NCBI GenBank assembly: GCA_054600435.1
Contig: BAAIJX010000008.1
Span: 248,001-312,000, forward strand
Source: Neophaeotheca triangularis
Lineage: Eukaryota
Direction of reading: 5' to 3'
DNA length: 64,000 nt
A program made the position numbers and the translations under genes. Below, one piece after another: positions 1-64,000 of this stretch (position 1 is its first letter; every line of letters starts with the position of its first letter). A model generated the notes under the pieces. That model was not told where the DNA came from, did not search any database, and saw only the letters and a program-made list of their open reading frames with translations.

Positions 1-2
1 AC

Positions 3-1502
3 AACTACGCGGTTCGGGAGCTTGTCTACAGCTTGCTACTCACTTGTTTGGATGCGGTACGTCAGCACTCTCCCAATCTGTACGGTTTCGACAACGTTAG
101 CGGCGTTTCCCGGCTTCTTGGCGACGGCGACTTCGGCTCCATTGTGAAAGCGCACATCTCGAGCTTCCACGTGCTTAAGCGAATGCCTTTCTGGAAATAC
201 TACTTTGGGTTCGCCGGCCGCTTAGCAAAGCTCGGAGTGAATGAGACCGCCGTCCTCCTTGATCATGACCTGTTGAGGCAATGTTTCGATCTACTGTACA
301 CGCCATATTCCTCCTCGCTGAAGGCCGAGTACAGCGAGCTTCACAGCTATATTCAAGACAAAAGAGACAACTTGGAAGCCGTCTACGACTTTCTGGCACT
401 CATTCTAGGCTCCCACGTGAATCTTACCAATGTTAGCACCGGTGAAGTAACTCCGGACGATGAGTTGCACATCGTTGGCCCAGATGGTTGTCTTCTGCGT
501 CTGGCTGAACTCAATCCCTTGATCGAAATCCACAGCTTCTCTAAACCCTTTCGCCAGGAGATCATTCTCATTTCCAGGGGTTTGACCGCGTGCAGAGAGA
601 AGATGTATTGGCAAGATTACTCTCCCGGCAAACTGATTGGCGTCCTGACGCAACTTCACGTTGACCATGCCATACGTACTCTCATGATGCAGGGCATCGT
701 AGAACGCTACAAGAACTGGACCAACAACCTGGCACCGCTTCTGCAGTACACTCTTCACTATTGCAAAGCCAATGGGGACGATCAGAGCACTCAGATGCTG
801 CTTGTCGAGCTGTCGAAAGAGATTGTAGCCTGGCCCAGCTACGAACCAGAGATGCTCACTTTCGCCGAGAAAGCCGTCGTGCTCGCACCTTGCAGCACGT
901 TGTCGGCTTTCCAAATACTTTTGCTTGATCTCTTAAACCCCGCGAAAAGCAGAATCCCTCTCCGTCGCAGAGCAGAGAATTGGTACAAGCAGCATGTCTT
1001 CGATCCACCGACAATTAACCTTCCACCGACGGCAGCCACTGGCCCTCGTGCGGACGACGACAGTGTCGCCAGCGCTCCTCCTGTAGTAGGAACCCCATTC
1101 GACGTCAGCAGGATCCGGATTACAAGGTACCTCGTCGACAAATGCGCCACGCTGCTCACCAGCGCGCATCGCCAACGTTACGCTTCCAGAGACAAGTGGG
1201 ACCAGATGATCAACGCCATGCAAGAAGCCAAGAGCTACCTGGACCGCCTGAGCGCCGACAGGAAAACCAAACTCGTCTCGGGCGTGCAGCCATGCATGGG
1301 CCTCGTCGCAGAATCCAACGAAGCGTCGGGGACTTTGGTCAATCTCAACCGCCTTCTGGCTTCCCTGCGCAACTGGCAGCCTAACGATGACGACGAGACG
1401 CTTGCGTACGGCCTCCCTGTTGATGCTGTGTTGGAGACGGTTGAGTCGGATGATGACTCTCTTGCTTCCGACGAGACGGAGTATACTGATGAGCCCCTTT
1501 GA
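3..1502 (+). CDS. 3' part of a large protein, open from the window edge; possibly the C-terminal (DUF3517-like) region of a fungal USP34/USP24-type ubiquitin hydrolase
   Basis: Stop-free frame from nt 3 to TGA 1502; helical-looking sequence with acidic tail (ESDDDSLASDETEYTDEPL). Family call is from memory only; no catalytic motif lies in the window. Confidence 0.35.
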   Translation, partial: NYAVRELVYSLLLTCLDAVRQHSPNLYGFDNVSGVSRLLGDGDFGSIVKAHISSFHVLKRMPFWKYYFGFAGRLAKLGVNETAVLLDHDLLRQCFDLLYTPYSSSLKAEYSELHSYIQDKRDNLEAVYDFLALILGSHVNLTNVSTGEVTPDDELHIVGPDGCLLRLAELNPLIEIHSFSKPFRQEIILISRGLTACREKMYWQDYSPGKLIGVLTQLHVDHAIRTLMMQGIVERYKNWTNNLAPLLQYTLHYCKANGDDQSTQMLLVELSKEIVAWPSYEPEMLTFAEKAVVLAPCSTLSAFQILLLDLLNPAKSRIPLRRRAENWYKQHVFDPPTINLPPTAATGPRADDDSVASAPPVVGTPFDVSRIRITRYLVDKCATLLTSAHRQRYASRDKWDQMINAMQEAKSYLDRLSADRKTKLVSGVQPCMGLVAESNEASGTLVNLNRLLASLRNWQPNDDDETLAYGLPVDAVLETVESDDDSLASDETEYTDEPL

Positions 1503-2076
1503 TTGAGGATGGGGAAGAGGTGGGTTTTGAAGAACGAGTCATGCGCGACGAGTAGGGATTGATACGAAGGAATGAGGCACGAATGGATGAGGCGTTGGTG
1601 TTTCCGAGGTGACGGCGAGTGCTTCGGTGCTGTACTATTAACGCCGTCGCTTCAGGTAGTATCTTAGCATACCGCCTGAGTGTATTACTTTTTCAAGATT
1701 ACTCGGAAAGTCTTTGAGCTCGTCGAGGTGATTGCGGTCTTCTGTGAAGCTTCGAGCTTATTTAGAGTGTCAGATGTCTCGTCTGAAAAGTTCGCTGGCT
1801 TACCGGGACAATCATGTGCTGCTTGCACATTTATATCTTTCCAAACTCGAAGTACAGAACTTCTCCGAATCTTCGTAATCTACCTGGCTGACTACGATAT
1901 CGGAAATCGTAACGGTTCTGTTTTTCCAGGTCAAACACCCTTATGAGTTATAAGGAAGATTGGGATTTCGATCTGGCGGTCCAGTCAGGATTCCCATAAT
2001 CTCACAACTCCTCATTACGTCCCCACTAATCTTACACTCATTCCCCAGAAACCTCGTCTCAGCCCTTCCACAGCCA

Positions 2077-3206
2077 CTACCACTCCTGCACCTTCCCCCC
2101 CTCCCGACTCCTAACCCCATCATTGGCCCAATACCTCCCCGTCACACCCCCCAAATCCCCGAGCGCCAACCTAACCGGAATCCTGGCCCCCTCCTCCTCA
2201 CTCTTCGGCGGCCGACTCCCCACAAGCTTTCCCATGTCCGTCGCAACCCACCCAGGACAACAGCAATTAACTGCCACCCCCTTTCCCACCAACCTCTCAT
2301 CCCGCCCGTACATGGCTGTAAGCATGTTCACAAGGGCTTTGGAGATGTTGTAGGGCCTGCCGGGGGGACCGAAGCCGGCGGTTTCCGTGGTCGGCGGCGT
2401 GGAAGTTTCCGCTGCGAGGTACTCGGCTGCTAGGGCGTGGGAGTCGGCGAGGCTGGCGGAGGGGTTGCGGAAGCGGGTGGCGATGGAGCCGGAGTAGGGT
2501 TTGAGTTGTGAGGCTATGGAGGAGATGTTGACGATGCGGCCGGAGGGGGCGAGCAGGGGGGTGAAGGTTTCGCACATCTGGGGGCCGGGGGACGGGTTGT
2601 TAGGTTTTGCTGGAATGAATGGGTGGCGTGGTTTCTGGGGCTTGCCAAACGGGGAAGGGGTTGCGGAGCACCGGGGGCAAGGGGAATTGGTGGTGATGAG
2701 AATCTACGGGCACTCACCTCAAGCGTCCCCCAGTAGTTCACCTCGACAGTCCTCTTGACATTCTCTGCCGTGTGTGGACGATCTAGATTGACTCCCGCAT
2801 TGTTAATCAACACATCCACGACCCCCCTGTCCACACCCTCACCGGCTTCGCTCCGGACTCTGGCAGCAAAAGCCGCCACGCTTTCCTTGACAGAAATGTC
2901 CAATTTCGGATACAAGACTTGACGCTGCGGTTGGCCGTCACTAGGTTGCTGTTGTTGGTCTGGTGGCAGGAGAGCAAGGTTCTCGCCTGAGCGGGAGGTG
3001 GCGTAGAGTTTTAGTGAGGGTAGGCGGGGGTCTTGGAGGAGGAGGTTGCAGATTGCGCGGCCGATACCGCGGTTCTGGTGGAGGGGATTGTCAGTTGGGG
3101 TTGCGGTACAGATTGGGGTTTTATATGGCGCTGGGGTGTTGAGGTTGAGGTTTGATGGGGGGTTGCTTACGGCGCCGGTTACGATGATGGTTTTGGGGGA
3201 GGGCAT
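2077..3206 (-). CDS. Short-chain dehydrogenase/reductase, carbonyl reductase-like; 3 exons (3206-3171, 3074-2718, 2577-2077)
   Basis: Splicing out 3170-3075 (GTAAGC..CAG) restores TGANRGIG; LINNAG, IVNISS, catalytic YNISK and CCPGWVATDM are present; second intron 2717-2578 (GTGAGT..CAG). Confidence 0.9.
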
Positions 3207-3680
3207 TTTGGGGTTCTTTGCTGCGGTTTATTATAGATAGCTTGGGAATTGCTTCTGGAAGGTCTACATCATCTCATCTTATATCATCTCGTCTTCTGAG
3301 TCTGCCCGTGGTATATGTAGTTCGGCGGCCGTCGATGATGAGTTGATGTCTGGGAAGGTAAAGCGTTGCCCAGGATTGGCTGATGGCGGCTTCGCGCTAG
3401 TGGACGGACTTTCTCTTGCAGTCGTTACGAGATCCTCGCAAGATGTTGCAAGATAAGATCTCCGCAAGATAAGATAGATTTGTCTCGACTCTCGAGGCAG
3501 GGAATCTGCTCTTCTACCTAGGTACCTGCAATCTTTCTTCGAGCTCGCGGAATGTAAGTGTGATGAGATGCATTGTCTTCGGATAGATATTTACATCCTT
3601 TCGTACATAGTTTTACAGTATATTACATCTGAAACTTTCTGCAGCGCTAGAAAACAGCCCGCCAAGCCATGCTCACGTCC

Positions 3681-5498
3681 CTAAATTAAGGCACTACCCC
3701 TGAACATCCCCTCCCTAACTTCCTTGACAATGTCCTTTCGATCTTTCCTGCCCACCAACACTACACCGCGCCCTCTGCGCCCCATCCTTCCCACTCTACC
3801 CAACCTATGTATAAAGTCAATACTCGTATGCGGCACGTCATAGAGCACAACATGCTTGACCGGCAAAGTATCGATGCCCCTGGAAGCAATATCGGTCGTA
3901 ACCAAAACCTGCAGACCCGGGGAGCGGGAGCGAGTAGCAGGTGTAGTGGGAGCAGGTGTCGTCTTCCCAGCCGGGCCAGAGGGAAGAGGTTGCCCGGTAA
4001 AGGCGGCGAGAGTCTCGGCTTGCTTGCGCTCATCGACATCGCGGCTCAGGGCCGTCGCGTCAATGGACTTGCTCTGCAGGTACTTTGCCAAGTCGGTAGC
4101 TTTCTCGCGCTCGTTGACGAAGACGACGGTTTTCTTGCCGGACCCGTCTTCGCTTGCTTCTTTGCCGATATCCCAGAGGACTTGGGCGCAGGCTAGGTCG
4201 CGGTTGCCTTGATAGGGAGTTTTTTCGATGTCGACGACCGAGAGCTGGACGCGGCGGGGGATGGCGTGAAGATTTGGTGTCACAAGGCGCTGGATGGAGG
4301 GGAAGCGTTTGTGGAGGTAGGTGTCGAGGCTGCGGGGAATGGTGGCGGAGCAGAGGATTAGTTGTTCGAGGGAAGGGGAGGCGCGGTCGACGATTGCGGA
4401 TGTTATCGGGCTGAAGGATCGGTCGAGGAGGGAGTCGGCTTCGTCGATGACAAGGTGTTTGACGCGCGACAGGACGTTGGGGTCAGATTCGGTGATGCTG
4501 GAGAGGAGGTGTGGGGTTGAGATTACGATGTCGATGCCGCTGGTGCTGAAGAGGCGGTTGCGGATGACAGTTCCGGTGTAGGCGGCGGAGATGAGAGCGG
4601 AGCGGAATTTGATAGTGTGGGAGAGGGCTTTTACTAAGGCACCTACTTGAGATACTAGTTCAGAAGTCGGGAGAAGTATGATTGCTCTCGGGCGACCTGT
4701 GGACGGGGAGACATCAGTCGTTGGTGGCGAGGGAAGTTCGAGAGACGACAGCGCATCGTCCTGTGGTTGCTGAGCTGCTTTTTCCTTCTCCATCGCAGCC
4801 TCTTCGGCCTCGGCGACCTTGATAGCGTTGATGACAGGAAGGATGTAGGCAAGGGTCTTGCCCGACCCAGTCTCTGCCGCAAGTAGGAACTGCTGCATCT
4901 CTTCCTTGATTTGCTCGGGTCGTCGCCGCCGCCTTTTGCCAGGTTCGGTGCCGAGCAAAGCGGGAATAGCAAGCCGTTGTATTGGTGTGGGGGATGGGTC
5001 AACAATACCGCCCAGTGCCTGGGGTCCAACAGCAGCCTGAACGTTAGGTAGCAGGTCAAACTCAGCAAAGCTGTCCCTTGACGCAAGAGTCTCCTTGATC
5101 CTTCCGCGCTTTTCATAAGGCACTTGCGCGAGCGCCTGTTGCATCTTCAGCGCCCGCATGGGTTCCCTCTGTTTCTCGCCGTCCTTGCCTTTTGCCCCTT
5201 TCACGTGCCGCGTTTGCCGTTTCTCTTCGGCTTGTGAGACCTTGCGAGGCGGCGCGCCAACACTGCGAGGGGGTTCGACAACGTTCATGCCACCGAAAGG
5301 GCTATTGCGATTGCGCCTGTGTGGTCTGCTGTTGTCGTCCTGGGGTTTGGGGGGGCCCGATCGTACTCGAGGTGATAGGGTCATGCGCGACGGCTTGCGT
5401 TTTTGCATGGTCGATAATGATCGTGTTGCCGGCCATGATGGGCTGTACAGTGCCTTTACCTCGCAAAAGGGGCAGAGCGAGGAAGAGAGGCGAAACAT
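3681..5498 (-). CDS. MRH4: Mitochondrial DEAD-box RNA helicase
   Basis: PTPIQ Q-motif, AETGSGKT, PTSEL, DEAD, SAT, SRGID, HRLGRVGR; basic presequence-like N-terminus from ATG 5498; C-terminus MFRGSALI typical of fungal Mrh4. Confidence 0.85.
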   Translation of the reverse strand: MFRLSSSLCPFCEVKALYSPSWPATRSLSTMQKRKPSRMTLSPRVRSGPPKPQDDNSRPHRRNRNSPFGGMNVVEPPRSVGAPPRKVSQAEEKRQTRHVKGAKGKDGEKQREPMRALKMQQALAQVPYEKRGRIKETLASRDSFAEFDLLPNVQAAVGPQALGGIVDPSPTPIQRLAIPALLGTEPGKRRRRRPEQIKEEMQQFLLAAETGSGKTLAYILPVINAIKVAEAEEAAMEKEKAAQQPQDDALSSLELPSPPTTDVSPSTGRPRAIILLPTSELVSQVGALVKALSHTIKFRSALISAAYTGTVIRNRLFSTSGIDIVISTPHLLSSITESDPNVLSRVKHLVIDEADSLLDRSFSPITSAIVDRASPSLEQLILCSATIPRSLDTYLHKRFPSIQRLVTPNLHAIPRRVQLSVVDIEKTPYQGNRDLACAQVLWDIGKEASEDGSGKKTVVFVNEREKATDLAKYLQSKSIDATALSRDVDERKQAETLAAFTGQPLPSGPAGKTTPAPTTPATRSRSPGLQVLVTTDIASRGIDTLPVKHVVLYDVPHTSIDFIHRLGRVGRMGRRGRGVVLVGRKDRKDIVKEVREGMFRGSALI

Positions 5499-6098
5499 TC
5501 TATCTTGCGGCGGTGGTTTGGCGCAATAGCTACCAAAGTTGGCCTTCAATCGTCTGCCCAGGTTGTCGAGTGATACCTACCGAGCCTACATAGTATCTAC
5601 CTAGGTAAGGTACCAGATACAGAAAAAGCTGGACATAGCTCGGGGTTAAAGCTGCACAAAGCGCCGCGGGCCGCTCTCTCTCTCTCTCTCTGTCTTGGCC
5701 GATGTTCCCTAGCAACAGCCGCTCGCTTCCAACTTCTTTCCCCGCCGCCCCGCCCCGCCCCGGTCTGTGTTTGTGATGGCTTGGCGAGGCAATACAATGC
5801 AATACAATACACAATCGGCTTGTTACTACATACAGTACTGCTACCACTGTACTACCTCCACGCGCCAACCACTCACTCTACATCTCTTCTTCTTCTTCTT
5901 CTTCATCTCACATTGCTCCCGATCAGTATCCTCTGAGAGGTACTTCTACTTCATCACACTCGTTGCCCCCAGATTATGCAATAGCATTCACGCTGTCAGG
6001 TCTAGCTAGCTGAGGTACTTACCTACCTTCGCGCCGCCAACACCGCCGCGCATTCCTGCATTCCACTCCACCGTTGTCCCAGCCAGTCGCCAACGGCA

Positions 6099-9000
6099 AT
6101 GGAGGACACCTCTGTGAGTGTCGATTGATACTCCCAATTTAGTGACGAGTGTGAGAATTTCTGGCAGAACTAACAAACATGGTGCGCCAGGTTCAGCCGT
6201 TGCGCATCAGCAAAAGCGCGTCGACGTCGAGCAACTCGTCGCCCAACAAAATGCCCGCTCCCAGGCCGCTTGCCGAGATTGGCGCCTCTTCGCAGAGAAG
6301 GAACTCTCCCAGCTACAATCAAGCCACAAAGGTAAGAGGTCCCGCGCCTACTGCAAGTGACACTCACTGTACTGCCGCTGACCTCGTCTTTGTTCATCAG
6401 AAAATGATGCTCTCTACAGAGACTTCACCTTTATCGGAGAACTCCTCTCCAAACGCCTCCCCTACCAAGAAGCCTTCGCCTTCTCCACGCGCCTTCTGGG
6501 AACGCGAAAGCATGTCGCCATCGCGCTTCAACGAGAACTCCTTCGAGCGCACTCCTTCGCCCGCTTCCTTCCTCTCCCCCAAACGCCGTGCAAGTATCGA
6601 GAGGCTCCAAAGAGCTAGTCGCGTCAAGAACAGCAGCATGTACGCGCTCGAGTCGAAGGACAGCTACGACCCAGCCAATCTCCCCATTGTGGAGCGTCCT
6701 AGTGCCAATAGACCGCTCAGCATGCAGCTTGCAAACAACAGCTTCACTCGGTTCGACTCGCTTCGAAAGGAGAACAACCCCATGAGAAGTCCACAAAGAC
6801 CAGGCCACAAGCGGAGCGAGACCGAGACTAGTGTACCAGTGCTCAACTCGTTTGAGGAAGACCAGTCGTTCGAAAAGGCGCAATCAGACGAGGGAGAACC
6901 ATCGCTCGAGGGAGCGCAGACGTTTGAGGAAGCAAAGGAAGTTCCCCTTCCAGAATCACCAGAGAAGTCTCGCTCTTCGCCATCACCAACCAAGTCCGCC
7001 CTCGCACGAACAAGTCAATTCGGTATGCCACAAAGCTTCGACCCGGAAACAGGCGCCTGGTCTGACGATGAAGGTGCACCTACCCCACGCGGCATCCACC
7101 GCCATGCAAAGAGCGTCACATTCCACGCTGAGCCACCGGAGGTCAACGAATACGAAGAGCAGACCCCTGAACCCTCTGTATCCTACGCTTCAGGCTCCCG
7201 CGAGAGTAGCTGGGAGAGCGACGAATTCTACGACCAGGATATGAGCTTCGACCGCGACAGCTCCGTGGACCACAACCGCATGGATGACAGCTTCGATGCC
7301 GATCTGGAGAATGCTGCCAAGACCCCTGTGGTGCTACCTCAGGATTGGTCTAAAATGTCACCTGACAACGCAAGGGCGGATCTCGTGGACCAGGATGACG
7401 ATGTGTTTGAGGGAAGCCCCGTACCGCAACGACACGTTCTGGGCAGGAGTGAGAGCGTTACCAGTGATTCTTCTTCAAGGCCGCTTCCTCCGCTTCCCGC
7501 GTTCATGGCCGGAAAGGCTAGGAGAGAATCTGCCAGGCAGCTGGCTGCTGCTGTGGCGGCATCTGAAGGTCACGAGGAGGTTCGTCAGTCTTCGCTCAAC
7601 CTCCAATGGAAAATGGGACTTGCCGGAGAGAGGGATCGTTCCGCCTCACACGAATCTTCAAACTCTGCCAATGAAGAGTTTGTGGTCAAGAATTTGGACA
7701 CGGGAGAACGCGTGAGCATGTCTGCCGCACATGAACACAAAGCCGAGCAGGACAACAGCGTGCTGGCTGAGCTTGAGGACTTTTCCAAAGCGCCGCCGCG
7801 AATCTCCAGAGAGTCGATTTTGCGCAAGGTTAGAAACACAAAGTACGACTTCGAAGACGATGATGAGGGAGATGAGTCTGAGCTAGGTGGTCAAGGAGAC
7901 AGCCCGGCCAGGCCAACCTATGCTGAGCTTGCTCATGTTGATCCTGACGTACCCATTCCCTCTCGTGAAAACAGCCGCGATACAAGCAGTCACTACGGAG
8001 ACGACGCCGGTTATGAGAATACAGGTGACGTTGAGATCAAACCCGAACCAACGGACGATGAGGGTTTCGACATGGCTGCCATCCCTGCGGCTGTGGATGA
8101 GCAGGCTCCACAACCGCCACGCTCTCCGTCTCGCATGGGCACCGAAGACCGCGACGACTCAGTCCTCCACCATCCGGTACGCTACCAGACCGCCGAAGAA
8201 GACACGGATGGCAGTCACTACTCCTCCGTGGAGCCTGAGGGTGACCAATCAATGCTCCACTATCAGCAAGAGCACGTTGAGGAAGATGGCAAGGAAACCC
8301 TGCAAGATGCCATGCAACTTTTGACCGTGAAGGACTACTCTGAGCCCACCCCTCCTCCCGCGGAATCTAAGGAGCAGCTGGCAAACCAGGCCGTCAATGG
8401 GTTCACAGGCCTTCCTGCGTATCTCAGCACTGGCGACTATGATCTTGGTATGGACAAGTACATTACACCGTCCCCTCCGCCGTTTAATGAGCCACTAAAC
8501 GAGGAGACAAAGATTGTCGATGCCCAGGACGTCATTCAAGCACCTCCGCTTGGTCCTCCGGCAGAGCTAGCAGACGTATTGGCATTGCCCAGACCAGAAG
8601 AGGCTGGCAAAGAAGCATCACCACCTGGTACTCCGGACTCCGTCATACACCACTCTCGCGAAGATAACGAAGATGTCGAGGAGGAGCCACTTGATACGTA
8701 CGAGGACTACGAGCCCGATGAGCCTGTCCCCGTTCGTCAGCCAAGTCCTCCCGCAATACCGGAGCGTCGATCCACCATCAAGACAGGCGGTAAGCTCAAG
8801 TCTAGAGCGTCTGGTACACCTTACGATCTCGAAATTATGCGCGAGCAGCGTCGGATGGTCAGCGAAGAACACGAAGTTCCTCCCGTCCCTGACTTCTACC
8901 GCGCTGATGTCGAGACAGCCGAGTCTGAAGCAGATGAACAGTCACTCCACTCGTCTGAGGGTGAGGAAGAGGCAGCTAAAGCTGATTCTCTGGTCGACCA

Positions 9001-11404
9001 AGCTAGCATACCTACCAGCTCAGACTCTGGGAAGGCCAAGAAGCTTTCATTAGGCTTCAACATCCCCTCGCTAGCACCCAGCGAAGGCGAGGGCCTAGGG
9101 TTGGATCTGGAACAGGAGTTTGATCGGGTTGCAGAAAGCCAAAAGGTGGGCGATTACGATCTTCCTCCTCCCTCTTCCGACTCCCAAACCACCAAGCAGA
9201 CTGCAAGTAAACCCTCGCGTGCTTATTCTCAGGGCCCTACCCCTTACAGCCCTCACTCCGCCACCACTAATACTAACCATACTATCCGTTCACAGAAAGG
9301 ATATCTCATGCGCCAGAACACCAAGCTCGTTGTCGCCACCAACCGCAACTTCTCGAACCAGTCGCAAGGTTCCGGTAATGAGAATCCGATGTCGCCCACG
9401 GGAGAGTCTCGTCGTCGCTCTAAGCGAGAAAGCGGCGCCTGGCGCAGACCGTCTGGCGAACAGTATCTGAAGACCGAGCCTTGGAACGGTAAGAGCCGTC
9501 GCAGGAGCGTTCGCAACTCCAGCGCTCAGAAGAGTGCTGTTGAGAAAGAGCCTGCGCCCCCGCTTCCTGGTCAAGAGAGCGCTCTTGGGGTGGTAGAGGA
9601 GGACTTTGCCACTGGTCCCCCTGCGGAAGACATCAACGGTGAGGGCGTCGAGCGCGGTAGGCTCTTTGTCAAGGTTGTTGGTGTCAAGGATCTCGACCTT
9701 CCGATGCCAAAGAACGACCGCGTCTACTTCCAGCTTACCCTCGACAATGGCCTCCACTGCGTTACTACCAGTTCCCTGGAGCTCGGGAAGACTGCGCCCA
9801 TTGGACAAGAGTTCGAGCTCGTCGTTTTGAACGACCTCGAGTTCCAACTCACACTCACCACTAAACTTCCGCCTCCGCCGGCCGCTCCGATGCCTGCGCC
9901 ACCTTCACCAACCAAGTCTATCAGGCCTCAGAAGGCAACAGGGCTTTCCCGCTTCCTTACCTCTCCGAAGAAGCGCGCAGAGAAGGAGCGTCTCGAACGT
10001 GAAGCCTTCGAGGCGGAGCAGCTTGCAGCCCAGCGCGAAGCTGAGCGCAGGCAGCAAGCTCAAGTGAAGCCAAACGCCTGGACGCTGCTGCACGATCTTG
10101 TCGACAACAGCTCGGGATCTTTTGCCCGCGCGTACATCAATTTGTCGGCACACGAGGAGTCCTGCTTCGGCCGCCCACTGACCGTGGATGTACCCTGCTA
10201 CAACGAGTGGGCTGCGGAGAAGAACGCCAATGTCGTCAACTCGGTTCGTTCCAAGCGCGGAGGCAGAGCTGGCGGCGAAGTACGCAAGCCACCTTACGTT
10301 GTCGGCAAGTTGGAGTTGCAGTTGCTCTACGTCCCCAAGCCCAAGGGCGCAGGCGACGAGGAGATGCCCAAGTCTCTCTCTTCGGCTGTCCGCGAAATGG
10401 GCCGTGCAAGCGACCGCAAGGAAGTCATCTTCGAAGGCTGCCTGTCCCAACAAGGAGGCGATTGCACGCACTGGCGCCGCCGCTTCTTCCGCCTACAAGG
10501 CCCCAAATTGACAGCCTATCACGAGCACACGCATCAAAAGCGGGCCGTTATCAACCTGAGCAAAGCCAGCCGAGTCGTCGATGACAAGCGAACTCTCGTC
10601 GCGGATCCCAACAATGCCAATCCTGCTTCAGGCAAAGGCCGCCGCAAGAGTGCCTTCGCGGAAGAGGACGAAGGCTACCAGTACGTGGAAGAGGGGTTCC
10701 GCATCCGCTTCGCCAACGGTGAAACCATCGACTTCTACGCAGACGGTCGTCAACAAAAGGAGGAGTGGCTCGAAGTTCTAGGCCAAGTCATCGGCAAGCC
10801 CGACCCAGGCAAGGTCAAAACCGGCTGGACCGACCTCGTCCTTGCTCACGAGCGCGAGACCGGACGCCCTGCCCCACAGCAGCAGCACGAACTCCCGCCA
10901 GCGACCCCCACTGAGCCCGCCGCTCCTGTCCTCGAAGAGCGAACCGCGCCCGAAGCCCGCGACTTCACGGAGCCCGCGGCAGCACCAAGCCGCATCTCCA
11001 CCAGCACGCGCAGCCAACGTAGCCAGCAAACCCACCACAGCCAGGACTCATCGGACGCCTACCTCCCTCCCCCACGACCCGAGCAACGCAACTATCGCGA
11101 GGGCTCCAAATCCGCACCTACTTCTCCTCTGAAGTCTCAGCGCCTGACCGGCCAAGGTTTCCCACCCATGGCGCCGCCGCCGCCGAGGCGCGAGGCCCCT
11201 GGTTATTCCCCCACGAAGCAGCAGGCGGGTTCGGCGTCTTCGCGCTCGACGGCGGGGAGTGGTAAAGATAAGAAGTTGCCGGATCGGCCGCATAGCCAGG
11301 CTGGGGTCTTGGGTGAGGGGGACAGGAAGGGAGCGGGGACGCCGCAGATGGGGGTCAGGAGGGGCCATAGGGCGAGAGATGCTGTGAGGAGTATGATTTT
11401 TTAG
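6099..11404 (+). CDS. BUD4: Anillin-like bud-site selection/septation protein (anillin-homology/DUF1709 + PH domain); introns 6114-6190, 6332-6400, 9146-9295
   Basis: ATG 6099 (MEDTS) spliced to VQPLRISK; KGYLMRQNTK, RLFVKVVGVKDLDLP, TLDNGLHCV, and PH domain EGCLSQQGGDC..WRRRFF; introns carry GT, CTRAC branch and YAG signals. Confidence 0.88.
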
Positions 11405-12291
11405 AAGGCTTGAGGAGGGGCGATTGGCCGTTTTCGTAGCTCTTTTTGTTTGGGGCTTGTTCTGGGTCTCGGGATGATGGGAGGGTGGTGGATTGGGGGT
11501 GTACAGCTGTGATTTCAGGTGGCGTTTTTCAATGTTGCAATGGGTTGGGCGTGGGTTTTATCTTTGTCTAATGAGGCTATGGGTTGTTTTGATTTTTCCT
11601 TTGGAACGGTGCAGTTGAGACGAGAGGTCGTATACATACTCGTTTACTTGTTCAAACGTTACAGTCCCTCCAGTCTTCTCAGTCTTCCCAATCGGTAGTG
11701 TTCAACACAATGTGCGGGCTACAGTATACGCTCCACTTCAGGCAGAATTGAATAGCGTAATTGGAAGCGCGACGGTAGACATCCTCGAATTCTCAGAACA
11801 CGTCTTGCTCTTACATCACTACGAACCATCTTCTAATCCATCGAAACTGTCCACAAGAATGTCAGCAACTCAAACCCGAACCCTTATCTTTTCTTCGCTC
11901 GCTCATTGGTCCTTCGAAAGAAACGCTAACATGGGGCTGGATTTTGGTATCGCGGCGCCGAAACGCCAATATCCCGGCGAGACCACTGATCTGGCGGCCA
12001 TCGAGTCTTCAATCGAGGTGGCGTAACGGCTGCGAAGTGCTCTTTCAACTTGCGAGGGGGCCGCCCGGATGTGAGAAAACGTCCCTGAGCTAGCGCGATG
12101 TTCGTAGGTGCGATCTGATAAGATAGTCAAGTAGGAGCTAGGCAAGATAGCCCGACACTAGCGTGACAGGCAATAGGCGAATCATCGCGCTTGCGCGTCA
12201 CGTTCTTTGGACTTCCTCAAAGTCGATGTAGCATCGCTGATGAGACTCCAGAAGCGACCACCGCCCAGCACACCGTCCAGCAACCGCTTAG

Positions 12292-14535
12292 ATGTCCGAC
12301 GACGATGTCTCAATATCCGGCTCGAGCTCCGAGGAGGATCTCGCAACCACGGGCCTCATAGCAACGCGCGAACGCCGCAGCACAGCCGGCAACCGCATCG
12401 CAGACCTCCTCGCCAACCTCGACGATGAGGAATTGCAGAAGGAACTCCTAGGCGACGAGGAAGATGACGCGGAGGACTACGAAGGCAGCGACAAAGGCTC
12501 CGATGAAGACGATGCTCTCGATTCCTCGAGCGATGACGAGGACGCCGCGGCAGCTGTGGAAGACGAGGGGCTGGAGGAGAAGGAGATCAAGCGTGCCGAG
12601 AGGATGGAGGCGAAGAGGAAACGTAAAGCGCAGGATGCGCGGTTGAAATTGCCTGCGGCGTTGAAGAAGAGGGGCGAGAAGAGGGTTAAGCTTGCTGACG
12701 CTGCTGGAGGGGAGGAAGGGCAGGATGTGGAAGTGGGCGAGGGTGTTGCACCCGCGCGGCCGAAGAAGAAGAGCGAGCGCGTTTCCTGGCTCCCCACTGC
12801 TGAAGATGCGCCTACGAGACAGAGTCGGCGCGCCGCGGCTGTCACGAACCGCGAGACGACTAGGGCGAATCTTGAGGAGCAGGCGAAGCGCTCCGAGAAG
12901 CAAAAGAGTTTTATGCGCGATGCGGCGGTTAGGGAGAAGAGTACGCGTCGGATGCAGTTGACGCTTGAGCAGCGATTGGAGAAGATGAGGAGGATTGAGA
13001 AGGAGACTGCGAGGGATTTGGGACGGTTTGAGAGGGAGGAGGCCGAGAGGGTTAGGTTGAGGGAGGAGGCCTTGGCGGCTAAGCGGAGGAGGGGGATTGA
13101 GGGGCCTGTAACGCGGTTGTGGAGTGGAAGTGCTGTTTGGGAGGGCGGTAAGGTTACGGGCAATTGGAAGATGAAGGTTAAGAGGGTTGAAGGGGGCAGT
13201 AAGGCCGTGGAGGAGATCGAGGAGATGGTTGCGCCCAAGAAGCAGGAGGCCGACGAGGCGAAGGTAACGGAGGAGCCAAATATTGTGGACATGGGTAAGG
13301 CGGGTGAGGCAGTTGACGTGCCGGAGAAGCACAGCCTTCAGCCAGAGGCTGCTAAGCCCGCCAGCGTGCAAGGAACACAGACGGTAAGTCTCCCAACGCG
13401 ATTTGCTTCTGCATCGCAAACTCACCCAGAACAGCCAGCCGCCATGGATTCGCCTTCGGTCTCGAGTAATGCCGGACAGTCCACACAACCTCAGTCGACA
13501 AATGTCACACCGCCTAAACCACAACAGGGCGACGCACACCCAGCTACTCAACCCCTAACCCAGCCCTCGTCGGTATCGTGGCTTCAAGGCATACAGGAGT
13601 ATGCCACGCAGCCGAGCGTACAATCTCAGTCAGGGGTGTCGACTGCGGCGGCGCAACCTCCGCAACATCCCCATCAGCAATTGCAAGCGCCTTATACCCC
13701 TAGTGCGCCGGCTCTTAACGCAGCACCTCAACCACCACCATCGAACGCACCCCCACCGTATGCTCCTCTCGCATCCGCCCTCCCTGGCGCACAACTACCG
13801 CCATCGAAGACCCTTCAGCCCTCGACCTCTACGTACCCAACCTGGCCACCAGGACAAGGCGCCTTCTCCATCAACCAACCGTCCACAACCGCGACGCCCA
13901 CACCCCTAACACCAGTAGCCCCTCCCCCTCCCCCCGAACCCCTGATCCGGGAACAAGCCCTCCGAACCCTACTAATCCTGGAATCTTTTCCCTCGCTCTC
14001 AGAACCTACAATAACCGAAAAGCCCAGCCGCCGCAGCACCTCCAAAGCCGCCACCCAAACCAACCCCCTAGACCCCACACCCCTATCCACCACCCTCCTT
14101 GGCCCCGACGCCTATCCGACCTTTACCCCCTCCCAACGTACTTACCTAACAGCCCGCCACCGCACGCAGAAAAAGGAACCAGTGATGCCGCCCGCGCCTC
14201 CCGCTCTCATGTGCTCCGTCCAGCATACTGTCAAAGCCAAGTATAGGGATGCGAAGACCGGGTTAGGTTACGCGGACTTGCATGCGTACAAGGGTTTGCA
14301 GCGGGTCTTGGCAGGTGGGACCATGTGGAGTGCGTTGTTAGGGTGCTGGGTTGGGCCGAGTTATGGGGCTATGGGGCGGCCGGCTAGGGGCGTTGTTGAG
14401 GGGTTTGCTGGGCCGGTTCCAGAGAAGAAGGAAGTGGGAAAGGTTAAGGATAAGGAGAAGGAGAAGGAGAAGGAGAAGGAGAAAATTGTTGGTGGAGACG
14501 GGGATGGGGATGTGAAGATGGAGGGCGCTGCTTGA
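12292..14535 (+). CDS. VPS72: YL1 family SWR1-complex subunit
   Basis: N-terminal RERRSTAGNR motif followed by an acidic tract; C-terminal YL1_C motif AKYRDAKTGLGYAD..AYK. Confidence 0.85.
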   Translation: MSDDDVSISGSSSEEDLATTGLIATRERRSTAGNRIADLLANLDDEELQKELLGDEEDDAEDYEGSDKGSDEDDALDSSSDDEDAAAAVEDEGLEEKEIKRAERMEAKRKRKAQDARLKLPAALKKRGEKRVKLADAAGGEEGQDVEVGEGVAPARPKKKSERVSWLPTAEDAPTRQSRRAAAVTNRETTRANLEEQAKRSEKQKSFMRDAAVREKSTRRMQLTLEQRLEKMRRIEKETARDLGRFEREEAERVRLREEALAAKRRRGIEGPVTRLWSGSAVWEGGKVTGNWKMKVKRVEGGSKAVEEIEEMVAPKKQEADEAKVTEEPNIVDMGKAGEAVDVPEKHSLQPEAAKPASVQGTQTVSLPTRFASASQTHPEQPAAMDSPSVSSNAGQSTQPQSTNVTPPKPQQGDAHPATQPLTQPSSVSWLQGIQEYATQPSVQSQSGVSTAAAQPPQHPHQQLQAPYTPSAPALNAAPQPPPSNAPPPYAPLASALPGAQLPPSKTLQPSTSTYPTWPPGQGAFSINQPSTTATPTPLTPVAPPPPPEPLIREQALRTLLILESFPSLSEPTITEKPSRRSTSKAATQTNPLDPTPLSTTLLGPDAYPTFTPSQRTYLTARHRTQKKEPVMPPAPPALMCSVQHTVKAKYRDAKTGLGYADLHAYKGLQRVLAGGTMWSALLGCWVGPSYGAMGRPARGVVEGFAGPVPEKKEVGKVKDKEKEKEKEKEKIVGGDGDGDVKMEGAA

Positions 14536-15576
14536 GCTGGACGCGGGAGCTGACTTGGTCTGAGATCTCTTGATGCTGATGCAGAAGCCTTGACTACTTA
14601 CGCCGAGCTGTCCAGAGACGCATGAATATAGTGCAAAGGGCATACTGGCCGAACGTGGTTATTGCCCGAGACGATTCTGCGATGCTTCCACGTGATGCCG
14701 CCTTGGACACGAAGCAAAGGCTTTCATGCCCACCTAAACACCTTACCGCTGCGGCTAGTGGGCCATCTGCACCACCATCTCGAGCTTCCTACCAATAATT
14801 ATAAGATCTCCTAGCTTATGGCAGACAAGGCGAACGAGTTAATGACACCCTCCCTGGCTTTGTCCCGCCGCTGTATACCCCCATCAAGCTTCCGTAAACG
14901 CTCTACTCTCTAGCTTCGAGCAAGTACAGTTGTACCCGTTTGTCTTCATTTTCGCTGCCTTAAAATATCCTAGAACGCTTACGTGTCCTACACAGCCGTT
15001 CAACATAGTCAGTAGATGGACACCTGCCTTCTCTTGCTTTAAAGCAATTCGTGCTCTTTCCGACTTCTACGTGGGCAATAAAGGCGGCTGCACGTGCTAA
15101 AACCACGGCTGATATAAGTCTGCTCCTGCTAGCTACTCTCTCTTCCTCTTAAGCACTACCACATCTACCTCTTTCTCTTTCTCTAACAGAACTCTCCTAC
15201 TTCCAGCTTTCCAATCTTGGAATACCACTACTGTCACCACCATTCCAGAAACCCCTGACTGCTCTCTTTCCACAGTTACCCTCCACGGCTCTTGGGATCT
15301 ACTTAAGTACATCTCATCTACTACCTAGTTTCTACGACACTACTTTCTACGGCACGAAGCTAGGGTACGTGGCCTCTTACTGTGCTATCTAGTGCTTCCA
15401 AGCCGCGATATACTAACTGAAATATAGACCAGTCTGGCGGATAGCTCGACATCCTCGACATACTACCATCTCACTGCCACATCTCGCTGGGGTAAGACCA
15501 GAGAGCGATTCCTGCTGCTACGGCAACTTCGACTACAGGACGACTGTCAACTCCAAAACCTCGGGGACTTGCCACG

Positions 15577-16748
15577 ATGCAGCTCGTTCTACTCCTCTTC
15601 GTGGCTTTGAGCGTGCTGTGCGATGCGGTCACCTTAAGCCATCGGAGAACGAACTTGATGAAACGCCAGGAAGAGAATCACCCCTCGAAGTTGAGCCTCG
15701 CTAGCTCCTCAGCGTCGTCGAGCTCCATGATTGTCACATCCACCGAGTTATCTGCCACCATGTGGGCTACTGGGACCGACTCTCTAGATCCTGCAACTAC
15801 CTCCTCCCACCCCACGGGCACAGACATAACAACCGCGACGTCATCGACCTATACCTCTGCAAGCCCTAGTCCTTCCCAATGTCAGGGTTCCGTAAAACCC
15901 TGGCCAAACAATGGACATATTATATGGTGTACTGAGACCATTAGTCAGGGCGATATGGTTGAGCCCCTGATGGAGGCTGCTTACGCGGTATGGCAATTCG
16001 GTGGACTCGGAAAAAACCTACCAGGCAAGCCTAGTCTCACTCGAACTAAAGTCCCTTGCCGTCAATTGCCAACAACCCACTTCCTCAACGTGAGCCACAA
16101 AGCCGGGGAACCATGGAAATCAGTAAACCTTCAGACAAACGGCTTCTTGGAAGGGTGTAATCATCTGGAATTGACGCGAACCAGCATGGTCATTTCACGC
16201 GAAGTCGCTCGAGCGGTGAGTGGCATCACCCTGCAGCAGAGTGTACGCCAGCCCGAGACCTTGCTAACGAATCCTCAACACTAAAGTTGGGACAGGTCTG
16301 GGGCCTTCCTTTGGAGACTCAGAAGAGGCAACTATGGGAGCTTGGCACGTTCGCGATGAGATGTGAAGCCTTCAGCTTCATGGAAGACCGGTTTTTGGAG
16401 GACGACGAGGAAAAGGCTCTCCGCATTCAAGCGTGCAGCAACCAGACACTTGCTAGTTCGGAAGGACTGCCCGTGGCAATGTATCAGCCCATCGAGAACA
16501 AGAGCTGGCCCGGACTCACTCAGCCCCACTATTTGGACGTGGATTCCTTGATGCTCTTCGGGTCGACGGAATTCGCTCGTAAGCAACGCGAAGATTCGGA
16601 AGACTATGTTGACGTCCTGTGGTACAAAGAGCCCGGCGGAACGTTCAAGCAAATCTCAGAAAGATCTGGACCTTCCGAGGGTGACATTGAGCGGCTACAG
16701 AAGATATACACCGGCGTCATCCCTGGCGTCTGGAACGATGTACCTTGA
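15577..16748 (+). CDS. Secreted protein with Ser/Thr-rich linker and astacin/metzincin-like domain, apparently catalytically dead; 2 exons (15577-16215, 16287-16748)
   Basis: Signal peptide MQLVLLLFVALSVLCDA, KR site, S/T linker; intron GTGAGT..GCTAAC..AAG (71 nt) joins the two ORFs in frame; Met-turn-like DSLMLFGS and astacin-like end PSEGDIERLQKIY. Confidence 0.6.
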
Positions 16749-17244
16749 GTTCGACTGCGGTAATGCTGAAACAGCGGATGAGCCGGTCCGTGGATCGATG
16801 AGCACGGGGTCGACGAGAATTGAGGCGATACTCTGATCATGCAGGCATAGCAGACACTACTGCGGTCACTTTGTCAGGCAAGACGAGTGAAAAGAAAAAA
16901 CGGTTGGCTGACTTGTCGGGGGCTGGGGGAGAGAGAAGGTACTACCCAGACTGACCAGACCACCATGTACTAAGAAAGGAGCGTTGATATTTTGAGCTGA
17001 GACTCCACATTCACACGCCCACGAACACCTCGATTCTCACCGTGGACACGTGGCAATCGTCAGTCTTGTTGCAAGTACGTGTACCTCATAACAGCTGGGT
17101 GTCTACGATTCCAGGGTTGAGTACAGCTTCAAGGTAGAATTCCAAATGTTCGGCAGGCCGTAGCAAGTAATTCTCTATGGAAGCGAGGCACATCACTCGT
17201 CAAGCAAGCCATTGCCGAGCATACTAAACAAAATGCTCACCCAT

Positions 17245-19341
17245 TCAATCAAAATCACCCGCACCCCTCACCTTTTGCTTCTGCTTCCCCCTCTTGTTCC
17301 CCTTGAAATGTTTCTTCGAACTTCCAGCTTTCAGCTCACCGGGATCGACATCCTTCTCCAATGCCTGCAGCGTGTTCAACTTCCGCCCAGTTAACGACTT
17401 CCCCTGCTCGCTATATTTGTAATGGAAAGGCTGAGCGAGCTCGCCACCACGCTGCCCAGGCCCAAAGAACTGCTTGTCCAGCCTTTGGCCCTTTGCGCCT
17501 TGTGGAGGGGGCATGGGAACCATGTCCGGGTCGTCCATGAGCGAGGGGTCCTCGGTGTTGCTGGTGATGGAGGCCTCAGTGGAAGCGGCGATCGCTGCGC
17601 GACGCTTTTGCGGCAGGTGGTCGAAGTCGTAGAGTCCCCTGTTGAACTCGCGCGCGTCGATTGGTGGGTCCGATGGCGGCGGCTGGCAGAAGAGCAGCTT
17701 GCCTTTGACGTAATCTTTCAGGACGTAGCGGGCTGCGCGGGACTCGTCGGGGTTGCCTTGACCTTGGGTGGAGAAGCCGCGAGCGCGAGCGTAGGCGCGG
17801 AGCATTTCCTCGCCGGTGGGGATGCCGGTGCCGCCTTCTTCAAGAGGTCGCGTTGGTATCCGCATTCCGTAGATGGCTTCTAGGAAGCTTTGGGGGATGC
17901 GCTGGGCGACGAGACCCGCGGGGCCTGTGTACTCGCGCAACTGGTCGATGGGCAAGATGCCGTTGCAGACAAGCTCGGCTTTGGTGGAGGCGAAGTTGGG
18001 GAACACCAGACCAGGGCAATCGCAGAGGACAACCTTGTGCGATAGATGAATGGTTTGGAAGTGCTTCGTCTTACCCGGTGTTGCTGAGACGGACACCTTC
18101 TTGGCGCCTAGCAAGGCGTTGATAGTGGACGATTTACCAACGTTAGGGTAACCAACCAGGCCAATCTGGGTCTTGCGCTCCGGGAAGTCGGGATCGGAGT
18201 GAGATGGCGCGTCAGGCGAGTGTTGCAAGAACAGGTCCTCGATGTCGTCTGTAGTTAAGATCCTCGTTTGCTCCTCGAGCGACATCGGCAAGGCATCTGA
18301 CAATGGCTCAACTTCAACCTTCTCCTCGTCTGCCCACTCGCTCTCCTTGTCCCTTTTGTCCTGGAGATCGATTCTCCTCGCTTCTTCGGCGAGAGTGTTG
18401 CCGTCGCCATCAAGCTCCTCAGCAACTTCGTCTTGATCAACCAAGCCATCGGGGACTTCGGGGTCATCGCTCTCGGCAGACGAGTCACTGTCGTCTCCGG
18501 GCTTTGTTTGGCCCTCGCCCTCTCCCTCGCCTTCCTCCAACTCCCTCGCCTCGTTCATCTCCTTCGCAAGTTCAGCCGAAAAGAAACGAAAATTGATCTT
18601 GCGCGCCATGAAGTACTCAGCCCACAGTTTCCTTTGATCATGAGTCAACATATCAGCCTTGTTGACGAGCAATAAATTCCTCTTGCGCTTATCGAGCTCC
18701 TTGACGTATTTCTCGAGATCCTCGCAGCGGAACATCAACGGGTGGCGAGCATCCACAATCTGGACGACCAAATCTGAGCGCTCGATGACTCGCCACAATT
18801 GCCGCCAAACCTCGAGATTCCTTTCAAAGGGTGTCATGAGCAGATCGTCCACCTCCTGCAGCTCTGCAAGCGATCGCCTCCACTGCAGCAAACTCTCGCG
18901 CTCCCTCACGTCCAGCTCGCTCGCCTTCATGTCCGAGCTCCATGGCGGCCGCCTGGGGATAGTCAAGCGCGCCCTTTTTGCATTCTGCTTCTTGACAACG
19001 CCGCGTTCCTCCTCTCGACTGAGCAAGTATGGGTTCTTCTGATCCTGGTGAATGATCTTGACATTGTTCATCTTTTCGGCAGTGAAATCTGTTCCCGCAA
19101 GCTCGGCCGTTGACAAAAATTCGTCGAGAGCGCCTTGCTCAGTAACAGAGCGCATCTTGACCCAATCGGCCTCCTTTTTGTTGTTTGTGACATAGGTCTC
19201 GCCAAACTGATCGGTACGCTTGATTCCTCCCTGAGGTGCGGTGCCGCCCTTGTGCATGTTCGACGCCTTGCCTTTGCCAAAGCGGTCGTTCATGAGACTG
19301 TTGCCCAGCCCGACGGCATTCTTGCTCTTTGCCAACACCAT
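17245..19341 (-). CDS. LSG1: Large-subunit (60S export) circularly permuted GTPase
   Basis: TPFERNLEVWRQLWRVIERSD, NKAD (G4), GYPNVGKSS (G1), TPGKTKHFQT, DCPG (G3). Confidence 0.97.
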   Translation of the reverse strand: MVLAKSKNAVGLGNSLMNDRFGKGKASNMHKGGTAPQGGIKRTDQFGETYVTNNKKEADWVKMRSVTEQGALDEFLSTAELAGTDFTAEKMNNVKIIHQDQKNPYLLSREEERGVVKKQNAKRARLTIPRRPPWSSDMKASELDVRERESLLQWRRSLAELQEVDDLLMTPFERNLEVWRQLWRVIERSDLVVQIVDARHPLMFRCEDLEKYVKELDKRKRNLLLVNKADMLTHDQRKLWAEYFMARKINFRFFSAELAKEMNEARELEEGEGEGEGQTKPGDDSDSSAESDDPEVPDGLVDQDEVAEELDGDGNTLAEEARRIDLQDKRDKESEWADEEKVEVEPLSDALPMSLEEQTRILTTDDIEDLFLQHSPDAPSHSDPDFPERKTQIGLVGYPNVGKSSTINALLGAKKVSVSATPGKTKHFQTIHLSHKVVLCDCPGLVFPNFASTKAELVCNGILPIDQLREYTGPAGLVAQRIPQSFLEAIYGMRIPTRPLEEGGTGIPTGEEMLRAYARARGFSTQGQGNPDESRAARYVLKDYVKGKLLFCQPPPSDPPIDAREFNRGLYDFDHLPQKRRAAIAASTEASITSNTEDPSLMDDPDMVPMPPPQGAKGQRLDKQFFGPGQRGGELAQPFHYKYSEQGKSLTGRKLNTLQALEKDVDPGELKAGSSKKHFKGNKRGKQKQKVRGAGDFD

Positions 19342-19605
19342 GCTGGCGATCTACTGCGATCGTATGGCGGCTATCGACAGTGTTAGGATTCCTTACCAGG
19401 AAAGGTCGGTATGTGTAGGAGGAACGGGCGCAGACACAAATGCTACGAGGAGAGTCAAGCGAAGACGTCACTGGCGCCAAGAGTTTCGATAAATTTCACG
19501 CTGAATAAGCGCGAGCTTTAGCGTACCTTCACCTTCCAGAGCCTTCATCTTTCGAACTTCAACCTTTACCTTCCGTCGTCCCTATTACCACGAGGACTGC
19601 CAGGA

Positions 19606-20522
19606 ATGGCATCAATCGTGAGCAAGACGGCAATGACGCCCCATGAAGAGGATGAAATGTCTGACGAGCAGATGGAGGAGCTTCTCGCACAAGCGACACA
19701 GCGTCTGCGCGAAAAAGAAGCTTCCCAGCAGCTTGTCAAGACGGACTCGAAAGACACCTTCACCTTTCCCAAACTCAACGCTGGTCAGCTCGAGAAGCCA
19801 TACACCACTACGCAGAATGGTGTCGCCCGGGTAGACTCTCCCAGACTGCTCCAGGAGCAAGATCGGAAGCAAGCAAACGGCACTAGGAAGGTTGAGGACC
19901 CTGTTGCAGCGAAGAAGCTGGCACTCGAGGTATGTTTCGCGTTGCGCATTTCTCCTATTTGTCTATGAGGAAAATTATCCCAATCTTTTTCTTGAGCAGA
20001 GTTCGGGTACCGTTTTGGTGCCTTTCTGCATTAGTGAGAGCCATTTCAATCATAGTTACTCTGAGACAACGCCCTCACATTTAAGTTCTGTCGGGAAACT
20101 GTTGTCGTTCTCAACGCTGACATGTTCAATAGCAGAAGAAAGCAACAGCAGGGGACAAGTGGTTCAACATGCCACGTACAGATCTTACGCCGGAACTCAA
20201 GCGTGACCTTCAGCTTTTGAAGATGCGTAATGTTCTTGACCCGCACCGTCACTACAAGAAGGATGGTGGTAAGATGAAGGCGCCAGAGTACAGTCAGGTT
20301 GGCACTATCGTCGAAGGGCCTACCGAGTACTTCACTGGACGAGTCGAGAACAAGAAGCGGAAGAGGACCTTCGTCGAAGAGGTCCTTGCCGGCGAGCAAG
20401 AGAATGGCAGATTCAAGAAGAAGTACGGAGATGTGCAGGGCAAAAAGACGAGTGGAAAGAAAGCCTTCTACAAGTCGCTCAAGGATCAGAGGAAAGGCGG
20501 CATCAAGAAAGGCTCTGGCTGA
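19606..20522 (+). CDS. FCF2: rRNA-processing protein; 2 exons (19606-19929, 20133-20522)
   Basis: TAGDKWFNMPRTDLTPELKRDLQLLKMRNVLDPHRHYKK Fcf2 motif after removing intron GTATGT(19930)..GCTGAC..TAG(20132). Confidence 0.93.
19959..20069 (+). ncRNA. Intronic box C/D snoRNA, snR63/SNORD46(U46)-like, predicted guide for LSU rRNA 2'-O-methylation at yeast-numbered A2256
   Basis: Terminal stem TTGTCT/AGACAA, box C-like ATGAGGA (19965-19971), box D CTGA (20061-20064) preceded by TCATAGTTACT, which is complementary to conserved helix-69 AGUAACUAUGA; the D+5 rule points at the second A of GUAAC. Confidence 0.85.
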
Positions 20523-20554
20523 AAGATGCTATTGTCTTACGCCTTTTTCGATGC

Positions 20555-21647
20555 TTACAACTCCGACACGATCCGCATGACGAGCCCTTGCATGTCAATG
20601 GCAGCTTGCTTGCCTGCCTCCAGGACCTCCAAGTGGTTCGCGCGGCCTCTACTCATGTACTCATCGAGCTGCTCGCGACTCATCCCTGCCACTTCTGGGC
20701 TATCACCCCTCACCACGGGCTCCAGCACAGCATTGTTTGTCACAAGACTGAACCCCAACACGCGCATACCCGAGTGCCGAGCAGCAACAATCTCTGGCAC
20801 AGTCGACATGCCTACGAGATCAGCACCAAAGCCCCGCAGCATCCTGCACTCGGTCCTAGTCTCGTATGAGGGGCCAGCTACAAAGGCGTAGACTCCCTCG
20901 TGCATCTTTCTTTGACTGGGCGACTGTTGGCGAAGATCTTTCCATGAGCGGTGGGCCAGCATGCGGAGGGAGAGGTCATAGGCATCACTCAGCGGCGGGA
21001 ACCGAGTACCGAACTCTTCCTCGTTGATGCCTCTCAGAGGATGGAAGCCAACAAGGCCTGCCATATTCAAATGGTCGTTGAGGCAGACGATGTCGCCGAC
21101 GCTGTAGTCTGGGTTCAAACCACCCGCCGCGTTTGTCAGGATCATCGTCTCAACTTCCAACACACTGCAGATCCTAGTAGCAAAGGTCACGACATCCATA
21201 GCATGTCCTTCGTAGAAACTGAATGGATAAAAAGATGAGCATGAATTCTCAGTCTATGTAGCAAGTGACCAAGTGGTGGTACTGACTGCGCTCTGCCCAC
21301 CAATAACACCACCGGCACTTGTTGCGGACCCATCGTGCCGAACATCATTCTCCCTTCATGGCCAGCGACTGCGCTCAGAGTCAGGAAAGACCAAGGATAC
21401 GCAAATGAGGCCAACCAAAGTTCCCAACAACTTGATCCCAGCCCTGCAAAAACCTACCTCGACTCAACGGCATATTCGGCACATCCTTGTAAGCAAAGTC
21501 GACAAACCCCTCATTCACCGTCGTGGTCAACCCGCCCAGCCCACTCCCACAAACGATAGCCACGCGAGGCCTGCTCAAGTCCTGGGGGAGTTTGTGCCGC
21601 AGGAACTCGACCGTCTCGACGGCTTTCTCGTAGACGCTGCTGGTCAT
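20555..21647 (-). CDS. PNP1: Purine nucleoside phosphorylase; 3 exons (21647-21458, 21368-21287, 21218-20555)
   Basis: IVCGSGLGG, VAGHEG, GRAHFYEG (across intron), TNAAGG, GPSYET, GMSTVPE, SLVTN. Confidence 0.95.
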
Positions 21648-22075
21648 GTCGTCGTGGGCGTCGCTGAAGAAGTGCGAGAGGTGCGTAGCGCTGTGGTAGA
21701 GGGAGACGAGGTTGTGGACGAGGTCCATTTGAAGAAAAAGGGACCGAGAGGGTTTGGAGAGGGGGAGCGTTTGGCTTTTTGGGTCGGTGGTGAGCCTCTA
21801 CTACTGCTAGGGGTGGAGGCCGCCAAGCTTCGGTGCTCGCCGCAGCTGCGGTCTAAACTTTGCGGTTTGCAGTGGTGGGGTGGGGAGCGAGGTGACGTTG
21901 GAAGAGCGCCAAGATTTCCGGCGAGGCGTGGGAATTTGTTGAAAGGACCTTGATCGGTTCGGCTGTGAATAATTCACGATTTTTACAACGACAACATCAG
22001 TTTTGCGCGGGTTCGGTTGGAGAGAATCTCTACACATTACTGCAGCCTGTGAATCTCCGTGAGGAACCGCCCAAA

Positions 22076-23593
22076 ATGCCTCGCCGCAAATTCATCGACA
22101 AGAAAAACGCGACGACTTTTTCCCTCGTGCACCGCGCGCAAAATGACCCCCTCATCAACGACGAAAATGCCCCCTCCATGGTCTTTACCGAAAAGCAGTC
22201 CAAACACCAACCCACTGATGAAGATGAAGAGCCCACTTCCTCGGCAGCTTCGATGCTCTCGGGCACTTCGTCCCGCTACGGCGGCGGCGGCAAGAAGATC
22301 AAGGAGCGCGGAGACCTGGAGGAGGAGTTCGGGATGAGTATTCGTAAGAACGAGGGCGAGGCTGCGGAGCACGGCATCTTCTACGATGACAGCAGTTATG
22401 ATTACATGCAGCACATGAAGGACTTGGGTAGTGGGGAGGGCGCGGTTACGTGGGTTGAGGCCACGCCTGCAGGACAGAGCGCTAAGAAGGGGAAGACAAA
22501 TTTGGAGGATGCGCTGAGGGATATGGATATCGGGAGTGCAGCGGATGCACAGAGTGTCGGTCAGAGTAGCAGTGCTTCGGCTGCGAGGAGCTTGATGCCC
22601 GACGAGGTCCTGCCTTCGGAGTTTGTGAAGAAGCGAACGTATCAGGATCAGCAGGATGTGCCGGATGAGATCGCTGGGTTTCAGCCGGATATGGATCCTC
22701 GGTTGAGAGAGGTCTTGGAGGCGTTGGAGGACGAGGAGTATGTGGATGATGAGGACGACATTTTTGGACAGCTCACGAAGGAGGGGAGGGAGGTGGAGCG
22801 CGACGAATGGGATCGTTTGGGTGAGCAGCAGGCCTTTGAGGACGATGACGAAGGATGGGAAAGTGATGATACTATCAAGCCCGGCACGCCTCCGTCCAAG
22901 GAGCCTCTAGAACTACAACTGCCAGAGGGTGAAGACGCGAAGCCGCCGGTAGACGCACAAGCGCAATTGCCAGCCGACCCGACTGAAGGCGCCTGGCTGG
23001 ATGAATTCAAGAAGTTCAAAGCAGAGGCCAAGGCAGCGAAGGCTGATGGCCCGGGGCCAGCTGTGCCCTCTACGCTTGAATCTTCAGCCCTTGGCTCTCT
23101 CGCCAGCGGTCGTCAGAAGAAGCGCAAGGGCGCAAAGACCTCTACCACTAACTACTCCATGACTTCCTCCGCTCTCCACCGCACAAACCAGCAGAGCCTT
23201 CTCGACGCTCGCTTCGACAAGATTGAAGAGTCCTACGCCGAGGACGAACTTGCAGATGATGAAGACGGTCGATTCGATGATGGGATGTCGAATGCTTCGG
23301 GCTTGACAGGCATGTCGAAGGCTTCGCACCTCAGCAAATACAGCAACATGAGCGGTCTCAGTGGCGTCTCCGGCATCTCCAGCTACAGTCGTGCTTCCGA
23401 CGCGGAAGCGCCGCAGCTCGAGCGGACGGACTTCAACAGCATCATGGACGAGTTCCTGGGCGGACACAGCAAACAGGGCAAAGCCGGCCGACGGATCAAG
23501 AAGAGCGGGTACCAGACCGGCATGGAACAGCTGGACGAGGTCCGCTCCGGTCTCGGGCCCGCGAGATTCAAGGCGACGTCCAAAGCGAGGTAG
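22076..23593 (+). CDS. LTV1: 40S biogenesis factor, low-temperature viability protein
   Basis: MPRRKFIDKK..FSLVHRAQNDP, GIFYDDSSYDYMQH, GFQPDMDPRLREVLEALED, YSMTSS motifs. Confidence 0.93.
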   Translation: MPRRKFIDKKNATTFSLVHRAQNDPLINDENAPSMVFTEKQSKHQPTDEDEEPTSSAASMLSGTSSRYGGGGKKIKERGDLEEEFGMSIRKNEGEAAEHGIFYDDSSYDYMQHMKDLGSGEGAVTWVEATPAGQSAKKGKTNLEDALRDMDIGSAADAQSVGQSSSASAARSLMPDEVLPSEFVKKRTYQDQQDVPDEIAGFQPDMDPRLREVLEALEDEEYVDDEDDIFGQLTKEGREVERDEWDRLGEQQAFEDDDEGWESDDTIKPGTPPSKEPLELQLPEGEDAKPPVDAQAQLPADPTEGAWLDEFKKFKAEAKAAKADGPGPAVPSTLESSALGSLASGRQKKRKGAKTSTTNYSMTSSALHRTNQQSLLDARFDKIEESYAEDELADDEDGRFDDGMSNASGLTGMSKASHLSKYSNMSGLSGVSGISSYSRASDAEAPQLERTDFNSIMDEFLGGHSKQGKAGRRIKKSGYQTGMEQLDEVRSGLGPARFKATSKAR

Positions 23594-23683
23594 AAAGGCG
23601 CTAGCAAGACGGTCGAGAGCCGAAAAGGTCATGACGATATTGATACCCAGATAGAGCGGCACGTTTCGTAGCTCAGAAAATCA

Positions 23684-24436
23684 TCACGAATTGAAAATAC
23701 GCGAGTACAGCAGCTCGTGCCTCCCCGCCCACAGATCCATGACAGGTACTGTGACAGCGGCGTCTGCGACTTTCGTCTCCCTCTCACGTGCGATGCAGGC
23801 TTTGATCTGTCTCTGTAGTTTCGGGCTCGCGAGCACTGCTTGCGATTGGTAAGGGCCCATGACGCTCGCCCGCACGGCCGCCGAGAGCAGGGCTTTGGCG
23901 TGGTTGAGTAGGAACAGGTACGCTGCGTCGTCTTCCGAGAGCGCCAAGGCAGCGCAGACGGCACCAAACAACGGCGCAAAATGAGCGTTGCGCAGAAGCC
24001 CGAAAACATCAGGTTTAGAAGTTTTCACGGCACTCGCGAACGCAGCCATTGCCTCCGACGCCACTACGCCCGCGGCATCGTCACTGGCAGATGCCTTGAG
24101 CGCTCGGTCCCAGATGGCAAGCAGCGCGCGGCCTTGCGAGACACTGGCGCGTCGGGCCACTGTGCAAGGCGTGCTGGCATCGACGTCGTTGTCGAGAGTT
24201 TCGAGCTGCGCTGGGTCGTGGTAGGCGGTTAGGACATAGGGTAGAGCGGTGCTGGCGAGGTTGGAGAGGGAGAGGTCGAGAAATGAGTCGAAAGCGCGGA
24301 GTCGGGAGGCGGCGGTGGTGTTGCTGCTTTTGGTGCGGGCCAGGAAGGATTCGAGGCCGCTGCTAAAGGCAAAGGAGCCTAGGGGGAGCGCGGAGTCGGA
24401 GAGTAGGAGGAGGGTGTGAAGGTTTGAGGAGCTCAT
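23684..24436 (-). CDS. ureF: Urease accessory protein
   Basis: LSDSALPLGSFAFSSGLES N-terminus; C-terminal HELLYSRIFNS. Confidence 0.95.
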   Translation of the reverse strand: MSSSNLHTLLLLSDSALPLGSFAFSSGLESFLARTKSSNTTAASRLRAFDSFLDLSLSNLASTALPYVLTAYHDPAQLETLDNDVDASTPCTVARRASVSQGRALLAIWDRALKASASDDAAGVVASEAMAAFASAVKTSKPDVFGLLRNAHFAPLFGAVCAALALSEDDAAYLFLLNHAKALLSAAVRASVMGPYQSQAVLASPKLQRQIKACIARERETKVADAAVTVPVMDLWAGRHELLYSRIFNS

Positions 24437-25089
24437 TTCTGGGGTTTGATGTTTCTTGGAGGTTGTTTGGTGTCGTTTTGGAGGTTCAGTGTGCCTCCCA
24501 GTGATGACGAGTTGCGGCTTGCGACAACTATCGGGTACCGTGCATGCTCCAGCGCCTTTTCCATCAAGCTAGGGTAGAACTAGACATATGGGTTATCTTG
24601 AGATGAAGTTGTGTTTCTATATGATATTGCCTGAGGCATCAACATCCCACTTCATCCAAAGAAGCTCCTCCAGGTCTCCATCACAAACCAGCATACCAGC
24701 CTTCCAGCTCATCAACCTTCCAAGGTTCCAAGGTTGTCTCGAGAGCCTAGAGACGGTGACGGTGACAGTGACGGTGACATTGATCACTCATCTCAGGCAG
24801 TGATCATCAGAGCTGCTTGACCCAAATGTAGCTTGTCCACCAAACGACTGCGCTGCTCTGCCACGCTTCACCGGTCTTGTAAGTCACGAGGCATGCCATG
24901 TGCATAGCATCGTGCATGTCGTTGCTTACAGTCGTCACATAATGTGCTTCCTGCATGCGCTGCCTTGCGGGGTTGAAGATATATATATTCACCGCTGACC
25001 CAACTCCTACGACTTCTTTTCACTCTTTCTTCTCGACTACATTTATCTACCCAGCCATCAGCCCCAGTTTATCAAGTATAGCAAGCAGA

Positions 25090-26382
25090 ATGCCAATCAC
25101 CGTCAAAATCGCCAACCATGAGGCCACTCCTTGGACCGAGGGAGACATCGCCAGCTCCATAGGCCTCCTTGAGAAAACCTCCCCACGACACTGGCGGAGA
25201 TGCCAGAGACTGGTACAAAGCTCCTTTAACGACTCCGAACTTAGCACGACGCACGTTTCGCCATCCGAGAACGGCCTCGTTTATGCAGCGTGGCACGCTT
25301 ACAGCAAGCATCATCACCTCGTGCTTCGACCGGAAGACGTCTGGTTCTCCATTCTGGCACAGCTGAGCTTCTACATCAACGCGCACGCCGAGGAGCTCCG
25401 CTCGTTCTTTGTCGACCATGAAGGTCAGGAGGAGCTCGAAGCCATCTCCGAAGTCGCGGACTTTGGAGCTCTGGCGGTTCAGATGACGGAATTGATGGGA
25501 AAGAAGGTTGTCGATCCTGGGTTGCGGGAGTGGGTCGCGCCCTCGTTCTCCACCACAACTCACGATGACACTGTCGTTGGGGCCGTCCTCTTCATGGGTG
25601 CTATGCAGAAGTATTTCAGCTTCGGGATGATGGTAACTTGCGGTCTGCCGTCAGTGACGCTGCTAGGCTCCGTGGACGACTGGAGAGACATCCTCCAGCG
25701 CCTGGACAAGATCGACCAGTTGGGAGAAGAACCAAAACACTTCGCCAACATGCTCCGCCCCATCCTTACCTACATGGTTATGACTTTTGAACACCCCGCC
25801 AGCGCCAAGGTCGACGCTTTCTGGAACCGCATCGTCCACCACAACTACATGGGCAGCGGCACCGACTACCTCTCCGGATGGCTCACGGCGTTCTGTTATT
25901 GGGACGAAGAAGGCACCGCCAAAAGGCCCTCGGAGGATTTGAACATCGATCTCTTCCGGGACAAAGGCTATCCAATCGTCTTCATGGACGCGATACCCGT
26001 CGGCTACGCCTCCGTGCCCGTAAAAGTCAACGACATGGGTCACCAATTCGACGCCACAATGGTCGCCGGCTTAGTCGGCATCGCCGCCGCCCCACACCCT
26101 GGCCATCACCAGCCCTCCCCTAGCGAAGACACCACCGAGTCTGGCCGAAGGGCCCCGGTCAGAGATGCCCTCCAACCCGTCTCGGGCTGGTGGATGTACG
26201 AGAATGAAGCGCCGGGAGAAGCGGAAGCGAGGACGACCGAGATGAAGCAGCTACAACAACAAATCGATCAGTACAAGGCGGAAATAGACGGATTGCGGCC
26301 TTCAGACTACGAGCGACAATGGGAGCTGTACTTGCGCATGTCGCCGTTGAGCCTGCGCTTTCATGAATTGGAGGCGTACTAG
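25090..26382 (+). CDS. DUF4419 family protein
   Basis: AYSKHHHLVLRPEDVWFSIL, P.FSTTT..D, CGLPSVTLLG..DW, YLSGWLTAF motifs typical of DUF4419. Confidence 0.85.
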   Translation: MPITVKIANHEATPWTEGDIASSIGLLEKTSPRHWRRCQRLVQSSFNDSELSTTHVSPSENGLVYAAWHAYSKHHHLVLRPEDVWFSILAQLSFYINAHAEELRSFFVDHEGQEELEAISEVADFGALAVQMTELMGKKVVDPGLREWVAPSFSTTTHDDTVVGAVLFMGAMQKYFSFGMMVTCGLPSVTLLGSVDDWRDILQRLDKIDQLGEEPKHFANMLRPILTYMVMTFEHPASAKVDAFWNRIVHHNYMGSGTDYLSGWLTAFCYWDEEGTAKRPSEDLNIDLFRDKGYPIVFMDAIPVGYASVPVKVNDMGHQFDATMVAGLVGIAAAPHPGHHQPSPSEDTTESGRRAPVRDALQPVSGWWMYENEAPGEAEARTTEMKQLQQQIDQYKAEIDGLRPSDYERQWELYLRMSPLSLRFHELEAY

Positions 26383-27352
26383 TTCCCAACTCCCCGAAGC
26401 GAAAGCTTGCTGCTTCCTTACGAGATTCTCTGCGGCAGGGCAGACCCACGATAATGGCAGAAGTACGTAACTACTACCATTGGCTCAGCATGCCGCAACC
26501 GATGTGAGCCCATTAGGTATCTGCAAGGTAGAATAAGATCAATCGCAGGCAAGTCGTGGGAGAAACAGTCCATTTGCTCCACGTATTCATTCTCAATTGT
26601 ATCAAACATCCTCATCTCCTGCTCCCATTCTTTGCTTGCGCGCCCTTTTCGTCCATCCCTCTTATCACGCGCAGCACCTAGTAGGCCAATACCACAAGCG
26701 CAATGTTTCGCATCGCCATTCTAGCAGCTGCCTGGAAAGTCATGGCGATTGTCCCACGGAGAGACAGGGATTGCGATTAGCGAATTGAACAGTATCGTGA
26801 GTAGGAACCGGAACCTCTTGTTGGGGGCTGAGCCCGTGGCCAACGGGTCTAATTCAGGGGCTAGCCAGAGGTCGTTGGAGAGCCGGGGCGCGGGTCAAGG
26901 GGCACAGCGAGACGTTCGTAATTCGACATTTGGGTATTATCGGTATTGTCTCTGAGGAGACAAGGCAGTGAGTTGCACGCAGACGGAGAGGACTGACAGG
27001 TATGGGGTGCATTTCAAGAATTTCCGTTGAAAGCGTGAATGTGAGAGACGTAGAGCTGTGGCTCAGGAGTCAGGTACCAGTAGTGTTGACGCAAGGTCCC
27101 CTTTGAGACGCAGACGACTGGTAGTGTTGGGAGGTCTCTAGAGTTTGGGTCTTGGTCTTGGGGGTGTCCTTGGAGCTCTTATCGCTCCAGTAACGTGAGT
27201 GGTGGTAGTGTTTGCTACCTAGGTAGACCCGAATACGCTAAGGGAGACTGGCACTGAGGGACACCTGACCAGACTACCCAGTAATCTGTCGAACGGCGCG
27301 ACCATGCATGCGCCTGAGGCTTGCTAGAGTTTCTAACATGTCGTCGTTAAGA

Positions 27353-27781
27353 GGCCGGCACAACGTGAGGTGAGGTCAAAAGCCGGCCCCTGTCCCCAGA
27401 GAGGTCTGAGAGTGAGACAACATATTAATTATTTCCGCCAACGCTCTCACCGACCACTCGACCGCAAAGTCGAGTGGTCAACCCGGGAGTTCGTTTCACT
27501 CGCCGAAGGTCAGGGGTCTTTAATCATCTCCCAAAAGGGAAAAAATCAAAACATTAAAGCTGTGCGTTCGAAACTCGACGCCGTCAACACCTTCAATGGG
27601 TTTAATTGTATCTTGCAATTAATTACTACTGAGCACTAGAGTTTGGACTTCTAGTGGGATCGGGGTTGTGCCGCGCTCTCGAAAGGGGGCGTGTGCCGGG
27701 TCTCAGCATTGGAGGGTCGTTGACGGCCGCAGTCTTTTTTGGCCTTTGTTCTTTCACAAGGTCCGAACAAACTTTTTCTTT
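27353..27781 (+). ncRNA. Unidentified structured RNA candidate
   Basis: Nested hairpins with G-U pairs on the + strand, a GAAA tetraloop, A-box-like and B-box-like motifs, and T-runs; no coding ORF (see findings). Confidence 0.45.
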
Positions 27782-28180
27782 TTCTTTTCCACTTTGGTAA
27801 GTTTTGTTACCTCGTTTCCAGGCGTGATAGATACTAAGCGCGATGGGAATGAAAAGACGCCTTGCAAGGCTAGGAAAAGAGCACATCGTCCATGATACCT
27901 ACAGGCTACATCGTCCGCCAACAAGTCCGTTGAGTATCCTTCGTACTCATCGCCCCTGGGTTTTGTGACCGAACAAGAGCAAAATCTGACATTCTGACCG
28001 CCTCTCACCACGCGAACGGCCCGGAAGGTGTCTGGAGTTTGATCTTGGTATCTTTGCCGATGACTTGTGACTAACCAACCAGATCGCCATCACCAAAATA
28101 CGAACCTTGGAAAATCTCGTCCCATCACCCATCCTCGCTGGCCGCAATCTTTGCGCCATTCCCTCACTCCTTGTACTGCA

Positions 28181-30022
28181 CTACATCCAGGCTGGTGGCC
28201 ACTTGAAAACCACATCAGTCTCATTCTTGGTGCTGTAGAATACCAATCCGTTCACCCACTGCACGGTGCTCAGCAATGGTTTGCCCTCCGTCCCCACTCC
28301 CTCATGTCGAACCGCAAGTGACACATGGAGTTGCCGACGCAGCTTGTCTTTATGCATATGGTTGCTCCACGAAGTGTATACGTGCTTGAATGGATCTGGA
28401 GCGCCGCGGAACATCTCGTCTGGAAGGCCAACAAAGATCCCGCAATCGTCGGGTGATTTAGATGAGCTGGCGAGGTGTAAAGTTTTGTCAGCACTGATGG
28501 CTTCGGCGACGGATATAGCCATGAGGTCCATGTGCCGTTCTGCAGGGGAACGGGTCGCGCTTTGAAACTCCTCGGCAAGATAGCCTCGAAGTCTCCTCTG
28601 TAAGGGGCCTTGGCTTAGTCGGGAAGCAAGGCTTTCGAGACGACCTCGGTGATAATCGTCCAGTCTCGGGGCGCGGTGGTCGCGGCGCTTGCGCTTTCGT
28701 GACAGCGTCGGAAGACTCCAGCACTTTGTCCGCAGGACATCGTTGATTATCCATAGATGACCTTTGGTTTGAATCCCTTCTCTTTCGAATGTTACTTGAG
28801 GGAGTCGACAGCCCTTCAGGTACGTGAGGTGCCTGGATTTTACTGGCGGGTCGAACGCGGCGGTCGTTTTTCGGTTCAGATATGCGCCAACGTCCGTTTC
28901 GGGGGACCATGTTTCGATTTGCTGGCTATCTCTGAGAATCTCCCCGTTCAGGAGGTACATTGCGAGCAAGCAAAGCTGCACGTCATGCTCCTTCTCGAGC
29001 ATCGTGCAGGGATTGAATCGGATGGCGTAATCGCAACTGTTAGCCGCAATGCGAAGACAGTCATGTTCTTTCCCAGTCTGTCTCTGCTGGACATCGGCGA
29101 TGATTCTTGCGGACATTGCCTTGCCTTTTGCATCGCCCGATAGATGGTATAGCACGTTGAACTTAGCAAACCTCTGGAGCATTCCTTCATACGGCCGGGC
29201 CATCGCCAGTTGTTCTGTTTGGCATGCATGCAGAAACAATGTTGCTTGTTCGCGGAAGGTGGTCATGGGAAGGCACATCTCATCCTCGAATAATCCGAAG
29301 TCCGGAGCATTTGTATTGGGGCCACGGCGGATGAGTAAGTCCAAGGCTATCGATGAGAGGTAGTCCTCCTGGTAGATCCACCCTCTTGTCCACCATGGAT
29401 CGTCATACAGCTGCTGTAGCACTCGCAATACCGTTTGCGGACAGCAAAATTCTGTCAGTCTAGGGTCGGCGTCGTCGCGCCACGGCTCCCACTCGACACA
29501 CCGGCTTGACATCAGGTCTTCCAGGGCGTCGACTTCCTCCTGAGAACTGAGCTCCACCGCTAGTAGCCCAACAGGATACGAACTAACACGATAGATCAGG
29601 TCCATGGAGTTTATCGCTTGCTGTTTTGCCTCTCCGTCAATTTGAGGGCTACACTCCTGGTCGATCCAAATGTACGGAGTCTCGCATACTTCGGCGTATC
29701 GAATGACTCGGTCGAGAACCTCATTGCGCACTTTGTTAGATCGCGGCGGCTTGGCTGAAGGATAGCAAATGTCGTAAGCGCCTGCCATGTTGCGCTTAGG
29801 ATTAGGCTCATTCCAGCAATATGAAACGGCGACATAGTCCCCAGTTTCGACAGCGTCCAAGTCTCTATTCAGCTTCAGGACGCTCTCCCCTAGCTCGTCC
29901 ACCTTCAACAGCAGTACATCCTCGAAGAATGTGGCTGATTTGTCGTTCGGCACTTGCTCACATTCCATGTCAAGCAGCCTCAAGACCACCGATGGTTTTG
30001 CGGACTCGTGCTGTGCCTCCAT
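28181..30022 (-). CDS. HET-domain (PF06985-type heterokaryon incompatibility) protein
   Basis: YVAVSYCW, YIWIDQECSPQ, KQQAINSMDLIY, WWTRGWIYQE: the three conserved HET blocks. Confidence 0.9.
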   Translation of the reverse strand: MEAQHESAKPSVVLRLLDMECEQVPNDKSATFFEDVLLLKVDELGESVLKLNRDLDAVETGDYVAVSYCWNEPNPKRNMAGAYDICYPSAKPPRSNKVRNEVLDRVIRYAEVCETPYIWIDQECSPQIDGEAKQQAINSMDLIYRVSSYPVGLLAVELSSQEEVDALEDLMSSRCVEWEPWRDDADPRLTEFCCPQTVLRVLQQLYDDPWWTRGWIYQEDYLSSIALDLLIRRGPNTNAPDFGLFEDEMCLPMTTFREQATLFLHACQTEQLAMARPYEGMLQRFAKFNVLYHLSGDAKGKAMSARIIADVQQRQTGKEHDCLRIAANSCDYAIRFNPCTMLEKEHDVQLCLLAMYLLNGEILRDSQQIETWSPETDVGAYLNRKTTAAFDPPVKSRHLTYLKGCRLPQVTFEREGIQTKGHLWIINDVLRTKCWSLPTLSRKRKRRDHRAPRLDDYHRGRLESLASRLSQGPLQRRLRGYLAEEFQSATRSPAERHMDLMAISVAEAISADKTLHLASSSKSPDDCGIFVGLPDEMFRGAPDPFKHVYTSWSNHMHKDKLRRQLHVSLAVRHEGVGTEGKPLLSTVQWVNGLVFYSTKNETDVVFKWPPAWM

Positions 30023-31020
30023 CGTAGTAGATGTCAGAAAACACTAACTGTCAAGGATGGATTTTTAGAAGAGGGATAGTGGGTATTATAGCCATATTCA
30101 GGGTAAATACTGAGCCCGTCGGTAGAGAGGCGCAGTCTAGCCCCTCGTTCGTATGCAGTATCTTGTACCTTTGGCGAACTAGAGTAGGTACCTCACGGCG
30201 AGTTCCGAATTGCCTCAAGCTGCGTAGATGATGGAGAGCTTCAAAGAAGACTGATTTGAGCACGAGAGATGGGGTATGTATTACGACTGTTTAGTGGATT
30301 CGGAGGCCTACGAGTGTCTCCATTGTGACCCGATAGAGGCATCATGACTGGCAAAGTGCGGCCTCGTGAGGCCTTCAGCTGGTTGAACAATCTCAAAGAA
30401 GCTGGGGATAGCTATCCTCATAGGCTACTGTAAGGTATTCACTAGAAGCTCGCTCAGGTTGCGTTGGCCGATAGCTGCACAGCCCTCAAGGCTCAAGGCA
30501 CTGGAGCCTGATTCGTTCGGCTCGATTGACGAAATTCGGGCGGGGGGAGAGAAGGTACTAGTAGGTATACCGGCCTGAATACGTCGCCATTCTGGTTTCG
30601 TGAGTAGCTTAAGTGTGAAGCTGTTGGAGACGCAAATAGAAGGACGAGAAGTTGATGTTTCGATGAGCGTTGGAAGTACAAGATAGAGTTCGGACGCTGT
30701 GATCTCGTGTTTCCACCGCCCGCTGTGACGACGTCTCGTTTCATCCAAGTTTCGGTCGGTCACGTGTTGTTAGCACGAAAGGATAGTAATCGTGACCATA
30801 CAAAGGTATCAATAACCAAAGCTGAGGTATCTAGGTACGGTATGCTCTTAAGTGAGGTATTCAGGGGTGAGGTGAGGTTTACATTGTACAAGTCACAAAG
30901 TGTAAAAAGGTGGGAGTGAAGAAAGGTGGACCGTGCCAAGCGGTCGTCGGTGATTGGCTGAACCGGCCGGTCGGGGTAGAGAGTCGCGCCTTCCTGAAAC
31001 GCAGCTCTTGCCTGTAACCT

Positions 31021-31068
31021 CACCACTGACTGACACTGACCACTGACCACTGACACTGACACTGACCA
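31021..31068 (+). repeat. Degenerate CACTGAC tandem microsatellite upstream of CLA4
   Basis: caccactgactgacactgaccactgaccactgacactgacactgacc. Confidence 0.8.
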
Positions 31069-31601
31069 GCAGCTCACTTAGGGCCAATTCATGACCACTG
31101 GCCTTCAGTGACTGCGGCGACAACAGGAACAGCAACAACAACCTCCTCTCCCTCACACTCTCCTATTCCCTCCATTCACTGTCACCGTCATCCTCTCCCC
31201 CTTATTGAAGATAACCTCTCTCTCATTCTTTGAACAAAGAACACACCGACATCCACCCGCACGGGAACTCGAAGCGGCGCCCCATACCTTATCGCAAAGC
31301 GAAAGACTGGGCACCTGTGCGACATCACCTCCGCAGAACACTTGGGCAGCAGCGCCTCCTCAAAGCTCAACTGCTGCAACTCTACTTCCGGTACTGTACT
31401 TGTACCGCTACATACATACATACATACATACAATACCGACTCGACGCCGCCCGAACAAAGCGTGTCGTATGCACCGGCGACCCCATCGCAGACGCACGCT
31501 GAGAGACGCAGACCGGGGCGGCTGTCGCGAGACTTCCAGGCGCAGACAAGGCGGCTAACATACCCAAAGACGTCGCCCTCGAGTCTTAGACTGCGGCTAC
31601 A

Positions 31602-34284
31602 ATGGCGGGCACTCAGCCGAACTCGTATGTATCCCTGGTGAGCGTACAAAATGAACCACAGTGATTGATCCGCCGCCAGCATCTACCGCCCCGACCAGTT
31701 TCTCAATACCCGCGAAGCTCCACGCCCACCCACCGATCGCGCAAAGGTCAGCCTTACGCCCAACGTCTCTCAAACCCCCGGCAATCCGAGCCTCATCCAC
31801 CAGAGCACTACCAGCCTCGGCTCTCCGTCTGGAAATTCTCTTGGTCGGAACGAGACTTCCAATGGCGAATTTACCGTCGTCAAGGATGGCTATGCCAAGG
31901 TCAAAGAGGAGGGCGGTGGCTTCATGAAATCTTTCTGGAACGAGCGCTTTCTGGTGTTGAGGGAGAAGCAGCTAGACTTTCTCAAGTCAAACACCACCAG
32001 CAAGACCTCTGCTACCATCTACCTCAAGGAAGTCTCCAACGTCACCCGCTCAGACAACTACCCTTACGCCGTGGAATTGACAAAAGAAGGCAACAAGATG
32101 TGGATTCTCAAGTTCGAGACCGACAATGATGTCTACGCGTGGATCGACAGCATCTACGACCGCTGCCCGAGCATGGGCGGTGTGTCGCACCCTACCGGCT
32201 TCTCCCACCGTGTCCATGTCGGGTTTGACCCTCAGACTGGAGGTTTCGTGGGCTTGCCAGTGGAGTGGGAGCGCCTCCTCAAGGGCTCTGCTCTCACCAA
32301 GGAGGACATGGCCAAGAATCCGGACGCTGTCATGGAAGTTCTACAGTTCTGGTCGGACAAGCTCGCCCCTCGTGCTGAAGACCCCAAGCAGTACTCGTCC
32401 CTCACACCTACACCGCCAGTCGATAGCGGAAAAGAGAAGCAACTCGGTTACTCTGCCGGTAACAGCGTTGCGCCCCCGAGACCTCAACCTCCTGGAGCCC
32501 AGCGCCAGGATAGCTACCAAATGGCACGCAGCCAGGCAGGCACTCCTACTGGTCAACTCTCACGCGAACAGTCTCAGGATCGCTTCGGCCCACCTAGTCG
32601 CTCGAACGCTGCGCCGCAAGGATACGGTCAGGATCCCAGACAGGCTGAAGACGAGCGCAGAAGGAGGCAAGAGGAGGATAGTAGAAGGCGCGCCGACTCA
32701 CAGCGGCGCCGTGAGGAGCAGGAGCGCGAACGACGTGCCCGCCAGGAGCAAGAGGATCGCGAGTACAATGCTTCGTTACCCAAAACAAGAACTCCCACGG
32801 CACAGCAAGAGGTTGGTGGCGGCAGTGGTTACGCGTCGGAAACAAGCCCTAGCCCTCAGTCCTCTCGCTACAACGCTTCGCGGCCTGCTCCCCCAACGCC
32901 TTCAGGCAGTAAGAATGGTCAACAAGGCAGCCAGCTACCCATCCGCAACCTGCAAGCACAGCGACCGGCGCCATCGCCACCAGGACAGCAGAACGGCGCA
33001 AAGGCATCTCCTCAGAAGCAGCAAAGCCCCAATGGCACATCTCAGTACGGCGTCAAGCAACCATCCGCGACCAATGGCCAGTCGCAGGGCCAGAACCAGC
33101 CACCTCTCACTCGCAAGCCATCGACTGGAAACCATTCGAAGCAGCCTTCTGGGGGCCAAGGCGTGAAGCCACTCAACGTCGCTACCAAGCAACCCACCGG
33201 CGCTCCCAAGGAGTCTGCTGTCAAGGCTGCAGAGGCTGCACTCACCAAGAAGGATCCCAACGAAAAGCCGAAAGAAGTGCGCATGAGCGCCATGTCGGAT
33301 GCCCAAGTCATGGAGCGCTTGCGCACGGTCGTCACACTATCGGACCCTCTTCAGAGCTACAACAAGCAGAAGAAGATTGGCCAGGGCGCATCAGGATCTG
33401 TCTACGTAGCACGCATTCGCGAAAATGCGCCTAGCGGGACCGCACAGAACATCGCGAGACAGTATGGACCTCGCGCACAGGTGGCCATTAAGCAGATGGA
33501 CCTGCGTTCGCAACCTCGCAAGGAGCTCATTGTCAACGAAATCATCGTGATGAAGGAGAGCAGGCACGACAACATTGTCAACTTCCTCGACGCATTCCTG
33601 CAAGAGGAGACGTTTGAGCTTTGGGTCGTAATGGAGTTTATGGAGGGTGGAGCTCTCACGGATGTAATTGATAACAACCCCTCGATCACCGAGGAACAGA
33701 TTTCAACCATCTCCTACGAAGTAAGTCTTGCGGATATCTCCCTCACTATGCTTAGCTAACCTCAAACCACCAAGACCTGCAAGGGTCTCATGCACCTCCA
33801 CGCTCAGAACATCATCCACCGCGACATCAAATCCGACAATGTACTCTTGTCTTCTCGCGGAAACGTCAAAATCACCGACTTCGGATTCTGCGCTAAGCTC
33901 ACGGAGCAACGCTCCAAGCGCGCGACCATGGTCGGAACCCCGTACTGGATGGCCCCCGAAGTTGTCAAACAGAAGGAATACGGCAGCAAAGTGGACATTT
34001 GGTCGCTCGGAATCATGGCCATCGAGATGATTGAGTCGGAGCCACCATACTTGAACGAGGAACCCCTCAAGGCGCTGTACTTGATTGCCACCAACGGTAC
34101 GCCACGACTGAAGAAGCCTGAGAAGTTGAGCAAGGAGCTTAAGGCTTTCCTGAGTGTGTGCCTGTGCGTAGACGTCAAGTCTCGTGCCACTGCCGAGGAG
34201 CTGGGTAGGCACGAGTTCTTGCAGCACGGCTGTTCGCTCGCGAGTCTGAGCGAGCTGTTGAGGTTCAGGAAGTCCGGTCATTGA
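31602..34284 (+). CDS. CLA4: PAK-family kinase (PH + CRIB + kinase); 3 exons (31602-31624, 31680-33720, 33775-34284)
   Basis: PH domain before [50 protein letters not shown]; both introns keep the frame. Confidence 0.93.
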
Positions 34285-35646
34285 AGGTGACCACAGAATA
34301 CTTCTATCTGCCAAAGCATATCGCGCAACGACGTGTAAACTTTGAACGAGCGGGTGCTTGCAGGCATTGTTTGCGGAAGTGTGCGGCGGGGACTTTGCTT
34401 CCCTCGACGCGCCTTAAGAAGACGAACAAGATACCACGGTCGGAGTTGTAGGCGGGCTCTTATCTGCTGAGCAGACAGGCTGTCTAAACGGATGGCTAGC
34501 TCCTTTCAGCGATTACGTGAAAACCATGGCGCAAACGGTGTGGCAATGGGTACGGGAAGGGAAAGCCGGGTTTATCGAGCCACGGCTTGATAGCAGTCAG
34601 TATTAGTTATAGATACGGGTAACGGAAAGAAATGATCAAACTCCAAGAAGCGAGAAGCAAGAAGCGTCGAGTTTTCAAATTGGCTTCTACCTAGGTAATT
34701 AATTGATGTTGCCGTTTACTGTGGAATGTGAGAAAAGCTCGGACCTGGCCGGAAGAAGAAGCATGTGCATTTCTGTGTATTTCCGTTCTGTTCTGGACCT
34801 GGACCTGGACCCTGGCCTTTTTCTTTGCACTCTTATTATTATTATTACAAGTCTTGCCTCGCCGTTTGCAGCAGGGCAGGTCCCGCTTGCGACTTCGGGA
34901 TCGTGTCTGTGGCAAGAAATTTGAGTAATCTACCTACAGAACCATCTACGATAGGTAGGTACTTGGCAACATGTTGACAAAACTTGGTTAGGTGGTATCT
35001 AGGTATTTCCCCATCAATCGTCCGTCCAGCATCATCCATACTAGTATCCAGCAGTCGGCAGAAGTAGGTAGAAGTGAAGATAAGGTTGTGGCGCTCGCTC
35101 GGTGATCGGCAGACAGGGCCAGGAAGACGAAACCGACCCACCCCGTCCACCCCGTCACATCATCACATCACATCACTTTGCGCCCGCCTTCTTTTCCCCA
35201 TCCGGCCCTAAACGCCTGGAACGGTGAACTTCACCCAAGCCAGATCCCGACCCGACCCTTCACCGGGATACTTCCACTTCCACCCACCACCCACCACCCA
35301 CTCTTCACTCGGCCGACACCTCACTACTAACATTCAACTCCTCACCTACAAGAGCCTTTACTTAATCAGCAACACCATCGCTTTTCTTTTGCAGCTCTTT
35401 CTGCTTAAAGTTCTCTTCTCTGCAACAACTCTACTACTTGTTGTGTTTGTGGGGTACCGTGATTACCGCTTGCCGAACACGATACCTACACGATACCACG
35501 CTCCCTAGCCTGCTGACTTGGCCTCGAGACCGACAACGCAGCTATCAAGGTGCTCTGCTTCTGATCGGCAAACTTCACATACAACTTCAACACTTCGACT
35601 ACCATCTTCTCTCGCCCTCCCGACCACCTACCAAACCTCGTTCACC

Positions 35647-36342
35647 ATGGCCGAAAAGCGCCTGATGACCGAGTTCAAAGACCTCTCAAAACAAACATGG
35701 ACCAATATCTCCCTCGTCAACGAAAACGTCTTTGACTGGTCCGTCGCCCTCATCGTGCTAAACCCTGACTCAGTCTACTACGGCGCCTACTTCGAAGCCA
35801 TCATGAGATTCCCCCAAGACTACCCCTTCAGCCCACCGGACTTCCGCTTCAAAAAGCCCCTCTGGCACCCCAACGTCTACCCCGACGGCCGGCTCTGCAT
35901 CAGCATCCTCCACCAGCCCGGTGAAGACCTCATGTCCGGCGAGCTCGCGTCGGAGCGCTGGAGCCCCGCCCAGAGCGTCGAGAGCGTACTCATCTCCATC
36001 CTCAGCCTGCTCGACGACGCCGAGGTCAACAGCCCGGCCAACGTCGACGCGGGCGTCATGCTGCGCAAGGAGCCCGAGGCTTACAAGGAGCGCGCGCGTC
36101 GCGATGTCGAGAAGAGCAAGGAGGACATTCCCGCCGGTTTCGTCATGCCCACGAGTGAGAGCGCTTTCAAACAGGAGAACAAGGAGATGGATGATTTCAA
36201 TTGGGATGACAGCGACGCTGAGGACGATTTTGGTGGGTCGGAATCGGATGATGAGATGGAGATGTATGATGAGGATGACGAGGATAACCCGGATGTCAGC
36301 CCGGATGAGGAGAGTGAGGATGACGAGAAGAAGCGCCGTTAG
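35647..36342 (+). CDS. CDC34: Ubiquitin-conjugating enzyme E2, Cdc34/Ubc3-like
   Basis: WHPNVYPDGRLCISILH active-site Cys, acidic-loop insertion PGEDLMSGELASERWSP, and long acidic C-terminal tail. Confidence 0.8.
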   Translation: MAEKRLMTEFKDLSKQTWTNISLVNENVFDWSVALIVLNPDSVYYGAYFEAIMRFPQDYPFSPPDFRFKKPLWHPNVYPDGRLCISILHQPGEDLMSGELASERWSPAQSVESVLISILSLLDDAEVNSPANVDAGVMLRKEPEAYKERARRDVEKSKEDIPAGFVMPTSESAFKQENKEMDDFNWDDSDAEDDFGGSESDDEMEMYDEDDEDNPDVSPDEESEDDEKKRR

Positions 36343-36872
36343 AGAAATTTAGGGGGATGCAGAGGCTTTTTGCTACGACAGTGGTGGTGGTGGTGCAGCT
36401 GTGATGTTGACGGATGCGAACACGAATCTTGGGACTGTTTTTCGAGCGCGGAGTTTGGCGCTTTTGCTGCGGAGCATGATAGTGGGAAACCCCTAGCTTA
36501 TGGGAGGGGATGCTCTACCGAACGAGTGTCTTCCATGCTTGCTTGCCGCTGCTTTTGCGAACCATCTAGCATGATAGATTTACCGTGGCTCATAACTATG
36601 CTCTTTCACATGCCGTTTTGCATGCCTTTGATGTGCCAAGTTTATCTTATGTCACCCATATGATCCATGGGTTTCTTCATCCATTATAATTCTCTGGTTG
36701 TCCTTATGGATTGTCTTCAATTACATCTTGTAACACTTAACGTCGTCGTCGCCTTGTAGGTTACCTAGGTAGGTCTATATCCTAATTCGCCTCTACAAGG
36801 CATGTGACGTATGGTGGCACGGGCCTGTGTTAATGTCTCGTCTTACTAGGAGGTAGCAGCGTATCAAGCTTG

Positions 36873-38046
36873 CCTAGGACGGTCGTACATACCTACGAAG
36901 ACTCGGATTCCTGTCCCTACGGCCTCGCCTAAACTTCTACCTAAGTATTCTTTACTTACTTACCTATAACAGCTCTCTCAAAATGCGACGGCGACCTCTC
37001 GGTGCGACAACCTCTCGGAATGCGACGACCTCTCGGAATGCGACGACCTCTTAGTACGACAACCTCTCGAAATGCGACGGCGACCTCTCGAACTACGATG
37101 GCGACCTACTACGACCTCTCGAAATGCGACGACCTCTCGAACTACGACGGCGACCTCTCGAATTGCGACGACCTCTCGAATTACGACGACCTCTCGAAAT
37201 GCGACGACCTCTCGACTCGGAACTACGACGGCGACCTCTCGAACTACGACGGCGACCTACTACGACCTCTCGAAATGCGACGACCTCTCGAACTACGATG
37301 GCGACCTACTACGACCTCTCGAAATGCGACGACCTCTCGAACTACGACGGCAACCTACTACGACCTCTCGAAATGCGACGACCTCTCAAAAAAAAAGAAG
37401 ATACTCTTATAGGCCTAGGAGGGGGAAACATAAAATTCGTTATATTTCTTCTATTACCTAGGAAGATAGGTAGGTATTATATCTTATACTAGGGTATCTT
37501 AATTCTTAAGGCGGTTATATCTTCTTAAGGCGGTTATATCTTAAGGCCGTTATATCTCGACTCGGAGGTAGTAGTCCTAGTTATATTCTAAAAGGGCATA
37601 GTTATATCGAGAGGGCGCGGTTATATTTCGAGAGGGTAGGGTCGTATCGAGAGGGCACGGTCGCATTTCGAGAGGGCGTACCGGTCGTATTCCGAGAGGG
37701 CGTAGTTATATCGAGAGGGTATAGTTATATTTTAAGAGGGCGCGCCGGTCGTATTTCAAGAGGGCGCGCCGGTCGCATTTCGAGAGGGCGCGCTAGTCGC
37801 ATTTCGAGAGGGCGCGGAGAGCGTAGTTACCTTTTAAGAAGACGCGGTTATATTAAGAGGGCGCGGCCGCATTTGAAAAGGTCGTAGTAGTATTAAGAGG
37901 TCGCCGTCGCATTTCGAGAGGTCGTAGCTATATTGAAAGGTTACTGTTACATCTCGAGAGAGTTATTATAGGTAAAGAATAGAAGTTCAAGCGAGGCCGT
38001 AGGGATAGGAATCCGAGTCTTCGTAGGAGTGTACGACCGTCCTAGG
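36873..38046. mobile_element. Non-autonomous TIR (MITE/foldback-like) DNA element with inverted subterminal tandem arrays, RIP-mutated
   Basis: Left end CCTAGGACGGTCGTACA..CCTACGAAGACTCGGATTCCT.TCCCTACGGCCTCGC is the reverse complement of the right end; internal arrays of CCTCTCGAAATGCGAC (left) and GTCGCATTTCGAGAGG (right); no transposase ORF. Confidence 0.85.
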
Positions 38047-38276
38047 TGCTCTTTTGCTTCGAGAAACACAGCTCTATCAAACAACACAACCTACAGAAAC
38101 GACAACAATGGCTGGCAAACGCCCACTCCACCCGCTCATGAGACCTAGCAAGCTGCGCTTCTCCACACTGTAAAGCCAGGAAATTGCGGTTATGCTTCAT
38201 CGTTTTCGATCAGAATTGACCCCATTACTCCCCCTCTAGGCCCAACAGATCTCCCGAGAAACAAAACACCGCAACC

Positions 38277-40801
38277 ATGCCGGAACCGAGCAATGAGGAC
38301 ATTGAGAATGTCATGTCCTTTGCGGCTTGTGACCACGACACAGCAACCAGATATCTCAAGGTAGGTCAACTCCACTTTATCTTGAAGTGAAGGTAGCCAA
38401 AACACACGTGGCGCATGGCATTTGCTAAGAGACATCTTATCCGCAGGTCAAAGATAACAACATCGAAGCTGCGGTAAACAGTATTCTTGACGGGGAAGAT
38501 ATCAGCAAAGAGGAAAACAAAACCAAAGGCTGGGATGAATCCGTCTTCTCAGGCGACCGTGAAGGAGAGAAGAACAACAACAACAATGCCAGCAGTACAC
38601 AACTCCACGCTCTAGGCGCCAGTGCCGCTCCCACGCGCGGCAACTCTCCGGCGCCCTCCCTTACCAACCCCACTAACAAAGCTGACGAAGACTCCCAACT
38701 AGCGGCCGCAATGGCAGCCAGCCGCGAGCAAGCGGGCATGCCCTTCCAGCAAGAGACCGGCGTCGTGAGCGCAGACGGCCAGCAATTCGGACCGGCGAAT
38801 AGAGACCAATACGACCCCAGCCAATGGGCTCTCACTACCACAGCATCCACCACAGCAAAGCCCATCGAGAGCGAGGAAATCATCCCCGATCTCGAGCCCG
38901 AGCAGCGCAAACACGAGGCGGACACCCCCCGTTTCTTGAAACACTCGCCCTTTGGCGACTACCTGCCGAACCTCCTCACCATCTGCCACCACGCCGTGCC
39001 CGGCGCGAGGGAGGCGCTGCTGCTGCGCCAGCACGTCAAGGACGATTACGGTCAAGATGAGGAATGGTGGAGAGGGCACACGATTGCGGCGCCGAGGATT
39101 GTGAATATTGGTGAAAACAGTGGTGCGGATTCTGCGGCAGAGGATCGTGAGGCTTTGCTCATGGAGCTTCAGCGGTTGATGGCGCTGCTGGATGCGAGTG
39201 ATAGGAGTTATGCGAGTGCTGAGGCTTTGAGGAGATGTAATGTGCTTGCTGGTGGGGAGCAGTGGGGTTCTGGCTACGGGAGGGGGAGGCTGGAGCAGTT
39301 TGTGAAGGCGTGGGAGGAGATTGCGGGGACGTCGGGAGGGGCCGGGGAGCAGGCGGCGGGGATGTTTCAGACGGTTGTCGGGACTAGCGCCGCTGAAGGG
39401 ATGGTGACGCCGAGGATGGAGGTCGTGGAGATGGCTGTTAAGAAAGGGGAGGATGAGCATAAGCCGCAGTTGCAGGAGTTGTTGGACGACTTGCTTTGGG
39501 ATACTGATCCGAGTGGGGAAGCTTCGGCGGACAATTGGATTGAGAAGCCGGCGGATGTGTTGGTCATGAGGGTGTACCAGCAGGATGCTAGTGAAGGGCA
39601 GGTCGGACTGGAGATTCCTGCTGCTTTCCACGTCGACAAGTATCTCAAGGAGAACGTGGAGGCTACGCGGGCTGTACGCAAGGAGATGATGAAAAGGAGG
39701 CAGCGTCTGGCGCAGCTTTCGAGCATCGAGGACAAGCTAAAATATCGCAAGCATCCTACAATCGGCGCGCAGCTGGATGCTTTGGCGATGCTCAGGCAGA
39801 CTCAGGGTCATTTCTCCGGCCGCAACAAGGCTGAAGTAGAGGAGGCTGCCATGGCAAACGGCGTACCAGCGACACCTACATCTACAGACGAGCGCCCTGC
39901 ACATTACCCTGATACAGCTGAGAGGCTGCAGGGTGTCATCGACCGCATCAACGACAAGCTCGTCACCCTCGCCTCCGAGAAAGAAAAGACCCGCAAAGCC
40001 ATTTCCGAAATGTCTAAAACCCCTCCACCAGAACTCCAGTCCCACGGACTCAAATACCGCTACACCCTCCGCGGCGTCTCCACGAAACCTCACATCACCT
40101 ACGTCCTCCACCCCGCCGAAGACCCCGACTCCGCCGAAGACGCAATGGAAACGCAACAAGACGACGACACGACGCCCCCAGGCTGGCAATGGTGGCGCAT
40201 CGACTACGAAGTGCAACCTCACGGCTCAGGCGCGCGCGCAAACGTGACCAAAACCGCCGACTACGATGTGCTGCGCGCCGTGGAGCTCGAGCACAAGGAA
40301 GCGCTGCTCGTCTACGCCTCGGACCGCTTCAGCGACATCACTTCCATGGACCCGAACCTGCCGCACCCTCTGCACCAATTCATCCAAAAAGACGACGCCT
40401 TCTTCCACGCCGAGCTCCAGAACGCGGCCGCCTGGTCACACCCCGAATCCACCAGTTTTACCGATTTCCAGGCCGCGCCTTTACGCGAACGCCGGTTCTC
40501 AAACAATAGCACCACGGTTCAAGGGGGTGATAGCCCGCCCAGCTACGATGATGTCAATTTTGACACTCGGCAAGGGTTTGGGTTGCCGCCTGCGGGTGAT
40601 ATCAAGCAAGGGGAGCATTATGAGGGTGGTGAAGAGGGTACGCCCGTGCATGAGATTCATCTCGACGATGGCGATGCTCAGGGAGAAATGGTCGAGAGGG
40701 ATGGGAGCAAGGGGTTTAGGTCTAGTATCGTGCAGCAGGGCGAGCAGGATGGTGGTGATGGTGCGGCGGGTGGTGCGCGGGGGAGTACGACGTACGGGTA
40801 A
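38277..40801 (+). CDS. UBA-like + ubiquitin-interacting-motif protein (Rup1-like); intron 38361-38446
   Basis: N-terminal UBA-like EDIENVMSFA..ATRYLK|VKDNNIEAAVNSIL, UIM EDSQLAAAMAAS, C-terminal YTLRGVST/WWRI inactive-USP-like segment. Confidence 0.7.
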
Positions 40802-42085
40802 GTTTTTGGAAAGTTTTGAAAGGGGTTCGGTGGAAAGACTGGGCGAAGGCTGAAGGGCTGAGCTGGGTTTCTGTCGTGCTTGTACGGCGCTAATTTGCAT
40901 CTTTCCTGCCTAGCGATCGCGAACGCGTTGGTGCTTGGGACGTCGATCGTGAGTGTTACCGTCCTGGGCTGTGGTGAGCTTCCTTCAGCACAGCAGACGG
41001 GCTTGGGTTCGACTGGCGATGGCGGCAGATCTGGACGGCAGGCCGGCTACCTGCGATGGCATGTAGTCGCATGGGATGAAACGAGGCAACTGGCCTACGC
41101 CCCGGCGCAATACACTCCCGATCTCGACTACGGGCTTTACAAGACAATAGTAGCAGGTGGACGCAAGCGATTGGCAACGACCTAGTGGGGCAGGCAATCG
41201 TTCCGCCAAGCGCATCGGATTCGGCAGTGAATGATAGAACGCTGCGGTCTCGGTGCGTGAGACCGACGGAGCAAGCAAGACCAAAGGAAAAAAGGGGGGG
41301 GGGGGGGGGAGAACAAAACCCAGAACCCATGCTAGAGGTAGAGACTAGTTACCCTAGGTAGTAGCGCCTCTCGAAGCGAATTAGCAGGGCGATGAACCCC
41401 ACTGCTCCCCCATTATATGATTATCCCAACTCTCACAGCTGCATCCATGATCGATAGTCGAGTTACGAAAGGGGGCTAGCACGAACCGTCTCGCCCTTTT
41501 TACTGAACGCTCGCGCCGCTGCAATCGCGCTAGCTGTCGTCTGTGGTTCTCCGACTACCGAGCGAGTCCGTTGGTGCTGCTAGTTGGCGTCTTATATTAA
41601 GGCCTATGTACCGTATCGTACTACTACTAACTTGGTACTACGACTACGGCAAACGATGGTAGGAGGTAGCGGCCTGTAGGAGTAATTGTGTGCTGTGTAT
41701 GTATTATTGTCGTATGTATTGTATTGTATGTATGTATGTAGATAGGTGGGTGGGTAGGTAGGTAGGTAAGTATCTATCTAGTGGATAGACTATAGGGTTT
41801 CTAGCACGTCGGGTTGTGGACTCGCGAGGTTCTTTGGAGCCCTTTTTATTGTTGTTAACTCTTTATTATTATTAGGCGGGCGGGCTATTACCTTCTTACT
41901 ACTATACTATCCAATCCTCGCCTTGTCGTTTTTGCTTCTTCTGGTAGGAAGTATTTCCTTTTACCCAAGAGGGTATTTATATCTTTGTATTTATTTCTTT
42001 TCTTTTTTGTTTCTTTCCTGCTTTGGTACTCGTTCGTCTAGGAAGGGACGTTTGTTTATTGCTTTCTTAAGGCTGTGAGTACGGC

Positions 42086-42086
<1 letters not shown>

Positions 42087-42131
<45 letters not shown>
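42087..42131. repeat. (GA)n microsatellite; TATG/TAGG repeats also at ~41700-41770
   Basis: Direct reading of the sequence. Confidence 0.9.
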
Positions 42132-42628
42132 CAGACTTCTTCGCTGTGTGACGTGGCAGTTCTTCTTGGGTGCATTTGCATTCGCATTTGCATTTGTATG
42201 TGCATGCTCTGCTCTGCTCTGCTCAGTCCTCAGGCCGTCGATCGCGTGTTCTTTGGCATCCTTGTCGTCCATCACGCGTTCGCAGCCTCCAGACTTACTT
42301 ACAGTACTTACCCTTGCCGCCCTACGACCTGCCCTGCAACTTGCAGCTTGCAACTTGCCACTTTGACTGTGAGCGCTGCTTGTGATTCACATACATATGC
42401 CACTTTTGGCTTCGGCGGGGAGAGAAACGGTTTCCGTCATACGCTGACTTGGTCTTCATCTTCACGCGTTGCTCGTGAGTGGACTTAGGTTTGTGAGAGA
42501 GATATATATACATATATCCGGCTAGTTACCGGCTGCCGACCTACCTACCTCATCCGCGCCAGCTTATTATTATTACTTCACTACTGCCCGGAATTACATG
42601 ACTGGCAGCCCCAGCGGCAAAACCAAAC

Positions 42629-45243
42629 ATGGCGGAGCTGGTCAAGGGCAGCGGCAACGGCAGCGGCGGCATGGGCGACCTGGAAAAAGAGCTCTCGTGC
42701 TCGGTACGTCCAACCAACCTATCCAACTTCCTCCATACACACCTTCCGAACCCCCACTAACCAACCCACCCCTTGTCCCCGACGCACAGATCTGCACCGA
42801 GGTCCTCTTCCAACCCCTCACCCTCCTCGACTGCTTACACACTTTCTGCGGCTCCTGCCTCAAAGAATGGTTCCAATGGCAAGCCGCCTCGGCCTCGCAG
42901 AACCGCCGTCACGGCCCGCACGCTTCCCCTTACACTTGCCCCGCTTGCAGGGCTTTTGTCCGGGGCACGCGGCCGAATGCCACCGTCACGACGCTGTTGG
43001 AGATGTTCCTCAAAGCTCACCCCGAGCGGGGGAAGAACGAGGATGAGGCGAGGGAGTTGCGGGCGCTTTATAAACCGGGAGATGATGTTTTGCCTGCCGT
43101 TGGGGGAGGGGGGGAGGAGGAGGAGGAGGACAGTGGGGATGAGAGGCTGCTGGCGCAGGTGCGGGAGCTGAGTATGGCTAGTGTGGGAGAGAGGGAGAGG
43201 CGGGCGCGAAGGACGGGAGCACGGGGCCCGGGGGAGCGGAGGGCGAGGGAGGAGCGCTTGGAGCACCAGCCTAGTTTGCGGAGTTTGGTCATGGCGAGCG
43301 ATGCCGATTCGCAGGAAATGCAGGAGGCGATTATGGCGCAGATTGTGAGCGAGGGCTTGTTGGATGGGGTCGATTTGGAGGCTTTGACGCGCGAGCAGGA
43401 GGAGGAGCTCACGGAGAGGATTGCTTTGGCTTATCAGCGGAGGCAGAGGGGGAGGGATCGGCCGCGGAGTCGGGGGACGAGAAGTGGCCAGCAGCAGCGG
43501 CGGGAGGGGAGGGAGAGGTCGCCCGTGGTGCAGGAGAGGGCTAGGCATCATCGCAGGAACGAGAGCGCGTCGAATCAGCCCGGAGCGGGAAGGGCGAGGC
43601 CGCCAGTTTCGAGACCGCATATCTTTGAGCAGGCTCAGCAGCCTTCTGCGAGGGCCCGCAGTGGGAGGCGTTCGAGCAGTCAGTCGAGTCCGAGGACGCC
43701 GCGCTCGGCTTACAATGTCGACGGGCCTGCTGCGAGGACACCGGCGGCGCGGTCTGCTACTGATCTTTCGACACGGCCAAGGGGTGAGGAAGTTGAGCGG
43801 GAGAGACCGCGTTCGAGGAGGTCGTCGAATGCGAGTCGGAGGACTAATACCGATCCTGAAGGCGCGAGGGCTGCTGCACGTGTCTATAGAAATCGCACCG
43901 ATACTGGTGGATCACAGGGTTCTATTCACTTGGCTGGGGTTGGAAGGAGGCGGTCTGGACCAATAGGCCCAAGTAACAACAGCAGTCCGTCACTGCATTC
44001 CCAGACTCGAAGCTCGGATGACAGTACGAATGGCAGGCACACAATACGGCCGGCGACTTCGTCTGCTGCATTCGCTCCGGAACCTACGACTCTACAGCCT
44101 TCGTCACAACAGCATCAAGTACCCCGATCGACGGAGGATGGAACCACAAACACAGTACCTTCCATCTCCTGCAACCGATGCGAGAAGGCCGAAATCCAAC
44201 ACGACCTCCACTACCATTGCAACAAATGCTCCGACGGCCACTACAACATCTGCCTAACCTGCTACCGCGCCGGTCAAGGCTGCAACCACTGGTTCGGCTT
44301 CGGCTACTCCGCCCTCTACCGCTGGCAACGCGCAGCTCCTAAAGAAGGCTGGCCCCCCAACCCCGAACGCCCACACATCCTCACCGCGCGCCGCTACCCG
44401 TGCCCCTCACTAACCAACCCCTCCCAAACAACTCCCGAAGAAGGCGCCTTTTGCGAACGCTGCCTCTCCAACGCCAACCCCTGCTACTGGCACTGCACCC
44501 TCTGCCTCGAAGGGGCCTGGGGCTTCTGCGCCCCCTGCGTCCAGCGAGGCCACCACTGCACGCACCCCCTGCTGCCGCTCGCCCACATTCGCTCGCTCCC
44601 ACCCTCCCACCACCCAGATCCGACCAAAACATCCTTCATCTCCCTCCCACACCTCCAGCCCGACACCTACCTCGTCCTCCCCATCAGCACCGCTTGCGAC
44701 CTCTGCGCCCGTCCCATCGCCCCGAACAACACCCGCTTCCACTGCCACGAATGCAACGCAGGCAACTACGACGTCTGCACCCCCTGCTACCGCGGCCTCG
44801 TCGCGCAGAACAAACTCAAGCCCGCTGACGGGCCGAACGGATGGCGCAGGTGTCCGGTCGGCGGCCACCGCATGGCGGTCTTGGGGTTCCAGGACACAGG
44901 CTCCACAGTAGGCGGGCAGCAGCTGGTGACAGTGCGCGAGGTCGTGGGCGGATGGGCTCTCAAGGAAGATGGAGAGCAAGGAGCGGGTGTTGGTGGTAGT
45001 GGTGCCGGCCAGAGCGCGGGCAACAAAGCGAGCGAGGGAGTGCTCTTACCCCCCGATGGCGGCGTGGGGTTGCGCTGTCTGGCGCTTTGGAGCTATTTCC
45101 CTGCCCACGGGGTGCTGGATGAGGTCGGTTTCCCCAAGAATGCTGAGGTCAGGGAGGTGGAGTTGATTAATGCCGATTGGGGTTGGGGGGTTTATGCGGG
45201 AGCCAAGGGACTGTTTCCGTTGAACCATGTTAGAGTTTTGTAG
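42629..45243 (+). CDS. RING-finger E3 ligase-like protein with ZZ-type zinc fingers and C-terminal SH3; intron 42704-42789
   Basis: Spliced LEKELSCS|ICTEVLFQPLTLLDCLHTFCGSC..CPACR RING; three CxxC..HC..C..Y..C ZZ-like units; SH3 ALWSYFP..WGWGVYAGAKGLFPLNHV. Confidence 0.85.
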
Positions 45244-46169
45244 GGGTGGGCTGGGGTGGGTTAGATTGGGTTGTGCGTGGACGATGGGTGCGCTTCGATG
45301 ATGAGTCGCAATGTGATTTCTATAGAGATTCTTTTTCCGAGACGTCGATGCATGTGTCATGAATAGATGCTTATGAAAAACCCATGTATTTCCGCTTCAC
45401 GGACGAGCCTGTGTGAGCGTTGGTGGTGGTGGCGGGTGTGCTAAATGAAGTCTTCATCATAGAGTCCGTTTACCTACAGCAGCCTCTAGAGTATCACTCT
45501 CATCACCCACCCTCCCCTCCCTCCCCCACCCCACAATTGCCGTACATGCCATGTGTGGGTGTCTTCGTCACCGGGAGATAATGTCTCAAGAACCGTGACA
45601 ACGACGACTGAACAAAAAAGAAACTCGCCCTCTGCCTGCCTTTTTTTTGACACTTTAGCCACCGCCATCCAAACTAAACCTCGCTTCGCCAGCGCAAGCT
45701 TCCGAGTCGTGTCTTTACGCACGCCTATTGTGTTGTAGCTCGATCAAATCATACAAACAAATTCAAGTGCTGCTGTGGCGAGCACGAATGCGGACGGGGG
45801 GGGGGTTACTTGCGCGTGAGGGACGAGGATGGAGGCCCTTTTAACAGTGTCTTGTGTTGGCTATCGAGTCTAGATGGCGCTGGGGGTCGGGGGTTTCTTC
45901 GTCGAAAGGACGGAAAGAGAATTTCGACTCGAGGCGGTGCGGCAATGGAATCTTGGTACTCGTGACGAAAGGTCTGGAGTCTTTTCCGAGCTTTTGCGTC
46001 GCGTATTCTGGGTGGGTTCATGTGGTGGCCAGTATTCGCGAGAGCTAGTCGTCGGCGGTTCTAAGTCATCGTTTGGATAGGAACCCACCAGACTAGAGTC
46101 TGGGGTTCCAGAGGCGACACTTTCGCAGAACGACAGCACAACCTGCGTCCGCGTCGTAGATTCAATGCT

Positions 46170-47336
46170 CTAGCACTGATAGACAATGCCACTCTTCTTG
46201 ACCTCCGCCTTGCCACCGCCCGCAAACCCCGTTCCCTCACAGCAAAGCTCTACAAGCCCCCTCTCGACCTTGCTTTTCTCTTTCTTATCCTTCTTGCCCT
46301 CCTTGTCGCTCTTCTTGGCTCTCCTACCACCTGTGACGTCCTCTTGGCAAACATAGCACCTCACAGTAGAATCGTAAATCTCATCGTGTGCAGACTTCTC
46401 CGGTGGGCTCTGAAACTTGTCGCTGCACGGCTTGCACAGTACATGTCCGCAAGGTTTTCCCAGAACCGCTTTTGTGGAGTTGGAGAGAGATTTGGAGCAA
46501 CTCGGACATATAGCGGTCGGCTGCTCGTTGCTCTCGCTGCTCTTCTTGCCGGCTGTGTCTCGAATGCTGAATTTGACATCCACCAGCCCCTTCAGACTGA
46601 ACTCGTGCGGCTCCTGGGGAGAAGAAGCAGGACAGGTCGCATGCTGCTTCGGGGCCTTGCGATCCGGCTTTTGGTTGTCGGGAATCTTACTCGGCACCCA
46701 AAACGACGGCAACTCCGGCTTCGCGCCCTCCTCAGCCAACATCACCCGCTTAGTCTTCTCGACATCCTCTCTCGCAAGCCTAACCAATTCCTCCTCGTCC
46801 ATCTCGAACTTCCTCTTGGACCCCTTGGCACCAGCATCCGCGCGCTGTTCAACAATAACCTTCCCACCCTCACGGCCGACAACCTTCTCCCCAGCACCCC
46901 TCGCGCTCAGCCCCGCCTGCACCCTCTCAAAATCCTCAACCGCTCTCGCTCTAGCCCTCGCATCCTCTTCCTCCCTCTCCCGAGCCTCATCCACGATCCC
47001 CCTCTCCCAAGCCCTCTTGGCGCGCTTCAGCTCCTCATTCTGCGCCAACAGATTGCTAACGGCGCACTCGCGGCAGAAGAGATGGCCGTGTGAAGCGCAG
47101 CTGACGGGTTCGCGCGCGGGCAGTTGGCAGAGCAGACATGAGCCGAAGGGGAGGAAGGAGTCGCGTGAGAGGCGGGCGGTTTTGGAGCCCCAGGTTCCTT
47201 TCAAGGCGTCGCGTTCGTGGGCTGTGAAGAAGGCGAGGGAGGTGTTTCTTTTGCATGCGCGAGGGTTTTAGTCGTGGGGGGGTACTTTTGGGGCGGGGTT
47301 TTCTGGTTTTGCGAGGGAGAGCTTACTGTGGGACAT
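46170..47336 (-). CDS. NOSIP-like RING/U-box protein; exon 1 47336-47327, exon 2 47254-46170
   Basis: Reconstructed MSHSKRNTSLAFFTAHER..RLSRDSFLPFGSCLLC N-terminus, LPSFWVPS, C-terminal CPSC..CGHVLC..CYVC..EGTGFAGGG; the acceptor is anomalous (see findings). Confidence 0.8.
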
Positions 47337-48795
47337 GGTTGCGTAGTTGCAGCCCTATCTGTCGGGATCGAGTTGGTTTGGTTGGGAAGTACCTTGGTAG
47401 AGTTGTCGTGTATGTAGTGAGAGAGGTCGTTAAGTTCAGTTGTGTACGGCCATAGAATGATCTCATTGGTCGAAGAGGAGATTCGCTAGTAGAGGGCTGT
47501 CTTACGGAGTCATCTGCGCTTATCTAATCAGATAGCCATCGTAGATCTCACGCTAGCTGGGGGACGTTTTCCAAGAGATGTGTTGTCTCAATCTAATCTG
47601 ATTGCCGGACGATCTACTCTAATCCAAGCGTGCAAGTTTATTGGTCGTTAGTATCGCACGCTAGTCAAGGGCTGTTTCTGGCCTGGCATTTACGCTCGAA
47701 TCTTGCTCCAATCACGCTCGAACCACGCTTCACGTCAATCATGCTTCAATCTTGCTTCACGCCCCAATTCCACTTCTTCCGTTCGTCCCTCGCTCATATC
47801 ATATCAGCTCCCTTGATCTGCTTCCCCGGGTATCATTTCTCCCATAGCACATCTATGAGGGCTGCCGAACATCTCAATATCTCAATCTCAACGCTATCAT
47901 ACACGGAATTCTTAACTTTTCTAAAGATCGAATGAGTATATACGCCTGTCAGGTATTAAGAGTACTTGTAAATTCATAGGCTTCCCGTCGTCCAGCGACG
48001 CCTCGACGGATGCCTCCTGAGATGCTGTTCAGTCTCTCACTCAGCATCGCACCATCGACGTTATTGCTTCATCCGGCAATACAGGCAACATTCTGTATCC
48101 GCTCAGAGCCTGGGGCGAAGATGACGTGAAAGGGGCATTTATTAATGACACTATATGGCTCATCCAAAGACTGCAGGACATCGATCGATTTGCGGTGCTT
48201 TCACCTCCACCAAACCACATTACTCTTACCCCTCGGACGGCTACCCGCATAGGAAGTAGTACCCAACCCACGTGAGAGCATGAACGATCGTCTCCAATCA
48301 AGGAGAAACCTAGTGGGAAACACAATACCAGCATTCTAGCATGCGTTTGCTCGCCCAGAGGTCCAGGATGCTTGCGAATTGTCCCGCCCGGACGCAAAAG
48401 TTGCCAGCATGAAAGTAGGCAATTCCAGCCCGTGTCCGCAGATCCCACATCGTCCAGGCATTGTTTGCTACATGGCTGCATAGGTATCCTCGCACACGCT
48501 GACTGTTCTCACTCACCGTCTCTTGCTCTCTTGTCCTTGTCCACTTTCGAAGGTATGACTCGGTCTGGTTTGTAGTCTTGTTTCGACTTTCTCTTCCACT
48601 TTTCTCTTCAAGCGTAACATAGGAGACAAAGAACCATTTGAATCGAGCCTCTCCCTACCCTAGAGAGCTAACCGAAAACTCCAACCAAACTACTCTACAA
48701 CCTCAACACGAGCATCACACACCACTCCTGCGGCACCAAGCCATCCCCTTCCCCTTCAAACCCTACCCACACCCTCTCCCCCTGATTCCCCAACC

Positions 48796-50793
48796 ATGGG
48801 CACCGACTGCTCCCGCCCCTCGTACACGCAAACCGAACTCCTGCTCCCCTCCGACAGCCTCCGCCTCTGCATCCCCTCCCGCACCACCCCCTGCTGGTGC
48901 AAAGGCCCCACGCACCGCACCTCGCGCTACACCTACATCGAGCGCGACTCCTCCGGGCGCGAGAACTACTACGATCCCTTCGAGTACCTCGACCGCGCCA
49001 TGCTGAATCATGGCTTCTCAAGCAACGGCGGTCGTGGAGGTGGGGGGTTTGGGGGACTGGGCGCGCCGCCTGTGGCTGCTTGGAAGGATCCGAGTCTTTG
49101 GACTACGAGGGATTATGAGCGGTTGGGAGAGGTTATGGGGGAGTATTTTGCTAGGGAGAGGGGGAAGAGTGGGGGGTATGGTGGGGGTGGGTGGCCGGTT
49201 TATGGTGGTGCGTTGCCTGTTGGTATGCCGATGTCTGGGGTGGGGCAGGGGTTTGATGCGAGTGCTATGTGGCCGTTGATGGCTTTGATGGGGATGGGTG
49301 GTGGTGGTGGGTGGGACCGGGGCTCGAGATCTGGGAGTAGGCGCGGCCATAGGAGTAGTGGGTATTCGGAGCTGTCGGAGCAGATTAGACGGTTGGAAGA
49401 GGTTTACAGACGGGACAAGGAGATGAGCGATGCCATGTTGTATGGTACTGAGGCGGAGAGGAGGGAGAAAGCATGGCAGCAGCGGCTGGTGAAGCAGTTG
49501 TTCGATGTCTGGCCGCAATTCATGCAAATGCAGCAGCAGCAGCAGCAGAATGGGATGGGCATGGGCATGGGCATGCCAGGCATAGGTACGAATCCTATGG
49601 GTTTCGGGATGAGCCCAATGGCGGCGGCGGCTCTGCAAGCACAAGCACAAGCGGCCATGCAACAACCACAAGGCGGCATGGGTCACCCGATGGGAGCCAA
49701 CACCCCAATGATGGACGTCGACCCCCGAGGCTTTGGCGGTGGCGGTGGTGGTCCAGGCAGAAGGCGCATGCGCAGAAACCGCAGAGCACTCCCCGATTAC
49801 GACGATTTCGAGGAAGCGCCGTGGGGAAGGAATCGCGGCAGACGAGGGCGGGGCGGTTTCGGTGATGATATCGACGACGACGATGATCTCGATATGCTGG
49901 GCGGCAGAGATGGCGGTATGTACGTACACCTCCCAGCGCGTTCTCTCGCCTCGTCAGTCCCATAAAAAGCTACTAACCCCGCTCCAGGGCGCCGTGGGCC
50001 TAAGGGCCCCGGCCCAGCTCCAGGAGCAGGCATCGGAGGGTTCAGCAAACCCGCTGGCTCTCGCAACAGCGACGGCGGAAGCGGCGGAGGCGGCGGAGGC
50101 GGCGGAGGCGGCGCGCCAGTACCCAACGCCGGGATCCTCTTCCCCAACCCCGAAGCCGACCGGCAATCCGACCGTCCCGCCGCAGCCCAGCCGCCAGCAA
50201 TCCCCAGCCAGCGCCCCTCGCCCCGCGCCGCCGCCGCCGCCCAACCAACACCCTCAGCCCGGCCCTCCCCGATCCCGCCATCGCCAGCAGATCGCCGCCC
50301 AGAGCCCCGCTCTTTCTCCCAACAGCCACAGTTCTCCAGCCTCTTCCCGCCGGGTGACCACCTAGCAGACACGGGCCCAGACCTCCCGCCCCAGCAAGCT
50401 GCGAGACAGAATCATCCCTGGACCGGCGGCTGGTTGCCCGAAGGCGCAATACCAGTCCCTCAAAACATGCCTCCCGCTGGCGGGACGCCAGTTGGAGCGC
50501 CAATGTACCCGGTATACGGCGTTGATGCTTTTGGCGGCGAGGCAGGGAGGTTTGGCGGTGGTGGGTTCGTGGGTGAGAGTCGTCCCGGGGGTTTTGGGGC
50601 GGCGGGGGTGACGGGTGGCGGGGCTGGGATTGGTAGAACTGGGACTGGGGAGAGGAGGGTGGGGTTTTCGGGTGCGGATACAGGGTTGGGGAGGCAGGTG
50701 GAAGAGGATCTAGGGAAGGAGGGGTTGAAGGGTGCGGAGGCTGGAGTGAGGGCGGCGAGGGCGGACAGGCAGAGGGGAGCTTACTCCGATTGA
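48796..50793 (+). CDS. Hypothetical low-complexity Gly/Met/Gln/Pro-rich protein; intron 49916-49987
   Basis: ATG in CAACCATGG context; intron GTATGT..TACTAAC..CAG joins the 389-aa ORF in frame to the frame ending at TGA 50793. Confidence 0.6.
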
Positions 50794-50984
50794 GTCTTGT
50801 TAGTGGGATAGTGGGTGAGAGGCATAGCGAGAGGGAAGGCGTGATGTGCATTACGGGTCTTAAATACCACGCACGTCGCGCTCGCCCAACAAATGCCGAC
50901 CGAGTGGCAAGGTATCATATAGCTACACCGGACGCCTCGCTAAGCATAATAAATGGTCATCGAGCAATCAGCCCTATATGCAGC

Positions 50985-52985
50985 TCAATCAATGCTCATC
51001 TTCGTCTCAAAGTAGCCGGTAACGGCATCGACAAGTTCCGCTTTTTTCGTGATACCCCTTCCAATCCCCTTGGCCTGCACGAAGTTCTTGAGATCCGGCA
51101 CCTTGAACTTGTTCAATGTGCTCTTCTCGTATGCCGCACGCATGTCGGTCTCAGAAACGGCTTCGCCGTCTTCCGCCTTCACCTTCTTTGCCGCCGAAGA
51201 GGCAGGTTCGGGCTTTGTACGCTTAGCGCCACCATCAGCGGTACGATGGACGTTCTTTTTGCTCTCTTGCAACCAGCCTGCGTACTCCTTGTCGAGCTCA
51301 TCGCCCCAAGCGACGACGTAGTCACCGGCTCGTTTGTGGATTTGCTTGTAGCGTGGCAAGGTCTTGTCTTCGGGCTGGATCGGCAAGTCTTCGTCCAGTG
51401 CAAGAGCTTGGAGGATACGGTAAAACCACTGCAGGCTCGGGTTCGGATAGCGTTGAGGGTGGTAGACGCCTTTCGGAAGGTGAAGTTGTTGTATGATCAA
51501 CCTCATGGCGTCGATGACGGTCCCTGGCGCTTTCACGAGTTCGGTCTCGGGCGTCTCACGAATGTCATCCGCAAAGGGTAGCTGCTTAACCCAAAGTCCT
51601 GGTGGCATTTGCTGTTCGCCGGTTTCGTTGCGTTGCTCAGCGCCCGGCATAATGGCCGCGAGTCTCGGTGTCGCGTTTCTTCTGGCCACAAACCAAGCCA
51701 GTCCGAACTTGTCATCTTTGAGCAGTTTCTGGTGCAGCGCAGAGAAGACACGCGTCGAGCCGACAAAGTCGTCCTCGCTGGGATAAATGAAAGTGGATGG
51801 TTTGACATTCGCCCACATTGGGAGCAAGCGCATCTCCTTGAAGCCAATGATGCGCAAGACTGGCTCGCCGAAGTCCTTGATCTTCGCCAATTCTTCAACG
51901 CTGAAGGAAATGGTTTCGCCACCAAACTTGAAGGCTTTGCGTATTTCAGGTTTCTCCACTGCTCGAGCTGTGTCTTCTGCCATCATTGTGCTGCTTCCTA
52001 CGGCAATCTGTGCCTTCTCGCTGTCAGGTGGAAGGTAAACGTAGCTGGTTCGCTTTGGTTCCTGGCGCTTCATGATGATGTAGCCCTTGATGCCGATCCT
52101 CATGCCAGGTCCGATCTCGAAGGGCATGTTGCTGAACAAGGCTCTCCGAGGCGTAGCACGGGATGCGATTGAGGACAATAGTGACTGCAGCAAGCTGATA
52201 CCATCTTTAGTGGTAGCAGATGCAGTCTTGATATCGGGGTTGATGGGTGCAGGAGCATCAGGGTCGGCAGGCGTTGCAGAATAGACAATGTCATCGTAGA
52301 ACTTGCCCCTGTCGAAAGTGTAGCCACGCTCGGGATGAGATATGGGGAATAGCTCAATTGTCACACCCAGATCGTAGAGATCTTTCGCTCGTACTGCCGC
52401 AGAGTTACGAGCATCTCGGCTGGAAGCGTGGGGATAGTCGTTGTCAGAGACAAGGAAGAGACGCCTTGACGAAAAGTTGGGAGCTTTAGTGGTGAAGATC
52501 TGGTTGGCACAGAATAGAACGTTTGCCATGCTGACTTCCTCATCACTGGCTTGCAACAAGTCTGCGGCCTCTTCTTCGTCCTCGACAAGGTTGCGCAGTT
52601 GCTTTACGTCCGCTGCCGCTGGCACGTCGAGATCGGTCAGGAGATAACAGTGGGGATACTGCAGTCCACCATTGCCGTTCTCATCGGCTTCTTCGAACTT
52701 GCTCTTCTCGGTGCCGAAGAGCAGGATGCCCATCATGTCACTTGGGTTGCTGATGATGCGTTGTTGCATGAGAGTGTAGGCACATCTCAAAGCTGCGACG
52801 GTAGGGCAGAGGGCAGAGTCGGGGTTTTTGGGGTCAGCGTCCTGCGGCTTCGACAACATGCTGTTGCTGACATCGATGGCGAAGAGGACGGCATCTTTGA
52901 CGGCCTTGTAGCCTGTCTCGTCGACCTCCTCTTCGTCGTCCTCATCCTCTTCTGGCCCACGGCCGTAGTTGGAGGGTTCGCCCAT
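50985..52985 (-). CDS. KU70: NHEJ DNA end-binding protein Ku70
   Basis: KDAVLFAIDVS vWA, STRVFSAL, QLPFADDIR, YPNPSLQWFYRILQALAL, C-terminal SAP-like domain. Confidence 0.97.
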   Translation of the reverse strand: MGEPSNYGRGPEEDEDDEEEVDETGYKAVKDAVLFAIDVSNSMLSKPQDADPKNPDSALCPTVAALRCAYTLMQQRIISNPSDMMGILLFGTEKSKFEEADENGNGGLQYPHCYLLTDLDVPAAADVKQLRNLVEDEEEAADLLQASDEEVSMANVLFCANQIFTTKAPNFSSRRLFLVSDNDYPHASSRDARNSAAVRAKDLYDLGVTIELFPISHPERGYTFDRGKFYDDIVYSATPADPDAPAPINPDIKTASATTKDGISLLQSLLSSIASRATPRRALFSNMPFEIGPGMRIGIKGYIIMKRQEPKRTSYVYLPPDSEKAQIAVGSSTMMAEDTARAVEKPEIRKAFKFGGETISFSVEELAKIKDFGEPVLRIIGFKEMRLLPMWANVKPSTFIYPSEDDFVGSTRVFSALHQKLLKDDKFGLAWFVARRNATPRLAAIMPGAEQRNETGEQQMPPGLWVKQLPFADDIRETPETELVKAPGTVIDAMRLIIQQLHLPKGVYHPQRYPNPSLQWFYRILQALALDEDLPIQPEDKTLPRYKQIHKRAGDYVVAWGDELDKEYAGWLQESKKNVHRTADGGAKRTKPEPASSAAKKVKAEDGEAVSETDMRAAYEKSTLNKFKVPDLKNFVQAKGIGRGITKKAELVDAVTGYFETKMSID

Positions 52986-53332
52986 GTGTGATTGCCAGAC
53001 GGATCAGAATGCGTGCTCTGTTGCGGGATCGTCACCGAACGCGTGTTGTTAAGAGAAGAAGAACTTGATCAAGGTTCAAGTGTTCTTCGAGTCCCGTCGC
53101 ATTTGAAACGATATCGAAGGCGTCGCCTGCCCGCTAGCGCGCGCGTCGTTGCCTGAAGTGCTTACCTACCTATAGGTACTAACTAGTTAGTAAGGTACTG
53201 TAGCGAGGCAACGCGTGAGCACGTGTCGCTTCGCTTCCACCAATTCAAAAGGCGGCGGGAGAAGCCGACGCTAAGAAATGCCTCGGCGTCATCGTATCTC
53301 CAATTCGAAAGCTTAAAAGCGTGGAGTGCTAA

Positions 53333-54781
<1,449 letters not shown>

Positions 54782-55222
54782 TGTAGTGTATTATCTGTAA
54801 TTTTATTGCTTTCTATTGCGGCGATATGGCGGTTGGTAGCTAAAAGTGTTACTACTGTCCATTGCTCTGGCACTACTATACAGGTTTGATCGTACAGCCT
54901 CCATCACTCCCTCCGCCTCCAGATCTACGTTTCGTTTCGCTGTTGAGATTCCTCTTTTGCCACGCTCCTTCATGGAGTTACTCCGCAACGAGAAAGCATG
55001 AAACGTCGACTAGGCATGGCCACCTTACTCCACAGCTCAGGTAGCTCCTGACGGCAAACACGCAGTCTCTCGCAATCTCAAATCCCTGCCCGTCGAGGGA
55101 ACAGTGACCCCAATCCTACCTCTAAGCGCCATTGCCCACAGCAGATGGAACCAATTGGCAGTCCAATCCAAAACCCCCAGCCCAACCCACTCCAACCCAG
55201 AATCCACGCTACCGTCCCCCAT

Positions 55223-55642
55223 TCAACCCGCCTTGGTCTTCAACTGCACCCCATGCCACTTCTTAATCTCCTCGCCCAACACACTATTCACAAGCCTATG
55301 CTGCTTAATCACCGGCAACCCCTCAAACTGCTTACTAGTGATGTCCAGCGCATACATGCTCCCGCAACCCCCGCTGATGTCCTGGACTTCCAGTTGCGTG
55401 GGTGCGAGCTTTTCTTTGATGAGGCGGAAGATGTGCAGCTCGCGCTCGTCGAGGTAGTCGGGGGGTTCTGGGGCGGAGGTGGGGGTGGAGTAGAAGCGGG
55501 TGGAGGGTTGGTTGCGGGTGAGGGCAGGGGTTTGGTGGTTGAGGAGGGTGCGGGTTGCGAGGCGTGCGTGCGTTGCCGGTGTGGTGGTTGTGGTTCTCGT
55601 TAGTCGGAGGGCGTGGCTGAGGAGGGTTCGTGAGGTGGCCAT
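55223..55642 (-). CDS. Mitochondrial BolA-family protein (Bol3/Aim1-like)
   Basis: Presequence-like N-terminus; VQDISGGCGSMY, KQHRLVN, WHGVQLKT. Confidence 0.9.
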   Translation of the reverse strand: MATSRTLLSHALRLTRTTTTTPATHARLATRTLLNHQTPALTRNQPSTRFYSTPTSAPEPPDYLDERELHIFRLIKEKLAPTQLEVQDISGGCGSMYALDITSKQFEGLPVIKQHRLVNSVLGEEIKKWHGVQLKTKAG

Positions 55643-56320
55643 TTTGTCAAGGGTTCGATTCTCGGGTCTGCTGGTGCAATGTGTGTACTGTGAAAGGTAT
55701 CTCTGGGCGAAGATGGTCGTGTGTGATTGTTGTGGTAATGATATCGATTTGATTTGATTTGATCTGATTTGATTTGATTGTTCTATCTGAAGTTTCTGGA
55801 CTCGGAGCTCAAGGCTCGACGATCGACGACATCACAGAAAGCTTGGGCCAAACGAACCGAGGCGTTGGTCAGACGTGTTGCGAGCTTTCTGATTGCCCAG
55901 CAGGGGGCACCTCATTATTATTGAGTACGTTTCTCCGCCATCCAATGGTAGTAACTTATTATGTAGATGGTGGACGACTCGCCTTGCTTCGCACGGTCTG
56001 ATGTGAAAGCAAAGGATCTGCCCTCAGACTGCCATTATAGACCAACCCAAACCCGAACCCTACCTAGGTGTGCTTGTCGCGTTCGACGACATCCCGACCG
56101 ACCTCGGCTGGTGTATTGCGGGTGTCTCGTAGTCTCGTCGCGAACTGCTGCTCCATTAGGTTGTCGGATGCGCACAGTACAGTACAGTACCTACCTTACC
56201 TTACTTTGTTCAGACCCGACGCAGTCACACTGCACAACAACAATCATCACTAGCTCGCGCCCCCTGATAGAAATCGACTTCACTCCATCCATCAACCTCG
56301 CACTCACCAATGCCGCCGCA

Positions 56321-58327
56321 ATGATCGAAGCCAGCCGCCGTTGGTTTCGGCGCAACAGAACCAATCTAGCCATCGGTGCTGGTGTCATTGGAGCTGGCTA
56401 CGTCGCCGGGCAATATGTCCTGAATAAAATCTACGAGACACGACAAAGGTCAAACGAGGATAGAGTAGCAAAGGACAAGTACGTTGCGAAGCTCACTCTT
56501 GTACATGCGGCTAGCTGGTGCTGGGCATAAGGAGCAGACGGGCTGATCTCGCATTCCTACCAGCTTGAAGCGACGTTTCGAACAGAACCAGGAAGACTGC
56601 ACCTACACTGTCCTGGCATTGCTGCCGACAATCCGGGATGAAATCATTGGTGCCCTGCCGGTCGAGCAAATCACCGAGCAGCTGCAGCATGAGCGGCAGG
56701 AGAGGCTGAGACGCCTGGGTCAGTCGGAAGCGGCCTCGTCTGAGTTCCCTTCTGTTCCGCCCAGTACGACCGATGGCGACGGCGGGAGTTCGAGCGGCAG
56801 CTTCGTCCATGCCAGTCAGATGGCCGGCAGTAGCATGGAGGGCGACGACCCCTCCCAACCGAAGAAGTCGAAAGCGCAGCTATGGCAGGAGATGAAGATC
56901 AACTGTAAGTTGCAAGATAAGCCCCTTGACGGTGGGATTATGCTGATCAGAATTCAGCCATGACGCGGACACTAGCACTATCCTACACTCTCGCTCTGCT
57001 GACCCTCCTAACACGCATTCAACTCAATCTTCTCGGCCGCCGAACGTACCTCTCGTCAGTAGTCGCACTGGCCTCCCCACCCCAGCAAACGCAATCCTCC
57101 ACCATATCGCTCGAGAACCGCGACGATGACAATTACGACAACGCCTACGGCAATGACTTCGAGACCAACCGCAAATACCTCACCTTCTCCTGGTGGATCC
57201 TCCACCGTGGATCCAAGGCTATCATGGACCGCGTCATGAGTGCAGTCAAGGAGGTATTTGGTCCCGTCAACATCAGAGAAGACATGGGCTTGGAAAGGTT
57301 CGCCGAGCTGGTATTGCAAGTGAGGAAGAAGGTCGAGGGAGCCAGCGAAAAAGAAAGAGAGCAGATGAACTGGCTAGAGTTTCTGCTGCCGCCCAAGGGA
57401 GAAGAGGCGTTTGTAATGCGCCAAAGCAGCAAGAGCCCGAGCGAGCAGTCTTCCTCCCCCGAGTCGACAGGGCCCCGAAATCCCATGGACGAGGACCTTG
57501 GCGGCCTAAACGATGACAGCTCCCCCCTCCGCCGCCTTCTAGACGAAACCTCCGACCTCATCGAATCCCCCACCTTCTCCCATGTCCTGACCAAACTCCT
57601 CGACGCCAGCTTCTCCCAGCTCGTCGACTACCACATCGCCGTCGAAGCCTTCCAAAGCACCGGCCCGCACGCCCCAGGGACAGAACCCCGCATCTCCGAA
57701 ATCCCCGACACAAAATGCAAGCTCGCGCACATTCTACCCATAGTGTGCCGCCAAGCGCACGCCGTAGCAGTTGGGAGCGGCGAACTCGATGCCATCGCCG
57801 GCGTCGCCGCGCAAGGCAGTCTGGGCAACGAGTACCTGGCGGCCATGGACCGGGTGCACGACCTCGAAGCTTTCTCCGCCGTCATCTACTCCAGCCACTT
57901 CGATTACGAAATGGGGATCCACGACAAAGAGGAAAGCGATGCCAAGGCTTCCGCGAGCCGGCCTGCTTACGGCGCCTATCCCAATCCGCCCATGGCTGTG
58001 TCGTGTTCGTTTGTTATCCCGACTAACGAGACCACGGGCCAGGCGCTGCCGGAGACCCAGCCAAAGGAGGTGGCTGAGAGTACGCTAGAGGAAAGACCCG
58101 AGGCCATCGACCCGAGTGTTGCCGGCGAAAAGGCTGTTGCTACCAAGGAAACTGAAGATGTCGCTACTTCAACCGAGCCGATGGAGGCAACTGAGAAGAC
58201 TGTTGAAGGTGAGAAGAACTTTGAGGGAACGCAAGCTACCGAGGGCGAGGCCCGTGCCGGCGGCGGTTTCGAGACTGCGTGGGAGAAGGCTCTGGCTCGA
58301 GAGGATGGCGAGAAGCCTGCAGAGTAA
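56321..58327 (+). CDS. PEX3: Peroxin-3; 3 exons (introns 56479-56563, 56905-56957)
   Basis: RRWFRRNR + TM segment, LKRRFEQNQEDC, KAQLWQEMKI, LLTRIQLNLLGRR, LTFSWWILHRG. Confidence 0.95.
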
Positions 58328-59450
58328 GGGATGTTGTACGTTTTGTTATCATCAGGAGTGAGGAAGTTGATTACTACAGCGAGAGTATACGATACCCATG
58401 CGTCTCCTCGTTTCCTAGATTGTACTGGTAGGTACGGGCTTTCAAGTGACGGGAAGCATATTGTGCGTCCCGACTCCCCTTTTCCCTTCACCTAGACTGT
58501 GCCAAGATCACAACACCACTCAACCTAGACCGGGTAAGCTCTACGAGATCATTAGATGAGATCATTAGATGATAGCCTCAACGTGTGCTGTCGCGAGCGC
58601 ATTGAAAGCCATCGCCATTGGCGTTGGAGGCTTCGCAACAGGGCTCCACGTCCTTCTTTTGTATAGACGGGGCACTCTTTCGCGGCAGCAATCTACGGGG
58701 AGGATGGCGTTATCGTCGACTATGCGACACCCCTAGCTCAGCTTAAGTTGCGGATGAGTGCCGAGAAGTTCGTCATGGGTGGACCCTCTCTGGGACGTTA
58801 TAGTCCGACTCATCAAGCGTTTGAAGCATGCTGCGACCTAATCTTGGGCATTATAAATGCGATTTTGGCAAGCTACCTACGGCGAGCCTACTTGCTTATT
58901 TGCCTTTTGGTCCGCTCGCCTGAGGGGAATGGTGAGGGGTGCAATCACTCATTTTCTGTAATGCGGCAGTCGGTCCTGGTACTTGCCCCTTCGCTACGGC
59001 GACTGCACCTCCTTGTTCCGCGCGGATCACGTGTCCTTTCGTTCCTTCCAGGTTTATTGAAAGACCGTTGATGCGTGCTCGAGTTCGTTCTAAGAAGGCG
59101 CCGTGTCGCTTCGCTTCCGCTGTTGCTCTGCCGAGGAAACACAAGCATCTGTTTCCGTAGAAAGAAGGGGGGCTGCAGACCATCATGAGTCCAGTGAGGT
59201 CGCGCTTGGCCGCCGGCAGATCGGCTACGGTTCTGTCTTGTGTTGAGACAGTTGTCGGACTCATGAAATCAGATTTCGACTACAGGGGTATTGGAGCTTA
59301 ACGTGGAAGAGCTCATCGTCCATTTTTCGAAGTCTCATTATTTGTGGTGGTGGTGTTATTTCGTCTTGTCGTCAGGGAGCTTCGAGCATGCCTTTGGCAG
59401 CGGGTATCGCAACACTTCAGCTCACGTCTGTCGTCTCTTGACTGCTCCCT

Positions 59451-60737
59451 CTAATCATCATCGCTATCGCTCCCGTAACCCACCAGCGGACCTGGCGGCG
59501 CATCCGCTTTCCTCTTCTTGCCAGCTGGATCCGCTGTAAACCCCTTCAACGCAGCGAGTGTTGAAGCCCCCAGTAAGCCTCCCTTGCCCTCCTCTTGCAT
59601 CTGTTGCGCCTGTCTCATCTGCTCAACCGTAAGCGGAGCCTCATCTTCATCACCATCTCCCTCTGGTGGAGCCTCGAGCATGGCCCTCTCCCCAGCCGTA
59701 GGCCCATCCAACCTCGCCTTCTCTGCCGCATACCAAACATCATCCGGCGCATCATATCCCTGAAGCCCAAAGCTGCCCTCAACCTTACGTCTTTTCCTCT
59801 CCTCCTCCGGATCTGCACCCTCGTATCTCCTGCCTTCCAGTTCCGCGACATAGCTTGCTGGAAGAGTGCGCCTGATAGCATCTGCAGCCTGCTCTTCGAT
59901 CCGCTTGGCTTCAAGCTTCTGTGCAGCTGGATTTGGGTCCACAGTCGCCCATCTCACGTTCAACGTCTCGTCGTGGTCGAGCGGTTGATGAGCCATGGCC
60001 TCCTTGGCAAACTCAGAATTGGCAAGATAGGTATAAGTCACGAATGCCACGCCCCTCGAAGGTAGCACACGGATGCGATCAATCTGACCCCACTCTTGGA
60101 AGTGACGCGCCACAACCTCCTCAATGTCATCGCTAACATGAATACGGCCGACGTAGAGCGTGCGGTTGACGCGCATGAAGGAACCCACACCACCCATGTC
60201 GTCGCGGTAGTCGCTGTGTTTGTCGCGGCCAAAACAGTCGATATTGCTGGAGAAGATATCAGGGAAGCCTCCCTCCTTGCCGATGCGGCTGTTGGGGAGT
60301 CGGTGAAGGTATTGACAATCTTGGCCGTGAGGGCACAGGCCACGCGCAAAGAAGAGACAAAAGTAAGAGCCCGGTGTCTTATCGGCTCTAGTGTAGCCCG
60401 AGTCGAGAGCGATGTTACAGCGACCCTTGGCTTGATGTCTAAGTTGTGAGTCGTTCGAGTCTCCACCGGACCATTTGTTATACCAGATGTTGAAGGTGGT
60501 GCCTGTTTGTGGTGGTGCCTCAACCTTGAAGGTTGCCGGGTCTTGTTGTGGGCGCGCTGGACGGCGCTTGCGTTTGATGATCTTGGTCTTCTTCACTTTC
60601 TTCACGGTGCCGTCGGTAGATGCTACTGCTTCGGTGGAGGTGTTCGTGGTTGCAACTGTGCCATCTGGGGCTGATGGCGCGTCTTCAGAAGGCACCATAG
60701 CCATGGCATCTATTGGTGGGGCTTCGATCTCTGCCAT
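59451..60737 (-). CDS. CWC2: Pre-mRNA splicing factor (CCCH + RRM)
   Basis: RPARPQ, FNIWYNKWSGG, YFCLFFARGLC..C.YLH, DCFGRDKH, RRM TLYVGRI..NVRWA. Confidence 0.95.
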   Translation of the reverse strand: MAEIEAPPIDAMAMVPSEDAPSAPDGTVATTNTSTEAVASTDGTVKKVKKTKIIKRKRRPARPQQDPATFKVEAPPQTGTTFNIWYNKWSGGDSNDSQLRHQAKGRCNIALDSGYTRADKTPGSYFCLFFARGLCPHGQDCQYLHRLPNSRIGKEGGFPDIFSSNIDCFGRDKHSDYRDDMGGVGSFMRVNRTLYVGRIHVSDDIEEVVARHFQEWGQIDRIRVLPSRGVAFVTYTYLANSEFAKEAMAHQPLDHDETLNVRWATVDPNPAAQKLEAKRIEEQAADAIRRTLPASYVAELEGRRYEGADPEEERKRRKVEGSFGLQGYDAPDDVWYAAEKARLDGPTAGERAMLEAPPEGDGDEDEAPLTVEQMRQAQQMQEEGKGGLLGASTLAALKGFTADPAGKKRKADAPPGPLVGYGSDSDDD

Positions 60738-61552
60738 GGTAGTTTGACGACGATCTCAGAGGGTCGTCAGAGTTGCGTGCGTAGAGGTGTAGGTGGTGGG
60801 TGGAAGAAGGTTCCTCTTCCTAGGTAACCTTTGCATGTGAAGGTGAACTTTTAGCAAGTGACAGAAATGCCAAGCCCCGACTGCCGACAAAAGCCCGCTG
60901 GACAAGCCTCACTACCACACACAAAGAGCATGTCCTGGGCCCCTGATGCATCTCCTCGCCTCTTCCCTCGACGACATGTATAGGTCGTGCTCTAGCATCT
61001 CCCCTGAGACCAGCTTGCTACTGCAAACTTCACCTCTTATAGATGTTTTCAACAACATGAAGAGGATTGTGAGAAGTTGAATGATGGTCAACCGCACACC
61101 TTTTGAGTCTCCACACATTCAATCCACGGCGAGCATACCGATTCACCGAGTTGAGTCCACAGGCATGGGAAGATTACCTGAAGAGACATTACCTGAAGAG
61201 GCTCATGACTTGCCTTCGATCTCGGCATGATGCTAGCAGTCGGACCAACATTAGGGCGATGCTTGACAATGCTTCTCTTCCCCGCTTCCCCTACTCTTGA
61301 TCACCGTTCCAAATACGGCAGCTCGAGGTTAGCCACTAGGCCTCTTACTGTTGACTTCTATCAACGGAAACACTGTGCTCGGCGTAGAACATGGCGAGTG
61401 TATGCGTTATGAACGCATCGCATGGTTCGAGGCACTTGAAAGAGATGCGAAACGTACCAGGTAAGATTCTGAAATAATGTGTCCTTTCATTGCCGACGAA
61501 AGCTCTCCTTTTTCTCCTCTATTACTTCCTTGAAAGGATCAGTACCGCAACG

Positions 61553-63619
61553 ATGAAAATCTTCGCTTGGTCTACCGCATCTTTGCTTGCCATTCTACAA
61601 TACGCTCAATCAGAATCATGCTGGATGGACACTCCTTGCGATGGACCCCTCGAAGCTGCCTTCTCCGGCGTCTGGGACAAGAACAACTACTCGCCAGCTT
61701 CGCGAACCATCCCTCCGTCTAAAGTCTTGTCTTTGGACAGTGCTACTGACATTGGAAGCTACCCGGGACCCAAGCGCCTAGAAGGCAACGCTAGTGCCCT
61801 CGTCTTCGACTTCGGCAAAGAGGTAGGAGGTCTGGTCACAGTCGATTATACCACCGCTGGCAGTCCCGGCAAACTCGGACTTGCTTTCACCGAAGCGAAG
61901 AACTGGATTGGACTGGCATCGGACTCCTCTAATGGAGCATTTGCACGCGGCACCGGCGACCAAGCTTGTGCTGATGGCGCCATCTACGATACTTTCGACG
62001 AAGCTGGCGATCACAGTTACACCATGGATCTTTACCATCTCCGTGGCGGGTTCAGGTATCTAACTTTATTCCTCTTGACCAACGACACCACGACCCTAGA
62101 TATCAACGACGTGAGCCTGAGCATAGGTTTTGAGCCAACCTGGTCCAATCTGCGGGCATATCAGGGCTACTTCCACAGCAATGATGAGGAACTCAATAAG
62201 ATCTGGTACTCCGGAGCCTACACGCTTCAGACCAACAACGTTCCCGTCGGACTAGGCCGCTGGATCCCGGCGCTCGAGTCAGGTTGGGCGAACAATGGAA
62301 CCATGGCGAACGGCAGTAGCGTTATTGTTGACGGTGCAAAGAGAGACCGTGCGGTCTGGCCGGGTGATATGGGTATTGCTGTGCCTTCCACTTTCTACTC
62401 ACTTGGTGGTCTTGACAGTGTCAGAAATGCACTGCAGACCATGTATGACCATCAAAACAGCGATGGGAGCTTGCCTGAAGCCGGTCCTCCGCTGCTCCAG
62501 CAAAATTCTTCAACTTACCACATGTACTCTCTCCTAGGCTCGTACAACTACGTCTTATTCACAAACGACACGGAATGGCTCGCGCAGATCTGGGACCGGT
62601 ACAAATTCGCCATGGAGTTCATCTACAACCAAGTCGAAGAGCCTCTTGGTTTGCTGAATCAAACTGGCCTAAGAGATTGGGCGCGCGAGGCGACGGGCGG
62701 CTTCAATACTCAAGCCAATATGATTCTGTACCGTACGCTGATGACGGGCGCAGAGCTTGCTACTTGGTCAGGCGACCATGGCCTTGCCGACACGTACAGC
62801 TCCCGTGCCTCGTCGCTTGCAATCAGCATAAACAGATACCTGTACGATGACGTTTACGGCGCGTTCAAAGACAACAACACAAATACCACGCTGCATCCAC
62901 AAGATGGCAACAGTATGGCATTGCTGTTCAACGTCGTCTCGAACACCTCACCCGAAGCCCAATTAATCTCATCCCGCTTGACGGAGAATTGGACGCCCAT
63001 TGGACCCGAAGCGCCAGAGCTACCCAACAATATATCGCCATTCATCTCATCTTTTGAGATACAGGGTCACCTGGCCATCGGCCAAACCAATCGTGCTCTG
63101 GAACTCATCCGTCGCTCATGGGGCTGGTACTTGAACAATCCAAACGGCACCGAGTCCACCGTCATCGAAGGCTACCTTACCAACGGCTCCTTCGCCTACC
63201 GTAACTACAGAGGTTACAGCTACGATGCTTCCTACGTGTCTCATGCTCATGGCTGGTCTAGTGGCCCTACAAGCGCTCTGACGAATTACATCCTTGGGCT
63301 CGAGATTACTGGACGGGTTGGTAGCACGTGGAGGCTAGCACCGCAGTTCGGGGACCTTACTAGTGTCGAGGGCGGTTTCACGACGAGTTTGGGCCAATTT
63401 CAGGCAAGTTGGAAACTCTCGGATGGCGGCAACGAATATGAGTTATCTTGGAACGTGCCTGTTGGTACCGAGGGCACGGTGGTTCTGCCAGCGCTGCCCG
63501 CAGGTTGCGGTGGGAGTGTTGAGCATGATGGGCAACATCACGGACACCTTGCTGCTCGGCAGGGAATGAGCATGCATGGACATGGAGGGAAGCATCATGT
63601 TAGAGTCAAGAGGTCGTGA
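61553..63619 (+). CDS. Secreted alpha-L-rhamnosidase (GH78)
   Basis: Signal peptide; DFGKEVGG, RGGFRYLT, DGAKRDRAVWPGD, SHAHGWSSGPT. Confidence 0.9.
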   Translation: MKIFAWSTASLLAILQYAQSESCWMDTPCDGPLEAAFSGVWDKNNYSPASRTIPPSKVLSLDSATDIGSYPGPKRLEGNASALVFDFGKEVGGLVTVDYTTAGSPGKLGLAFTEAKNWIGLASDSSNGAFARGTGDQACADGAIYDTFDEAGDHSYTMDLYHLRGGFRYLTLFLLTNDTTTLDINDVSLSIGFEPTWSNLRAYQGYFHSNDEELNKIWYSGAYTLQTNNVPVGLGRWIPALESGWANNGTMANGSSVIVDGAKRDRAVWPGDMGIAVPSTFYSLGGLDSVRNALQTMYDHQNSDGSLPEAGPPLLQQNSSTYHMYSLLGSYNYVLFTNDTEWLAQIWDRYKFAMEFIYNQVEEPLGLLNQTGLRDWAREATGGFNTQANMILYRTLMTGAELATWSGDHGLADTYSSRASSLAISINRYLYDDVYGAFKDNNTNTTLHPQDGNSMALLFNVVSNTSPEAQLISSRLTENWTPIGPEAPELPNNISPFISSFEIQGHLAIGQTNRALELIRRSWGWYLNNPNGTESTVIEGYLTNGSFAYRNYRGYSYDASYVSHAHGWSSGPTSALTNYILGLEITGRVGSTWRLAPQFGDLTSVEGGFTTSLGQFQASWKLSDGGNEYELSWNVPVGTEGTVVLPALPAGCGGSVEHDGQHHGHLAARQGMSMHGHGGKHHVRVKRS

Positions 63620-64000
63620 TCACTTGCTTGCAACATTCAATCAATCAATTCGGAAAGATATTCGATAAAAATAGTACCGACCATCCTCGGCAACATTTTC
63701 ACCTTAATTCGTTGCATGCCTTAATATCATCAGGCCAGTCTTTGTTCCCCAGCTTGTTACCCCCGCAAATCCAAAGCTCTCCCGCAAAGCAAACAGACCG
63801 AGGCAGTCTAACCCTCGGCTATCACCATAACATCAGGTGAGTTCCGCCTGTTACTCGTCGAGCGTAAACGATTCCCCGTGTCGTACGTAGGTCATTAAAC
63901 ACTCCCATTGCTCTTCTGTTGACTTTCTTTCCTTCTCCCAAAACCACTTCCAAACCAGATCACACCCACAATGTCGGTCCCGTACAACATCAGAGAGCAG

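Follow-up and report, generated by a model that had tools for sequence, protein, structure and literature searches.

The 1.8-kb gap between a DUF4419 gene on the + strand and a convergent HET gene on the - strand raises the question of whether it holds an RNA gene and, if so, of what kind. A sequence-only reading of the 64,000-nt stretch of DNA analysed here (the window) had placed in this gap a highly structured RNA candidate of about 400 nt with Pol III-like signals (27353-27802). The genome is that of a Dothideomycete, probably of Capnodiales type, as indicated by the LTV1 protein encoded in the window, which is 67-72% identical to its best named matches, from Hortaea, Acrodontium, Cladosporium and Friedmanniomyces. 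The genes on either side of the candidate are the following.

24943-26382, + strand: DUF4419 gene, stop-to-stop frame (PF14388, E = 1.8e-106)
28181-30043, - strand: HET-domain gene, stop-to-stop frame, convergent (PF06985, E = 1.9e-17)

Extent, promoter and fold of the candidate unit

All stems and motifs listed in the sequence-only reading lie where it had placed them, and every helix that it named pairs. Its size of about 400 nt has to be reduced, since the unit that recurs at other loci measures about 290 nt, and it is a Pol III transcription unit of this length, on the + strand at 27452-27740, that we predict from the sequence. The unit and its parts are as follows.

27452-27740, + strand: predicted Pol III unit, about 289 nt; 5' end deduced with an accuracy of about 5 nt
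27452-27479, + strand: 5' hairpin of 11 perfect bp, whose 3' arm is the A box; pair probabilities 0.98-1.0
27467-27477, + strand: A box, 10 of 11 positions of the consensus, and 11 of 11 in one paralogue (the contig of the related strain that diverges before 27490)
27490-27522, + strand: conserved block of 33 nt, for which no difference is listed in a paralogue that is divergent to its left and right; its 5' part is less certain because differences near contig ends go unlisted
27518-27559, + strand: 7-bp stem CTTTAAT/ATTAAAG, enclosing an A-rich, indel-prone loop
27566-27574, + strand: B box, agreeing with the consensus throughout, 99 nt past the A box
27580-27727, + strand: 3' domain, with a closing helix of about 19 bp (27580-27598 with 27707-27727)
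27602-27622, + strand: hairpin A, AU-rich, 9 bp, with a two-sided change at 27609/27615
27634-27656, + strand: hairpin C, 9 bp, one bulged U, UUGG loop
27672-27693, + strand: hairpin D, 9 bp, GAAA loop; 5 bp in the related strain
27735-27740, + strand: T6 Pol III terminator; in the related strain, T-runs follow at each of the two divergent 3' ends

According to PMC5095917, Pol III genes typically have internal A and B boxes, leaders that bear the promoter and terminators of T5-T6, which is the minimum for termination in yeast. The Pol III-like signals reported earlier stand as far as the B box and T6 are concerned, while the better place for the A box is 27467-27477 and not 27475, where it had been put. 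The combination of A box, B box and T5 occurs once in the window, whereas 100 block shuffles averaged 0.07 occurrences and six of them reached one; the A-box pattern used for this count had been loosened after the site at 27467 had been seen. Downstream of T6, the T5 runs at 27773-27777 and 27779-27783 may act as back-up terminators. A second A-box/B-box pair, 36 nt apart on the - strand near 9832, lies within the anillin/PH gene with no T5 after it and is probably due to chance.

We expressed fold strength as z-scores against dinucleotide shuffles (n = 150 per segment). The highest excess was found for the 3' domain (27580-27727), with z = -5.82 on the + strand, where none of the 150 shuffles was as good, and -4.54 on the - strand. 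The 5' part (27452-27579) gave -3.35 on the + strand and -3.98 on the - strand; the + strand value is attributable to the 11-bp hairpin, because 27480-27579 by itself shows no fold excess (z = +0.39). For 27452-27734, the scores were -4.67 (+) and -4.41 (-). Upstream, 27353-27451 reached -1.5, with 11 of 150 shuffles equally good, and downstream, 27741-27802 reached only -0.45, so the fold-strength check proposed in the sequence-only reading came out far from zero for the 3' domain but not for the two flanks. The 148-nt 3' domain also ranks first among 255 window tiles of the same length (z = -6.66; runner-up -3.44), on a grid that was placed to coincide exactly with it and that biases the ranking in its favour. 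Folding energy does not decide the strand, because the whole 401-nt stretch scores better on the - strand (z = -4.56) than on the + strand (z = -3.20). The earlier assignment to a folded RNA of the + strand is nevertheless favoured on the grounds of promoter-box order and of the G-U-preserving changes described below.

The outer 9 bp of the closing helix have pair probabilities ≥0.94, and in the window copy the helix is extended by pairing of 27559-27564 with 27728-27734; in one paralogue, read by eye, the 3' tail would instead pair with 27575-27580. The stem at 27518-27559 competes with an alternative fold in the full-length ensemble. For a further stem named earlier, CTGAG/CTCAG, the sequences are in place, but the pair probabilities amount to just about 0.2. 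Hairpin D is flanked on both sides by TGTGCCG (27665-27700), which places two GTGCC strands opposite one another; they would make up a symmetric internal loop that may serve to bind protein. A 15-nt inverted repeat joins 27350-27364 to 27665-27679 (87% complementary, 300 nt apart); its first arm lies outside the unit, and similar inverted-repeat pairs are frequent (89 in 7 kb). Also outside the repeated unit, 27773-27860 has a pyrimidine tract followed by GTAAGT (27797), by TACTAAG, which resembles a branch site, and, about 18 nt further on, by a possible AAG acceptor; these signals may mark an intron in a + strand transcript that lacks annotation, or may have arisen by chance.

Copies and sequence changes in a related strain

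Of eight sequencing runs, none of them on record as RNA, five contain parts of the stretch, and contigs from four of the eight (X1, X3, X4 and X5) were compared with it. Runs X4 and X5 contribute one near-identical scrap each (27719-27882 and 27100-27250) and are uninformative on conservation, and run X1 possibly stems from the same source as the window DNA, which makes it not independent; in one of its contigs (depth 3) the A-run at 27540-27545 has one A more than the window, possibly an error. All conservation evidence comes from the difference tables of run X3, a relative represented by 23 contigs. Between 26200 and 28300, this run contains two haplotypes of similar depth (about 62-68), about 99% and about 95% identical to the window, one of them with a break at 26989/26990, which suggests that the sample is hybrid, diploid or mixed.

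The summed depth of the X3 contigs is 246-494 in four bins (27478-27761), compared with 68-166 in the other 26 of the 30 bins. Depth does not equal copy number, but the contigs also have loose ends at both borders of the high-depth region, an observation that is independent of depth. The extra contigs span 27469-27741 only. On the 5' side, there are two different contexts, one before 27469 (two contigs) and one before 27490 (one contig), and on the 3' side there are again two, behind 27726 and behind 27741, both of which enter T-runs. The related strain therefore carries at least two further copies that share only this unit, which answers the earlier question about copy number with at least three loci and few copies seen. 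In the two contigs that diverge before 27469, the upstream letters differ, yet by eye they still pair with the A-box strand. The part shared by the copies leaves out the window's pair of stems further upstream, the hairpin downstream and the GTAAGT donor, all of which the sequence-only reading had made part of the RNA and which fall in the weakly folding flanks (z = -1.5 and -0.45).

The comparison of the X3 copies draws on difference tables, which give the paralogues in part, with 16 further pieces and changes near contig ends outside them. Among the best-supported 40 of 81 substitutions, at least six lie inside the unit, three at paired positions and three in loops. The paired ones are at 27523 (A-U to G-U) and at 27609 with 27615 (U-G to G-U); all three keep a pair on the + strand, each time as G-U, and none would do so on the - strand. 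The remaining differences change the hairpins in loop, bulge or length. The loop of hairpin A is altered at 27612-27613 and is enlarged by one insertion; two 3-nt deletions fall in the A-rich loop of the 27518-27559 stem, one of which abolishes the TCCC/GGGA hairpin, a stem named earlier that is present in the window and lost in this paralogue; and the bulge of hairpin C at 27649 is missing from a deep contig. Hairpin D is shortened by deletions of 4 nt at 27677 and 4 nt at 27685 in one contig and of 2 nt at 27679 and 6 nt at 27683 in another, and either pattern results in a 5-bp stem with a 4-nt loop. Since both contigs are short at hairpin D, the orthologous allele must also differ from the window by this indel. 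The closing helix is unbroken by any listed change. Independent stem changes are few, comprising two substitution events and three indel patterns, and the near-identity of the copies could stem from recent duplication or gene conversion.

In the flank-bridging contigs, which represent the orthologous allele, there are 0 listed substitutions in 202 nt inside the unit versus 11 in 427 nt outside (Fisher p = 0.02), a deficit that reaches p = 0.004 against the wider flank rate of 2.7%. The segment 27353-27451 has three listed substitutions in 99 nt, which equals the flank rate. The one listed change in the stem at 27407-27449, outside the repeated unit, is 27409 A to G and keeps its pair as G-U, a single event that leaves a longer 5' form of the RNA at this locus conceivable. 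The conservation expected earlier is accordingly seen as helix-keeping changes among the X3 copies but not as a homologue from another species.

Comparison with known RNA families and homologue searches

The earlier statement that the candidate could not be matched to known RNA families is supported by Rfam, which returned 0 hits at gathering score over the 64 kb and, in narrower scans, only three and two sub-threshold hits to unrelated families. The best of these, Caulobacter CC0196 (22.9 bits, cut-off 35), shares a hairpin loop and was dismissed as chance, and the snoRNA sR18 stayed at 10.3 bits against a cut-off of 45. A search over all families with E up to 10 found no match of the unit to Afu_182 or Afu_309; this comparison covers RF01496 (Afu_182) and RF01512 (Afu_309).

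Individual RNA classes were rejected on their own features. ARAGORN found no tRNA genes and Rfam gave no tRNA hit, and calls of intron-containing tRNAs at lowered thresholds were no better than the control, in which 11 of 40 random pieces were also called. For Pezizomycotina telomerase RNA, whose template has about 1.5 CCCUAA repeats, we found no CCCTAA on either strand of 24000-30000, and a P6.1-like hairpin with a 4-bp stem and an NUNGN loop has no match in the unit, the sole match in the gap lying outside it at 26738. The remaining classes were compared by core motifs: an isolated TCAGG at 27510 has no partner strand for SRP RNA and Rfam has no hit; CR-I/CR-V (P4) of RNase P/MRP is not found and Rfam has no match; there is no box C, a single internal CTGA and H-like words confined to the A-run for snoRNA/U3; and the core motifs of snRNAs are absent or isolated. 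Hammerhead and group I ribozymes were rejected for want of CUGANGA, of R or S elements and of an Rfam hit, and an HDV-like ribozyme was rejected on inspection by eye.

Searches for homologues covered metagenome, viral, prokaryotic, phage and plasmid sequences. None of 116 pattern loci (113 metagenome contigs, three viral contigs) aligned with the unit, in a metagenome scan whose pattern was drawn from the 5' half and which homologues retaining only the 3' domain would escape. Two other patterns matched one and zero loci in viral contigs, the single locus (L117) lying outside the alignment set; the pattern scans of prokaryote genomes gave 0 and 0 matches, and blastn against phages and plasmids gave chance matches only. 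As the searched collections are poor in fungal genomes, the absence of homologues hardly bears on how widely the family is distributed. The candidate RNA is suggested by none of the 15 motif headings of PMC5640933, nor is it described in the literature on Pol III RNAs of filamentous fungi that lay within our scope, most subscription journals being outside it. The window itself holds no second copy of the unit. The 9-mer CTAGAGTTT occurs in it four times (27138, 27324, 27636 and 57374; 0.34 expected), three of them within 500 nt on the + strand, and 27131-27179 resembles 27631-27679 by eye, although strict scoring of 1268 tiles did not place it in the top 10; it is perhaps a decayed piece of the 3' domain.

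Competing explanations and possible function

The order of boxes and terminator, the strong fold, the limitation of the copies to the unit and the helix-keeping changes all support a Pol III gene family. We consider it very probable that the locus is a genuine Pol III unit whose fold is under selection, be its product an intact RNA, a SINE-like element or a milRNA precursor. The best explanation, to which we give about an even chance, is a small family of at least three loci whose RNA of about 290 nt works as an intact, folded, protein-bound molecule. The proposal of a structured Pol III-type noncoding RNA gene without an Rfam family is supported for the + strand, and the SINE-like alternative offered beside it has become the weaker one.

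A low-copy SINE-like retroposon would combine a Pol III head with a 3' domain recognised by a LINE reverse transcriptase, its fold being kept for mobility, and would account for the A/B-box head, the unrelated body, the sharp borders and the several loci. PMC5063351 describes Aspergillus AfuSINE2 as 140-493 bp long, of low copy, upstream of an oligo-T tract and with heads that do not fold as a cloverleaf, and the candidate shares with it the A/B-box head, the unrelated body, the oligo-T, the low copy number and the size range. Unlike such SINEs, however, the candidate has no target-site duplication (the longest word shared around the unit is 4 nt, although old duplications can decay) and no A-rich or short-repeat tail at its 3' end, every copy having a T-run of its own. 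Moreover, none of the 23 X3 contigs shows a joint that skips the unit, few copies are seen, substitutions accumulate more slowly in the orthologous copy than beside it, and a derivation of the head from a tRNA scores no higher than shuffles do (best score 88.3 over 770 internal deletions versus up to 95.0 in 12 shuffles); we regard a retroposon as unlikely. The unit might instead be a Pol III pri-milRNA whose A/B-box leader is cut off and whose 19-26-bp closing helix is cut by Dicer, with the guide coming from the arm beside the T-run. PMC3547838 describes the four main milRNA genes of Neurospora as transcribed by Pol III, with a T-run immediately behind the milRNA; pri-milR-1 measures about 170 nt, and RNase Z frees milR-4 from a tRNA leader. 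The candidate resembles milR-1 to milR-4 in being intergenic, in placing a long stem directly before the T-run and in precursor size; its helix begins just past the B box, ends 7 nt (window) or 0 nt (one paralogue) before the T-run and has arms without a listed difference. Against this stand its branched interior of about 105 nt, large and constrained, which preserves hairpins through compensating changes that a Dicer precursor does not need, the conserved 33-nt block within the leader, the several copies and the lack of a joined real tRNA, as well as the description of milR-1 in the same source as having neither A nor B box. A milRNA precursor thus appears rather doubtful.

That the locus is the relic of a promoter or a TFIIIC landing site, followed by a tail whose many hairpins are incidental and yielding at most a functionless RNA, would agree with the failure to find homologues across species, but it sits badly with the z-score of -5.82 and first rank of the 3' domain among the 255 tiles, with structure-keeping changes 40-120 nt past the B box and with too few substitutions in the orthologous allele, and we judge it improbable. 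Interior hairpins that are kept as structure go beyond the needs of either such a relic or a plain Dicer precursor. A much-diverged known RNA, such as the 3' part of telomerase RNA, SRP RNA, RNase P/MRP RNA or a snoRNA, is suggested by hairpin C, which we take to be loosely like P6.1 of telomerase RNA, and by a unit size that is presumably compatible with SRP or RNase P/MRP RNA. In addition, the pyrimidine run, GTAAGT at 27797 and TACTAAG recall fungal telomerase RNA processing signals as outlined in PMC3603654 and PMC4299874, and the nearby pyrimidine run, donor-like site and short hairpin with a U/G-rich loop are likenesses to the Pezizomycotina telomerase RNA treated in PMC3592445. However, the candidate is multicopy and about 290 nt long, compared with about 2 kb (PMC3592445), carries Pol III boxes, and has no template, no CCCTAA on either strand of 24000-30000 and no strict P6.1 hairpin (4 bp with NUNGN) in the unit; the signals reminiscent of splicing fall beyond the part that is repeated, and in Aspergillus the donor reads AUA(A/C)GU. 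Rfam gave no hit, and the core motifs of the other families are absent or isolated; a diverged known RNA seems very improbable.

In the reading that we prefer, an intact, folded and protein-bound RNA, TFIIIC would bind the internal A and B boxes, and Pol III would initiate near 27450 and terminate in T6. The 5' hairpin and the long closing helix would shield the two ends of the RNA, and its oligo-U 3' end would bind La; TFIIIC binding, end protection and La binding are taken here from general Pol III biology. The weakest step is the 3' domain as a protein-binding platform. Because the closing helix and the junction sequences do not vary, in contrast to the length and loop of the three hairpin tips, the RNA might be an abundant scaffold or decoy, in the size class of Aspergillus Afu-182, Afu-202 and Afu-309. 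The promoter-bearing 5' half would be either retained or trimmed as in yeast RNase P RNA, and the conserved 33-nt block that lies there argues that it may be retained. It is a bolder and unlikely extension that the family represents a new abundant class of Pol III RNA in Capnodiales-type fungi, whose closing helix and branched head would serve as a decoy or scaffold for dsRNA-binding or silencing proteins and so tune silencing or stress responses. Adenovirus VA RNA is an analogous decoy for such proteins.

The closest known systems are partial matches. Afu-182, Afu-202 and Afu-309 of Aspergillus fumigatus are likewise intergenic structured RNAs of filamentous ascomycetes, 270-320 nt long and of unknown mechanism according to PMC2377427; they are conserved across species there, whereas the candidate is multicopy with copies seen in one relative. 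Yeast RPR1-type Pol III genes, as described in PMC5095917, also have boxes in the 5' part, followed by a helix-closed domain and a T-run terminator, but the candidate lacks the RNase P core motifs and an Rfam hit, and its closed domain is only 148 nt long. As read from the sequence, the unit is a well-bounded candidate RNA gene family with a promoter of known kind and membership in no known RNA family. Known structured RNAs of about 300 nt are few, and they have phenotypes without a mechanism; one example is afu-182, which influences the azole response (10.1101/2025.10.16.682787). The clear promoter, clear ends and natural compensating changes make this multicopy gene easy to test. Should it prove conserved across Capnodiales-type fungi, a group to which both extremotolerant black fungi and leaf-spot fungi belong, it would constitute a new RNA family.

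As to the wider setting, a row of housekeeping genes (DEAD helicase, anillin/PH protein, YL1, GTPase, LTV1 and UreF) occupies 3681-24568 and stops just upstream of the block formed by the DUF4419 gene, the RNA and the HET gene, a block that may be a variable insertion.
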